Source: an uncultured delta proteobacterium (GTDB lineage: Bacteria; Desulfobacterota; Syntrophorhabdia; Syntrophorhabdales; WCHB1-27). From it: DNA of 64,000 nucleotides. The notes under the pieces are model-generated. The model did no database searches and was not told the DNA's origin. It saw only the letters and a program-made list of their open reading frames with translations. Numbering within the stretch: the stretch's first letter is position 1; each line of letters starts with the position of its first letter. The stretch is from the NCBI GenBank assembly GCA_963810935.1, contig CAWEPK010000008.1, positions 608,001 through 672,000 of the forward strand. The letters run 5' to 3'. Positions 1 through 64,000 of this stretch are shown in pieces. A program made the position numbers and the translations under genes.

Positions 1-30
1 TTTTCGAGGAAGCGAGCCGCAGCTAAAAGA

Positions 31-1767
31 TCACGGCCCCAGGTCCAACACCTTGCGGATTGTTCGGGCTATTTCGTTCTTGGTCAGTGGCTTCATGACA
101 AACGCGCTGATGCCCACCGCCCTCGCCTGGCTCGCATCTACCAAGTGGCTGAAGCCCGTACAGAGTATAATCGGTATATCGGCTGCCAGGTCGAGGACCT
201 TCTTCGACAGCTCCATGCCCGTCATGTTCGGCATGGTCTGGTCGGTTATGATCAGGTCGAAACCGCGGATATTCGCTTTTATGAGGTCCAAAGCCTCCGC
301 AGGACCTCCACAGGTCTTTACCCGGTAGCCCAACTCCTCGAGAAGGCCCTTTGCCATCTCCGTGAGCGCTTCCTCGTCGTCGACGAAAAGTATGCGCTCG
401 GAGCCGCCCGGGCAGTCGTCGGCAACGTCTTCCTCCTGTTGCACCGCCCTGGCTGCCTTGGGTAAATAGACGGTGAAGAGGCTGCCCTTGCCCGGCTCGC
501 TCTCGGCCGATATGTAGCCACCATGCTGCTTCACTATGCCGTGGACCACGGACAAGCCCAGGCCCGTCCCCTGCCCCGGCTTTTTCGTAGTGAAGAAGGG
601 GTCGAATATGCGGGCCATAACCTCCGGGGTCATCCCTTCCCCCGTATCGCGAACCCACATTTTCATGTAAAGGCCGGGCTTGATGCCGTCCGGGTTCTCG
701 TCGGCCTCCGAGACGCTGAAATCGGACAGGCCGACTTCCAGGGCGTTGCCCTGTTCGCGCATGGCGTCGGCGGCGTTGGTGCAGAGGTTCATCAATACCT
801 GCTGGATCTGGTTAAGATCGCCTACTACCAGGGCCGATTCACTCTCAATGTTAACGTTGATGGCGATCGTGGCAGGTATGGACGCCCTTACCAGCCCCAT
901 GGTGTCCCTGATGGCTCCGGAAAGGAGGAAGGGCTTCTTTTCGCAGGCGGCTTTCCGGGCGAAAGTCAGCATCTGCTTGACCAGCTCCCGCCCGCGCAGA
1001 CCCGCCTCTATGACGCGTCCGAGGATCCGCTCGTCACGGCTCCCCTTCTCCGCCCGTCCCCGGACGGATTCGGTAAAGCCGATGATAGCGGCCAGTATGT
1101 TATTGAAATCATGCGCTATCCCCCCCGCAGCCGTACCGAGGGCCTCCATCTTCTGCGACTGAAGGAGCTGCTCGCGTAAGTACTCCTTCTCCTCTTCGAG
1201 GTTGAACCTGTGGATGGCCTCGCCTATCAGGGGCTGGACCGATTCTATGAAATCGATCGTAGCTTTCGGCACCTTTCCCTTATTCCGGTCGGCGAGATGG
1301 ATGGCGCCTAATATCGTGTCGCGATACGATACGGGGATAACGGCAACGCTCGCGTAGCCCTCGGCAGTACATCTGCCCCTGAACATCTCCGCCGCCTCCG
1401 TGGACAGACCGGCGGCCATCTCCTCCATATCGCGGCAATGGAAGCTTCCGCCCCCCGTAACATGCGGTTTGTCATGTGTTCCGGTCTTGCCTGCGATCAC
1501 CCGTATACAGACACAGGTGTCGCTGTGCACGGAAAGGAGGCTTTCAGAGTCTAAAAAAGCCTGTGTGAAGCCGGCGTAAGATTCATAAGGGATATTGCCT
1601 TCCTTGTCCAGAACCCTTATTCCGGCCGCCTCGCAACCCGTCCATTCCCGGAGCAGGCCGACGACCGCGTCGAGGTATTCCTTTTTTGTCGATTCAAGGG
1701 CAAAGAGCTTCAGCAGCTTGTTAGTCTCACGCAGGTCCTGCATTTCACCCTCACTTACGTCCCGCAT
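31..1767 (-). CDS. Hybrid sensor histidine kinase/response regulator with N-terminal Cys-rich GAF domain
   Basis: H-box GGIAHDFNNIL, N-box QVLMNLCTNA, FDPFFTTK/GTGLGL, C-terminal receiver (ILFVDDE, ITDQTMP, KP). Start may be the ATG at 1743. Confidence 0.93.
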   Translation of the reverse strand: MRDVSEGEMQDLRETNKLLKLFALESTKKEYLDAVVGLLREWTGCEAAGIRVLDKEGNIPYESYAGFTQAFLDSESLLSVHSDTCVCIRVIAGKTGTHDKPHVTGGGSFHCRDMEEMAAGLSTEAAEMFRGRCTAEGYASVAVIPVSYRDTILGAIHLADRNKGKVPKATIDFIESVQPLIGEAIHRFNLEEEKEYLREQLLQSQKMEALGTAAGGIAHDFNNILAAIIGFTESVRGRAEKGSRDERILGRVIEAGLRGRELVKQMLTFARKAACEKKPFLLSGAIRDTMGLVRASIPATIAINVNIESESALVVGDLNQIQQVLMNLCTNAADAMREQGNALEVGLSDFSVSEADENPDGIKPGLYMKMWVRDTGEGMTPEVMARIFDPFFTTKKPGQGTGLGLSVVHGIVKQHGGYISAESEPGKGSLFTVYLPKAARAVQQEEDVADDCPGGSERILFVDDEEALTEMAKGLLEELGYRVKTCGGPAEALDLIKANIRGFDLIITDQTMPNMTGMELSKKVLDLAADIPIILCTGFSHLVDASQARAVGISAFVMKPLTKNEIARTIRKVLDLGP

Positions 1768-1874
1768 CTGCCCCGACCCATAACCATTCTACCGGCTTCA
1801 ATACCCGTAGTTTAATGGTTCGAGGCCGTTTTGTCAGGCAGGAGAAGTGCCGATGCGAAAATGCGGAAGGCCCT

Positions 1875-3218
<1,344 letters not shown>

Positions 3219-3245
3219 TTATAATAATGCTTTTTCAGCCCCCCG

Positions 3246-4526
3246 TCAAACAAATTGGCGCGGGGCTGGCGGCCGTTTCCGGGCGCTGTGAGTCAGATCG
3301 ATACTCCGTAGGATTAAGTTGTGCCGCCGGCAGATTTCTCTTAGGCTGCGCCCGCCCGCCGCGTGGACCGCCGCCGCGATGGCGATCAGGCCAAGGCCGA
3401 CGGCGCAGACGCCAACCCAGGCGAACATGGCCCAGCCGAAGGAGCCGAGCATCGAGCCCATCGCTCCCCCTGCAAAAACGCTGACCATGTAGACGGCGTT
3501 TATCCGGTTCCTGGATTCAGCGTCGAGGGCATAGATGCGCGCCTGGTTCGAGATGTGCGCCGCCTGCATGCCTATATCGAGACCGATGACGCCGGCAACG
3601 AGTCCCGCCATGCTGTGTCCCAGGACCAGGAAACAAATGTACGAAAGGGCCGATAAGACTATGGCGACGCTAAGCGTGAGCCTAGGGCTCACCCTGTCGG
3701 TGATCCGGCCGACCGCAGACGCGGCAAGCGCCCCGGCCACGCCGACAAGCCCGAAAAGACCGGCCACCTGCGCCCCCATGTTGAACGGCGGCGCTTTCAG
3801 GAGAAAGGAAAGCGTTGTCCAGAAGGCGCTGAACGCCCCGAACATCGCACCCGATACGATGGACGCCTCCCTCAGCACGGGCCGGGTCCGGATGAGCGTC
3901 CGCAGCGAGCGGATAAGAGCGAAGTACTCCAGGGTTGTGCCGGGGCGCGAGCGTGGCAGAAATAGTATGAACGCGACTGCGAGAAACGCGAGCATCAACG
4001 AGGCGAGCCTGTAGACCGACTGCCATCCGAGGGCCGACCCGACAACGCCGCTCAGCGTCCTAGACAGCAGTATGCCTATGATGAGCCCGCTCATCACGTT
4101 GCCTATGGCCCTCCCCCGTTCCTGCGGCGGGGCCAGTTGGGCAGCGAAGGGGACCAGGAGCTGCGGCACTACGGAGGTGACGCCAAGGAAGAGCGAAGAG
4201 GCCAGGAACAGGCCGATCCCTTCGGAAAATGATGTAAGCAGGAGTGCGCCTATCGAAAGAAGCAGCATGGTGATTATGAGCGAGCGCCTTTCCCGCACAT
4301 CGCCTAAGGGGACCAGAAAAAGCAGGCCGAGGCCGTAACCCGCCTGTATGAGCATGGCCGAGAAGGCGATGGTCGGGTGCGAGACATGGAAAAATCTGGA
4401 GAGCTCTTCGAGCAGCGGCTGGCTGTAATAAAGGTTGGCGACCGTCGCGCCGCTCGCGACCGCCATCAGAAAGACGAGAGCCTTGCCGAGAACGGGTTTG
4501 TCTTCTATATTTGCCGGCCGTGACAC
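3246..4526 (-). CDS. MFS transporter
   Basis: Multiple hydrophobic segments, ANLYYSQPLL, PLGDVRERR, RGRAIGNVMSG. Start set to the GTG just after the upstream gene's stop. Confidence 0.9.
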   Translation of the reverse strand: MSRPANIEDKPVLGKALVFLMAVASGATVANLYYSQPLLEELSRFFHVSHPTIAFSAMLIQAGYGLGLLFLVPLGDVRERRSLIITMLLLSIGALLLTSFSEGIGLFLASSLFLGVTSVVPQLLVPFAAQLAPPQERGRAIGNVMSGLIIGILLSRTLSGVVGSALGWQSVYRLASLMLAFLAVAFILFLPRSRPGTTLEYFALIRSLRTLIRTRPVLREASIVSGAMFGAFSAFWTTLSFLLKAPPFNMGAQVAGLFGLVGVAGALAASAVGRITDRVSPRLTLSVAIVLSALSYICFLVLGHSMAGLVAGVIGLDIGMQAAHISNQARIYALDAESRNRINAVYMVSVFAGGAMGSMLGSFGWAMFAWVGVCAVGLGLIAIAAAVHAAGGRSLREICRRHNLILRSIDLTHSARKRPPAPRQFV

Positions 4527-4527
4527 G

Positions 4528-5874
4528 CTAGAGGAAACGGGCCAGGTCGGTCCGCACCGTGCCCTCGATGCGTTCGAGGGCCTCGGGGCTTTCCGCCTCG
4601 AACCGGAGCACAAGTATCGGCTGCGTATTCGAAGCCCGGACGAGGCCCCATCCGCCGGGCAGCGTTACCCTTACGCCGTCGGTATCCACGATATCGTACC
4701 TCTCCCGGTAGTAGTCGGTGATCTCGCGGACCACGATGAATTTCTTCTGCTCGGGACAATCTATCCTAATCTCCGGTGTAGACCAGGTGGCGGGAAGGTC
4801 CGCGAGGAACTGAGAGAGCGGCCTTCCGTCCCTGGCAAGTATCTCGAACAACCTGAGGGACGCATAAATCGCGTCGTCGAACCCGAAAAACCTGTCGGTA
4901 AAGAACATGTGGCCGCTCATCTCGCCGCCGAAGAGGGCGCCCGTCTCCTTCATCTTCTGTTTGATAAGAGAGTGGCCTGCCTTCCACATGATTGCGCGCC
5001 CGCCACGTTTTTCGATGTCGGCAAAAAGGTTCTTCGAGCACTTCACTTCCGAGACAAAGGTGGCGCCCTTGTTCCGCTCGATGATGTCCCTGGCAAATAT
5101 AAGCATCAGGTAATCGCCCCGTATGACGTTGCCCTCGTTGTCAACGGCGCCTATCCTGTCCGTGTCGCCGTCGTATCCGATGCCGAGGTCGGCCTTCGTC
5201 GCCAGCACCGTTTCTCTCAACTGCTCCAGGTTCGTCTCTACCGTCGGGTCCGGGAAGTGGTTGGGGAACCGGCCGTCCATCTCGCAGTTGAGTGCGATCG
5301 TCTCGACGCCCATCTCCGCCATAATGGGAAGGGCCACGACTCCGCCCGTGCCGTTGCCTGCGTCGACGACCACGCGCAAGGGCCGGTCTATGGAGATATT
5401 CCCCCTGATGAAACTGTAATAGTCTTCCCTGATTCGCGGATAAACGGACAGGCTTCCGCTGCCGGAGACGAAACGGCGCGCTTCTATGATGTCTGCGATC
5501 TCCTGCACCCGGCTGCCGAACAACGTCGTTTTACCGAACGCCAACTTGAAGCCGTTGTAATCCGGCGGGTTGTGGCTGCCCGTCACCATGATGCCGCCCT
5601 CGACGTCCAGGGTGAAAAGCGAAAAGTAAAAGAGCGGGGTGGGCACTACGCCGAGGTCCGTGACCGACAGGCCGCCCTCGACCATGCCCCTGGCAACAAG
5701 CCGTCCGAAGCCTTCGGAGCTAAGCCTGCAATCCCTTCCGAGGGACGCCTTTGTTTTCCCTCTCTCGCGCATGTAGGCGGCGAAAGCTCTTCCTATGTCT
5801 AGCACTGTTTCATCATCAAGGCCTGCCCCGACGATGCCCCTGATGTCGTATTCCCTGAATATCTCCCTGTTCAT
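4528..5874 (-). CDS. Phosphomannomutase/phosphoglucomutase (AlgC-like)
   Basis: FREYDIRG, TGSHNP phosphoserine loop, DGDTDR metal loop, GEMSGH, VRASNT. Confidence 0.96.
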   Translation of the reverse strand: MNREIFREYDIRGIVGAGLDDETVLDIGRAFAAYMRERGKTKASLGRDCRLSSEGFGRLVARGMVEGGLSVTDLGVVPTPLFYFSLFTLDVEGGIMVTGSHNPPDYNGFKLAFGKTTLFGSRVQEIADIIEARRFVSGSGSLSVYPRIREDYYSFIRGNISIDRPLRVVVDAGNGTGGVVALPIMAEMGVETIALNCEMDGRFPNHFPDPTVETNLEQLRETVLATKADLGIGYDGDTDRIGAVDNEGNVIRGDYLMLIFARDIIERNKGATFVSEVKCSKNLFADIEKRGGRAIMWKAGHSLIKQKMKETGALFGGEMSGHMFFTDRFFGFDDAIYASLRLFEILARDGRPLSQFLADLPATWSTPEIRIDCPEQKKFIVVREITDYYRERYDIVDTDGVRVTLPGGWGLVRASNTQPILVLRFEAESPEALERIEGTVRTDLARFL

Positions 5875-5983
5875 CGCTCTCCCTTTAGTGCCTGCCTTCG
5901 CCCGTAAGTTTCCTTTGACTTCCGGCGCAGGTCTTCCATATTATATGTGGAACGATGAAAATCTCAACGTAAAAAGAGGAGAT

Positions 5984-6634
5984 ATGGAAAAACAATACGT
6001 CATCGACGATATGACGCTTGCGGACTCATGGCGTCTGTTTCACATACTTGCGGAATTTGTTGAAGGCTTCGAAAAGCTTTCAGAAGTCAAGCACGCAGTC
6101 ACGGTGTTCGGCAGCGCCCGAACGAAAGAAGGAGACGACCTATACACAAGCGCCTACCAGTTGGCCCTGACGCTCGGCAAGGCAAATTTCAACCTCATCA
6201 CGGGGGGCGGACCGGGCGTAATGGAAGCGATCAACAAAGGCGCCTCGGAGGCGGGCGTAAAATCGGTAGGCATCAATATAGAGCTGCCTTACGAGCAAAA
6301 GCCGAATACGTATATAAATGTCCCTCTGAGCTTCAAGTATTTCTTCATCCGGAAGGTGATGTTCCTGAAGTATGCCATTGCTTACGTAGTGCTGCCCGGC
6401 GGCTTCGGCACGCTGGACGAGATGTTCGAGGCCATAACGCTCATCCAGACGAGGAAGATGAAGCCCTTCCCCGTCATTCTCATGGGCAAGGATTTCTGGG
6501 AAGACGTGATCGCCTTCTTCAGAAAGCATATGCTGAGCCGGAACATGATTTCCAAGGAAGACCTGAGCATATTCCAGTGTATGGACGATCCGGAGGAGAT
6601 AGCGGATTATATCAGACGCTTCGTCATCATATAA
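5984..6634 (+). CDS. LOG family protein (TIGR00730 type)
   Basis: VFGSAR, TGGGPGVMEA, PGGFGTLDE. GAGGA RBS before the ATG at 5984. Confidence 0.93.
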   Translation: MEKQYVIDDMTLADSWRLFHILAEFVEGFEKLSEVKHAVTVFGSARTKEGDDLYTSAYQLALTLGKANFNLITGGGPGVMEAINKGASEAGVKSVGINIELPYEQKPNTYINVPLSFKYFFIRKVMFLKYAIAYVVLPGGFGTLDEMFEAITLIQTRKMKPFPVILMGKDFWEDVIAFFRKHMLSRNMISKEDLSIFQCMDDPEEIADYIRRFVII

Positions 6635-6658
6635 CGGGGAGGCGTTACTAATTGCTGT

Positions 6659-6790
6659 TCAGTGGCCGATGGCCCTGAAGTAGCGGCTGATGCGGCGCTG
6701 GCAGAGGAACCGGACTCGTTTTTTGATCCGGCCGTTGGGGCTTAACATGGCAAGGACCATTACCGAGAAGTACATACCAAGCTTGCTCAT
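6659..6790 (-). CDS. Putative 43-aa small protein (MSKLGMYFSVMVLAMLSPNGRIKKRVRFLCQRRISRYFRAIGH)
   Basis: Read by hand (below ORF-track cutoff): ATG preceded by GGGGGA, fills an otherwise empty intergenic gap. Confidence 0.5.
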   Translation of the reverse strand: MSKLGMYFSVMVLAMLSPNGRIKKRVRFLCQRRISRYFRAIGH

Positions 6791-6893
6791 TGATTCCCCC
6801 TGGCCTGCCCCGCCCGACCGAAGCCCAGGCGAGTCAGCTTCGTTAAATCATGTATAATGTAACGTATAACGTTATATGATTTAAGCGAACGTG

Positions 6894-7166
6894 TCAAGGG
6901 AAATGTTGTAATACTTCGATTTTTTTCGTCCCGTTTTTTTTCTCTTTTCCCATCTCCCACAGAAGCCTCTGGATAACAGGGTAGTCCGCCTCCTGTCCCG
7001 GCCGGCCGTCACAGGAAAACGGAAGGTCTTTTATCGCTGTTTCGGGGGTTCCTTCCGGCCGACATGCCCTTGAGCCTGCGCAGGCGCGGAGCGCCCGGAG
7101 GAAGGCCGCGCGCAACCTCCCCATAGTGCTTCTGTCGTCTTCCATATCCTCACCTTCCCTTCTCAT
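6894..7166 (-). CDS. Hypothetical protein
   Basis: ORF overlapping treY stop; no recognisable motif. Confidence 0.45.
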   Translation of the reverse strand: MRREGEDMEDDRSTMGRLRAAFLRALRACAGSRACRPEGTPETAIKDLPFSCDGRPGQEADYPVIQRLLWEMGKEKKNGTKKIEVLQHFP

Positions 7167-10100
7167 TTCCCTCTCCCGTCCTCGCCTGCTCCGTCCCTAC
7201 GAGGAGGGCCACCGGAAAGGTCCGGAAGAGGTCTGCCAGGCTTACGGCAAACGTCTCCATGTGACGTAGTCTTTTCACCGTCTCGCCGGTAAAAATGTTC
7301 TTGTAGCAGGCTACGCGCAGCGACGGCACAAGCAGGAAGGAGCCGTCCCACGCCTCTTCCCTCAACGCGATGCGCTCGTCGCTGCCGTCGAGAAGGCCCA
7401 TGAGGAGCCGGGGGACAGCCGTTATAAAGACAACTCCTTCGGCCCGGCGCGCAAACGCGCAAACATTGCCGGCCCTCGCGCCCGCGCCCTGCAGCGGGAC
7501 ATAACGCGTCCGGTCCAGCAGGCGGCCGCACTCCTTTCTGAAATTAAGCGCCTTGGAGATAACGTGCATCTTTATCCTTCCGTCCCGCCAGGCGCCTGCA
7601 AGGTGGGCCGCTATCTCATTGAGCGGCGCCTCTTGCTCCGACCTGCGGAGGTCGGCCAGCATCCGCATCCGCGCCTCGTAGTCAACCGGCCTCCTGTTGT
7701 CGGGGTCCACAAGGTTGAGGCTCCAGACCTCCGAGCCCTGGTAAAAATCGGGGACGCCCGGAGACGTGATCTTGAGGAGCGTCTGGGACAGGGAGTTGCT
7801 CATACCGCAGAAGGCGACTTTCTTATGGAACACCTCGAAGTCGTCGATGAACTCGTTCGGTCTTCTCCTGTCCAGGGCCGCTTCCACGAACTTCGCGCAA
7901 GCCCCCTCGTACGCGCTCCGGGGGTTTATCCAGCTCGTATTGACCTTGCCCTCCCTGATGGCCTTCAGCAGGTAGTCCTTCATTCTCTCGACGAAATCAC
8001 TCCATTCGGCCGGGACCCCTGTCTGCATGGGCCATGCGCCCACGAGGGTCTGATAGAAAAAGTATTCTTCGTTCGGGTCCGGCGCGTGGCCGCCGTTCAC
8101 GGGCAGGCGGTTCTTTCTGTTGATCTGGCTCCACTTCATGACGCGCTTTTTCCATTCCTCGGGGACTTCGGAGAGCACGTCGATCCGCGCGCGGACGTCC
8201 TCGCTGCGCTTCGAGTCGTGCGTGGAGGTTGTGATGAGGGCATGGGGCCAGAATTTCTGCCGGCGCTGGTTGTGTTCGTGAAACTCTTCGACCGACGTAC
8301 CGAACGTGTGCGGGCTGCCGCCCACCTCGTTCAGCGAGATAAGCCTGTTGTACGTGTAAAAGGCCGTATCCTCAAGGCCTTTCGCCATCACCGGCCCCGT
8401 TATCTGCTGGAACCTCATCACGAAATCGAGCCACCTCTTTTTGTCCTCCTCGCCCAGCTTGGCCGGCCACTGAAGCAAAAGCACTTGCTTGACGAAATTG
8501 AAGACGGATTCGTTGATAGTGGGGTTCATTGCCTTGGCCTTCGCCGCTGCATACTCTATGTGCTGGCGGTCACGGTCGGCTATCTCCCGGCTGTTGATAT
8601 ACGTCCTGTAAACCGGAAAGCAGGCGATTATCTCCACTATGGCGCCCGTGAGGCTGTTGAGGGTGAAGTCGCGCGTAAGGCGGTTCTTCTCGGAGATGCG
8701 ATTCAGGTAATTGCCGAGCGTGTTGATCTCGCTCGACATGGCCCCCAGCATGATAAGCTTCCTCTTCTCGTAGGCCGTGCGTGGGTAACTGACCGTCGTC
8801 CCGGCGATGCGCTTGTATAGCCTGTCGAACGCCTTCTCGTTGGCGCCGTCCACGAAGATGCCATTGACGAGGTTCATGAACGTATAGCCCGTCGTGCTGA
8901 AGATAGGCCACTCCTCGGGCATCGGCTCGTTCCTCATCAGTATCTTCTCGCCTATGATGTAGAAGGGCTTTGCCTTCCTCCCGGAGAAGGTCAGCTCGTC
9001 GTATCGCCTCCCCAGCACCTCGGACAGGATCGCTTCTTCGGCCTGGCTGACGACGTGCCCGGAAGTCTCCTTCATCGTGAGGCCCGTCTCTACGTAGCAG
9101 TTGCGCTGAAGGCGGTGGAAATAGCGGGACGGGTCGTAGAGTCCGTCGGGGTGGTCCACCCGCAGCCCCGTCACCTTCCCTTCCTTTATCAGCTTGAAAA
9201 CGAGCCTGTGCGTCGCCTCGAAGACTGCCGGGTCCTCCATCCGTATAGCGGCCAGATCGTTGACGTCGAAGAACCTCCGGTAGTTGATCTCCTCAGTTGC
9301 GACGCGCCAGTAGGAAAGCCGGAAGGCCTGGCCGCGCAGAAGGTTGTCCAGAAGGTCGAAGCTCTCCGGCTCGCCTTTAATGCCGTTGAAAACCGAGACG
9401 TTCCGTTCTATGTGGCGCCTTATCTCCGGGCTTTCCCTGTAAAGATTCGCCAGACGCCTTTTCGCGATCTCCTTCTCCCGGTTCCGCTCGGCCATAAGCT
9501 CCGGCGCGGTCTCCGTGTAGGGAGGCAGGTGGACGAGCGCGGTGTTTATGCTGAGCAGCTCTATATAGGCGGGGTCGTCGGGCGCAAGCTCGGCCTCCAG
9601 CTCCTTTAGTCCGTAAGAAAGGACCTTTATGTAGCTGTCGGGCCTGAGGGGGAACGTATAGTCCCAGTACGTGACAAAGAACCCGCCGTCTTTGAATCCC
9701 AGGCGCAGTTCCTGGTTCTCGAGGACTTCCCCGTACTGCCCGCCGAGGAACGGCACGAGTATCCGATCCTTCAGCTCGTGCTTGATGGGGTGCCAGTTAA
9801 TATCGAAGAACCGCGCGTAGATTGAGCTGGGGCCGTTCTCCAGCACGTCCATCCACCATTTGTTATCGTCGGCCACGCACATATGGTTCGGCACCAGGTC
9901 AAAAATCTGGCCAAGCCCGCGCGCTTTCAACTCCGCGACGAATGCCTCGTACTCGGCAGGGCTGCCGATCTCGTCATTCAGCTCCCCAAAATCGACGATG
10001 TCGTATCCGTGGAGGCTGCCCCGCCTCGCTTTCAGGTAAGATGAGGCGTAGATGTCCGTTATACCGAGGTCCGCGAGGTAACCGGTGATACGGCGGGCAT

Positions 10101-10182
10101 CCGGGAACGTGAATTCCCTGTTGAGCTGGAGCCGGTACGTCGAGACGGGTATTCTCGGCTGGTATTCCTGCTGCCTCACCAT
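7150..10182 (-). CDS. treY: Malto-oligosyltrehalose synthase
   Basis: STYRLQL, GSLHGYD, DLVPNHM, NYRRFFDVN, GLRVDHPDGL, TSTHDSKRSED, LVDPDNRRPVD. ATG at 10182 is just inside the treZ 3' end. Confidence 0.96.
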   Translation of the reverse strand: MVRQQEYQPRIPVSTYRLQLNREFTFPDARRITGYLADLGITDIYASSYLKARRGSLHGYDIVDFGELNDEIGSPAEYEAFVAELKARGLGQIFDLVPNHMCVADDNKWWMDVLENGPSSIYARFFDINWHPIKHELKDRILVPFLGGQYGEVLENQELRLGFKDGGFFVTYWDYTFPLRPDSYIKVLSYGLKELEAELAPDDPAYIELLSINTALVHLPPYTETAPELMAERNREKEIAKRRLANLYRESPEIRRHIERNVSVFNGIKGEPESFDLLDNLLRGQAFRLSYWRVATEEINYRRFFDVNDLAAIRMEDPAVFEATHRLVFKLIKEGKVTGLRVDHPDGLYDPSRYFHRLQRNCYVETGLTMKETSGHVVSQAEEAILSEVLGRRYDELTFSGRKAKPFYIIGEKILMRNEPMPEEWPIFSTTGYTFMNLVNGIFVDGANEKAFDRLYKRIAGTTVSYPRTAYEKRKLIMLGAMSSEINTLGNYLNRISEKNRLTRDFTLNSLTGAIVEIIACFPVYRTYINSREIADRDRQHIEYAAAKAKAMNPTINESVFNFVKQVLLLQWPAKLGEEDKKRWLDFVMRFQQITGPVMAKGLEDTAFYTYNRLISLNEVGGSPHTFGTSVEEFHEHNQRRQKFWPHALITTSTHDSKRSEDVRARIDVLSEVPEEWKKRVMKWSQINRKNRLPVNGGHAPDPNEEYFFYQTLVGAWPMQTGVPAEWSDFVERMKDYLLKAIREGKVNTSWINPRSAYEGACAKFVEAALDRRRPNEFIDDFEVFHKKVAFCGMSNSLSQTLLKITSPGVPDFYQGSEVWSLNLVDPDNRRPVDYEARMRMLADLRRSEQEAPLNEIAAHLAGAWRDGRIKMHVISKALNFRKECGRLLDRTRYVPLQGAGARAGNVCAFARRAEGVVFITAVPRLLMGLLDGSDERIALREEAWDGSFLLVPSLRVACYKNIFTGETVKRLRHMETFAVSLADLFRTFPVALLVGTEQARTGEGNEKGR

Positions 10183-12029
10183 AGGACCTGTCCTATTTCC
10201 TCCATGACAAACAAAGCAAAGCCGAAGGCGCCCACGGCTACGTCCGGCCAGGGCTCGTCCAGGCGGCCCGGCAGCAGGCTGCCCGGACCGTCCCATGCCG
10301 CGTCGCACGAATCGATGACTCTGTTCCAACGACCGTGAGGCAGCGGCAGGCCGGCTGTTTTTGCCTCCCCGTCGAGGTTGGCAAGCCAGAAGGCCGTCGA
10401 GCCTTCCTTCCACATCCGCGCCATTATGACCTTATCCGCCTCCGCACCGTAAACCTCCAGGCGTCCCTTGTCGGGCATCCTAAGGCAAGGCACCTCCCTT
10501 CTTGCAGCCAGGAGACGGCGGAAGAACGCACAAAGGGCCTTGCCCCTTCCCGTGTTTCGCTTCTCCCATGCGATCCTCGACGCCACGAACGTTTCGGGGA
10601 GCCCGGGGTCTGGCGGGTCGCCCGCCCAGGCGAATTCTTTGAATTCGTTCTTCCTGCCTTCGCGCACCGCCTGCATCAGCTCCGCGTCGGCATGGTCCAC
10701 GAAATAAAGGAACGGGTTCTCTTCTCCGTACTCCTCGCCCATGAAAAGAAGGGGCACGTAGGGCGAGGCGAGGAGCACGCCGGCTGCCGCCTTGAGCGCC
10801 TCGAAAGGGACAAGCGTCGAGAGCCGCTCGCCCCTCATCCTGTTCCCCACCTGGTCGTGGTTCTGGCAGAAGACCACCATTTGGCGGCAGGTCGTTCCTG
10901 CGGCCGAATTGCCGTGGCTGCGCTTCCTGTAAGGCGAATACGTGCCCTGGTAGACCATGCCGTCCCTGACCGCGGTAACCACGTCGGCGGCAGCCCCGAA
11001 GTCGGCGTAATAGCCGCTCCTCTCGCCTGTGAGAAGGGCGTGAAGGGCATGGTGGAAATCGTCCGACCATTCCCCGTCCATGCCAAGGCCGCCGTCGGCG
11101 GCTGGCGCTACCACCCTCGCGTCATTGAGGTCGCTCTCCGCGATCAGAAGGACCGTCCGGCCGGATTCCTTCCGGTAATCGGCAACGGCCTCCGACAGGG
11201 ACGCCAAAAACGGCGCCGCGCTCTGGTCGAATATGCCGTGGATCGCGTCTAACCGTAATGCATCGATGTGATAGCTCTCGAACCAGTGGAGCGCGTTCTC
11301 TATGAAGAAGTTGCGCACGTCGTCGCTGTACGGGCCGTCGAAGTTGACTGCGTCTCCCCACGGCGTCCGGTACCTGTCCGTAAAATAGGGACCGAAGTCG
11401 GCCAGGTAATTGCCTTCCGGCCCCAGGTGGTTGTAGACGACGTCGAGCACCACCGCGACAGACCGTTTATGGCACTCATTGACCAGCCTTTTAAGCCCTT
11501 CGGGCCCCCCATATGACGCCTGCGGAGCAAACAGGTAGACGCCGTCATAGCCCCAGCTCCTTGTGCCGGGGAACTGGGCGACGGGCATCAGCTCGACCGC
11601 GTTCACCCCGAGGGCCGCAAGGTCGTCGAGACGCCCGGTTACGGCGTCGAAAGTGCCGTCAGGGGTAAAGGCGCCCACGTGGAGCTCGTAGATCGCCATA
11701 TCAGCCAGGGCAATGCCGCCCCAGCCCGTATCCTGCCATCTAAAGGAATGGTCCACCACGCGCGAGGCGGCGTGCACCCCGGACGGCTGGAAATGGGAGG
11801 CAGGGTCGGGCCTTTCGACGGACCCGTCAAGGCGATACAGATAATCCGTCCCTGCGGGGACATCGCACAGTGCGCTCCAATAACCCATCGCGTCCCTCTC
11901 CATGCGGCTGACGGTCCCGTCCGTCTTGAGTTGCACGTCTTGTGCAAAGGGAGCCCAGACCGTGAAAGAGCACCCGCCCCCGGTCAGGCGCCTCGCGCCT
12001 ACCCTCCTACGCGACCGCATGTGACCCAT
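10176..12029 (-). CDS. treZ: Malto-oligosyltrehalose trehalohydrolase
   Basis: VWAP, YELHVG, WGYDG, DVVYNHLGPEGNY, LRLDAIH, QNHDQVGNR. Exact start uncertain (12020/12029/12071). Confidence 0.95.
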   Translation of the reverse strand: MGHMRSRRRVGARRLTGGGCSFTVWAPFAQDVQLKTDGTVSRMERDAMGYWSALCDVPAGTDYLYRLDGSVERPDPASHFQPSGVHAASRVVDHSFRWQDTGWGGIALADMAIYELHVGAFTPDGTFDAVTGRLDDLAALGVNAVELMPVAQFPGTRSWGYDGVYLFAPQASYGGPEGLKRLVNECHKRSVAVVLDVVYNHLGPEGNYLADFGPYFTDRYRTPWGDAVNFDGPYSDDVRNFFIENALHWFESYHIDALRLDAIHGIFDQSAAPFLASLSEAVADYRKESGRTVLLIAESDLNDARVVAPAADGGLGMDGEWSDDFHHALHALLTGERSGYYADFGAAADVVTAVRDGMVYQGTYSPYRKRSHGNSAAGTTCRQMVVFCQNHDQVGNRMRGERLSTLVPFEALKAAAGVLLASPYVPLLFMGEEYGEENPFLYFVDHADAELMQAVREGRKNEFKEFAWAGDPPDPGLPETFVASRIAWEKRNTGRGKALCAFFRRLLAARREVPCLRMPDKGRLEVYGAEADKVIMARMWKEGSTAFWLANLDGEAKTAGLPLPHGRWNRVIDSCDAAWDGPGSLLPGRLDEPWPDVAVGAFGFALFVMEEIGQVLW

Positions 12030-12112
12030 AGCACCGATTCCGGAAAAGTGAGAGAAACCCTCGAAGAACATAATGCGGTAACCGGAGAGCTACAAGCAGT
12101 ACATAGAAGGAT

Positions 12113-12129
12113 AAGCAAAATGCGTACCA
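12113..12129 (-). promoter_or_regulatory. Sigma-54 type -24/-12 promoter upstream of treZ-treY
   Basis: Minus strand TGGTACGCATTTTGCTT, with GG-N10-GC spacing. Confidence 0.6.
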
Positions 12130-12309
12130 CGAGACAGACGGCCATGGATCGAAGGATGGCCGGGAGGGACGCGTCTTTTCCGCCGCGCATTTGTCTCCGG
12201 GCGCGATAATCTGTCTTCCCGCGCGAGATTTTGTCTTGTTTCAGAAGACGCGCCGGGGCAGCGGCCTCTTGACCCGCGCAGCCTGCTGATATACGCTTTT
12301 CCCATTAAC

Positions 12310-12648
12310 GTGGAAAAGAAACGCAGGGTGCTCAACCTCATTGCCTTCTTCGTACTGCTTCTCGGCCTCTGCACGGCCGTGATCGTCTACGAGAGGGCAG
12401 CCAATGCCCCCACCCAGGTCCTCGGCTACGAGCAGGGAGAAGACGGCACGGTGTACCCGATCATGCCCCAGGATTCTAAGAAATACCAGCGAGACCTGAA
12501 GCTCTACGGGGGGACGGCAAACGTCCTCGCGGACCAGATGAGGCGCTTCATCGCGGGTCTCTTCCAGGGCCCGACCCTCGGCATAACGATAGGCTGCCTT
12601 TCCGTCCTAGCGGCGCTCGTCCTGTTCGCAGCGGCAATGATGATTTGA
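12310..12648 (+). CDS. Small membrane protein (2 TM segments)
   Basis: Hydrophobic N- and C-terminal segments; upstream TTGACC-N17-TACGCT. Confidence 0.75.
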   Translation: MEKKRRVLNLIAFFVLLLGLCTAVIVYERAANAPTQVLGYEQGEDGTVYPIMPQDSKKYQRDLKLYGGTANVLADQMRRFIAGLFQGPTLGITIGCLSVLAALVLFAAAMMI

Positions 12649-12696
12649 AGGTCGCGGCCTTCCCGCCTTACTATCCGCTCTCGTTTCGGGCGGAAG

Positions 12697-13956
12697 CTAT
12701 ATGATATTTAGTGCTTTCAGCGCTTCGTCAATGGGTATGAAGAAATTTATGCCTCTGGCAACTCCGTCTTTGTCTAAACCCTCAGCAGTGATTCCCACTA
12801 CGGCGCCGCTTTTATCCACCAAAGGGCCACCGCTATTTCCATGCTGAACATTCACATCGCTTTGAATAAATTTCTTTTTATCCCTTTCCCGATATCCGCT
12901 GACGATACCCCTGGAGACCGTGGATTCAAGATCTTCGTCGAGAGGGGTGCCTATTGCGTACACCTCGGAGCCTATCGGAGGGTCGGCTCGTAACACCCGA
13001 AAATGCCTTGCCAGGGTCGCGTCGACCTTTATCAGGGCCACATCGCGAGCCGAGTTCGACGCCATTACTTTGCCCAGCACCCGCACGCCGTTATAAAACT
13101 TGACTGTAACCATATTTGCCTCACCGGCGACGTGATGGTTCGTCAAAATCAGATCGTCAGAGATGGCAAATCCGCTGCCGAGCACATCGCCCGCAAAGAT
13201 CGTGACCACCGCAAGGTGCCATTCTTTTGGTTTATCTTTAAGCGGTTTCGAAGAAACCCGCGTTATAACGATAGCCCCACCCGATTTGAACGAGGTCTCC
13301 CTCACGGTTTTCCCGCCTTTGCCGACTATTTCACGGAACTTTTCGTCCGCCAGCAGATTTCGCGTCGCCTGCGCGAACGCATTGAGGACTGCGGTCGTGT
13401 TACCGGCAGGCACGGCGCTCTCGGTCCTTCCGGCCCCTTCCGTCCTGACGGTGTGAACGACAGCCTTATCCAATTTGGAATAGATCTCCCAGTCGACTTT
13501 TATGTACGCCTCTCCCTTGGACGAAGCGCGGCCGCGGTTAGGGTAGCAGATATTCGCTTGCAGGTCCCTGACCATGCCCGCGACGAGTATTTCCGATTTC
13601 CAGGTGGACTTGTCCTCGAACACCGTGCTCTTGTCGCCAACGGCTTTGAACGAATATTTTTCCAGCTCTTCCTTGAAGGCGTCCGTAAAATCATCGGAAT
13701 CGACACTCATGCGCCCGCCTTTCCAGAAAAGCTCGGCCTCCGACATGCAGAACAGGCCTCCCTGCAAGGCCCCGATATGCTGCCCCCTTTTCAATTTCAC
13801 GACGATTCTCGAAAATTCTATAGGCTTTGAATCGGCGCTTGCCTTAAACGGCTCAACTTGTTTGTCCTGGACTACTTTAATGGTTGCAGGCGTCGCACCG
13901 CAGCCAACCAACATCACAGACAAAGCCAATACCGACCCTAGAAGTCGAGTGTCCAT
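12697..13956 (-). CDS. Lipoprotein with C-terminal trypsin-like serine protease domain
   Basis: Lipobox LVG-C after MDTRLLGSVLALSVM; catalytic triad motifs LTNHHV, DVAL, GNSGGP. Confidence 0.88.
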   Translation of the reverse strand: MDTRLLGSVLALSVMLVGCGATPATIKVVQDKQVEPFKASADSKPIEFSRIVVKLKRGQHIGALQGGLFCMSEAELFWKGGRMSVDSDDFTDAFKEELEKYSFKAVGDKSTVFEDKSTWKSEILVAGMVRDLQANICYPNRGRASSKGEAYIKVDWEIYSKLDKAVVHTVRTEGAGRTESAVPAGNTTAVLNAFAQATRNLLADEKFREIVGKGGKTVRETSFKSGGAIVITRVSSKPLKDKPKEWHLAVVTIFAGDVLGSGFAISDDLILTNHHVAGEANMVTVKFYNGVRVLGKVMASNSARDVALIKVDATLARHFRVLRADPPIGSEVYAIGTPLDEDLESTVSRGIVSGYRERDKKKFIQSDVNVQHGNSGGPLVDKSGAVVGITAEGLDKDGVARGINFFIPIDEALKALNII

Positions 13957-14096
13957 AATCACCCCTTTCGGTGCACGAGCAAACCTGCTTCTCTCCCAGA
14001 GAGTCTTCGCAGGCAAAACCTTATGTAACGGGATGTATCCGGTATGAGTTTCTATCACCCGCCCAACCGTTGTCAAGCAGTTTTCGAGAAGAGGTG

Positions 14097-14328
14097 GTGG
14101 CCGTGATCTTTTCGCGCCTTTTCCACCGTTTTCTGGGCACGTTGTCTTCGCCGATGGATGAATCATGCAAAGGGGCCTGAGCTATTTTCGATGATAGACG
14201 CCGTGACCGAGAAGCCGCCGCCCGGAGCGTACGTTGTGAGTACGTGAGGACGCGCGGCTTTGAGGGACAGGCCGGGGCACCCGCGCACGGGGAAGTGCGT
14301 GGGTCGAACGCGAAAAGAGCCAGGCCCC
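14097..14328. repeat. Cluster of repeat family 2 (GGGGCCGTGATCTTTTCGCG-like): inverted pair plus degenerate internal copy
   Basis: gtggccgtgatcttttcgcg (14097-14116), ggggcctgagctattttcg (~14172-14190), cgcgaaaagagccaggcccc (14309-14328). Confidence 0.6.
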
Positions 14329-14330
14329 GG

Positions 14331-15542
14331 CTATGCTGCGGGTTTTACTTTTCGAGAGAGACCTTTAATGGCGTCTTTCAGGCCGTCCAGCGTCAGCTCA
14401 TACATCGGGAACAGCCGCCCTACGGCGTCCACGGTTGCGTGGTGCCAGTACTGTTTGGGGGTGGGGTTGAGCCATACGCAGTATGGGTAATTGTCCCTTA
14501 TCCGCCCGAGCCATTCTATACCGGGGATGTCGTTTGACGAATAGTAATCGATGCAGCCGTCCCGGTCCATCAGCTCGGAGTACGCCATCCGGGCGTCGCC
14601 CACGATAACTACTTTGTACCCCCGGTGAAAATTGGAGAAGAGCTTGTCCGTGGGGACCGCCTTGGCGTTCCAGATGTCCGTCCAGACGTCCTGATAAATG
14701 CAGTTGTGAAAGAAGAAATGCTGGAAATCCTTGAAATGCTCGACCTGCGTGGCCGCCGAAAACAGCCTGCTGCAAAGGTCCGCGTAGGGAGACATCGAGC
14801 CGCCCGTGTCCATAAGCAGCAGGAGGCGGATGCTGTTCTCCCTCGACCGGGAGAAGACCAGCTCGATCTCGCCGCCTTCCTTTGCCGTCTTGTCGATGGT
14901 CTCCTCTATATCGAGCTCCTCGACGAGTCCGTCCCGCTTCAGCTCCCTGAGCTTCTTGAGGGCTACCTTCGTCTGCCGCACGTCCAGGATGATATCGTTC
15001 CGGTAGTTCTTGAATCGCCTTTCTTCGGCGACCTTTACTGCGGACCCCATCCAGCCTTCGCCGCCCACCCGGACGCCTCCGGGATAATAGCCGTAAGCGC
15101 CGAAGGGGGACTTGCCGCCCGTGCCTATCCACTTGCTGCCGCCGTCGTGGCGCTCCGTCTGCTCCTTAAGCCGCTCCCTGAACATGCGCAGCATCTCTTC
15201 CAGGTCGTACTTCTGCTTCAGCTCCTCCAGCTTTTTCTTCATCTCTTCCATCTCTTCGAAGCTGAGCTTGGGAAGCTTGTTGATCGGGTTCTCGAGCCAT
15301 TCCATCACTTTCTCCAGCTCAAGTTCCCCGGTCGCAATGCCGCCGAAGTATTCCCGGAAGGCGAGGTCGTACATGTCGTAATAGGCCTCGCTCTTAACAA
15401 GGAACGCCCTGCCGACGTAATAGAGGTGGTTTAAGCTCGACTGCATGAAGCCGCCGTAGAGCGCTTCGGTGAAGGATATCCACTCCGTCACGGAGACTGG
15501 CACGCCCTTTCTCCGAAGGAGATAGAAGAAGTCGATGAACAT
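14331..15542 (-). CDS. vWA-domain (CoxE-like) protein
   Basis: LLMDTGGSM MIDAS-like motif, GGSKWIGTGG, VWLNP; adjacent to MoxR ATPase. Confidence 0.88.
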   Translation of the reverse strand: MFIDFFYLLRRKGVPVSVTEWISFTEALYGGFMQSSLNHLYYVGRAFLVKSEAYYDMYDLAFREYFGGIATGELELEKVMEWLENPINKLPKLSFEEMEEMKKKLEELKQKYDLEEMLRMFRERLKEQTERHDGGSKWIGTGGKSPFGAYGYYPGGVRVGGEGWMGSAVKVAEERRFKNYRNDIILDVRQTKVALKKLRELKRDGLVEELDIEETIDKTAKEGGEIELVFSRSRENSIRLLLLMDTGGSMSPYADLCSRLFSAATQVEHFKDFQHFFFHNCIYQDVWTDIWNAKAVPTDKLFSNFHRGYKVVIVGDARMAYSELMDRDGCIDYYSSNDIPGIEWLGRIRDNYPYCVWLNPTPKQYWHHATVDAVGRLFPMYELTLDGLKDAIKGLSRKVKPAA

Positions 15543-15549
15543 TGTGCGC

Positions 15550-16401
15550 CTATCTTCTCCTTATGCCGAAGGGGCCGTGCCCCTGACCTACCCTGGCGAC
15601 CTTGTCCGTATCCTGCTCGCTCTTTATCAGGGTGCCCAGGAAGGGAACCTCCGAGGCGATTACGGAGATATCGATGCCGCCGACTGCGAGCGCCTTGATC
15701 CAGTCGAGAAGCTCGCTGGTGGACGGCTTTTTGCGCAGCCCCTCCACCTGCCGGATTAGGTAGAACTTCTTGAGCGCCTCCCGCATGAGCTTCTCGTGGA
15801 TGTCGGGGTAGTGGACCTTCACGATCTGCTCCATCATCTCCTCGTCGGGGAACTCTATGTAATAGAAGACGCACCTGCGCAAGAAAGCGTCGGGAAGCTC
15901 TTTCTCGGAGTTGCTCGTGATGATGACGATGGGCCTGTGCTTCGCCTTTACCTCTTCGTCCAGCTCGTTGACGTGGAACGACATCTCGTCTAGCTCGTTC
16001 AAAAGGTCGTTCGGGAACTCGATGTCGGCCTTGTCGATCTCGTCGATGAGGAGCACCACCTGCTTATCCGACTTGAACGACTGGCCCAGCTTGCCGGGCT
16101 TGATGTACTGCCTGATGTCGGATATGTCCTTGTCCTTGAAGCGGGCGTCATTGAGGCGCTGAACCGTGTCGTAAACGTACAGGCCGTCTTTCGCCTTGGT
16201 CGTCGATTTGATGTTCCAGATCAAAAGCTCCTTGCCCAGGGCCTTCGATATGCTATGGGCGAGAAGCGTCTTTCCCGTGCCCGGCTCGCCCTTTATCACA
16301 AGGGGCTTGCTCAGTATGATCGCAACATTGACGATCTCCATCAACGGCTTGGATGCGATATAGTCGCTGCTGCCGCCGTAACCATGTGCCGATTTATCCA
16401 T
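15550..16401 (-). CDS. MoxR family AAA+ ATPase
   Basis: Walker A GEPGTGKT, Walker B LLIDEIDK, ELPDAFLRRC. Confidence 0.93.
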   Translation of the reverse strand: MDKSAHGYGGSSDYIASKPLMEIVNVAIILSKPLVIKGEPGTGKTLLAHSISKALGKELLIWNIKSTTKAKDGLYVYDTVQRLNDARFKDKDISDIRQYIKPGKLGQSFKSDKQVVLLIDEIDKADIEFPNDLLNELDEMSFHVNELDEEVKAKHRPIVIITSNSEKELPDAFLRRCVFYYIEFPDEEMMEQIVKVHYPDIHEKLMREALKKFYLIRQVEGLRKKPSTSELLDWIKALAVGGIDISVIASEVPFLGTLIKSEQDTDKVARVGQGHGPFGIRRR

Positions 16402-16442
16402 GTTCCTCACAACCCCCTTTGGCGTGGAAAAAGCGCACTACT

Positions 16443-16471
16443 ATTATATTTCCGGGGCGGTGGAAAGTCAA
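16443..16471 (-). promoter_or_regulatory. Sigma-70 promoter of the MoxR-vWA operon
   Basis: TTGACT-N17-TATAAT on minus strand. Confidence 0.7.
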
Positions 16472-16488
16472 ATCCTGTATCCAAAGTC

Positions 16489-16568
16489 GGGGGGCGGTAA
16501 CTTTTCGCGGCCGAGTCGATCGCCGGCCCGGAGAGACAGGCGCATAGCGCGAAAAGATCACGCCCCCC
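16489..16568. repeat. Imperfect 21-bp inverted repeat (repeat family 2)
   Basis: ggggggcggtaacttttcgcg ... cgcgaaaagatcacgcccccc. Confidence 0.75.
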
Positions 16569-16868
16569 ACGCCGCGTCTGCCATGAAAATGCTCCGGCCC
16601 CGTTGGCAACTGCCGGCGACCTTGCCACCGCCAGAGGATGGCGGCGTGCGCCCGTTCACGGTGGCGGCAAAGGCTGTTGAAACCACTGGCAAGACGAGTT
16701 TCCAGCCAACGGCCGGGGTAACGATGAAGATTAAAGAGTGGTCGCTTCAGTGTTGCAAACGCGGTAAATACTTTGATCGCCTGGCTGGCGAGAGTGTAAA
16801 AGCTACGGACGCAAAACGAAAAAGGAAGGGGGGTTGACTTTCCGGCTCTAATCGTACATATTTTAGCC

Positions 16869-18911
16869 GTGAAGCGCGAAACATTAAGGCTGTCCAGGAC
16901 AAGGAACATCGGCATCGCGGCCCATATCGACGCGGGCAAGACTACGGTGACCGAGCGAATGCTCTACTATACGGGCAAGACCTACAAGATGGGGGAGGTG
17001 CACGAAGGCACCGCAACAATGGACTACCTGCCGCAGGAGCAGGAGCGGGGCATCACCATCACCTCGGCGGTCACTACCTGCTACTGGAACGACCACGAAA
17101 TCCAGATCATCGACACACCCGGTCACGTCGATTTCACGATAGAGGTCGAACGCTCGCTACGCGTTCTCGACGGCATGGTTGAAGTCTTCTCCGCAGTCGA
17201 AGGCGTGGAGCCCCAGTCGGAGACGGTATGGCACCAGGCCGACAAATACGGCGTGCCGAGGATGGCCTTCATAAACAAGCTGGACAGGCTCGGGGCCGAT
17301 TTCTTCCAGGTCCTCGATATGATGGTCGAGAAGCTGGGGACGAACCCCCTGCCCCTACAGATACCGCTCGGCAGGGAAGACGGCTTTTACGGCATAGTGG
17401 ACCTCGTCACGATGAAGGCGACGGTATGGGACGAGGAAAGTCTCGGCGCGAGCTACAGGTCCGTCTCCATACCGAAGGAGGCGGCGGTTGTTGCAGCCGA
17501 GTACAGGGAAAAACTTTTCGAGAAGCTCTCGATGCTCGATGACCGCATCATGGAGCGCTACCTCGAAGGAAAAGAGATCGATGAAGCTTTAATACATGAC
17601 GTAATACGAAAGGGGACGCTCGACCTCGCCTGCGTGCCAGTAGTTTGCGGCTCGGCCCTTCGTAACAAGGGCATCCAGCCCCTTCTGGACGCCATCGTCA
17701 ATTACCTCCCCTCGCCCCTCGAAGTCCGCCCGGTAGAGGGCATAAACCCTACGACCAACGAGATGGAAACGCGGGAGCCGCGCATCGAAGAAGACCTGTG
17801 TGCCCTGGCCTTCAAGGTCCTCATGGAAGAGGGGCGGAAGCTCGTCTATATCAGGGTCTATTCCGGCAAGCTCACAGTGGGCGAGGAAATCTACAACGTA
17901 AACATCGACAAAAAAGAGAAGGTGTCGCGGATATATAAAATCCACGCCAACCACAAGGACCGGGTCGAGGAGGCGCCCGTCGGCGCGATTGTGGGCGTAG
18001 TGGGCCTGAAGGAGACGTCGACGGGCCATACGCTCGTCCGTTCCAGGCCGATCGTCCTCGAGCCCATCGGCATGTACCAGCCCGTCATCTCGGTAGCAGT
18101 CGAGCCGAGACGCAATGCCGACCAGGAGAAGCTGCTCCAGGTGCTGGGCAGAATAGCCGAGGAAGATCCGACGTTCCAGGTGCAGACGGACGAGGCTTCT
18201 TACCAGACCATAGTCTCTGGTATGGGGGAGCTGCACCTCGACGTCATAGTCCGCAGGATGAAGGATGAGTTCGGCATAGACCTGCTTGTGGGCAGGCCGC
18301 AGGTCGTCTACAAGGAGGCGGTCGAGCGCCAGGCAAGCGTTGAGCAGACCTTCGAGAAGGCGATAAGCGGCACCGTGTACAAGGGCTCGGCCAGCCTGAC
18401 GCTTATGCCCACAAAGAGGGGCGCCGGCGTGTCGATTATTTCGCGCATACCGGAAGACGCGGTCGAGTTCCCGTATGTCTCCGCCCTGGAAGAAGGCGTG
18501 AGCGAGGCCTCCCAGATAGGCCCGATCAAGGGCTTCCCTCTGACGGACATCAAAGTCGAAATCCTGAAGGCGAGCTTCAACAACCCGGAGTTCGCGCGTC
18601 TCACGCTCAAAATGGCCGCCTTCGAAGCCTTCAAGAAAGCATGCCAGGAAGCAGGGCCGCTGCTCCTCGTCCCCATTATGTCGCTGACGGTTACGACGCC
18701 GAACGAGTTCCTGGGCGAGATCATTGCGGACCTACACATGAGGAAGTGCCAGATAGTAAATATATCTGCGAAAGACAAAACCACAGTGGTGCTGGCCAAT
18801 GCGCCCCTTACCAAGATGTTCGGCTATTCGACGGATATCCGGTCCCTGTCGCAGGGCCGCGCCTCCTTCACGATGTATTTCTCGCACTATGACAGGATCG
18901 AGAATGAATAG
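16869..18911 (+). CDS. fusA: Elongation factor G paralog (outside the str operon)
   Basis: [33 protein letters not shown]; domain IV divergent. Confidence 0.93.
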
Positions 18912-19698
18912 CGAAGGGGGCCCGCTTTACCCTTCGGAAATAGAGCGCCGCCTGTCTACGAGGATGGTAGGGAGGAATATCGTCCACAGGGACTCGGTGG
19001 CCTCGACAAACGCGCTGGCCTTCGATCTGGCAGCGGCAGGCTGCGCCGAAGGCACATGCGTGATCGCCGAGACGCAGAGCGGCGGGAGGGGCAGGCTGCA
19101 ACGGAAATGGCACTCCCCTTACGGCAAGAACATCTACCTGTCATGCGTCCTGCGGCCTCGCCTGCTCACGACGGAAGTCTCGCCGCTGGCCTTCATATCC
19201 TGCCTCGCCGTTTACGACACTGTGAGATCGGCAGGGGTCGAGCCGAAGCTCAAATGGCCGAACGACGTGCTTACCCTGGACGGGAAGAAGATCTCGGGCA
19301 CCCTGATCGAGCTTTCAGGCAAAGGCCGCACAGTCGAGTTCGTCGTCGTCGGCATCGGCCTCAACGTCAACATGGCGCGCGAAGAGATGGACGAGGAGAT
19401 TGCGAATAAGGCTACCTCCCTTTTCATCGAAACGAAAAAATACTTTGAAAGGGCGGTCGTTTGTGGCATGCTATTGGACGATCTCGAAAGGTATTACGAG
19501 ATCGCGTCGAGCGCAGGGCTGGGCGAGATTTGCCGCCTGTGGGAAGAACGAGCAAAGGTGCGCGGCACCTACATGGAAATCATTCAGACGGACAGAGTGC
19601 ACCGTGGCGTATCGGAAGGGCTGGCAGCGGACGGCGCGCTCCTGCTCTCCGAAAACGGGACGATAACGAGGGTCATTGCAGGCGATGTCGCAATCTAA
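18904..19698 (+). CDS. birA: Biotin--[acetyl-CoA-carboxylase] ligase (no N-terminal HTH)
   Basis: STN, QSGGRGR, KWPND, KKISG, GIGLNVN. Confidence 0.93.
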
Positions 19699-20548
19699 TC
19701 CGATAGTGAAAAGAAAGGCTGGAGCGGGTGGACCGGAAGTCGCGCAAGCGTCGGGTGAAGCCCCCCTTCTCGTAATCGATATAGGCAACACGAACGTCGT
19801 CTTCGGCGTCTATAAGGGCGACGTGCTCGTAAACCACTGGCGGCTGAACACGATGCTCGGCAGGACGGTGGACGAGTACGCGATACTCTTCGAAAGCCTG
19901 CTCGATTTCGAAGACCTGAAGCTGTCCGACATGGCGAGCGCCATTATATCGTGCGTGGTCCCTCCCCTTCTGTTCCCCTTCGAGAATATGTGCTGCAAAT
20001 ACGTGGGCATCGAGCCGATTATCGTGGAGCCGGGCATAAAGACGGGTATGCCCATTCTTTACGAGAACCCGCAGGAGGTCGGGGCCGACCGCATAGTCAA
20101 CGCAGTCGCGGGCTATGAGAAGTACAGAAAGGCGCTGATCATAGTCGATTTCGGAACGGCGACGACCTTCGACTACGTGACTCCCAAGGGGGAATACGTG
20201 GGCGGCGTTATCTGCCCCGGCATGATGATCTCCCTCGAAGCCCTCTTTTCGAGCGCGTCGAAGCTTCCGAGGATAGAACTGGTGAAGCCGAAGGACATCA
20301 TTGGAAAAAACACGATAACGGCCATGCAGGCGGGTATCGTCTACGGATATATCAGCCTCGTGGATGGGATCGTCGAGAGGATGAAGCAGGCGGTCGCCAC
20401 GGACCCGCGTGTTATCGCCACCGGCGGGCTCGCCAACCTGATTTACAAAGAATCCCAGTCCCTGGACGAAGTCGACGAAATGCTTACCTTGCGCGGGCTG
20501 AAGATACTCTACGAAAAGAATAAGGATTACCACAAGTTCAAGGCATAA
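19685..20548 (+). CDS. coaX: Type III pantothenate kinase
   Basis: [24 protein letters not shown]; start uncertain. Confidence 0.94.
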
Positions 20549-20620
20549 TCGGTAACTACCCTTAATCCGTTCGCTTCCTTCCCCTTTAAGTTCAACGCAG
20601 TTTCATACGAAAACAATGGT

Positions 20621-21274
20621 ATGACACCGATTACGGCAGGATGCAGGCTTACACTTTTTGTGGAAAAAGGTCGTACGGGCGAAGAGTTCGTCTCGCTCGA
20701 TTCGATTTTATACGAGGTTGACGGGCAAACGCTTGTGCTCGCCCAGACGTCTCCGCCTGTCGACGCCCAGACGTGCGACGGCAGGATAACCCTGACTTAC
20801 GTTGTCCAGAAAGGGGAAAAAGTCGAGCGGCTCGGTTTCCCCGTAAGCTTCACCCGGCTCATCGACGAATATGAGACGAGCCCCGGCGTTCTGGCGCCTG
20901 CTTTCGCGGTTACCCGCGAGGGAGAGCCGACCGCGTTCAGCGCCAGGAGGTTCCTGCGGGTCGAGCCGACCGGCCAGAACCGCCTGGACCTTTACGTGAG
21001 CGGGATGAAGGTGGAGATAGCCGATATATCCCTGGGCGGCGTAAGATTCAGCTACGACGTTGCACTACCCCTTGCGCCGGAACTGCCCGTAACCCTGAGG
21101 TTCGACCTGGCAGGCGTCGATTATTCCGTGTCCGGCCGCATCCTGCGGATCACGTACAACAAAGGCAGGTTCCGCACGGCGGTGGCGAGCTTCGCCAACG
21201 TTACGGGCCGCTTCGAGCAGGCTCTTGTGCGCATACTGCACGTAATACAGAGGGCCCTCCTCCAGAGAGATTAG
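20621..21274 (+). CDS. PilZ-domain protein
   Basis: RRFLR and DISLGG c-di-GMP-binding signature. Confidence 0.8.
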   Translation: MTPITAGCRLTLFVEKGRTGEEFVSLDSILYEVDGQTLVLAQTSPPVDAQTCDGRITLTYVVQKGEKVERLGFPVSFTRLIDEYETSPGVLAPAFAVTREGEPTAFSARRFLRVEPTGQNRLDLYVSGMKVEIADISLGGVRFSYDVALPLAPELPVTLRFDLAGVDYSVSGRILRITYNKGRFRTAVASFANVTGRFEQALVRILHVIQRALLQRD

Positions 21275-21464
21275 CACCAACCCGCAAGCAAGGCCAAAGC
21301 TTGTTTTCCTTCCGCAATCGCCGTATATTAAGCACTGCTCGTAATGACCCTGCCGATTCATCAGGGTCATTAAAGCGAGCGTATGCGAAGCGCCGGGCGG
21401 GGGACTCCACTATCTTTGCCGGTGGAGTGGGTGCCGGAACCCAATAACTGTTAATGGAGGAACC

Positions 21465-21926
21465 ATGGACGAAAACAATGGCGATGCGCCCCTCAAGTCG
21501 AGTCTCATCGGCGAGATAAGCAGGCCCGCCACGCAATCGGCCGTCCCGGAGATCGTGGAGTTCGTCACGACTATCGAGAAGCAGGAAGGCTTCAGCAATG
21601 AGAGAACGGAGGAGATCGCCAAAGCAATCAGGGAAGCCCTCAACGTAGTCATAACAAAGGCATACGGGGAAAAAGGGGGCGAGGTAAAGATCGCGTGCAA
21701 GCATGACGCGTGGGGAAAGCTCGTCATTATCATCATCGATAAAGGGGCCCCTGTCAACATCCTGCTTTCGGAGCCTGTATTCCCGGGTGAGGAGCCGCTC
21801 GGCGACCCGACCCTGCGCACATCCGCGCGGGTAATCAAGAAGATGATCGATAACGTCGAATACAAGAGAGTGGACAACGAGAACACGCTGAGCTTTTTTG
21901 TCTCGGGCGACCTGCGCTCACGCTAA
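21465..21926 (+). CDS. RsbW-like anti-sigma/HATPase-fold protein
   Basis: AIREALNVVITKAY, IIDKGAP, IKKMIDNVEY; GGAGG RBS. ATP-lid appears degenerate. Confidence 0.7.
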   Translation: MDENNGDAPLKSSLIGEISRPATQSAVPEIVEFVTTIEKQEGFSNERTEEIAKAIREALNVVITKAYGEKGGEVKIACKHDAWGKLVIIIIDKGAPVNILLSEPVFPGEEPLGDPTLRTSARVIKKMIDNVEYKRVDNENTLSFFVSGDLRSR

Positions 21927-21956
21927 AGAAGCGGACCTTCAAGTGCGGGGGGAGGG

Positions 21957-22754
21957 ATGAAGAGGTTTTACCTGGCAGTACAGTTCCTCACTGTCATCCC
22001 GGTGTCGGTCCGGGGGACAGTCACAGAATTAGACGTAGCCCGCTCTGCGGCCTTCTTTCCGGCAGCGGGGGCTATACAGGGCCTTATCGCCGCTGCCGCC
22101 GCCCTGATCCTCGCGCGCTTCTTTCCGCCTGCCGTAACAAGCGGACTCGTCTTGCTGGTGCTGGTCCTGGTAAACGGGGCCTTCCACCTCGACGCCCTGG
22201 CCGACACCTTCGACGCCCTGGCTGTCAAATCGACCGGCGACCCGGCGGCGGACCGGGCCAGGCGCCTATCCGTTATGAAGGACAGCGCGACCGGGGCGAT
22301 AGGGGTTACCGCCATCGTTCTGGCCGTTTTGCTGAAATACCTTCTTATAAGCGCTGTTTTCGACAGATGCACAACGGTCGATGCCGCCTGTCTTATCTTC
22401 CTTATGACCGTTTTTTCCAAGTGGGTTTTCGTGCCCGTCTTGTTTCACGGTAAATCCGCCAGGCCGGAAGGGCTGGGCAGGATTTTCACGGAAGGGCTGG
22501 ACGGTGGGTCATATGTGCTGTCATGGCTCCTGCTCGCGGCCCTCGTTCTCGCAGCCGCTATCTTCTGGCCCGCTTCTTCGCCGGGTGCGCGCCTGCGCTT
22601 CATCCCTCTGGCCTGCATCTGCGTGTACGCCTTCAGTATTCTTTGGGTCTTTTTCTGCGACAGGAAGTTCGGGGGCCTGACGGGGGATACTGCGGGCGCC
22701 TCGTCGGAAATCGCGGACCTGCTGTTTCTCACAGTCGCCCTGCTATGGTTCTAA
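21957..22754 (+). CDS. cobS: Adenosylcobinamide-GDP ribazoletransferase
   Basis: QFLTVIP, GAFHLDALADTFD, MKDSATG, GGLTGD. Confidence 0.93.
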   Translation: MKRFYLAVQFLTVIPVSVRGTVTELDVARSAAFFPAAGAIQGLIAAAAALILARFFPPAVTSGLVLLVLVLVNGAFHLDALADTFDALAVKSTGDPAADRARRLSVMKDSATGAIGVTAIVLAVLLKYLLISAVFDRCTTVDAACLIFLMTVFSKWVFVPVLFHGKSARPEGLGRIFTEGLDGGSYVLSWLLLAALVLAAAIFWPASSPGARLRFIPLACICVYAFSILWVFFCDRKFGGLTGDTAGASSEIADLLFLTVALLWF

Positions 22755-22773
22755 ACCGGGAGATGCCCTTACG

Positions 22774-23385
22774 ATGACGAAACTCTTTCTGATACGGCAC
22801 GGGAACACGATCGACGAGGAGACGAAGCCGGTCTACAAGGGCCGGATCGACATACCCCTGTCCGAGGCAGGCATCAGCCGGATGCATGGAGCGGCAGCGT
22901 TCCTCTCTGCTTTCAAGCTCGACAGGGTTTATACCTCCACTTTGTCCCGGAGCATAGAGAGCGGGCGGATCATCGCGAAAAAACAGGGACTCGATTTCGA
23001 GCCGTCACCCGCATTCGACGAGCTGGCCTTCGGCGTCTGGGAGGGTCTTAGCTTCAGCGAGATCAAGGAACGTTACCCCGAGGAGCTGCGGCTGTGGCTC
23101 GCCGACCCCGGGAATAATCCCCCGCCCCAGGGGGAGCGGTTCCAGGCCGCCCGCGCAAGAAGCATAGGGCGGCTCAAAAAGATCATAGCAGAGCACAAGG
23201 GCGAAAACATCGGGATCGTCGCCCACGGCGGGGTCCTTCGGATCATGATCTTTTCGCTGCTCGATATGCGGCTGCGCAGGCTCTTCAGGCTGGCACAGGG
23301 CTATGGGGCCATCAATATAATCAACGTCTTTCACGATGGGTACATCGCAGCCGACCTGCTGAACTTCACGTACTATCCTGTTTGA
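22774..23385 (+). CDS. cobC: Histidine phosphatase family, probable alpha-ribazole phosphatase
   Basis: LIRHG, FGVWEG, VAHGG; directly downstream of cobS. Confidence 0.75.
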   Translation: MTKLFLIRHGNTIDEETKPVYKGRIDIPLSEAGISRMHGAAAFLSAFKLDRVYTSTLSRSIESGRIIAKKQGLDFEPSPAFDELAFGVWEGLSFSEIKERYPEELRLWLADPGNNPPPQGERFQAARARSIGRLKKIIAEHKGENIGIVAHGGVLRIMIFSLLDMRLRRLFRLAQGYGAINIINVFHDGYIAADLLNFTYYPV

Positions 23386-23427
23386 TATGTAGGCGGCGAT
23401 ACCTTTTCGCGGGCCTTGGGAACTCTC

Positions 23428-23685
23428 TCAGCGATAGACGTCCTTTCTGTGTCCGACCTTAACCACCCATACTATAAGCTCCCTGTCTTGAATCGAATAC
23501 ACGATCCTGTACAGGCCCTGTCGGACGCGATATCTGTCCTGGCCCGTTAGCTTTTCATGGCTAGCGGGTCTCGGGTCTCTGGCAAGCATCTCTATTCGCT
23601 GGAGAAGCCTGCGTAGGTCCTTCTTAGGTATTGTCTTGAAGTCTTTTTCGACGGATTCTTTGAAATAGACCTTATATTCGGCCAT
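23428..23685 (-). CDS. Type II toxin, RelE/ParE family
   Basis: YRVRQGLYRIVYSI, VVKVGHRKDVYR; 85 aa. Confidence 0.93.
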   Translation of the reverse strand: MAEYKVYFKESVEKDFKTIPKKDLRRLLQRIEMLARDPRPASHEKLTGQDRYRVRQGLYRIVYSIQDRELIVWVVKVGHRKDVYR

Positions 23686-23905
23686 CTTTCTTCAGTCGCT
23701 TTACCATTTCGTCATAACTGATCGATGGCTCCCTTACTCGTTCTTCGAATGCGGCGAAATCTTCAGCATCCTCCGCAAGTGCAATCCTCACCGCTTTGTT
23801 TACAAGCTCCGAGACCGATTGAGAGGTATCGACCGCCTTTAGCCGAAGCGCCTTGTGCAAATCAGGCTCCAGGTAAATCGTAGCGCGTTTGGTTGCCGGT
23901 TTCAT
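23672..23905 (-). CDS. Antitoxin, CopG/ribbon-helix-helix type
   Basis: KRATIYL..LHKALRLKA..SVSELVN; GGAGGT RBS; overlaps toxin start. Confidence 0.88.
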   Translation of the reverse strand: MKPATKRATIYLEPDLHKALRLKAVDTSQSVSELVNKAVRIALAEDAEDFAAFEERVREPSISYDEMVKRLKKDGRI

Positions 23906-23926
23906 AATGCACCTCCGTGACAAGTA

Positions 23927-23955
23927 ACTATAACACTAAGACGTTATGACGTCAA
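23927..23955 (-). promoter_or_regulatory. TA promoter with overlapping imperfect palindrome
   Basis: TTGACG-N17-TATAGT on minus strand; GACGTTATGACGTC at 23940-23953. Confidence 0.55.
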
Positions 23956-24046
23956 GTAGACACCGTCCCCGGCCACAGAGATGCTCGCTTCGCTGTGGTT
24001 TTATGGTAAGCTAAGGCACCAAACGTCGTGGTTAAGGATGTAAGTA

Positions 24047-24922
24047 ATGGTTTTTAAAACAAGAAACAAAACGGGGCGGGCTGTCAGGGTCGTTGCGGAG
24101 GGCAATAACAGCCGAGATAACGGCACGCCGCACTGGGCCGTGGGCCAAGGGGACGAGTCGTTCCGCATCGTTACCTACAACGTTCATAAATGCCGGGGAC
24201 TCGACGGCCGTGTCCGGCCGCAGCGCATCGCGGAGGTGCTGAGTGAGGTGGACGCGGACATCATCGCCCTCCAGGAAGTCGTAAACATCGCGAATGGCAA
24301 AAAGGAAGACCACCAGGCCGAGTTCATCGCGGGCGAGATGAAGATGCAATACTGCTTCGGGGAAAACCGGCGGTTCCGCGGCGGCGGATACGGCAACCTG
24401 CTGCTCTCCCGCCTGCCTCTCATATCCAGGCGCAATTTCGATCTGAGCCATCCGGGGCGCGAGGAGCGGGGCTGCCTGCGCACGGACGTCGTCCTCGACG
24501 GCTCCCTCCTACACGTCTATAACGTGCACCTCGGAACGTCGTACATGGAGCGCCGCCGCCAGGGGAAACAACTTGTCGAATCGGAGATACTGGCCGGCAC
24601 GGACGTCGAGGGTCCGCGCATTCTGCTTGGCGATTTCAACGAATGGCTGCGGGGCATCACTACGCGGCTTTTGACCGAGCAGTTTGCCTGCGTAGACATC
24701 AAGGCCGACCTGGGCCTTCGCGCCACCTACCCCGGCCCGCTGCCCCTGGTCCACCTCGATAATATCTATTTCGACGATACGCTGCGGCTGGAGGGGGCGA
24801 GGCTGCACAGGAGCCGCAAGGCCCTCATCGCCTCGGACCACCTGCCGCTCATTGCAGATTTCCGCATCGCACGGGCCGAAAGCCGCGCGAAAGACGACTC
24901 AGCCGCAAACAGAGCAGGATAA
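24047..24922 (+). CDS. Endonuclease/exonuclease/phosphatase family protein
   Basis: TYNVH, ALQEV, GDFNEW, ASDHLPL. Confidence 0.9.
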   Translation: MVFKTRNKTGRAVRVVAEGNNSRDNGTPHWAVGQGDESFRIVTYNVHKCRGLDGRVRPQRIAEVLSEVDADIIALQEVVNIANGKKEDHQAEFIAGEMKMQYCFGENRRFRGGGYGNLLLSRLPLISRRNFDLSHPGREERGCLRTDVVLDGSLLHVYNVHLGTSYMERRRQGKQLVESEILAGTDVEGPRILLGDFNEWLRGITTRLLTEQFACVDIKADLGLRATYPGPLPLVHLDNIYFDDTLRLEGARLHRSRKALIASDHLPLIADFRIARAESRAKDDSAANRAG

Positions 24923-25032
24923 AGCAAGCGCATGCGCAACGCTTAAGCAGGGAGGCCGGGACACCCGCCCGACGTAAGGAGGGAAGGGTCGAGCTTTGCC
25001 CGGCGAGGTGGTGCTGAACCCCAATGATTTGC

Positions 25033-26223
25033 TCAATCGAGTGAGTTTACCGCTTTCCTGATCCTTTCCAGGCCCTTCTTTATGACTTCCATCGACGTGG
25101 CGAAGGAGAGGCGCGCATGCCCTTCCTTGCCGAACTCGTCGCCCGGCACCACCGCAACGTGAAAGTCTTCGAGGAGTATCTCAGTCCACTGGGCTATGCT
25201 CGCCAGTTTCCTTCCTTTGTACGCCTTGCCAACAAGCCCCTTGAAAGACGGGAATACGTAGAAGGCGCCTTTCGGATTGAAGCAGGTGACCCCATCCATC
25301 TCATTCAGGCCTGAGACGAAGGTATCCCTTCTCCTGGCAAATTCCGCGACCATAGGGCCTATCGAATCCTGCGGCCCGGTAAGCGCGGCCAGCGCCGCCT
25401 TCTGCGAGATCGAGGCGGGGTTGGACGTGCTCTGGCTCTGGATGTTGGCCATTGCCTTGATGACCTCCTGGTCGCCTGCGGCAAAACCGATACGCCAGCC
25501 TGTCATGGCGTATGTCTTGGAAACGCCGTGGACGATGATCGTCTTCTCCTTGATCGGCCGGCCTAACGAGGCGATGCTCGTCTGCTTGTAGCCGTCGTAC
25601 ACGAGCTTATCGTATATCTCGTCCGAGACGATGTACAGGTCGCGCTCGACCGCCAGCTTGCCTATAGCCTCAAGCTCTTTCGGGTAGTAAACCGCACCGG
25701 ACGGGTTTGACGGGTAATTGAGGACGATGCCTTTTGTCCTGTCCGTAAGGCATGCCTTCACCATCTCGGCAGTGATTTGATAGCCTTCTTCCTCGTGCGT
25801 CTCGACGTAGACGGGCTTCGCCCCGGCCAGCTCGATCATGGCGGGGTAGGAGACCCAGTAAGGCGTCGGCACGATCACCTCGTCCCCTGTCTGGAAAACG
25901 GCTTGAAACAGGTTATAGAGGGCGTGCTTGCCGCCGCACGTGACGATGATCTCATCCCGCTTGTACTCGATGTCCTTGTCCTGCTTGAACTTGGCTATAA
26001 CCGCGTCCTTCAGCTCGTCTATGCCGGATGCGGCGGTGTACTTGGTGAAGCCGTCCATGATGGCGTCTATGGCGGCTTTTTTGATATGGTTCGGCGTGTC
26101 GAAATCGGGCTCGCCGGCGGCAAAGCCTACGATATCGAGACCTTGCGCCCGTAACGCCTTCTCTTTTGCGGCAAGGGCCAGCGTTGCAGACGGTTTTAAA
26201 GACTTCGCTCTATCAGAAATCAT
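25033..26223 (-). CDS. Class I PLP aminotransferase (aspartate aminotransferase-like)
   Basis: GEPDF, PSNPSG, SDEIY, SKTYAMTGWRIG. Confidence 0.93.
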   Translation of the reverse strand: MISDRAKSLKPSATLALAAKEKALRAQGLDIVGFAAGEPDFDTPNHIKKAAIDAIMDGFTKYTAASGIDELKDAVIAKFKQDKDIEYKRDEIIVTCGGKHALYNLFQAVFQTGDEVIVPTPYWVSYPAMIELAGAKPVYVETHEEEGYQITAEMVKACLTDRTKGIVLNYPSNPSGAVYYPKELEAIGKLAVERDLYIVSDEIYDKLVYDGYKQTSIASLGRPIKEKTIIVHGVSKTYAMTGWRIGFAAGDQEVIKAMANIQSQSTSNPASISQKAALAALTGPQDSIGPMVAEFARRRDTFVSGLNEMDGVTCFNPKGAFYVFPSFKGLVGKAYKGRKLASIAQWTEILLEDFHVAVVPGDEFGKEGHARLSFATSMEVIKKGLERIRKAVNSLD

Positions 26224-26339
26224 CGCAGCTCCTCAATCTTTAGGGGGAATGAAGCTATGTCGCCATTAATTTATAGGGAGAGCGGCCCGCTGTCAACCCT
26301 TTCCGTGGGCAAATGGATGGCAAACGGCCGGCGGAAAAG

Positions 26340-27710
26340 CTATGCGAGGTGCTCTGCCGTCACCTCGAGCACCCTTTTAGTGCCCGCCGTCACCTTATAG
26401 GCTTCGCTTATGCGCTCGCCGACCACCCAGATGATATCTGCGCCCGAAAAAAGGAGCGGGATGCGCTTGCGCGCGTCCATGGGCATCTTGCGGGATATGA
26501 AATAATCCTTCACCTTTACCGGGCGGTCCATCCCGAGCGGCATAAACCGGTCGCCGTTGCGGAATGTCCGCAGCGAGAGGCTGCCTATCGCCTCCGCGTC
26601 CAAAAGGGCCCGGTCCGTGTTTTGCGGCAGGGCTTCGGGCCTTCCGTCCGAGAAAGAGACGCGCAAGCTTAGGCCGAGCGCCGGTATATCGTTCACGCCT
26701 TCCGCAATTTCGAAGACATCGTCCACCGGCGGCACAGGCGCTTTCTTCGTAAAAATGATGTCGCCGTAAATCCTCCTCACGCGCACGCCCCTTGGCAGCA
26801 ACACGCTGTTGTTCGGCCTCGCCGAGAAGAGCGATTTCTCTATCAGCGCGGCATGTTCGCGCAGGGGCTTAAAACCCGGTTCCACGCTCGCCAGCAGGGT
26901 CGAGACGACCCTGAACCTGACCTCTTCGTGGGCTCCCAGGAGGTCCGCCGCCTCTATCCGCGGCTCTTCACCGAGGCGCGCGCTGGATAGGAGCGCTTTC
27001 GCCTCGCTGTCGAAGAGTCTGTTGGCTGAGGCAATATCATCGAGAAGGAGAAGCACCTTCTCCTGAAACCTGGGGTTGAGCGTCTCCAGGAGGGGGACAA
27101 TCCGGTTCCGCACGAAGTTCCGCTCGTATGCGTCCTTCCGGTTCGATGGGTCTTCCCTGTAGGGGATGGAGTACTCGTGGCAGTAGGCCGCGATCTCGCG
27201 GCGGGAGGTGTAAAGTAGCGGCCTTACGATCCGCCCCCGCCTGATCGGGATCGAAGCGAGGCCGGAAAGGCCCGTGCCTTTCGCTATCCGCAGCAGGAAC
27301 GTCTCCACCTGGTCGTCGCTGTTGTGGCCGACCGCGATCTTGTTACAGCCGTTCGCCCCGGCCGTCTCATCGAAGTACCCGTACCGCAGGTCCCTGCCCG
27401 CGTGCTGCAGAGAGAGGCCCTTGCTCCGGGCATGCCCCCTCACGTCTAGGCGGGCGGTGTGGCACGGCAGACCCATGCGCGCCGCGAGGTCTTTCACGAA
27501 CGCCTCGTCGGCTGCCGATTCCTCGCCGCGCAATTGATGGTTCACATGGGCAACGGCGAGCCCGAAGCCCATATCGGCTGCCAGACGCTTGAGCAGGAAG
27601 AGAAGGGCCGAGGAATCGACGCCCCCGGAGACCCCGACGAGCACCACGTCGCCGCCATCGATCAGACCTTCCTGCTCGATGACGCGCCTTACGGCCCTTT
27701 CGAGGTCCAT
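26340..27710 (-). CDS. tilS: tRNA(Ile)-lysidine synthase
   Basis: SGGVDS, HVNHQLRG, GHNSDDQVET, VRPLL; start MDLERA at 27710. Confidence 0.95.
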   Translation of the reverse strand: MDLERAVRRVIEQEGLIDGGDVVLVGVSGGVDSSALLFLLKRLAADMGFGLAVAHVNHQLRGEESAADEAFVKDLAARMGLPCHTARLDVRGHARSKGLSLQHAGRDLRYGYFDETAGANGCNKIAVGHNSDDQVETFLLRIAKGTGLSGLASIPIRRGRIVRPLLYTSRREIAAYCHEYSIPYREDPSNRKDAYERNFVRNRIVPLLETLNPRFQEKVLLLLDDIASANRLFDSEAKALLSSARLGEEPRIEAADLLGAHEEVRFRVVSTLLASVEPGFKPLREHAALIEKSLFSARPNNSVLLPRGVRVRRIYGDIIFTKKAPVPPVDDVFEIAEGVNDIPALGLSLRVSFSDGRPEALPQNTDRALLDAEAIGSLSLRTFRNGDRFMPLGMDRPVKVKDYFISRKMPMDARKRIPLLFSGADIIWVVGERISEAYKVTAGTKRVLEVTAEHLA

Positions 27711-27717
27711 GGATTCT

Positions 27718-27939
27718 CTACGAACAGGAAGAGCAGTCAGACGACGAGCAGCCGGAGCAGCCTGACCCTCCGCTCGACGACGATTTGAAGGCATGGCCGA
27801 CGGAGAAGCCGAATGAAGACATCTTTTTCGTGGGCTGTTTGTTACCGCATTTGGGGCATTCCACAGGCTCATCGGTCCTGAAGACGATGCATTCAAAATC
27901 GTCCCCGCAGTTCTGGCAGGTATATTCGTAAATAGGCAC
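27718..27939 (-). CDS. FmdB family zinc-ribbon protein
   Basis: MPIYEYTCQNC...CPKC, Cys-rich tail; GTG start with GGAGG. Confidence 0.9.
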   Translation of the reverse strand: MPIYEYTCQNCGDDFECIVFRTDEPVECPKCGNKQPTKKMSSFGFSVGHAFKSSSSGGSGCSGCSSSDCSSCS

Positions 27940-27964
27940 TTGTTTCACCCTCCTTGCGCTTACC

Positions 27965-28849
27965 CTATACCGTTTTGTTTATCTCTTTCGCGAGATCCGG
28001 AAGCAGACCGCGCAGCGAGTTCGCATAAGCCTCCATCCCTTTCTCCTGGGGCATTGCGAGAGCTTCGTGCGCGAATATTCTCGCCATGGACGACCTGTTC
28101 CGCAGGTAGCAGTTATACGCAGAGGCGTACAGAAAAAGGAACTTCGCGTTCGCGTTCGAGCGGTCGATCTTGATGACCTTCTGCAAGAGGCCCCTCGCTA
28201 TCTGAAAATACTCGCTTTCCAGATAGCTTACGGCCGCCTTCAGGATGAGCGTCGCGCGGCCGTTCTCGTACATCTCGTCGAGCAGGTCCTTGTAACCGGT
28301 CTTTCCGTATATCGCGATCAGCGGCCTCTCGTTCTCCAGAATGAAACGCGGCAGCAGGTAATTGTCCTTGTAGAGCTTGATGAGGTCCCTTACCTGGACC
28401 ACCATGTCTTTCGCGAGCGTCCTTACCTCTTTAAGGCCTTCGTTAACCCTCTTCTTGGCCTTCATGATAAGGGCGTCGAACTCATGGATCACTTTTTTCT
28501 CTGCCGGGGTCAGCTCCGGGGAGCTGACGAGCATGCTGTAGCGCGGGTTATAGTATTCAAGCTGATATATGCATTCCCGGAGCTTCATCGCCTCGTGAAA
28601 GATGTAGCCTACGGTAATGTCGTAGAACTTCTCTTTGTAAGAGACCTCGGCGCCGTTCCGGAACAGGTCGTGGCACATCTGCTTCAGCCTGAAGAGGCTG
28701 CTCTTCCCCTTGTCGTCGACCAGCTCCTCGACGTCCGAGAAGGTCAGATCGCCCCTCCGGTGCAGCTCAAGGCAGTGGTTGCACGTCCTGTGAACGGAGA
28801 TAAACTCGTTAATTAGGTCTATCTGCTTCTTTTCTATATTCAGGTTCAT
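27965..28849 (-). CDS. Conserved hypothetical helical protein with TPR-like C-terminus
   Basis: Full ORF in operon between ftsH and the fmdB-like gene. Confidence 0.75.
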   Translation of the reverse strand: MNLNIEKKQIDLINEFISVHRTCNHCLELHRRGDLTFSDVEELVDDKGKSSLFRLKQMCHDLFRNGAEVSYKEKFYDITVGYIFHEAMKLRECIYQLEYYNPRYSMLVSSPELTPAEKKVIHEFDALIMKAKKRVNEGLKEVRTLAKDMVVQVRDLIKLYKDNYLLPRFILENERPLIAIYGKTGYKDLLDEMYENGRATLILKAAVSYLESEYFQIARGLLQKVIKIDRSNANAKFLFLYASAYNCYLRNRSSMARIFAHEALAMPQEKGMEAYANSLRGLLPDLAKEINKTV

Positions 28850-30752
28850 TTTCGGAGATTATCTCTCTCCCTTCGTTGTATTCGCGCACCAGCTTGCGTA
28901 GTTCTTCCCCCTCGATTACTTCTTTCTCGAGGAGGACGGAAGCTATCTTTTCTAGGAGCGGCTTCTTTTCGCCGAGCGTCTCCTTGACCTTCACATACAT
29001 GCCCTCGACTATGTCCTTGATCTCGTTGTCTATCTCCCTGGCCGTCTCTTCGCTGTAGTCCTTGAAATGTGAGTCGGGGCTGATGTCGAGGAACATCGAC
29101 TTACGCTCTTTTTCATAAGTGATGTGGCCGATCCGTTCGCTCATGCCGAATTCCTTGACCATCGACTTGGCGATATCGGTCGCCTTCGACAGGTCGTCAT
29201 GGCCGCCCGTAGATACTTGGCCGAAGATCAGCTCTTCGGCCACCCTGCCTCCGAGAAGGACGGCCAGGCGGTCGAGCAGCTCCTGTTTCGTCATAAGGTA
29301 ACGGTCCTCGGTAGGCCGCTGCATGGTGTAACCCAGGGCCGCGATGCCCCTCGGTATGATCGATATCTTGTGCACCGGGTCGGACGTCTCTATAAGCGAC
29401 GCCATGAGAGCATGGCCCGTCTCGTGGTAGGCCACTATCTCTTTTTCCCTCCTGTTCATCACCTTTTTCTTCTTTTCCAGTCCGGCCAAAAGCCGGTCAA
29501 TGGCCTCGTCGAACTCCGCGCTCGTTACGGACGGCTTACCCTTTCTGGCAGTAAGGAGCGCCGCCTCGTTCACTAGGTTCGCCAGGTCCGCGCCGACGAA
29601 GCCGGGGGTCCTGGCCGCCACGATGGACAGGTCGACGTCTTTCCCGATCTTCACCCCTTTGGCATGGACCTTGAGGATCGCTTCCCTACCGTTTATGTCC
29701 GGCCTGTCGACGAGCACGTGCCTGTCGAACCTGCCCGGCCTAAGCAGTGCCGGGTCGAGTATCTCCGGCCTGTTCGTCGCGGCCATGATGATGACGCCTT
29801 TCTTCGTATCGAAGCCGTCCATCTCGGCAAGGAGCTGGTTAAGCGTCTGCTCCCTCTCGTCATGGGACGCCAGTGGATTCAGGCCGCGGGCCTTGCCCAG
29901 TGCGTCGAGCTCGTCGATAAAGATGATGCAGGGCGCCTTTTCCTGCGCCTGGGCGAAAAGGTCCCTGACCCTCGCAGCGCCCACGCCGACGAACATCTCC
30001 ACAAAGTCCGACCCGCTCATGCTGAAGAACGGGACTTTAGCCTCGCCGGCTACGGCCTTCGCAAGCAGGGTCTTTCCCGTGCCCGGGGCGCCCACAAGTA
30101 AGATGCCTTTCGGTATCTTGCCCCCGATGTTAAGGAATTTCTGCGGCATTCGGAGGAAATCGATGATCTCCTTCAGCTCGTCCTTTGCCTCCTCGACGCC
30201 TGCCACGTCGTCGAAAGTAACGGTTATCTCGTTCTGGCCGAATATCTTGCTCCGGCTTTTCCCGAAGTTGAGCACGCCTGACGGAGCGCCGCCCATCCTC
30301 TTCATGAGGAGGTTCCATATCACAACGATCGCAATAAACGGCAGGACCCATGAGATCAGCCCTTTAAGGAGCTTGTTCTCGTACTGGCCGCTGTACTTGA
30401 CGTTATGGCTTTGAAGCTCCTTGACCAAGTCCGGGTCGTCCACCCTGGCGGTAGTGAACTTCGCCACTTTGCCGTCGTCCTGTCTGACGCTGCCCTGTAC
30501 GCCCTCGCTGCTTATCGTTACGTCGCTCACCTGCCCCTTCGCCAAGTCCTGCTTGAACTCGCTGTAAGGGATAGTCTTTATCTCGGAGTTCGACATGTAA
30601 TTGTTGATTACGATGATAGCCAGAAAAGCTACGACGAAGTAGAGAAAGGTAAAGTTTCTCGTCTTCTTGTCCTTGCTTGAGGTTTCTTTCGGCTTTAATT
30701 CAAGGAACGGGTTTCTACCGCTCTTCTTATTGGCGGTCTTCCTCTTCTGCAT
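28809..30752 (-). CDS. ftsH: ATP-dependent zinc metalloprotease FtsH
   Basis: 2 TMs, [22 protein letters not shown] zinc motif; start likely MQKRK at 30752. Confidence 0.96.
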
Positions 30753-30838
30753 ACTAGATTTTAACAGAAAATCTTGCTCTTTGCACGCCCCTTCCGGGGT
30801 GACTCCCACCTTGAATATTGTCATCGGGGACAGGTTTG

Positions 30839-31792
30839 TCAAATTGTGCATGGTGGCGCCGTCTGTGCTTCATATAGCACGCCGTACCGTGCTCCTCGCG
30901 TGCTCACCGTAAACCGGTCGCCGCCGTAAGCGGAGACGATCTGCTCCATGAGAATAATCCCCTGCAGCAGGAGGTCTTCCCTGCCGCGCTCCATGCCGGG
31001 TAGTCCCCTGCGGGTGGCAGTGCTCATCGGGGCAAGCCGGTCTATCCATCGGCGCAGCTCCGAAAGGGATATCTGCATGCCGTGTATCTTTTCCTTATCG
31101 AACTTGTGTTGGCCGAGAAGCATCGCCGCCAAGGTAGTGATCGTGCCTGCCATACCGACTATGTTCAAGTCCCCCTGCCCTGCCGGCACGCCTTTCGGCC
31201 GGTTGGCATCGACCTCGGCCCGGACGAAGCCGGACAAAGCCGCTATCTCGCCGCCCGCCGGCGGGTCGTGCTTTATGAAGCGCTCGGTCAGTTTCACCGT
31301 GCCGATGGGGAGCGAGACGTAGTCCAGAAGGCTCTCCCTGTCGCCTAGCGTTATCTCCGTGCTACCGCCGCCGATATCGACGATAAGGAGGCGACTGCCT
31401 TTTATAGCCGGGTCGTTCCTGACGGACAGGTACGTATAATAGGCCTCCTCCCGCCCGCTTATCACCCTTATGTCGAAACCCGCCCGCTGCCGGGCCATGT
31501 CGAGGAATTCGTCCCGGTTTGCCGCTTCCCGGAGCGCGCTCGTGCCAAAGCAGACGGCGCCCGGCACGCCGTAGCCATCCAGGACGCGGCGGTAGGCTTC
31601 GAGGACGGCGGCGGTGCGCTCCATAGCAATGGGGCCGAGTGCGCCGGTCGAGAGCAGGCCCTCTCCGAGCCGCGTGATCGTGGAGGTGTCGAGAAGCTCT
31701 TTGAAAGTCTCGTTCGATTCCATGACCAGCAGCAGGACCGCATTCGTCCCAATGTCGATCGACGCGCAGCGCCGTTTTGTGGAGATTGACAA
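30839..31792 (-). CDS. Ppx/GppA family phosphatase (short form)
   Basis: IDIGTN, TSALREA, ISGREEA, DIGGGSTE. Confidence 0.92.
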   Translation of the reverse strand: MSISTKRRCASIDIGTNAVLLLVMESNETFKELLDTSTITRLGEGLLSTGALGPIAMERTAAVLEAYRRVLDGYGVPGAVCFGTSALREAANRDEFLDMARQRAGFDIRVISGREEAYYTYLSVRNDPAIKGSRLLIVDIGGGSTEITLGDRESLLDYVSLPIGTVKLTERFIKHDPPAGGEIAALSGFVRAEVDANRPKGVPAGQGDLNIVGMAGTITTLAAMLLGQHKFDKEKIHGMQISLSELRRWIDRLAPMSTATRRGLPGMERGREDLLLQGIILMEQIVSAYGGDRFTVSTRGARYGVLYEAQTAPPCTI

Positions 31793-31820
31793 AATGTTAT
31801 AAAAAGTAAATAATTACACA

Positions 31821-32519
31821 GTGGATGTCAACTGGTACGCAGCCTTTTCTGCCGGGCTCATCTCGTTCTTCAGCCCGTGCATTTTGCCCCTCGTCCCCTC
31901 GTTCCTGATCTATATCAGCGGCGCCACCATCCGCGATTGCAGCGACTTCCAGGATAAGTCGTTCCGCCGCAGCGTACTCCTCCATTCTGTTTTTTTCATT
32001 GCGGGCTTCTCACTCGTCTTCATAACGCTCGGCCTCTCATCTTCGATCCTGGGGAGCCTTTTCGCCGCGTACCAGAAGTGGATCATGGTGGTAGGCGGCA
32101 TCGTTCTGATCGTCATGGGCCTCAATATGCTCGGCCTGTTCAAGATACCTTTTTTGAACCGGGAAAAGACGGTGCATGTCGAAGGCAAGGCCGGGGGGTT
32201 TTTAGGCTCCGTCCTCGTGGGCGTGACATTTTCCCTTGGCTGGACGCCCTGCATAGGGCCCGTGCTCGCCTCCATACTGATTATCTCGGCTACCGGCAAG
32301 TCGGTCTGGGGCGGCTTCTATCTGCTCGGCCTCTATTCGCTCGGCCTCGCCATACCTTTTTTTCTAGCGGCTGTTTTTGTAGGACGGCTGATGAACTTCA
32401 TGCAGCGGTTCGGCCACATAGTACGCTATGCGTCGATGGCCCTCGGCGTCTTACTCATCGCCCTCGGCCTTTTGCTCGTCACCGGGTTTTTCTCTACGAT
32501 TACCAGGTTTTTCGGCTGA
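31821..32519 (+). CDS. ccdA: CcdA cytochrome c biogenesis/thiol-disulfide membrane protein
   Basis: SFFSPCILPLVP, GWTPCIGP, YSLGLAIPF. Confidence 0.92.
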   Translation: MDVNWYAAFSAGLISFFSPCILPLVPSFLIYISGATIRDCSDFQDKSFRRSVLLHSVFFIAGFSLVFITLGLSSSILGSLFAAYQKWIMVVGGIVLIVMGLNMLGLFKIPFLNREKTVHVEGKAGGFLGSVLVGVTFSLGWTPCIGPVLASILIISATGKSVWGGFYLLGLYSLGLAIPFFLAAVFVGRLMNFMQRFGHIVRYASMALGVLLIALGLLLVTGFFSTITRFFG

Positions 32520-32543
32520 CTCCGGCCCCACCCCAATAGAGCA

Positions 32544-33440
32544 CTATGGTTCTAGCTGGCGCAACTCCAATTCAAATCTGTCGCTGAACTTCTTCATCAC
32601 CCTGTGCTCTATCTGCCGCACCCTCTCCCTGGAGATGCGGAACCGCACCCCTATCTGCTGGAGGGTAAAAGGCTCTTCCGCCATGATCCGGTGGTTGAAA
32701 ATGAAAAGCTCTTTGTCGTTAAGCAGTGACCTGAACTCGGCCACTTTCTTTTCGAGGATCTCCCTTTTCTCCTTGGTGGCCACCTCTTCTTCTATATTCT
32801 CATCCGACTTTATCAGGTCGATAAAGGTTTCCTCGCCTTCGTCGTACAGGGGATACTCCAGGGAGACGTCCGTATAGGAGAGGCGTTTCTCCATGTCCTC
32901 GACTTCCGACACTTTGACGTCGAGGGTGTTGGCTATCAATTGGGGCGCCGGAAAGATGCCTTCCGACTCCAGCTTTTTCTTCTCCTTGTTGAGTCTGTAA
33001 AAGAGCTTCCTCTGCCCCTGCGTCGTACCTACCTTGACGATGCTCCACGAATCCATGATGTGCTTAAGTATATACGCCCTTATCCAGAATGAGGCGTACG
33101 TGGAAAAACGTGTGCCTTTGTAAGGGTTGTACTTCCGGACTGCGTGGACGAGGCCGACGTTGCCCTCCTGGATCAGGTCGAGGATGTTCAGATACGAGTT
33201 GTAATATTCGAGGGCTATTTTAACTACCAGCTTGAGGTTCGATACGACGAGCCGCTGCGACGATTCGGGGTCCTTGAAGCGGTGCGCCTTCTCGGCCACT
33301 TCCCGCTCCTCCTCGCGCGACAGGACCTGGTACCTCGATACCTCCGAAAGATACTTCTTCAGCGTATCGAAGGGCAGGACGGACTCTTCCTGCTCTTTTA
33401 CCGGACCCTTTCCGTCCTCGAGAAAAGTCTCTTGGAACAA
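32544..33440 (-). CDS. rpoH: RNA polymerase sigma-32 family factor
   Basis: DLIQEGNVGL, RFSTYA, RpoH box VGTTQGQRKLFYRL, SRERVRQIE. Confidence 0.88.
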   Translation of the reverse strand: MFQETFLEDGKGPVKEQEESVLPFDTLKKYLSEVSRYQVLSREEEREVAEKAHRFKDPESSQRLVVSNLKLVVKIALEYYNSYLNILDLIQEGNVGLVHAVRKYNPYKGTRFSTYASFWIRAYILKHIMDSWSIVKVGTTQGQRKLFYRLNKEKKKLESEGIFPAPQLIANTLDVKVSEVEDMEKRLSYTDVSLEYPLYDEGEETFIDLIKSDENIEEEVATKEKREILEKKVAEFRSLLNDKELFIFNHRIMAEEPFTLQQIGVRFRISRERVRQIEHRVMKKFSDRFELELRQLEP

Positions 33441-33445
33441 AAAGA

Positions 33446-34447
33446 TTACGCCCTTCTTTTTATTTGGATAAGCTCGGCAACGATGCTTACCGCGATCTCT
33501 TGCGGCGTCTCCGCCTGTATGCTAAGGCCGATAGGTGCGTGAACCGCTTCGAGCGCCGCTTCAGGTACGCCCTTCCGCTTCAAGTGGTCATAAATCATCT
33601 TCGTCTTTCGCCTGCTGCCGATCATGCCTATGTAACGTGTAGGCTTTTTCATTGCCTCTTCCAGCACAAGGGCGTCATGCTTATGGCCTCGTGTGAGTAT
33701 GGCGATGTACTCCCTGCCGCTGAATTGAAGCCGGTCGAATACACTCTGGAAGTTATCGACGATGACCTCCTGCGCCTCCGGGAACCTTTCCCGGTTTGCG
33801 AATTCTTCCCGGTCGTCTATGATGGTGACATCAAAATCGGCCAGCGCCGCAATCTTCGATACGAATTGCGAGACGTGACCTGCGCCGAACAGGTAAAGCG
33901 TCGGCGACGATATCACCGGCTCTATAATAAGCCCGTCAGCCACGACAGGCCCTTTCGCTCCGAGGTGCGACCCGACGTGTTCCTTCATCTCCTCCGTCAG
34001 ATCATCCCCGCTTATCAAACCGACCTGTCCAAGCAGGCTTTTCGAGAACGAATCGCTCGTGAACCTTGTTATAATGAAAGCATCCTTGCCCGTCTTTTCA
34101 AGGTCCCTTATCCCGGTATAGAGGTTTTTATAGCGGGGAAGGGCCGGCTCTAAAAAGATATCGACGTTCCCGCCGCATATCATCCCGTCGTCCTCGACGA
34201 GACCGCCGTCCAGCCTGTAGCTCAGCATCCTGGGCTTTTGCGTCTTCGTAACGTTTCTGGCGGCCGTCCAGATCTCTGCCTCAACGCAGCCGCCGCCGAT
34301 GGTGCCGAAGATTCGGCCGTCGTCGCCGATGAACATCTTGGCGCCCTCGTCCCTGGGGGCCGCCCCCAGCTTCTTCACGATCGTGGCGATCGTCCCGCTT
34401 TGTCCTCTGGACAAGTAATCCTCAACAGCCTCATAAACGTCCATCAT
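33446..34447 (-). CDS. xdhC: XdhC/CoxI family Moco-insertion chaperone
   Basis: GTIGGGCVE, MICGG, FGAGHV, YIGMIGS, PIGL..AETPQEIA. Confidence 0.9.
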   Translation of the reverse strand: MMDVYEAVEDYLSRGQSGTIATIVKKLGAAPRDEGAKMFIGDDGRIFGTIGGGCVEAEIWTAARNVTKTQKPRMLSYRLDGGLVEDDGMICGGNVDIFLEPALPRYKNLYTGIRDLEKTGKDAFIITRFTSDSFSKSLLGQVGLISGDDLTEEMKEHVGSHLGAKGPVVADGLIIEPVISSPTLYLFGAGHVSQFVSKIAALADFDVTIIDDREEFANRERFPEAQEVIVDNFQSVFDRLQFSGREYIAILTRGHKHDALVLEEAMKKPTRYIGMIGSRRKTKMIYDHLKRKGVPEAALEAVHAPIGLSIQAETPQEIAVSIVAELIQIKRRA

Positions 34448-34451
34448 CGCC

Positions 34452-35267
34452 TCACTTCGAATGGTTAAAACGATGCATTATCGCTTCCACCACCCCACCC
34501 GCTATCGCCCGGGCCTTCTCCGATATAGTGAAACACTGCCGTCTTTCACCGCGCGCGTCGATATCGCCGACCTTTTCTTTGTCCCATACCCTAATGGGCC
34601 TGATAAGGCCGCGAACCATGCCGTCAATGGAGGCGGCAACAGGTACTTCATCCACATAGAGAATCACGTCGCCCTTCTTCACGCTGTCCCCTATCGATTT
34701 AATGGGCTTCACCAGCCCCGCGCGCGGCGCGCGAAGCACCCTTTCAGCGGCGAACCCGCCGATTGCGCCGGGCACGCCCGTGAAGGGCTCAGCCTCGCCC
34801 CCCCAGATTACCCTGCCCATGTCGTGTCCCCTGTTGCTCTCTACGACTGCGTCCACCCCATCGGGCGCCCTGAAGCCGGGACCGACCCCGATGACGAGCC
34901 TGCCGGGCAGTGCTTTTTCCTTCAGCGGCGGCTTCGCCTTCTTCATCATCGTCGCGTCTATCAGCACATCATAGTCAAAACCTGTTAAGAACGCGGCCGC
35001 TTCATCGACCAGCACCGCTATCGCTTTCCTATCCCAGACAGCGGCGACATCCGATAAATCGTCGATGTGCTCCGCCCTCACGCCCTCAACCGTCATGGAA
35101 CCTTCCCAGACGGCCTCGCAGAAGGCGACCCCCCTGCGCACGGCAAGCGGCTCAGGCGCCTCCGACATCAAAATGGATGTGAAGCCGCATGTGAAAAGCC
35201 TGTGGGCGATGCCTGTAGCCATCTCGCCCGCTCCCATGATCGCTATCTTCAGATTTTTCGTCTTAAG
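34452..35267 (-). CDS. yqeB: YqeB selenium-dependent molybdenum hydroxylase system protein
   Basis: GAGEMATG, AVRRGVAF, VESNRGHDMG, KVGDID, ISEKARAIAGG; start codon unclear. Confidence 0.88.
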   Translation of the reverse strand, partial: LKTKNLKIAIMGAGEMATGIAHRLFTCGFTSILMSEAPEPLAVRRGVAFCEAVWEGSMTVEGVRAEHIDDLSDVAAVWDRKAIAVLVDEAAAFLTGFDYDVLIDATMMKKAKPPLKEKALPGRLVIGVGPGFRAPDGVDAVVESNRGHDMGRVIWGGEAEPFTGVPGAIGGFAAERVLRAPRAGLVKPIKSIGDSVKKGDVILYVDEVPVAASIDGMVRGLIRPIRVWDKEKVGDIDARGERRQCFTISEKARAIAGGVVEAIMHRFNHSK

Positions 35268-36279
35268 CCCCCCTTCCGAAATAACAGTTCGGGAAGTGAC
35301 ATTGGGCGCAGTGCACGCAAAGCCCGCCCGCAGCAAGCGAGCGCACTGAAGCGGCGGTCATTTTCATGCCTGCCATTATCCTGGGCAGCACTATATCGAG
35401 CATCGTGTTCGTCGCGAAATAGACGCACGCTGGCGCCCCCAGTATATAACGGCCACGGAGACGAGCAACGAGGAACATCGCACCCGGAAATACCGGCGCG
35501 CCGTAAGAGATGATCCGCGCACCCGTCGCCTCGACCCCTTCTTTTGTAAGGTCGTCCGGGTCCACGGACAGGCCGCTCGTCGTTATCACGATGTCGGCGC
35601 CTATCCGGAAAAGCTCCTGTATGGCATCCCGTATCAGGCCGACCTCGTCACTGACCACTTTTTTCCCGGCTATCGTAAGGCCGTATCCCCTTAGTTTCTT
35701 CTCGACGCGGGGCGACGCGTCCGTTATCCTACCGGTCGCCACCTCCGTACCCGTCACCACGAGCCCTGCCTTCATCGGAGCAAAAGGCAATACCCTGACC
35801 GGACCTTTTCGCGCCGCTTCCTCCGCTTTCTTCAGGCGGTTTTCGGCGATATAGAGTGGCACGATCCTAGTGGCCGCAACGACGTCTCCCGCCTTCACCG
35901 GGTATTTATCGGGAAGCGTCGTAAAAACGACGTGCTCGATGCTGTTCAGCTCAATGAGGCGGGCCCGGTTGACGTTAAGCAGGCCGTCGACCCTGCTCCT
36001 GATATTGAACCGCCCCTCCTTGGCAGGGACGATCTCCATGGTTTCATCGATGGCGGCCGTTGCTATGCGCTTTCCCGCCTCGTCCTCATGGACCTCCCGC
36101 TCTTTGCCGTCGGTCACGAAGATGTGCCCCTTCCCCATATCGAGGAGCTTCTCCACGTCGGACTTCTTTATGATCCGGCCGCGCCTGAACGTCGCATCTT
36201 TCATCTTGCCTGGAACGATCTCAGTAATGTCGTGGGCGAGTACCAGCCCCACCGCTTCTTCGACTTTAACCTTTTTCAA
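35263..36279 (-). CDS. Molybdopterin-binding (MoeA/CinA-like domain) protein
   Basis: LAHDITEI, VHEDEAG, SGLSVDPDDLT, C-terminal CxxCxxC..C. Confidence 0.85.
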   Translation of the reverse strand: MKKVKVEEAVGLVLAHDITEIVPGKMKDATFRRGRIIKKSDVEKLLDMGKGHIFVTDGKEREVHEDEAGKRIATAAIDETMEIVPAKEGRFNIRSRVDGLLNVNRARLIELNSIEHVVFTTLPDKYPVKAGDVVAATRIVPLYIAENRLKKAEEAARKGPVRVLPFAPMKAGLVVTGTEVATGRITDASPRVEKKLRGYGLTIAGKKVVSDEVGLIRDAIQELFRIGADIVITTSGLSVDPDDLTKEGVEATGARIISYGAPVFPGAMFLVARLRGRYILGAPACVYFATNTMLDIVLPRIMAGMKMTAASVRSLAAGGLCVHCAQCHFPNCYFGRGA

Positions 36280-36907
36280 CCCTGTAGCCCCTCCTCCTCA
36301 AAAGATCTATATCCTCCTGCGTGTCCAGGTCCAGCACGCTGCCTTCACCGCCCTCCACGAAGAGCGCCTCTTTGCCCGCCGCTGAGACCATATCGCGCAG
36401 ACCCCATTCACCCTCTATCGCCCTCATCGCCTCCAGGTGCCTTTTCACGTCTACCAGCACAGGATGGCCCTTTACGCCCTCGTGCCCGGCTACTATGATC
36501 GAGCCGCCCCCTGACGCGTATGCTTCCAATACCCGGTCGATAGTCTCCGGCAAAAGCAACGGCTTGTCGCCCAGGTGGAGCATCGCGAGGTCAAACGCCT
36601 CGATCACGGGCAGGGCCGCCCTGATAGTGGCCGACATGCCTTCCTGGTGGCGTTCATTATGGACGAACGTGACCGGCAGTCCCGAAAGCTCGTTCTCGAT
36701 CCTTTCCGCCTCGAAGCCTGTCACTACAACAATTTCGTCCACTGCCGCCGTAAAAAGACCTACGGTCTTTTTCACAACGGCTTCTCCGTTCACCCGCACG
36801 CACAACTTATTAAAGCCGAGTCTCTTTGACGAGCCTGCGGCCAGGACAACGGCGACTATTCGCTTTATCGATTGGTCAGGAAAGGTATGGCTGCGGAAGG
36901 CGTTCAT
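36266..36907 (-). CDS. MocA/YgfJ-like molybdenum cofactor nucleotidyltransferase
   Basis: LAAGSSKRLG, LGDKP, GHPV, DLDTQED. Confidence 0.87.
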   Translation of the reverse strand: MNAFRSHTFPDQSIKRIVAVVLAAGSSKRLGFNKLCVRVNGEAVVKKTVGLFTAAVDEIVVVTGFEAERIENELSGLPVTFVHNERHQEGMSATIRAALPVIEAFDLAMLHLGDKPLLLPETIDRVLEAYASGGGSIIVAGHEGVKGHPVLVDVKRHLEAMRAIEGEWGLRDMVSAAGKEALFVEGGEGSVLDLDTQEDIDLLRRRGYRVEKG

Positions 36908-36938
36908 CTCTGGTTGGGGTTGAGCGACCTCGGGTCCG

Positions 36939-37166
36939 TTAATCCGAGCGCGCGCCTTTGGCTGCGCCCGCGTCCGGCCCGATCTGGCGGTTCAGGTCTG
37001 TTATCAGCGCTTCCACGTCTATCCCGTGGACCTCGGCCCCCTGCTCGATGCTTTCGAATAATGCCGCCTGGCAGCCGACGCAGCCGAGCCCGTGCCTCTC
37101 GAAGATCGACACGGTCTCCGGGTACTTCCTAACCACTTCTTCGATGGACATCTTCCTGTTTATCAT
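36939..37166 (-). CDS. DUF1858 small protein
   Basis: MSIEEVV..YPET..GLGCVGC..ESIEQGA.VHGID. Confidence 0.85.
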   Translation of the reverse strand: MINRKMSIEEVVRKYPETVSIFERHGLGCVGCQAALFESIEQGAEVHGIDVEALITDLNRQIGPDAGAAKGARSD

Positions 37167-37211
37167 ACCTGCTCCCCGTCCGCTATAACCCCGGCCCCAC
37201 CCGCCGTATAA

Positions 37212-37773
37212 TTAAAACACATCCGCGGAGAAGATGTATATAGCCGTTCCCTTCGACTGCCATGCGTTCGGCGGCAGTCCGGCTTTCAGGCACGTATGCT
37301 TCAGGAACGTCTCCCTGTCCCAGCCGTTCTCCGTCGCGACCTGGGGAAGCAAAAGCCCCGAACCCGAGTCGCCCTGGATATAAATGCCGTGGACGCCCAC
37401 TTCTATCTCGCCCACGTCGCTTATCTTCTTCATCGGCGTCAGGACCGATATCTCGATATCCGTCTGCCGCCATTCGTCAACGTTTAGAGGCATGAAGCGG
37501 GGGTCGTGGAACGCCGCCTCGACCGCCATCCGTTTAACCGTCTCGTCGAGGGGTGCGTAAGCCTTTAGGTAGCCGATGCAGCCCTTCAGCTCGCCCTTGG
37601 TCTTCAGGCAGACAAAGGCCCCCATCTTCTTTTTGAGGGTCTTCGGGACGTCGGGCGCCTCCTCCTGCCTGCCGAGAAGCACGTCTTCAATGGAGTCTCC
37701 GTGCAAGGTCCTTCAGTATCCGCCTCTCCTCGTCGGAGAAATGAAGGTCGGTCCCTGCCTTACGGTCCGCCAC
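37212..37773 (-). CDS. AmmeMemoRadiSam system protein A (apparent frameshift near 37700)
   Basis: GAFVCL..GELKGCIG, AAFHDPRF, LLLPQVATE, KAGL; N-terminus ...ERRILKDLAR is in another frame. Confidence 0.88.
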
Positions 37774-37776
37774 TTC

Positions 37777-38617
37777 CTATTTCCCTCCATAGAACGCACA
37801 CGAAACGTAGCCGACGACGCCGCTCATGTCACCCGTTACGTCCCCGGAATTCGCATAGTTAAGCACCTTTGCGCTGGACGCGCCCAGGCCCTGGCATACG
37901 ACCATGGAGGCCAGTATCGCGCCTGCGCCGCATGCCTCGTATTTCTCATGCGTCACGCCCTCGGCCAGCCCCTTGAGGTCGAACCGCTCGATCATCTCTA
38001 TCCCCGCCTTGTCGAGCGTTACAGCTATCCCATAGGCATAGTAATGGGAAAGGTCCGTGCTCCCTATTACTAGGTATTCCCCTTCCCTGCCCTTGATCGT
38101 CTCGCAAATCGAGCTCTCCGAGCTCCATGGAGCCGTACGGGTCCTGGGCGGACCCCATGATGAGGGGCACTATCCTGAAGCCTTGGGGGAGGACGGTCTG
38201 GAGGAAAGGTATCTGGACCTCTATGGAGTGCTCGCCACGGTGCATCTTGGCATCTGCGTGGACCAGGTCGCCCGCTTTAACGAGCGCGTCCGCGAGGTCC
38301 TCGTCGATGTCCACCAGGCCGAGGGGCGTCTTATAGGCCCCCGTATCCTGCACGGCTGCGCCTATAAAGAATGAGCGGTGGCTCGGCGCGAGGATGATGA
38401 CCGTATCGTAACGGCGCCCGGCAACGGCCTTGTAGCCGTAAGCCGCCGTCGGACCGGAGTACATATATCCCGCGTGCGGAGATAAAAGCCCCCGGATATC
38501 TCCCGGTATATCCGCCGGGCGGACCTTGCTCAGATACGTCTCGATATCGGATTTCAACACGTCGGGGTTGCGGGGATAAAACGTGCCGGCGACTGAAGGC
38601 TCTCTGATCTCACCCAT
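37777..38617 (-). CDS. AmmeMemoRadiSam system protein B (MEMO1 family; apparent frameshift near 38110)
   Basis: VAGTFYP, PHAGYMYSG, EHSIEVQ, then CG..YANSGD..VVGY in a second frame. Confidence 0.88.
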
Positions 38618-38789
38618 TCTAAGCGTACCGTCCTTTGGCTTATTATAACATAATTATAAATTAACTCAGGTAGAAGAAATTGCGCGGTATGCTTCGCGGT
38701 TATGTGGTAGGCTACCGGCAGGGCAAAGGTATGTCAGGCGACGCATTGCACAGGCTTGAGGAAGTATCCGGCAGGGGCGCCGGGACGGC

Positions 38790-41063
38790 TTGTTCGTAGC
38801 CGCAGTCCTCGCCTTTTGCGGAGGCATCTACCTGGAGGCGCTTTACGGCGCACGCCTGGCGCTCATTCTTACGGCCGCCATTATATCGATGGCGATCCTG
38901 CCGTTTGCGCTAAAATCCGCTAAGATATTCGCCCTCCTGCTCCTGGCCGGCTTCATGTTCTGCGGCGGAGCGCGGCTCGCCTTTATCGACGCACGACAAG
39001 GGGCGCCTGACGAGAACGGAGACAAACAGGTCTACGAGGGCACTGTTGTGGAAAGCTCTTCCCGCCTCAAGGTGCTCGCCCTTACCGGTCCCGACCGCCT
39101 GGCAGGGATGCGCGTAGTATTTTTCTCCGGCGTCGACCTCCCCCTCTCCCAGAACGTCAGGGTTTTCGGGACGATCAGGGCCATCGTGCCCGGTTTTCAA
39201 AACCCCGGCAGCCTCTCCTGGAAATGGGTAAAGCGGTTCGAAGGGATCTCTTACGAAGTTAAAGGCAACCTGCTCTCATCGGCGCCGGGCAGGGACCCCG
39301 TTGCATCGCTCCGGCGCTACTTCAAGGAAAACATAGAGAGATCGGGAGCGCAGAGCACCGAAATACTCAAGGCGCTGACCATAGGCGACAGGACCGCCGT
39401 CACAACTGCGCAGAATGAATTATTCCTCCACACGGGCACGTCGCATATCCTCGCCATCTCGGGCTTCAATGTAGGCATCATATCGGGATTTTTCTTTTTC
39501 CTCGCAAGGGCGGGCTTCCGGCTGATAAGACGCTTCCGCATGTCCGGGAGGGACCGGAGATATGCCGCCCTAATCACGATACCCTTCCCCTTCGTTTTCA
39601 TGCTCGTGGCAGGCGCCGGTGTTTCCGTGATCCGGGCGGCGATCATGATCGCAGTCTTCATGCTCGCCGTCTTCATGGAGCGCGAAAAGGACTTTTACAA
39701 TACCGCGGCCCTGGCTGCCCTCGTCATTCTGCTCGTTTACCCCCATTCGCTCATGACGCCCTCCTTCCAGCTTACCTTCCTGAGCCTTCTCTTTATCGTT
39801 ATGGTCATGCGAAGGCTTATGCCGTTCCTGGTCCGTATAAAGAACAGGGTCGCCCTCTGGTCCCTCTCGACCGTCCTATCTACGGCGGCCGCCACGCTCG
39901 GCACGGCCCCGATAGTGCTCTACTATTTTTATGGGATCAACCCATTCTCCATACTGCACAACCTCGTGACGGTACCGCTCATGGGCGTTTGCGCCACCGT
40001 GCTCGGCCTCGTCGGCATGATTACGCCATACGGATGGCCCCTGCTCCTTCCGGCAGGGAAGATCGCCGGGATAAACCTTGCCCTGCTTCACCGGCTCGAT
40101 TTCGGATACCTTTACCCGCTTATAAGACCCACGCTTTCGGAGATGGCCCTTTATTACGCGATCCTCATCGCCCTCATCCATCTGCATAAACGGTTCGTGC
40201 CCGCTCTCCTTCTCTGCGTCCTGGTCCCCCTATCGGCCCTCCAGGCTTACGCGGACTATCGGGAGCGGTTCAACACCGACCTCGGCATCTTCTTTATCGA
40301 CGTAGGCCAGGGGAATGCAGCGCTGATAGAAGGACCGGGGGGCTTCAGGGCCTTAGTCGACGGCGGCGGCTTCCCCGATTCCGATTTCGATATGGGCAGG
40401 CAGGTGATAACACCCTTTCTGCTTTACCGGAAGATACGGACCGTCGATTACGTCATCAATACGCACCCGCACGCGGACCACATAGGCGGACTTGCGTACG
40501 TGATGCGCAATTTCAATGTCTCCCGGCTCGTCGCGGGCGGCCTTTATCCCCTGGAGCGGAAATCGCGCGATCTGATCGAGGCCGCTCGTTCCAGGGGAGT
40601 GCAGTGCCTTGTATGGAAAAAGGGAGACGCCATAACGACCGGCGCTTTTACGATAGACGTGCTCCATCCGGACGGCCCCGTCTTATGGGACGACCCGAAT
40701 AACAGCGCCCTGGTGCTGAAAATCCGTTACGGGCAGACCTCGTTCCTGCTGCCCGCAGATATAGGAAGCGACGTGGAGAAATGGATGGTGGCGTCCGGCC
40801 TCCCCTTAAGGTCCGACGTCCTGGAGGTCCCGCATCACGGCAGCGCCAATTCGAGCAGCTTTGCGTTCATTGCCGCAGTCAGGCCGACGCTCGCAGTAGT
40901 CAGCGCCCGCCCCGGCCGGATACTCCGCCTGCCGAGCCCTGCGGCGCTCAGCCGGTACAAGGCCCTTTCGATACCCGTCTTGCAGACGGACATGCAGGGC
41001 TGCGTCGAGGTCCGTACCGACGGCCGCCGCATCACGTGGCGGACGTACGGGGAGAAATGGTAA
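38790..41063 (+). CDS. comEC: DNA internalization competence protein ComEC/Rec2
   Basis: HILAISGFNV, SFQL, DVGQG, THPHADH, PHHGS. Confidence 0.93.
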   Translation: MFVAAVLAFCGGIYLEALYGARLALILTAAIISMAILPFALKSAKIFALLLLAGFMFCGGARLAFIDARQGAPDENGDKQVYEGTVVESSSRLKVLALTGPDRLAGMRVVFFSGVDLPLSQNVRVFGTIRAIVPGFQNPGSLSWKWVKRFEGISYEVKGNLLSSAPGRDPVASLRRYFKENIERSGAQSTEILKALTIGDRTAVTTAQNELFLHTGTSHILAISGFNVGIISGFFFFLARAGFRLIRRFRMSGRDRRYAALITIPFPFVFMLVAGAGVSVIRAAIMIAVFMLAVFMEREKDFYNTAALAALVILLVYPHSLMTPSFQLTFLSLLFIVMVMRRLMPFLVRIKNRVALWSLSTVLSTAAATLGTAPIVLYYFYGINPFSILHNLVTVPLMGVCATVLGLVGMITPYGWPLLLPAGKIAGINLALLHRLDFGYLYPLIRPTLSEMALYYAILIALIHLHKRFVPALLLCVLVPLSALQAYADYRERFNTDLGIFFIDVGQGNAALIEGPGGFRALVDGGGFPDSDFDMGRQVITPFLLYRKIRTVDYVINTHPHADHIGGLAYVMRNFNVSRLVAGGLYPLERKSRDLIEAARSRGVQCLVWKKGDAITTGAFTIDVLHPDGPVLWDDPNNSALVLKIRYGQTSFLLPADIGSDVEKWMVASGLPLRSDVLEVPHHGSANSSSFAFIAAVRPTLAVVSARPGRILRLPSPAALSRYKALSIPVLQTDMQGCVEVRTDGRRITWRTYGEKW

Positions 41064-41287
41064 AGGCGGAAGAGTACGACAGAGGCAAGAGAAAAGAGGC
41101 GCACCCCACGGGCTAAACGGGATCTATGTCCCAACGGTCTCTCGGACCGTGCCGTTCATGACGGCTGGTGGTCACCCGAAGGCGCCACAATTGCCTTTGA
41201 TGTGGGGTGCCGCCTGGATATGAATTTACATCCAGGCATTGAAATTTGCAAGGGATAATCTTGTCGCGAGCGCCGCAGCACCCGTCT

Positions 41288-41989
41288 CTATAGCGGCTTG
41301 TTCACGAAGACTATGGACGGGGTAACCAGGACACTTTCGAACCTGGACTCCCTTTCCGACTTGCCCCCGAATTTCTTCTTTGTCACGTTGGAGGCGGCCT
41401 GCTCGTCCACGAGCTGCTTGATAAAGCCTACCATGCCGTAGTTATGGCCCCGCTCCGGGACCTTCAGCTTCAGTTTGGGCGCCAGCCACGAGCGGAAGAA
41501 ACCTCGCTTCGAATATGAGCCGAGGTCCAACTCCCGGCCGTCCGGCCAGTCGTCCAGGTAGCCCGTGCACCAATCCTCGATAGCGTAGACCCCGCCCGGC
41601 TTCAGGTGGTTGTCAAACAAATGCCAGAAGGCCGTCTTCGTCAGCTCCCCCAGGTGGGAGGCGTCATCGATAATGATGTCAAACCCTTCCGGGGCAGTCT
41701 CCTCGGCAACCCGCGTCAAAAACGCCGGGTCCGCCTGGCTGCCCTCATAGACCCGGATGCGCTCCTCCGGATTAAACCCAGCCGGCAGGCGGATATCGAT
41801 GCCCACTATCTGCCCTTTCAAGAAGTAATCCCGCCACAGCAGCAGAGACGCCCCCTTTTGGACCCCCAGCTCGAGCAAGACGATCTCCTTTCCGACCCAG
41901 GGCGCAAAAACCTTATCATATGGCCCAAGCAGCCCGCCGCCTATCTTGTCCGAATCATACAGTTTAAGGTCCAACTCCGCGCTTCGCAT
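41288..41989 (-). CDS. Class I SAM-dependent methyltransferase (MycE-like motifs)
   Basis: LELGVQKGASL, GIDI, FDIIIDDASH, GGVYAIED. Confidence 0.85.
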   Translation of the reverse strand: MRSAELDLKLYDSDKIGGGLLGPYDKVFAPWVGKEIVLLELGVQKGASLLLWRDYFLKGQIVGIDIRLPAGFNPEERIRVYEGSQADPAFLTRVAEETAPEGFDIIIDDASHLGELTKTAFWHLFDNHLKPGGVYAIEDWCTGYLDDWPDGRELDLGSYSKRGFFRSWLAPKLKLKVPERGHNYGMVGFIKQLVDEQAASNVTKKKFGGKSERESRFESVLVTPSIVFVNKPL

Positions 41990-42470
41990 ATCTTCCTTTC
42001 CCTCGTGCCCCTTACATGCGTTTGTATTGCCCGATTATATCCCGCCACCCCGCCGAAGGCAACAGGAATGGGGCACATCACGAGTTAGCCGCGAAGCAGA
42101 CCCGGTAGAACGGTTCGTCGGCAATCGGTCCATTCATGAATGGGGCACGCCACTGTGCCTACAGGCATCGCCGTCCCACCGCTTTCAACGTTACTTGTGG
42201 CAATCAAGCGAACGCCATTCATTTAGAAAAACCGATATCACCTACAAGTGGCGCGTTTGGCCAGTAATGAGGGAAGTAAAGATTGCCGCGCGAAAGCAAA
42301 CAATACCCAGAGCCGGCAGCGTGAGCAATTGAGTGAGGCGGCGCATCCTATTCCTTTTTTGGGTCGGGAGAACCTCCAAGACAAGACGCCTATTCTGTTT
42401 CGTTTTTTGGTTCGTTTTCTCTACACTTGCCGTCTACCCCACCAGCTATCGAAACAGCCTGTTTTTACAA

Positions 42471-43319
42471 CTACTGTTCCAAGGAACTAAATATATTTGA
42501 TTCCCGCATCTTATGGCCGTATTTCTTTAAAATATCGTAAAAAACGTCTCTCTTGAAAGCTGCACACCTCCCATCAATTTGGATATCTTCGATAAACTCA
42601 TCATCGATCTCTATACGAATATCAGAGCTGAATTGGAGTATGTCTTCCTCATTTTCAATACCGGCGTGCTCATTCGAAGGGCTGAATTCGATTATTGCCC
42701 TAACCTCGTTTTCGAAATCATAAGCCCTGTCTTTGTACGACCACGGATGCTCCCAAATAAAGATATTAACCATCTTGCCTACAAGTGCGAATTCTTCCCT
42801 TATCTCTTCGCGCCTTGGTAAACCCTTTGCTCTCAATTGTTTAATTGCTTGTTGGACGTCGGTATTTCTTGTTTCAATCTCCCTTTTTGTTTCTGAATAA
42901 TCGATGTATGTTACATCGATTACGTCGACATAGCCGTCCGGTGAAAACTCACATAATTTATGCGGTTGCGTGGGATAAATTCGCACATAATTCTTTAATG
43001 CGGCGCTCAGTTTTTCTCTTGTGGTTTGAATTAGGAATGAGTCAGAATCCTTTGAATAAAGTGACCACATTGCAGCCGAGCTTGGGTTTTTTGTCCAGCA
43101 TGATATGTATGACGATGCCGACTTGCCCGTTATGTTAACATCCGGAAAAAATCTCCTGGGCAGCAGGGTAAATCGTTTTTCCAGTTCGTCTAGAACAAAA
43201 CCGTACCCCTCGTTCTTGTCATTAAATCGAGTTGCCTGACTCATACGCAGGCGCTTGTCCTTAAGCAAAGTATATAGGTCAAAGAAGCTTACGAACCGAA
43301 AGATGTCTTCTCCGCTCAT
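42471..43319 (-). CDS. DUF2971-like protein
   Basis: FNDKNEG, ISCWT..AMWSLYS, K..YDFENEVR; visibly AT-rich; GGAGG RBS. Confidence 0.75.
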   Translation of the reverse strand: MSGEDIFRFVSFFDLYTLLKDKRLRMSQATRFNDKNEGYGFVLDELEKRFTLLPRRFFPDVNITGKSASSYISCWTKNPSSAAMWSLYSKDSDSFLIQTTREKLSAALKNYVRIYPTQPHKLCEFSPDGYVDVIDVTYIDYSETKREIETRNTDVQQAIKQLRAKGLPRREEIREEFALVGKMVNIFIWEHPWSYKDRAYDFENEVRAIIEFSPSNEHAGIENEEDILQFSSDIRIEIDDEFIEDIQIDGRCAAFKRDVFYDILKKYGHKMRESNIFSSLEQ

Positions 43320-43397
43320 ACTGCCTCCATAGGGATGGGACAGGGCTCAAATCTTTATTCTTGACATAAGGCCCGTGGTCACAGCGCGACGAGAGCG

Positions 43398-44533
43398 TTA
43401 GGAACCATTGAAGGCCACGGATTCAAACAGTCCGTCGGGAGCTTTTCGCGTCAGAACAAGAACATGGCCAAAGCCAAGCGTTCCATGAGTGGCCCAGCAA
43501 TACTCGAAAAGAAGGATATCTTCAATCCCGTCGCCGTTGAAATCTGCTCGTGCAACTTCGATGAGTTGGTGTCCCATGCCTTCAGGCTCAGCGACCTGTA
43601 GAAGGTTTTGGCGCAGTTTAGTAATCACGATAGTGCCGTCAGATACCCTACTTTGATAAGTAGCCGTCAGGTCCTCCTCGGGAATATCTTCGCCAAGGTG
43701 TGGAAACAGCGAAAAGGGCATCAGTTCGAGGTCGACGATTCCGACTCTAGGATTAGCTATAAAGCTGACTTGAGGTGTCGTCGCAGCTTCTAGCGCTGTA
43801 AGCAAACCGCATTGATGTTCGAAGAATGTCGACATTTTGATGTCAAAGGTCGAGTAGGCGTGGAAACCGGCTTTCATTGCTTCGTTGTATTCACGGCAGG
43901 TCCGAACATGAACGTGCTCGTCCGCGTCTACTAGTTAGGGTGACTCCGTCGATGTGGTCAGTCTGGCCCATGCGAATCGGGCGGTCTCGGAGAAATTCGA
44001 TGTCAGCCTTTGCCACAGCACGTACCTCAGTTGCATCAGCAAACTTCATCCCTTCAAGGAGCGTAAATATATCTTCGGGCTGTTCTGAGTGATCTTCGAG
44101 GATTGCAGCTACTTCTGAAGCTTTCAACTCGCCACGTTCAAGGCATTGCTGAAGAAGAATCAAGGCCTTGCCTCGAATGTTTCGGTTCTCGATGCGCTTG
44201 AGATTTGCTTGCACCTCGGCTTTCTCGGTCGCAGCAATAGAAAGAAAGAACCGAGTATGTGCGGGCTCTAGAACTATTGAACCCTTCTGGAGGTTGGCCC
44301 CAGGGCGACACGGCAAGAGATTTTCGTATCCATAGATGTCAAATTCGCTGGGTAATCCGAGTTCGGCCTTCACGATTTTCAGCCTGTGCCGGGTCTTCGG
44401 CGAGGGTTTCCGGAATAACGTGGTCGATGTGAAAACTACTCACATCGAGAGGCTCTCTCGTATAAGCGCACTTCTTCTCGTGTGCCAGCCAAATGGCTTC
44501 TCGTTGAGATGCGCTGAACTTCTGGCTCGACAT
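43398..44533 (-). CDS. HNH endonuclease-domain protein (~378 aa once two apparent frameshifts are corrected)
   Basis: CAYT..HIDHVIP in one frame, NLLPC..ANLQKG in the next; three adjacent ORFs join near 44385 and 43925. Confidence 0.75.
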
Positions 44534-45073
44534 AGGACGCGTGCTCCCTGACCTGCTTATCACGTTAGGTGTTACTCTGTTACATTCAACTTTTTCACAC
44601 AACCCGCCCTTTCTCTTGCTTGGTCTTACCTATTATCATTACCGCCCGTACTCTTCAACGTCAAGAAGTATTGCTTGGGTAGCGACTTCAGGAAGTACGG
44701 TTGCCCTCCGCCTGCTTTGTCGCACTTACCTGGTACATTTTGAAAGAATTGACCCAGAATGTCCGGTTGAGTTTCTGATTGTTCTGCCCTTTCGCCGTGC
44801 TTCAAGGCGTACATCCAACTGCGAAGTTGGCAACTATCCGGTTGGGAACTATAGAAAAAGGCAGCCGAAAACTGACCTACGCTGAAAAGAAAACCCACCA
44901 ACTCAACATCAACCCGCGCCTTCGCGAAGAGCGGCAAGTATGGTTATGCAGATTTGGATGAGCGCGAGCCCTCTTTTGCGTTTGCGAGGGGGGGAGGCTC
45001 CATGCGGCCGGGGCCGCTGGAGGGGGGCGCTGAGCCCCAGGAATGTGCGCCCCAGACTTGCCGCTCTCCCTAT

Positions 45074-45398
45074 CTATCCCCGTTTTAGTTGTTGCAGCAT
45101 CCGGCGGTCGTGGAACGCCCTCCCCTCGAAGCTCTGTAGGGGCGTCACCTGCCATTCCAGGACCGGCCATAAAGGCAGGGCACGCATTATCTGGTCGAGC
45201 CTCTTCGTTGGACGCGGCGTCTATGATGAACGCTATGGCGCGCTCCGATACCGGTACCCCTCCCGCCAGTATCTTGTTCTCCTGTTGCAGCTTAGCGAGG
45301 GCTTCGAAACCGGGCAGGATGTAATCCTCCATCAACTCTATCATATCTTCGGGCACCGTCAGGGCCGGCCCTCCGCTTCCGATAACCAGGTAGTTCAT
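45074..45398 (-). CDS. Muconolactone delta-isomerase-like small protein (apparent frameshift near 45200)
   Basis: Removing one base gives ...IIDAASNEELDQIMRALPLWPVLEWQVTPL..., stop at 45074. Confidence 0.65.
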
Positions 45399-45599
45399 GA
45401 TGTGCCCTCCTGCACGGAATATACAACGCCTCCGGCCGCGTGTAAAGCGTTTACCGGCCTGAACGAACCGCGCCGGTTCTTTAGGCCCGCCATATAGCTA
45501 CCACATCGCGGGTGAATATGTTATATTGGAATCAGTTTCACGGGTGAAGGCACACCCGTCCCCGAACCGATGTTTTTTATATAAATAGAGGAGAAAGGC

Positions 45600-47072
45600 A
45601 TGAACGAACAGTATATTGAGGAAGGTCTTACCTTTGACGATCTTCTTCTTGTCCCGTCCTTCAGCCAGGTGATGCCTTTCGAGGTCGAGGTATCGACGCT
45701 CCTTACCCCCGCAATAAAGCTCAATATCCCCCTGATAAGCGCAGCCATGGATACGGTGACCGAATCGAAGACGGCCATCTGCATGGCCCAGGAAGGGGGG
45801 TTAGGCATAATCCACAGGAACATGGGCATAAAGGAGCAGGTCCAGGAAGTCGAGCAGGTGAAAAAGTCCGAAAGCGGCATGATCGTCGACCCGATAACGA
45901 TCTCGCCGGACCAGCATATCAAGGACGCCCTCGACTTGATGGCGCGCTACCGCATCTCGGGCATCCCCGTCACGAAGGGCAGGAAGCTGGTAGGCATTAT
46001 AACCAACAGGGACCTCAGGTTCGAGACGAACCTGGAGCAGAAGGTCTCCGATGTTATGACCAAGGATAACCTCGTCACAGTGGACGAGACCAAGGGGACC
46101 AGCCTTGAAGAATCGAAAAAAATACTCCACGAGCACAGGATAGAGAAGCTCCTGGTGGTCGATTCCGAGTACAACCTGAAGGGCCTTATTACGATAAAGG
46201 ACATCGAAAAGGTCATAAAATACCCTTCCGCCTGCAAGGATTCCTTGGGAAGGCTGCGGGTGGGGGCGGCGGTCGGCGTCGGCCCGGACAGGGACGCCAG
46301 GGTCGATGCCCTGGCTAAGGCCGGCTGTGATGTCATCATCATCGACACGGCCCACGGCCATTCGAAGAACGTTATCGATTCCGTGACCGATATCAGAAGG
46401 AATTTCAAGAACATACAGTTAGTCGCAGGCAACGTGGCCACTGAAGACGGGTGCCGGGCTCTGATCGAAGCGGGCTGCGACGCAGTGAAGGTGGGCGTAG
46501 GGCCGGGCTCCATCTGCACCACGAGGATCGTTGCAGGCGTAGGAGTGCCCCAGATTACGGCCATCATGGAGGTGACCAAGGCAGCCCGGAAAAAGGGCGT
46601 GCCGGTCATCGCAGACGGAGGCGTCAAGTACTCGGGCGACGTGGCGAAGGCGATAGCGGCCGGGGGCGACGTAGTCATGATAGGCAACCTCTTTGCAGGC
46701 ACGGACGAGACCCCCGGCGAGATGGTGCTCTACCAGGGTCGCACATACAAGATGTACCGGGGCATGGGGTCGCTCGACGCCATGAAAGAGGGCCGGACGA
46801 AGGACCGTTATTCGATCGCCGAGAACGAAGTAGAATCAAAGATCGTACCCGAGGGCATAGAAGGGCGCGTGCCTTACAGGGGGTCGCTTTCCTTCACCCT
46901 CCACCAGCTCATAGGCGGCCTGAGGGCCGGCATGGGGTATCTGGGCTGCCACAGCCTCGAAGAGTTGCATAAGAACGCCAGGTTCCTACGGATAACGAAC
47001 GCAGGTCTGAGAGAAAGCCACGTCCATGACGTGATGATAACCAAAGAGGCGCCCAACTACAGGATCGAGTAA
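45600..47072 (+). CDS. guaB: IMP dehydrogenase
   Basis: [20 protein letters not shown] pair, [15 protein letters not shown]. Confidence 0.98.
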
Positions 47073-47088
47073 GGGATAAGGCCCGCCA

Positions 47089-48642
47089 ATGACCTACGGC
47101 GACTACCATCAGGAAATAGTAATCATCCTCGACTTCGGCTCGCAGTACACGCAGCTTATTGCAAGGCGCGTGCGCGAGTTGGGCGTTTACTGCGAGATCG
47201 TGCCTTTCAACACGAGCATAGAAAAGATAAGGTCTGCCAAACCCGTCGGGATTATACTTTCGGGCGGCCCCAGGAGCGTCAACGAAGAGGACGCGCCTAT
47301 CTGCGACGAGGCTGTTTTCCGCCTGGGCGCGCCCCTGCTCGGCATCTGCTACGGAATACAACTGATCGCCAAAATGCACGGCGGCGAGGTCCAGAGGTCG
47401 GAAAAGAGGGAATACGGCCGCGCCCACATTTACAGGGACGGCTCAAGTCCGCTCCTCGACGGCATCGAGGACGAGGACACCATCTGGATGAGCCACGGGG
47501 ACGCGATCATGCGGATGCCCCCCGGCTATACCGCCCTGGCCCACTCCGAGAACTCGCCGTATGCGGCCATCGGCAACGAAGCCGCGCAGGTCTACGGAGT
47601 CCAGTTCCACCCCGAGGTGCACCATACGCCGAAGGGGAAGGTCATACTGAAGAATTTTCTTTATACGATCTGCAAGGCGAAGGGGTTATTCTCCGCCGCC
47701 TCGTTCATAGAGATGACCACCCGGAAGATAAGGGAGGAAGTGGACGGCGGGAAGGTCGTCTGCGCGCTTTCGGGCGGCGTCGATTCATCGGTCGTAGCCA
47801 CCCTCCTCCATAAGGCGATAGGCGATAAGCTCACCTGTGTATTCGTAAATAACGGCGTCCTGAGGAAGAACGAAGGGCAGGAGGTGCTCGACTTATTCAA
47901 GGACCGCCTGCACCTGAACCTCAAATACGTGGACAGCTCGGACAGGTTCCTCGCGGCCCTCAAAGGCGTGAGAGACCCCGAAAGAAAGCGGAAGATCATA
48001 GGCAGGCTTTTCATAAAGGTCTTTGAAGAAGAGGCCCGCTCCTTAGGCGATGTGCGATACCTGGCGCAGGGGACACTCTACCCGGACGTCATCGAAAGCG
48101 TCTCCTTTAAAGGGCCCTCCGCGACCATCAAGAGCCACCATAACGTCGGCGGCCTTCCCAAGCGGATGCATCTCAAGCTCATAGAGCCGCTGCGCGAGCT
48201 GTTCAAGGACGAGGTGCGCGTCGTCGGCCGTGAGCTGGGCCTGCCCCCATACGTCGTGCAGAGGCAGCCCTTCCCCGGTCCCGGCCTGGCCATACGCATG
48301 ATCGGCGACGTGACGGCCGAAAGGGTCGCCATGCTCCAGGAGGCGGACCACATCATTCGTGACGAAATCGAAAGGAAGGCGGATTTCGGCCACGTATGGC
48401 AGTCTTTCGCCATACTGATCCCCATCAAGACGGTCGGCGTCATGGGGGACGAGCGTACATACGCGAACGTGGTAGCCCTGCGCGCTGTCGAGAGCCAGGA
48501 CGGCATGACGGCCGACTGGGCAAGGTTGCCATATGAAGTGCTCGACCTTATCTCCCGCCGCATTATCAACGAGGTCCCCGGCGTCAACCGGGTAGTCCTC
48601 GACATATCCTCCAAGCCGCCTAGCACTATAGAGTGGGAGTAG
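47089..48642 (+). CDS. guaA: GMP synthase
   Basis: [34 protein letters not shown]. Confidence 0.98.
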
Positions 48643-48643
48643 G

Positions 48644-51600
48644 TTGAGCGAATTCGTACACCTCCACCTGCATACGCAATTCAGCCTTCTCGACGGCGCC
48701 ATCCGGTTCGAGCCGCTCTTCGCGATGGCCCGCTCCTTTAATATGCCTGCCTGCGCTATTACCGACCACGGCAACATGTTCGGCGTGGTCGATTTCTACT
48801 TTGCCGCCCGCGCGGCAGGGATAAAACCCATAATCGGCTGCGAGGCTTACATAGCGCCGAATGCGCGCACCGATAAGGAACGGCACGAAGACAACGCCTA
48901 CCACGTGGTGCTCCTCGCAGAAAACAACGCCGGTTACGCGAACCTGATGAAGCTCATCAGCATCGCCCACATGGAAGGCTTTTACTACGTGCCGCGCATC
49001 GACAAGGAGATACTGCGCAGGTACAACGAAGGGCTGATCTGCATGACGGCATGTCTGAAAGGCCAGGTGCCCCAGGCGATTCTCCGGAGCGACGAAAACG
49101 GCGTCAACGCGCAATTGGATGACTACCTCTCCATCTTCGGGCCTGACCGGCTCTTCCTGGAGCTTCAGGACAATGGTATCCCCGAGCAGAAGAAGGTGAA
49201 CGAGGGCCTTATTCGCCTGGCGGACCGGTACAGCCTGCCCCTAATCGCTACGAACGACTGCCATTACCTCAAGCGGCAGGAGGCGCGGGCGCACGAGCTT
49301 CTGCTCTGCATACAGACGGGCAAGAAAATGAGCGACACGGACCGCCTGAAGCTCTCGACGGACGAGTTCTACTTCAAGTCCCCCGATGAGATGACAGCGG
49401 CCTTCGCCGGCTACCCTCAGGCCCTTCGGAACTCGCTTGCCATAGCGGAGAGGTGCAATGTCACCATCGAGACGGGCAAGTACCACTTCCCCAACTTCAG
49501 TCTGCCCGGCGGCATGAGCCCGGAGGAGCACTTCGAAAAGCTCTGTCTGGAGGGCTTCGAAAAGAGGATAGGCTCGATAGCCGCCTCTTACGGCAGTTTC
49601 GACGAGGGGCTGAGCGAGAAGTACAGGAAGCGGCTGGCGTACGAGATCGACGTGATAAAGACGACGGGGTTCGCCAGTTATTTCCTCATCGTCGCAGATT
49701 TTATAGGTTACGCAAAGACAAACGGCATCCCCGTGGGGCCCGGCAGGGGCTCGGCCGCAGGCAGCCTGGTCGCCTACTGCCTCGAAATCACCAACATCGA
49801 CCCTATAAAATACGACCTCCTCTTCGAAAGGTTTCTCAATCCCGAGCGTATAAGCATGCCCGATATCGACGTGGACCTCTGCTTCGAAAAACGGGAGCGC
49901 GTCATCGAATACGTCACCAACAAGTACGGCAAAGACAACGTCGCCCAGATCATCACCTTCGGGACGATGAAATCGAAGGCTGCCGTCAGGGACGTCGGCA
50001 GGGCGCTAGGGGTGCCATACGCCAACGTCGACCAGATCGCCAAGCTCATACCTACAACGCTCGATATCAGCATAGACCAGGCACTCTCCGAAGAGCCCAG
50101 GCTCAGGGAAATGTGCGAGAAGGACGAGACCATCCGCGAGCTTATAGAAAACGCGCAGGTCCTGGAAGGGCTGGCGCGCCACGCATCGACGCACGCGGCC
50201 GGGATCGTAATATCGAAGAAACCCCTCATGGAACACGTGCCCCTCTATCGCGGCCAGAAGGGTGAGACGGTTACGCAATACTCGATGAAGACCATCGAGA
50301 AGATAGGGCTGGTCAAGTTCGACCTCCTCGGCCTCAAGACCCTGACGATCATCGACAACGTCATAAAGATGCTGAAGGCGCAAGGGGTCGATCTCGATAT
50401 CTCGCGCCTCCCCCTGGACGATAAAGAAACGTACCGCCTCCTGGCATCCGGCAACGCGTCCGGTGTCTTCCAGCTTGAAAGCAGGGGCATGAGAGAGCTG
50501 CTTACGCGGCTCAAGCCGTCGCGCTTCGAGGACATCATCGCCCTTGTAGCCCTCTACCGTCCCGGGCCGCTCGGCAGCGGCATGATCGACGATTTCATAA
50601 AGAGGAAGCACAACCCCTCGCTCGTCAGGTTCGAGACGCCGATGCTGAAAGAGGCGCTGGCGGAGACGTACGGCGTCATCGTTTACCAGGAGCAGATCAT
50701 GAAGATCGCCACTTCTCTGGCGAACTTCACGAACAGCGAGGCCGACCAGCTAAGGAAAGCGATAAGCAAGAAGATACCGGAGCAGCTTGAATCATACAAG
50801 GAACAGTTCAAGCAGGGGTGCACAGCAAACGACGTCAAGGCGGAAGTGGCGACGAAGATCTACGACGTCATTCTCAGGTTCGGCCAGTACGGCTTCAACA
50901 AATCGCACAGTGCCGCTTACGCGCTCGTGGCCTACCAGACTGCCTACCTCAAGACCCATCACTACCTGCCGTTCATGGCCGCGATCCTGACGAACGAGGT
51001 GAGCGACACCGACAGCCTGATCCGCTACATCACGGAATGCAGGGAGGGCGGCGTCGTCATCCTGCCGCCGGACGTAAACGAGAGCGCGAAAGCATTCACT
51101 ATAGTGGACGATAAAATCAGGTACGGCCTGCTCGGCATAAAAGGCGTGGGGGAGGCCGCACTCGACAGCATACTGGGGGCCAGAGAGGAGTGCGGGGGCT
51201 TTTCGTCATTCACCCATTTTTGCAGCCTGGTCGATTCGAGGAAGGTCAACAAGAAGGTCGTGGAGTGCCTTATAAAGGCAGGCGCCTTCGACTGCATGGG
51301 CCTGAAGCGCTCCCAGTTGTTCGCTCTCGTACAGGACAAGTGGGACAGGCTTTCCAAGAAGAACGGCAAGAACAGCCTCCAGATGGACATCTTCGGCACC
51401 AACGCGCTCACGCGCCTGGAAGACGAGGTGCCGCAGACAGATGAGCTCGACCACGCAGATATACTCAAAGGTGAAAAGGAGGCGCTCGGCTTCTTCTTCA
51501 GCCAGCATCCACTCTCTGCATACAGCCATATCATCTCGCATATAACACGCTTCGACACGGCCAGCATCAAAGAGACGGATGCGGTCGATGATGTCACGAT

Positions 51601-52077
51601 AGTCGGCATAGTCAACGGATGCAAAGAGATCACGACGAAAAGGGGCGACCGCATGGCCAACATATCCCTCGAAGATACGAAAGGGATTATAGAGACCATC
51701 GTCTTCCCCGACCTTTATTCGAAACAACTCCTCCTGATCAAAAGCGACAAGCCGATTGTTGTAACGGGCACTCTCGAGAGGACCGAGGACGGCACGAGCC
51801 GCATAAGGGCGAAAAATATCACTCCGTTGGAGGATGTACAGAGAGACTGGATAAGATAGTGCGCATCAGGATCGATTGCACTCTATTTAAGAAGGACTAT
51901 CTGAGGACATTGAGGGACATCCTGGCCTCGATCAAGGGTGATTCACAGGTCCTCCTGGAATTCCTCCAGAACGGCGAGAGGAAGGTATTCGATGTCCCCG
52001 GCATGCGCGTTGACGCGTCCAAGGCTGTGACCGTCCAGCGCCATTTCGGCAGGGGACTCGATGTTGAGGTGGCTTAA
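48644..52077 (+). CDS. dnaE: DNA polymerase III alpha subunit (apparent frameshift near 51845)
   Basis: PHP HLHLHT, GRGSAAGS, MPDIDVD, KFDLLGL, FNKSHS; C-terminal domain continues in the 51619-52077 frame. Confidence 0.95.
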
Positions 52078-52080
52078 CGG

Positions 52081-53039
52081 ATGAGGCGATATTATCTCGA
52101 TTTCGAGAAGAAGCTGGAACCGCTGGAACGCAGGATAGAAGAGGTAAGGAAGTTCCACGATGCCAAGGACCCGCACTACGCAAGGGATCTAGACCAGCTT
52201 GAGAAGCGGATACTGAAGGCGGAGCAGGAGATATACAGCAACCTGAGCAATTGGCAGCGGTGCCAGCTTTCCCGCCATCTGAACCGGCCCCACATGCTCG
52301 ACTACATAGGCAAACTGTTCACGGATTTCGTAGAGCTCCACGGAGACAGGAGATTTAGGGACGACCCGGCTGTCGTGGCAGGGTTTGCCCGCTTTAACGG
52401 CACGGCCGTAGCTGTGGTTGGACACCAGAAAGGCAACAACGTCGGCGAGATGGCGGAGCGCAATTTCGGTATGGCCAACCCTGAAGGTTACCGGAAATCG
52501 ATGCGGATCATGGAGCTTGCCGAACGATGGCGCAAGCCGCTTCTGACCTTCATCGACACACCCGGCGCCTTCCCCGGCGTAGGGGCCGAGGAACGGGGCC
52601 AGGCCGAAACCATCGCCGCGAGCATCGAGTTTATGTTCTCCCTCTCCGTCCCTGTGATATCGGTTGTGACTGGGGAAGGCGGCAGCGGCGGGGCGCTTGC
52701 GATCGGCGTGGGCAACAGGATCCTCATGATGGAGAACGCGATTTATGCGGTCATCTCACCCGAAGGCTGCGCCGCGATCCTCTGGAGAGACGGCTCCAAG
52801 GGCCCGCTTGCGGCGGACGTGCTCAAGCCGACCGCCCAGGACTTATTTTCACTAGGGTAATAGATGAAATAATACCGGAGCCTTTCGGGGGCGCTCACAG
52901 GGACTGGGAAGCGACTTTCCAGACTGCGGCCGCCGTCATCGAAAGACACCTTCGGGAGCTGCTCGCAATCCCCGGCGAAGAACTCAGGAAACAGCGCTAC
53001 ACCAAATTCAGGAACATGGGGATATTCGAAGAAAGGTAA
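52081..53039 (+). CDS. accA: Acetyl-CoA carboxylase carboxyltransferase alpha (apparent frameshift near 52855)
   Basis: ELHGDR, DTPGAFPG, GEGGSGGA, then IDEIIPEPFGGAH in a second frame. Confidence 0.95.
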
Positions 53040-53095
53040 CGGCAATTATTGGGGCTCCCGTCGCCCCCTCATGAAAAGGAAGAGGCATTTTTGCA

Positions 53096-53620
53096 TTATT
53101 GGGGCTCGCGTCGCTCGCCGCCGCCGACCGCTGCAAGCAGACGCGCAAGTCTCTCCTTTTCGGCCTTCACCTCGTTTATCCTGACCCTCGTGATCTGCTC
53201 TTTGAATTCCATGTAAAGGTCGAACGCCTCCATCATCGCCTCGTCGAGCCTGGCTTCAATCACGCGAAGGGCGCCGGAATCCTCCGCCGATGCGGACCCG
53301 TCCGGCAGCTCTCTGCGGATTTCATCCTTCAAGAGGGGAATAAACGAAAGGGCCTTCGATGGAGGGACGTCCTGCACGGCCAGGATGCGTACGGCATCCC
53401 TCATGGATTCTTTTGTCTCCTTCCCCTCGCGGCCTCCATCGAAAAGATCATTCAGGAGGCGATCTAATGCCTCCGTAAGCGTATGGCCGACGGGGTTCTG
53501 AAAGCGGTCCTGCCCAGCCGACGCCGGCGCACAACTCCACGCCGGACAAACGGCCGCGAAGGCAGCGAGACACCGTTCCCGTATCACCCTGCCCCTCTTG
53601 CGCAGCACCTCTTTCAGCAC
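53096..53620 (-). CDS. dsrT: DsrT-like (RsbRD N-terminal domain) protein
   Basis: DRFQNPVGHTL, VRILAVQDVPPSKALSFI, AFDLYM..KEQI..VRINE; lies downstream of dsrB; GTG start at 53620. Confidence 0.8.
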   Translation of the reverse strand: MLKEVLRKRGRVIRERCLAAFAAVCPAWSCAPASAGQDRFQNPVGHTLTEALDRLLNDLFDGGREGKETKESMRDAVRILAVQDVPPSKALSFIPLLKDEIRRELPDGSASAEDSGALRVIEARLDEAMMEAFDLYMEFKEQITRVRINEVKAEKERLARLLAAVGGGERREPQ

Positions 53621-53634
53621 AACAGCCTCAGCCC

Positions 53635-53688
53635 CTACCACTTAAACTGCGTAGTAGTCCTATAAGTCTCCACCGCGTGTGTAAAGTC
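53635..53688 (-). pseudogene. dsrB: Second copy of the dsrB 3' end ([17 protein letters not shown])
   Basis: 48/54 nt identical to 54426-54479; all 6 differences are synonymous third positions. Confidence 0.92.
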
Positions 53689-53691
53689 GGC

Positions 53692-54333
53692 AATCATCTA
53701 CCCCCGGCAAAGCCGGGGGTTTGTTAAAACCGTGAACCGCTCAAAGCGGTTAGTTGTGCGTTAGCTGCCTAAAGGCAGCTATTTGTCCTTCTCAAACAGT
53801 TTCATCTGGTCGAGCCTTCGATCTGTCTCTTCCTGGGCTTGGATGTACGCTCGTATGGCTTGCTCGTCCAACCCTATGGTCGATACGCAATAACCTCTGG
53901 CCCAAAAGCTCTGACCTACGAAGTTGCGTCTCCTGCCGCTCATCCGGGCTATGTAGATCGCGCTCTTCCCTTTGATAAAGCCTACCACCTGGGCAACGGC
54001 ATACTTTGGGGGAACCGAGAGCAACACGTGGACGTGGTCCACTACCAGTTTCCCCTCCAGCACCTCGCTCTCCTTCTGTCGCGCCACTCCTTGATGATGG
54101 GCCCTATCTCCTTCCTGAGCTTTCCGTAGAGCACCTTTTTCCGGTACTTCGGAATCCACACCACATGATACTTGCAATCCCATACCGTATGACATAAGCT
54201 CTGAATATCTTCCACCGAAAGCCTCCTTAACTCTGCCGACCGCCTAAACGGTTCACGGATACAGGAGGCTTTCCTATATATTCCCGGAATTGTCAAACTC
54301 CGGGATTCCCCCGGCAGAGCCGGGGGTTTACCA
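53692..54333 (-). mobile_element. IS200/IS605-family element (tnpA only)
   Basis: Subterminal hairpins CCCCCGGC-AAA/AGA-GCCGGGGG at ~53701-53719 and ~54308-54326; RBS-sequestering inverted repeat 54218-54227/54263-54272; exact ends approximate. Confidence 0.9.
53779..54215 (-). pseudogene. tnpA: IS200 Y1 transposase with 1-nt frameshift near 54087
   Basis: CKYHVVWIPKYRKK in one frame; DHVH, FIKGKSA, FWARGY, YIQAQ in the next; 437 nt from GTG. May be a sequencing error. Confidence 0.85.
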
Positions 54334-54342
54334 GAATGAAAT

Positions 54343-54396
54343 TACCGGGGCTATCGTCGCCCCCTCCAGCGGCGAAGCCGCCGGAGCCACCCCCTC
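54343..54396 (-). repeat. Repeat family 1 copy (related copies at ~21395-21447, 24950-25027, 44986-45040, 53046-53070, 53096-53120)
   Basis: GAGGGGGTGG-CTCCGGCGGC-TTC-GCCGCTGGAG-GGGGCGACGATAGCCCCGGTAA on minus strand. Confidence 0.75.
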
Positions 54397-54425
54397 ATAA
54401 AAAGGAAGAAAGTGCATCATTCCCC

Positions 54426-55490
54426 CTACCACTTAAACTGCGTGGTAGTCCTGTAAGTCTCCACTGCATGGGTGAAGTCGTCTATGTGCTGCTCGGTGAA
54501 GGGTATCTCGGTCCTTTTGAAGAAGGCCTCCCAGCCTATCCTCTCGATCCACTCGCCCAGTCTCTCGGTCGGCCTGGCGGATGATGCATAGACATCGACT
54601 ATCCTCTTGAGGACGTCCACTACCTCGGGCCACCTGGGAGGGTTATTGGGCAGGTAGGGGACTACCATGCGGGAGAACATCGGGGGCTTTCTGGCATTGG
54701 GCACCTTGCCCCCTGCGTAAATGGCGACACCGTCCGTATCCCCGTCGGCAAGCGGCATGGCCGGGCAGACGGTAAAGCAGTTGGCGCAGTACATGCAGAG
54801 GTCCTCGCGGACAACCACGCTCTTTACGTCAGCATCCGGGTGCCTTCTTATCGCCCCTGTGGGACAGGACTGTATGGTTGTAGGTATCTCGCACTGGGCG
54901 AGCACCCTCTCATGGTCGGGCCGGGGGGGCTTCGTATGTACGCCCACTATGGCAAGGTCGGAGCAGTGGACCGCACCGCACATGTTGATGCAGCAGGCAA
55001 GGGATATCCTTAAGTGGTTCGGGAGCTTCATCTCGGTGAACTGGTCGTAGAAGGCGTCCATGACGGCTTTTACTATGCCTGATGCGTCGGTTGCCGCGCT
55101 GTGGCAGTGGATCCACCCCTGGGTGTGGACTATGTTAGAGATGCACTTGCCCGTCCCGCCTATGGGGAGGCCTAGCTTATGGAGGTCTGCTATGATAGGC
55201 TCCACCTTTGCCTTGTCCGGGGTCATGAACTCTATGTTGTGGCGGCTGGTGAACCGAAGATGGCCGTTGCAGTGCTTATCGGCCACATCGCAGAGGTCCC
55301 TTATGAAGTCTATAGAGACGAGCCTGGGGGAGCCTGCACGGATGGAGTAGACCTCTTGGCCTGATTCCGAGACATGGCGGAGGACGCCCGGCTTTACGAT
55401 CTCGTGGTACTTCCATTTGCCGTAGTTGTCCTTGATCACGTCGGGGAGCATCGTTTTGAAGTCGGGGGGTCCTATATCGGTCTTTCTCAT
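54426..55490 (-). CDS. dsrB: Dissimilatory sulfite reductase beta subunit
   Basis: [68 protein letters not shown]. Confidence 0.96.
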
Positions 55491-55500
55491 GGTTGTCTCC

Positions 55501-56661
55501 TTATTTGAAGAACACATAGGGATTGGCTCTCGGTTTATTGACCATCTGGGGCACGGGGGGAAGGTCGACCGCCTTCAGGAACTCCTTCAGGCCGATCCTC
55601 TGTATGGTCTCGGCTACCCTCTCGCGCGTCCTTCCGTGCTCGTCCCACCAGTCCCATATCTTGGCAAGGAGGTCCTTTACTTCCGTATAGGGGGGTTTTA
55701 TCTCCATGAAGGGGACAAGCACCCAGGAGAGGTTGGCGCCTTTTAAGATAGGGGCCTTGCCGCCTATCAGGATGGTTGCCCCTTTGACTATGCCGGGCCT
55801 TAGGGCCTTCGGCATGGTGTTTATGCAGTGCATGCAGCGGACGCAGTCCTCAGGGATGAGCTTTAAGGTAGTACCGTCCCAGTCAAGGGCCTCGGTGGGG
55901 CACTTGCGGACTACGAGGGAGTCTATGTCCAGACCATCCTTCACATAGGTCCTTACCCCTTCCTGGTCTATACGGAGAGAGTCGTGCCAGGCGCCTATGA
56001 TCGTGAAGTCCGCCCTTGCTATGGCGGCAACGCAGTCGTTGGGGCAGCCGGACGCCTTGATCTTGAACTTATAGGGCCAGCGGGGGCGGTGTATCTCGTC
56101 CTGGTAGGTCATGGTGAGGTCGTAGATAAGGTCTAAGGTGTCGATATTGGCATACTCGCACCTGGCCTGGCCTATGCAGCCAGCGGGGGTGCGAAGCGCG
56201 GAGCCGGAGCCGCCCAGGTCGAAGCCTGCTTCGGTCAGCTCGTCGAAGCAGGGCTGGAGGTTCTCCGTGGTGGTGCCCAGGAGGATGACGTCCCCTGTGG
56301 AGCCGTGGAAGTTGGTCATGCCGCTTCCGTACTTCTCCCATATGTCGCAGATCTTCCGGAGGGCGTCCGTTGTGTAGAACCAGCCTGCGGGCTGGTTGAT
56401 CCGCATGGTGTGGAAGGCAGCGGCGAATGGGAAGTCATCGGGCGCATCGCAGTACCTGCCTATTACGCCTCCCCCGTAGCCTGTAACCCCCACTATGCCT
56501 CCATGCTTCCAGTGGGTTACCCGGTCATGATAGGAGCGCTCCTGGATCTTAAGGAGATCTTTTGCCGCGGGGTTCTTCTTTGCAGCCCGCTTCATCTCCT
56601 TAACAAAGCTCGGCCATGGTCCCTTCTCGAGGTCGTCGAGCAGGGGGGTGTCGTCGGTCAT
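55501..56661 (-). CDS. dsrA: Dissimilatory sulfite reductase alpha subunit
   Basis: [33 protein letters not shown], siroheme motif CIGQARC...CPNDC, CVRCMHC. Confidence 0.97.
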
Positions 56662-56772
56662 GGGGTCCTCCTGGGTAGTCGCACGATGAAGCAGCCGTTA
56701 CGGCCTATCTTGTAATTTGTATCATATCGGCTGATTTTGCACAATGCACATGAGAGGCCGGCGGTGTTACAT

Positions 56773-57837
56773 CTATCGCAAAGAACGCGACTCGTTTCGC
56801 ATCGTCTTCAGGAAGCGCAGGAGGGCGATAAAAATGGCGAGTACCAAGGGGCCCAGAACAAACCCCACGAAACCGAAGAACCCGACACCGCCGAGGATGC
56901 CGAACAGGACGACCACGAAGGGTATTTTTGCCCGGCCCCTTGCGAGCCACGGCCGCAAAAGCTGCTCGATGCCGTTTGTGCCGACAACAGATACGGCGAG
57001 GACTATGATCGCGGCCAGTATTCGGCCGGCGATGAAAAGATAGGCGACGACCCCGAGCCAGACGATGGCGGACCCGACCAGCGGGATCAGCGCCGAAAAG
57101 CCGACGGCCAGCGCCACGAGAACGGGGGACGGCACTTTGGCCAGACTGAAAGTTACGAAGGCGAAGAGTGCGTGCCCGACCGGGCTGAATATGGTGCCGT
57201 AAATCGTCGATATAACGACGTCTCTGACAAGCTCCCTGAGCTTCTCCCTGCTTGCGGCCGGAAAAGGTATCTGCTCCAATCCCGCCCTGACAAACTCCGG
57301 GCCTTTCTGGGGAAGAAAAAAGAGAACGATCAGGGTGAGTATGAGGTCTACGATCGAGGTAAGAAAGATGACTGCGTGGCCGGGTATTTGACCCGCGAGC
57401 TTCTGGCCGCCCTTGATAATGTAATCGACGGCCGCCTCCCCTACCCGGCTGTCGCTCAGGCCGAGCATCGAAAGAACGGGATTTACGAACCGGCTCAAGA
57501 AACCCCGGGACGAGCTGCCGGCAAGCAGGTTCTCCTTCTGAAGATAAGCCGTAGCGCTCGCTACCTCATTGACCAGAAGGTACAGGAAGTAGGAAACCGG
57601 GCCGAGGACCAGAAGCAGGATGATTACCAGATTGATGAGCGAGGCGAGGCTTTCATTTCTTACGAGCCTGAGGACCAGAGAATAAAGCGGGTACGAGACA
57701 ATGGCGAGGATGATCGCCCACAGGATCGCGGCAAGGTAGGGCCTGATGATCTCGTAGGAGAGATAGCCGAAGAAAAGCAGGAAAATGCCCAGAACGACGA
57801 ACTGGGACAATGTTTCGTGCGTGTTCTTCCCCGCCAT
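56773..57837 (-). CDS. AI-2E family transporter
   Basis: Polytopic; IPLVGS, LLRPWL, FGFVGFVLGP. Confidence 0.88.
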   Translation of the reverse strand: MAGKNTHETLSQFVVLGIFLLFFGYLSYEIIRPYLAAILWAIILAIVSYPLYSLVLRLVRNESLASLINLVIILLLVLGPVSYFLYLLVNEVASATAYLQKENLLAGSSSRGFLSRFVNPVLSMLGLSDSRVGEAAVDYIIKGGQKLAGQIPGHAVIFLTSIVDLILTLIVLFFLPQKGPEFVRAGLEQIPFPAASREKLRELVRDVVISTIYGTIFSPVGHALFAFVTFSLAKVPSPVLVALAVGFSALIPLVGSAIVWLGVVAYLFIAGRILAAIIVLAVSVVGTNGIEQLLRPWLARGRAKIPFVVVLFGILGGVGFFGFVGFVLGPLVLAIFIALLRFLKTMRNESRSLR

Positions 57838-57934
57838 GCCTGCCTTTCCCGCCCGGTTGGAACGCGGCGTAAAAGAAGCCCCGTCCTAGGTCGATAATAG
57901 GCACGCCCATCCTCGCAATCAAGCCCTGCAAATT

Positions 57935-59312
57935 TTAGCTAGGCTGTCCCCATGCCTTTCTTCCGGCGGGCATGAGAAAGAGGACGGGGATCGAGACCAG
58001 GGGCATGAGGCCGAAGGCGATAAAGGCAATCATGAAGCCGAGGGAGGGGCCGGAGCTAAGGTGGAGGATAGCTGTAACGATTGAGATGGCGAGGGCGCCG
58101 CCGATATTCCTGAACATATTCCGGAGTCCGACTATCGTGCCCACCTTCTCAGGCATCAGCTCGATACATGCGTTATTCGAAGCCGGAAACAGCATACCCC
58201 CTCCGAGGCCGTTTATGGCCATGATAATCGACATTGTGCCTATCACCCCCAGCCCCCTTCCCCCGCTCGACGGAAAGAACCCCGGCGCAAGAAGGATTAT
58301 CGTGAGGCCGGTTATGACGCAGCCTATCACCATTGGCCACCGGTAGCCGACCCTTTTCAGAAGAAAGCTCGTTACTGCGGCCGTGGCGGCCATCGCCAGG
58401 GACCGGGGCGTGAGGATCATGCCGCTCATCAATGTAGAGAGCTTATGGACCGATACCGCGTAGAACGGGACGAACGAAAAAAAGCCCATCGTCGTCATTC
58501 CGACGATGAGGTTCGACACGTTCGCCGCAGCGAAGGCCTTCGACTCCAGCAGGGTTGCGTCGATGATCGGCTTTTCCGTGCGTTTCTCCTGTCGAAGGAA
58601 GAGCACCGCGAGCAGGACACTGGCGAAAAAGAGAAGCACCGAAAACAGTACGATGAGGAGCGTAAAGCTCTCGGCAATGAAATTGAGCCCCAGCATAAGC
58701 GCCAGCAGCGACCCGCTCATGAGCGCCACCCCGGCAAGGTCGATCCGGGGCCGCGTAACGGTCACGGATTCTTTGAGCAGCACCATGGTCGAAATAATCA
58801 ATAGAACACCGATAGGGACATTGATATAGAAAATATAGCGCCAGGAATACTGGCTGACGATCCAGCCCCCCAGGTTCGGCCCGACGACGGCCCCTATGCC
58901 GAAGATGCTTGCAAAAAGGCCGATTGCCGCTTCGCGGCCCTCCGGGAAGTGATCGCTCACGATGCCCGAGGCGGTAGGAAGAAAGCAAGCCCCTCCTATG
59001 CCCTGAAGGAGCCTGAAGGCTATAAGAGAATAGATATCGGGCGCAATGCCGCAAAGAAGGGAGTCTGCCTGTGAAGAGCAAGAGGGAAGCGATGAAGAGC
59101 TTCTTGCGGCCGAAGCTGTCGCTCAGATTTCCCGCCAGGGGCATTGTCATCGTGGCGGCGATGAAGTATATCGAGATCGTCCACGCCGACCAGAGGACAT
59201 TGGTATGGAGCTCTTCGGTAAAGTTCGGGAAGGCCACGGCTATCACCGTGGCATCGATAGCGTTCATGAAGATACTCAAGCCCGCAGTAAAGAAGATCAG
59301 GTAATTTCGCAT
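57935..59312 (-). CDS. DHA2-type MFS transporter (apparent frameshift near 59065)
   Basis: MNAIDATVIAVAFP, GNLSDSFGRK, GPNLGG, WRYIFYINVPIG across two frames. Confidence 0.85.
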
Positions 59313-59517
59313 TCCGGGAACCCTCAGATCAAGGAAGTCTACTAAATTGTGCCGATAACGGTCAACAGGAAGACAAATGGTCCGGGCAAACATGGATATG
59401 TTATTCTTGGAAATAGGAGACTCCGGCCTGTTGCCTGCAGGCCGGACGGGAACTATGCTGTTGAGAAGGTACGGGTCCATGCACCCATATCGACAAACGG
59501 GATGAAAGGATAGCCAT

Positions 59518-61197
59518 ATGCCCGCCGACAGTGCCCGCCTGGACAGGCTCGTCCAGGCCTTTAGCAGAGACGGCTACGTTGTGGACCGAAGCGCCGGCGT
59601 CGTCGAGCACAACGGCGCCCTGGGCATGAGGGCCGTCCATCGTACCGCCACAACCCACGGGTCCGGCAAACCGAAGTACGCCCTGTACCTGGAAGGCAGT
59701 CATTATGAAATGGGATACCTGCAGGGACTTCTCGCAGAAAAAGAAATCTCCCTTATGACTACCAAATTCAGGGACCAGGTGCTTTTCGACTTTATCCGGT
59801 ACGAAAGCGATATGCCTCCGGGCATGGGGCCGAACGTCATACAGCAGGTGGTCATGGGTATCGTGCAAAGCCTCGCTCTCGCACGAAACTACTATATACC
59901 CGAAGACTACATGAAAGAAATGGAAGGCATCGTAGACGGCTGCACGCAGGCGAACAGCCGGACAGCGGTAAGTAAGGACACCTTGATCTTCCTCAACGTC
60001 GGCATGGATATCCTTCTCTCCATCATCTATTCGGGCAAGCTGCCCGGTCAGTTCAGCGGACGCCTCAACCTGGGGCGCTTGCTGATCCCGATGATGTGCA
60101 ACGCCTTCTCTATTTTCGGGGATGCGGCCGGGGGCGGCCATTTCTTCGGAAGAGATTTCATGTTCCCGACGGCAGGGATATTTCAGGATACGGTTTGCAC
60201 GACGATCTACAAGCCCGGCGGCGGCTGCAATTTTGTGGGAGTGACCGCGCCCGCGTTCATAGGCTGTGTGGCTGCAATGAATATCCAGGGAATAGCATGC
60301 GGCGTAAATATGGCCCCCGCTGCCGCTTGCAATCCGAACGCAACGGGTATGAACTCCCTTCTTATGGTCCGCCACTGCATCGAACACGGCGCGACAGGCG
60401 AGGAGGCGGTGAAGCGCATCGAGGAATCGCCCCGCGGAGTGTCCTGGATCTACGTCATAGCGGACGGTATGCGCGACTGCGCATACGTTCTGGAGACGGT
60501 CTGTTCCGAAGGCAACCTCGATGTCATGAGCTTCCCTCCCCGGAGGCTGACCGACCCCGCCTTGCTGCCCGACCGCGCTTTTATCAAGGAGCACAAAACG
60601 GTTGAGATAAGGGGCGGCGTGGCGGTCCGGAAAAACGATTACGCTTTCGACGAGGCGTATCTCGCCTTCAACAAGGGGCTATGGAAAAATTACCGGAAAA
60701 CCCACCCGGGTACAAAACTCTACCACGATGCCTTTACCACAAAGGGGTATATCAACCGGGCGGACAAGGAGAAGAACTGCCCCGCCACGGCCTATTTCGC
60801 CCCTTTGCGGGTCGGACGCGAGGACGTTGTCATCGCGACCAACCATTTCATCATCCCGGAGATGAGGCTGTGCGGCATGGCGGACTGGGTAACGACAGTC
60901 TTCGGGAACGGGGTGCAGGATTCCCAATGGCGGTATGACGAGCTGAACAGGCAGGTCCTGGACGCAATATCCCGGAAGGGATTCGTAGACGCCGAATCGG
61001 CCGGAGAGCTGATCGACTTTCTCGCTCCTTACCGTAAATTCCCCGATTACTACGCCAACAAAGGAAAGGGCAGGGACGGGGAAATCATCATCGAGGGCAG
61101 CGTCTCTCTCTTCGACTTGAAAGAGAAGAAAGTGAAAAGCCATTACGGCTACTACTGCGACGAATGGGTAGAGCTTACCCTGCCCTCCTATCTATAG
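59518..61197 (+). CDS. C45-family/Ntn-hydrolase-like autoproteolytic acyltransferase or hydrolase
   Basis: GSHYEMGYLQG, EMEGI, MCNAF (putative Cys nucleophile), GRDF, MNIQG, ATNHF. Confidence 0.72.
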   Translation: MPADSARLDRLVQAFSRDGYVVDRSAGVVEHNGALGMRAVHRTATTHGSGKPKYALYLEGSHYEMGYLQGLLAEKEISLMTTKFRDQVLFDFIRYESDMPPGMGPNVIQQVVMGIVQSLALARNYYIPEDYMKEMEGIVDGCTQANSRTAVSKDTLIFLNVGMDILLSIIYSGKLPGQFSGRLNLGRLLIPMMCNAFSIFGDAAGGGHFFGRDFMFPTAGIFQDTVCTTIYKPGGGCNFVGVTAPAFIGCVAAMNIQGIACGVNMAPAAACNPNATGMNSLLMVRHCIEHGATGEEAVKRIEESPRGVSWIYVIADGMRDCAYVLETVCSEGNLDVMSFPPRRLTDPALLPDRAFIKEHKTVEIRGGVAVRKNDYAFDEAYLAFNKGLWKNYRKTHPGTKLYHDAFTTKGYINRADKEKNCPATAYFAPLRVGREDVVIATNHFIIPEMRLCGMADWVTTVFGNGVQDSQWRYDELNRQVLDAISRKGFVDAESAGELIDFLAPYRKFPDYYANKGKGRDGEIIIEGSVSLFDLKEKKVKSHYGYYCDEWVELTLPSYL

Positions 61198-61310
61198 CCT
61201 AAAATCCCACCCCGTTGCCTATCCGCCGGCCGGGAACTATGTTCTGACAAAAGATGCCGGTAGACAACACCGAAACTGCGGTGATAGCCGACTGCAAAAG
61301 GAGAATAAGC

Positions 61311-61766
61311 ATGGCTTGGACAAGAACACTTATCCTGCTCGCTGTCTTCTGTTCCTTTACAGGGCCTCTATGCGCCGCCGATCCAGCCGACATGGCACAG
61401 CTTCAGTCCGCAAAGAGAAGCTGCGTTGATTGCGATTTATCAGAGGGGAACCTCACCGAATCCGACCTGTCTCAATCCGACCTGCGTGGCGCGGACCTCT
61501 CCGGTGCGAGCCTCGTAAACGCCAACCTCGCCGATACCGACCTCACGGGCGCAGACATGTCCCGCTCGAATCTGACCGGCGCGGACCTGAATTATGCAAA
61601 GTTGGTCGAGGCGGACCTGACGGGTGCAAACCTTCGCGGGGCAGTCCTTATGGGGGCAACGCTGACCGATGCCGTGCTTGAGGACGCCGACCTTTCGGGA
61701 GCGGTCTGGACGGACGGCACCCAATGCAGGAGCGGGTCTATAGGGAAATGCATTGCCCAACCATAG
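61311..61766 (+). CDS. Secreted pentapeptide-repeat protein
   Basis: Signal peptide, CVDCDLS, A(D/N)LxG repeats, C-terminal WTDG..C...C; GGAG RBS. Confidence 0.9.
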   Translation: MAWTRTLILLAVFCSFTGPLCAADPADMAQLQSAKRSCVDCDLSEGNLTESDLSQSDLRGADLSGASLVNANLADTDLTGADMSRSNLTGADLNYAKLVEADLTGANLRGAVLMGATLTDAVLEDADLSGAVWTDGTQCRSGSIGKCIAQP

Positions 61767-61794
61767 TGTAGCCGCCGTTCGGGCCCGCTATGGG

Positions 61795-63237
61795 TTATGT
61801 CCCGATCCCGCAGAGTCTTTTCGCTGCCCGCTGCTTCTCTTTCATGTTCTCGTAACGGGAGATCATGATACGCTGCGCCTGGGGAGAACCCGCCCCGTGC
61901 ATCGATTCCGTAAGATACCCGACCGCCGCTGCGCCAAGCGTCATGTTCTCGATAAGCCTCAGTATCCTCATGCGGTCGAGGGTCGGTACGTCGGATTTTC
62001 CCGCGAAATACTTGCTTGCCCACTTGCCGCATTCCGGTGACGTAAAGTCCTTCTCGGACGGCATCGTGACGAGCAACCCCCCGGCGATGTCCTGAGCGAG
62101 GCGGGCGATCTCATAGGGAAACCTGGTGACGTTCTGCTTATGCACGTTGGCGAGGAGTGTGTCTACCGCGTAGGTACCGCTCGGTTCCTTGTGCCCCTCG
62201 GAGGCGCACGCTATGCATCCGCAGTATAGCGTTTCGTTCAAATGGTTCATTTCTATGATCTTGTCCTTAACGTGCGACGCCCTCTCGATCCCGTTGTATT
62301 CCGCGACCGTCTGCGTGGCGCCTATCAGAACGTCTCCCACGCCCACCTTGCACGCGTAACTCTGGCGGTGGTAGGAAGCAAACCTTTCAACCAACTGGCC
62401 CGTGAACTCATGCTCTTTGAACATGAATACGCGCTCCCACGGCACGAAGACATCGTCGAAGACGATAAGCGCCTCGTGCCCCCCGAAGAGCACATTGCCC
62501 GTATCCATGTTGCCGCCTTCCAGTTTTCTCGTGTCGCACGACTGGCGCCCCATGATGAAGGAGACGCCGGACGCGTCGCTCGGAACGGCAAAGGCCACTG
62601 CGTAGTTCTCATCTTCTTTGTCTAAAGCGATAGTGGGCATGACGATGATCTCGTGGGAATTGACGGCCCCCGTTTGGTGGGCCTTGGCGCCCCTTACGAC
62701 AATCCCGTCTTCCCTTTCGGAGACTATTCTGAGGAAAAGGTCCGGGTCTGCCTGTGCGTGCGGCGGCAAAGACCTGTCGCCCTTCGGGTCGGTCATCGCA
62801 CCGTCGCAGGTGAGGTCATTCTCCTGAACGTAGGCGAGGTATTTCCGGAATCGCTGATAATAATCCCTGCCATATTTCGTGTCTATGTTATAGGTCACGA
62901 TGGAAAGCGCGTTGAGTGCGTCCGTGCCGACGCATCTTTGAAAGCAGCACCCCGTTTCACGGCCGAGCAGTCTCCCCATCTTGCTCTTGTTCACCAGGTC
63001 GTCAGTGCCCTGGTGGATATGGGTGAACCTGTTAACTTTCTTTCCGGTCAGATGGGACCGGGCGGTCATAACCGCTTCGAACTCCGGCCGGAGGGCCAAT
63101 TCATACGTCTTAGCCACCGCGTTCATCGAAGGGCGGATGATAGGGTTATCGACGACATTCTCTATCCTCTCGCCGAACATGTAAACAACGAGCTTCAACT
63201 TCCTCAGGCTCTCTTCGTATTCCTGCGGCGTCATCAT
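61795..63237 (-). CDS. abfD: 4-hydroxybutyryl-CoA dehydratase/vinylacetyl-CoA isomerase family
   Basis: CFQRC, MTDPKGDRS, HRQSYACK, ESMHGAGSPQAQR. Confidence 0.88.
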   Translation of the reverse strand: MMTPQEYEESLRKLKLVVYMFGERIENVVDNPIIRPSMNAVAKTYELALRPEFEAVMTARSHLTGKKVNRFTHIHQGTDDLVNKSKMGRLLGRETGCCFQRCVGTDALNALSIVTYNIDTKYGRDYYQRFRKYLAYVQENDLTCDGAMTDPKGDRSLPPHAQADPDLFLRIVSEREDGIVVRGAKAHQTGAVNSHEIIVMPTIALDKEDENYAVAFAVPSDASGVSFIMGRQSCDTRKLEGGNMDTGNVLFGGHEALIVFDDVFVPWERVFMFKEHEFTGQLVERFASYHRQSYACKVGVGDVLIGATQTVAEYNGIERASHVKDKIIEMNHLNETLYCGCIACASEGHKEPSGTYAVDTLLANVHKQNVTRFPYEIARLAQDIAGGLLVTMPSEKDFTSPECGKWASKYFAGKSDVPTLDRMRILRLIENMTLGAAAVGYLTESMHGAGSPQAQRIMISRYENMKEKQRAAKRLCGIGT

Positions 63238-63312
63238 ATGAATGGTCCCCTTCTTTTTTGTGATGAGCTTCCCTTCATTCTATGCGCGACGGACTCTCTG
63301 AACCGAATACGA

Positions 63313-64000
63313 TCATCCCGACGCCTGCGCGCGCAAGAGCCGTGTCTGCGACTCACGTAACGAGCACGATATGTCATGGGCCGTTTCCGATACCAGTTGT
63401 GCGAAGGTTTCGCCGGCTTTTGCGGCTACCCGGCTTTTGGGGGCTGATATGCTGATGGCGGCCACACATTCCCCGTTGGGGCTGAGTATCGGTGCGGCAA
63501 CACAGTAAACCCCGGCAAGGGCCTCCTCGTCATCGACGGCCACCTTGCTGACCCTCACCCTCTCGATCTCGCCAATGAGCGCATCCACCGATCCGATGGA
63601 CCCGCCGTTCCGTTTTTTGAGGCAGTTCTTTTGGCCGTAAATCTGCCGTATATCTTCATTCGTCATGTATGAAAGAAATACCTTGCCGGTCGCTGCACAG
63701 TAACCGGGGAACCGTGCACCGGCCGACGTCGATATACGAAGCATCTCTTCCGATTCCAACCGGTAGATGTAGCGGATTTTATTATATTCGCACACGGCCG
63801 CGTTCACAGTCTCGTTGCACTTCCTGTGGAGGTCCATGAGTAAGGGGACCATGGCGTCGCGCAGATATTTTTCCTTTTTCGAAGCAGTGCCGATTTCCAA
63901 CGTGCGGACACCCAGACCGTACATTTTTGTGCTGTCATCCTGATAGAAGAACCTCCGCGCCTTGAGGGTGCCGAGGATGCGATGAACGGTCCCCTTACTC
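63313..64000 (-). CDS. IclR family transcriptional regulator (5' end outside window)
   Basis: GTVHRILGTL HTH remnant at the window edge, ETVN, ATGKVFL, CVAAPI, AAISIS. Confidence 0.9.
   Translation of the reverse strand, partial: SKGTVHRILGTLKARRFFYQDDSTKMYGLGVRTLEIGTASKKEKYLRDAMVPLLMDLHRKCNETVNAAVCEYNKIRYIYRLESEEMLRISTSAGARFPGYCAATGKVFLSYMTNEDIRQIYGQKNCLKKRNGGSIGSVDALIGEIERVRVSKVAVDDEEALAGVYCVAAPILSPNGECVAAISISAPKSRVAAKAGETFAQLVSETAHDISCSLRESQTRLLRAQASG

Follow-up and report, generated by a model that had tools for sequence, protein, structure and literature searches.

In attP-borne gene-end replacement, as known for e14 and phage 21 at icd and for tRNA att sites, the incoming end restores the gene. 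A different arrangement is found in the MIRU, in the available part of its description a short dispersed repeat with a mini-ORF that is translationally coupled at the insertion site, with the expression of the neighbouring genes being kept; insertion occurs at start codons, with a -4 spacing (PMC12548453). The repeat described here, called R in the following, can be compared with both.

The window, the complete stretch of 64,000 nucleotides that was analysed, comes from a genome (G000) that is 93% complete with 7% contamination. On its minus strand dsrA (55501..56661; TIGR02064, 561 bits, cut-off 393) is followed by an intact dsrB (54426..55490; TIGR02066, 507 bits, cut-off 341.5), and the 3' end of the latter is present a second time. 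The functional tail (54426..54479), putatively the incoming copy, and the sequence at 53635-53688 encode the same 17 residues plus stop and differ at 6 of 54 nt, all six being synonymous third positions, just as the original prediction had it. A repeat search of the window returned the dsrB tails as a single 63-nt pair (87% identity, 791 nt apart), and a control with 20 window segments gave no direct repeat longer than 20 nt, just five 20-nt chance pairs at 75-85%. The displaced, orphan tail (53635..53689, like all features named here on the minus strand) retains its original link to the next gene: as had also been predicted, it lies close to the IS end and stops 14 nt ahead of that gene, the start of which is a GTG. 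The gene concerned (53096..53620, its start set by alignment to the relative G002) encodes an RsbRD_N domain (PF14361, 25.2 bits, cut-off 24.3) and is a dsrT-like gene, which we take to be dsrT. Confirmation that dsrT is the RsbRD_N gene was not found in PMC10861901 or 10.1101/197269.

Between the two tails lie R and an IS200-family element. The left and central part of R, with a 5-nt spacer, occupies 54341..54425, forms two to three hairpins and holds an ATG-started open frame (MMHFLPFYEGVAPAASPLEGATIAPV), whereas the final bases of R (53690..53692) are stranded beyond the IS, as judged by comparison with contig C10 of the same genome and with other IS copies. Two short degenerate R-like copies (53041..53125; repeat families D2 and D15) are located between the accA end and the dsrT end. 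Elsewhere the window contains a ComEC/Competence-family gene (767-aa frame, ~39375-40187; G000:C8:647375-648187) and a guaB-guaA operon (45600-48642), just ahead of which lie unclear small ORFs (44138-45497); guaA is known as an integration hot spot.

The doubled dsrB end is genuine. An 877-nt piece of a short-read contig (54133-55009) displays zero differences over the IS left end, R, the functional tail and dsrB; these contigs belong to four runs, all of a single study that may have supplied the source data of the assembly. The junction of the IS right end and the orphan tail is bridged by none of the short-read contig pieces listed, and the tail-to-tail junction or circle that excision would leave, as envisaged in the original prediction, was absent from the short-read contigs checked. 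The frameshifts at 54086 (tnpA) and 52854 (accA) are probably assembly errors, because the short-read contigs contradict both with an extra G (in four of four runs at 54086 and in three at 52854).

The 648-nt insert (~53693..54340, boundaries uncertain by 1-2 nt) encodes a Y1 HUH transposase (tnpA at ~53779-54221; NF033573 and PF01797 above cut-off) and has the subterminal hairpins (~53701-53721 and 54308-54326), the fixed tetranucleotide target and the duplication-free insertion of IS200/IS605 elements. All seven IS200-family copies in G000 stand directly after TAAT, and a target duplication is found in none. Since R terminates in this target, four of the seven insertions (C8:732k, C12:368k, C16:101k and the window) fall within an R right end; the other three are in ordinary DNA. 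The IS had been discounted beforehand as the maker of the duplicated tail, and this holds: the C10 locus and the relatives have the tails without an IS. By comparison of these loci the IS200 is a later arrival into R, and the window minus the IS reads like C10. The insertion truncates the mini-ORF of R (54328..54420 in its present state), the stop of which lies within the IS left end, yet an ATG within the IS right end is in frame with the orphan tail and opens a new frame of 20 codons (53635..53697). This in-frame ATG may be the reason why the insertion was tolerated. A role of the IS200 TnpA as mobiliser of R was considered and is unsupported: there is no match to it in G001-G003, though G002 is rich in R, and matches (many of them short or partial) occur in 9 of 22 family genomes including G000, versus an R core in 21 of 21 family relatives.

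R is a hairpin-forming repeat of ~85 nt, with 130 matches in a profile search of G000 and folding z-scores of -2.2 to -4.4 in three out of three copies. Its right end, TAATTG plus one base, is the end of the inserted unit. The R core was found in 62 of the 81 genomes of the order, the reversed-pattern control giving 1 match, and beyond the order in records titled Nitrospirota, Syntrophus and others; by record title, Syntrophorhabdus aromaticivorans UI is a cultured carrier. Conservation of the core across phyla is unusual. For 12 R loci Rfam held no match at the gathering score (best 21.4 bits, gathering 58.6). The loop letters of the small terminal hairpin, in the matches of family f4, are mostly of the GNRA type (GCAA, GTGA, GCGA, GTAA), hinting at a possible role at the RNA level. 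Subtypes B and C of R differ in their left ends, and BIME-like tandem arrays of R subtypes occur in G000 (C16:187533-187782, C17:125274-125526, C10:27185-27572) and at L229. The sole viral match places the R core in frame within a phage head protease/capsid-type gene (L228:198-2183).

The doubled-end pattern is recurrent and more general than dsrB. Counted by repeat finding on chosen loci and by reading by eye, 13 of 40 R loci in G000 (a non-blind sample: three were chosen after their flanks had been seen, and flanks of others had also been seen) show a duplication of 22-140 nt that abuts the right end of R and recurs at its left, or a tandem array, against 0 of 20 controls. Two further short bracketed cases were recognised by eye among the G000 matches listed. 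The targets include infA, ddl, an acyl-CoA dehydrogenase gene, tRNA-Arg, tRNA-Ala and the gene of a flavin oxidase, presumably of the hemG type. Empty orthologous sites were seen for infA, the acyl-CoA dehydrogenase and the hemG-like gene. Other genomes (titled Syntrophorhabdales, Syntrophaceae and deltaproteobacterium) contributed eight bracketed and two tandem cases among 41 R loci, and G002 four bracketed and two tandem cases among 20; these locus sets overlap with that of G000, and each junction was counted once. Two of 20 R loci qualify as doubled ends in the other families of the order. Outside the order a doubled gene end was found at one of the 40 loci examined (taken from 80 listed and including 3 of Syntrophorhabdus), namely efp in Syntrophus (L286). 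Most R copies have no bracketing duplication. Two more loci, L226 and L262, were examined and are not gene-end duplications.

The downstream copy always retains the original downstream context. In dsrA of G001 the tail behind R equals the tail of two R-free paralogues, and the tail before R differs at 7 of 33 nt, all of these differences being silent (one is the stop) in a dsrA that is otherwise nearly identical. In G002 the hemG-like gene has a single end, the continuation of which resembles that of the downstream copy; its functional counterpart in G000 now terminates within R. In the window the orphan tail differs from the G002 dsrB end at three sites and the functional tail at five, which is weak taken alone, and for the acyl-CoA dehydrogenase the single ends of the relatives side clearly with neither copy. 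As far as can be read from these alignments, the downstream copy is thereby shown to be the original that was displaced, and the upstream copy to be new. The view that the orphan beside dsrT is the original end was thus correct; in G002 dsrB is contiguous with dsrT.

Over all pairs read by eye there are ~49 synonymous versus 8 non-synonymous codon changes, in a tally that omits stop-for-stop swaps and two cases in which the peptides encoded by the two copies are unlike (L055 and, in its 5' part, L065); some of the silent changes span two bases. A dead copy would gather mostly non-silent changes, and therefore both copies descend from functional alleles, which extends to other genes what had been proposed for the two dsrB tails. 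Some new tails, at L055 and L150, have a different spacer and C-terminus, and some pairs are identical or differ just in the stop codon (infA, tRNA-Arg, L077, G012 dsrB). Donor-like states, with R behind a gene and no second tail, are present in G016 and twice in G001 (L033, and L142 with a degenerate R left end alone). A donor with an exact match to a new tail was not found; for the new dsrA tail of G001 the search covered the dsrA ends in 13 genomes of the family.

A second dsrAB is located on contig C10 of G000 (306033-308288) and is 98.8% identical to the window copy over 2342 nt. Downstream of it come R, the displaced tail in a third version with three silent changes and one Ala/Val, and dsrC- and dsrMK-like genes (identified by eye in the translations); an IS is absent. 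The functional tail is the same sequence in both dsrAB copies of G000, and the orphan tails differ between them. The C10 dsrB and dsrC appear frameshifted. In G002, of the same genus, dsrB runs straight into dsrT without R and represents the empty site. Three dsrAB copies are found in G001: one is empty, one has R without a second tail (L033), and one has two stacked R-tail units ahead of dsrT, with R and a doubled end also at its dsrA. Across the order a second dsrB tail is present at 4 of 30 dsrB loci (G000, G001, G012, G017), with three different junctions and with one locus lacking a motif match; G012 and G017 have the duplicated tail though one dsrB was found per genome.

The genus has two or three near-identical dsrAB copies (window 54426-56661; C10:306033-308288; L032, L033, L034), which precede different dsr genes: a dsrT-like gene, dsrC, or a small HTH gene that occupies the position of dsrD. 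A dsrD-like gene had no match in G000 with the query used. G018 likewise has several dsrAB copies, and the dsrB of one of them is partial and lies in a 583-aa frame. In the literature searched, no description of multi-copy dsrAB in this group was found.

R starts with ATG and stays open to its right end. Translation confirms eight open mini-ORFs that begin just past the new stop, cross R and continue into the displaced tail: those at dsrB of C10, G017 and G012, at dsrA of G001, at the acyl-CoA dehydrogenase and at three other genes. Seven of the eight start 0-15 nt from the upstream stop or overlap it, and the eighth starts ~35 nt away. In the family of the window organism the displaced tail is in phase with the R frame at 20 of 23 junctions, 8 of these by translation and 12 by eye (some without a clear start codon), the exceptions being L048, L058 and L096. 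The binomial chance of this outcome, calculated by hand for loci that are partly non-independent, is ~2e-7 at a null of 1/3 and ~2e-4 at 1/2, the latter allowing for a purine-A/T target preference. The Syntrophus junction L286 is out of phase, L217 is in phase with a stop inside R, and L042, L046 and L063 are in phase without a close downstream gene. At L150 an ATGA-coupled gene pair has been kept through two stacked units. At ddl, R is antisense, and the old start reads through R to a stop that overlaps the new TTG start. In-frame junctions are putatively favoured, the most likely cause being a restart of ribosomes on the R ATG.

Starting from the layout, polarity and phase seen at the loci, we infer transfer, an enzyme and translation. 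On balance we lean towards the reading that R is a non-autonomous, MIRU-like relay repeat, predicted to be mobile and translated, that would move with host gene ends between alleles. The working unit would consist of a host gene end (X), a short spacer and R. A filled locus has the order gene with new X, stop, spacer, R, old X and downstream gene, where X measures ~15-110 nt and belongs to many unrelated genes. The new X would come from another allele of the gene that already had R downstream of it; the source may be a paralogue (e.g. one of the further dsrAB copies) or the same gene in a related strain or species. Entry may proceed by homologous pairing in X or upstream and a joining event at the right end of R, the latter probably via single-stranded DNA and an HUH-type or similar nuclease. 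Inside one locus the same reaction would produce identical tails and tandem arrays. On leaving the gene, ribosomes would restart at the ATG of R and translate as far as the old stop, and the coupling to dsrT or dsrC would thereby be kept, as with MIRUs. Since empty, donor-like, filled and stacked states are all visible, together with a polarity and a frame rule, the mechanism is testable.

RVT_1, GIY-YIG and RAYT searches, and inspection of the ORFs in four out of eight R-flanked regions, gave no candidate for the mobilising enzyme, in genomes that are incomplete and in which a diverged enzyme could escape (one Y1 protein, overlooked by the PF01797 search at genome level, was later found by protein scan). 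RVT_1 (PF00078) has no match in the 93% complete G000, and the single GIY-YIG match in that genome is UvrC-sized, with no Ssn-sized protein found. R was not detected near RAYT genes, neither in 6 kb around the RAYT-like gene of G000 (0 matches) nor, as an exact core, at 30 family RAYT-like loci (0 of 30). The RAYT-like Y1 protein of G000 (317 aa, with a C-terminal HTH; L084:2500-5977, C8 ~712-715 kb) is encoded beside an RHS-repeat-type gene, with no R nearby. On C18, what appears by eye to be an IS110-family-like transposase gene (L204:826-1749) is flanked by R copies.

The main rival explanation holds that R inserts in place with a long and variable target duplication, that the copies later diverge silently by recombination or gene conversion with R-free alleles, and that nothing travels with R. 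The several pairs that are identical or differ in the stop alone (infA, tRNA-Arg, L077, G012 dsrB) are in line with this, the tandem arrays reveal local copying, and the dsrAB paralogues are clearly homogenised. We nevertheless consider it unlikely as the full account: conversion from a long upstream homology should keep the upstream tail alike, whereas in G001 the dsrA tail that differs (7 of 33 nt) is the new one, beside a gene that has been homogenised, and the old tail has stayed as it was; moreover, new tails can carry a different spacer and C-terminus (L055, L150). Identical pairs and tandem arrays do show copying in place, and both routes may therefore operate.

For the window locus only, it can also be argued that a dsrAB-R block arriving from another paralogue or strain took the place of the resident dsrAB, of which the tail survived together with dsrT, R being incidental. 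The original prediction offered such an allele replacement as its second idea, and the functional tail common to both dsrAB copies beside different orphan tails agrees with it, as does G001 with its three near-identical dsrAB copies before dsrT, dsrC and a dsrD-like gene. Replacement is not the general cause, because the layout is also seen at infA, tRNAs, ddl and further genes, as well as in genomes in which one dsrB was found (G012, G017). Nor was there a sharp break in divergence of the kind that the prediction proposed to look for along dsrB: compared by eye, the dsrAB of G000 and G002 differ at sites scattered over their length (in dsrB, 1-7 per 100 columns). As the sole explanation allele replacement is thus contradicted by other loci and seems improbable; as a contributor at the window locus it is likely, and it probably helped to spread the unit among the near-identical dsrAB paralogues of the genus.

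The first idea of the prediction, an incoming piece that supplies a replacement tail, survives in its logic, with the piece being the ~85-nt R plus a tail, lacking integrase and cargo and entering many unrelated genes. Taken literally, as attL and attR sites remaining from an integrative element that had entered at the 3' end of dsrB and whose body has since disappeared, the idea is very improbable. A restored gene with a displaced tail follows the same logic, and two of the cases are tRNA 3' ends, but no locus viewed has an integrase or cargo between the tails (none among 30 dsrB loci), the junction position varies within dsrB, and the targets are unrelated genes. An assembly or binning artefact, i.e. 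a strain chimera in an error-prone assembly, could draw on the 7% contamination, the frameshift errors and the unbridged junction of the IS right end and the orphan among the contigs listed, but is likewise very improbable given the exact short-read match from the IS through R and the tail to dsrB, the recurrence of the layout in other genomes with different junctions, and silent, in-phase changes that are not expected from errors. On the whole the prediction recognised the local duplication and overlooked the second dsrAB locus, the genome-wide pattern and the in-frame mini-ORF.

Returning to R as a relay repeat that would move with gene ends, we tentatively suggest, as a possibility that we regard with some doubt, that it represents an undescribed class of minimal 'homing' element. 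Such an element would use the last codons of the left-hand gene as a targeting arm, carry gene ends between paralogues, strains and species, rewrite the C-terminus of the recipient and hide its insertion by an in-frame ribosome relay. The question addressed by these observations is how short repeats that lack a transposase spread without harming operons. If the tails come from other alleles, R would be a route for swapping protein C-termini, even those of core genes (dsrA, dsrB, infA, ddl, efp). Orphan gene tails alone are no proof of lost phages or islands.

R is strongly hairpin-forming, whereas MIRUs, to our knowledge, are without dyad symmetry. Both are dispersed short repeats with a mini-ORF (in R, predicted frames) that is co-oriented and closely coupled to the neighbours. 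In contrast to the MIRUs in the part of their description available, R joins a gene within its last 5-37 codons, supplies it with a replacement end and has its own frame fused to the displaced end. Its junctions lie inside gene ends instead of at start codons with -4 spacing, and a start codon is involved at L150 and L221 only. With att systems R shares a gene that is restored by an incoming synonymous end and an old end that is pushed downstream. Unlike these, it has no integrase, cargo or fixed site and has many unrelated targets; between the copies there is only R (plus the IS200 in the window), and dsrB has three junctions, not one crossover site.

Like the REP, BIME and REPIN sequences in the accessible parts of their descriptions (PMC3686654, PMC6006769, PMC3733652), R has many extragenic hairpin copies, forms tandem arrays and is an IS target; it also has the REP-type CGTC motif on its reverse strand. 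It differs from the REP/REPIN-RAYT systems as covered there in that no flanking RAYT was found and that its core is conserved across the order and beyond, not species-specific. Gene-end duplication is absent from the parts of these three descriptions available, the string 'duplicat' having 0 matches in PMC3733652. With PATEs and other non-autonomous elements derived from IS200/IS605, as far as their description is accessible (PMC3119063), R has in common the absence of terminal inverted repeats, near-terminal palindromes and a length too short for a transposase. By eye only, its central hairpin tip resembles the end hairpins of IS200, and its end holds TAAT. PATEs, in that same text, make no target duplication (PMC3119063), whereas R is often bracketed by a gene end of 15-110 nt, 13 of the 40 loci being bracketed or tandem. 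As regards DGRs, G000 has no PF00078 match, and the changes in the tails are at third codon positions and involve all bases, not specifically adenine.

The NTS repeats of Neisseria are, in the part of the report available, CGTC-type hairpin repeats as in R, and are acted on by the Ssn nuclease as single-stranded DNA during transformation (PMC11893778). This system could serve as a model for the cutting of R; a ComEC-family gene is present in G000 but also in 10 of 14 controls, which makes it a weak indication, and unlike in Neisseria an Ssn-sized GIY-YIG protein was not found in the genome. A description of repeat-linked gene-end swapping was not found in the literature searched, mostly open-access papers. 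R would relay ribosomes in the manner of a MIRU, restores a gene as att sites do, and resembles a REP or PATE, while departing from each of them in a defining property. It is probably a relay-type repeat of a new variety, and possibly of a new class.
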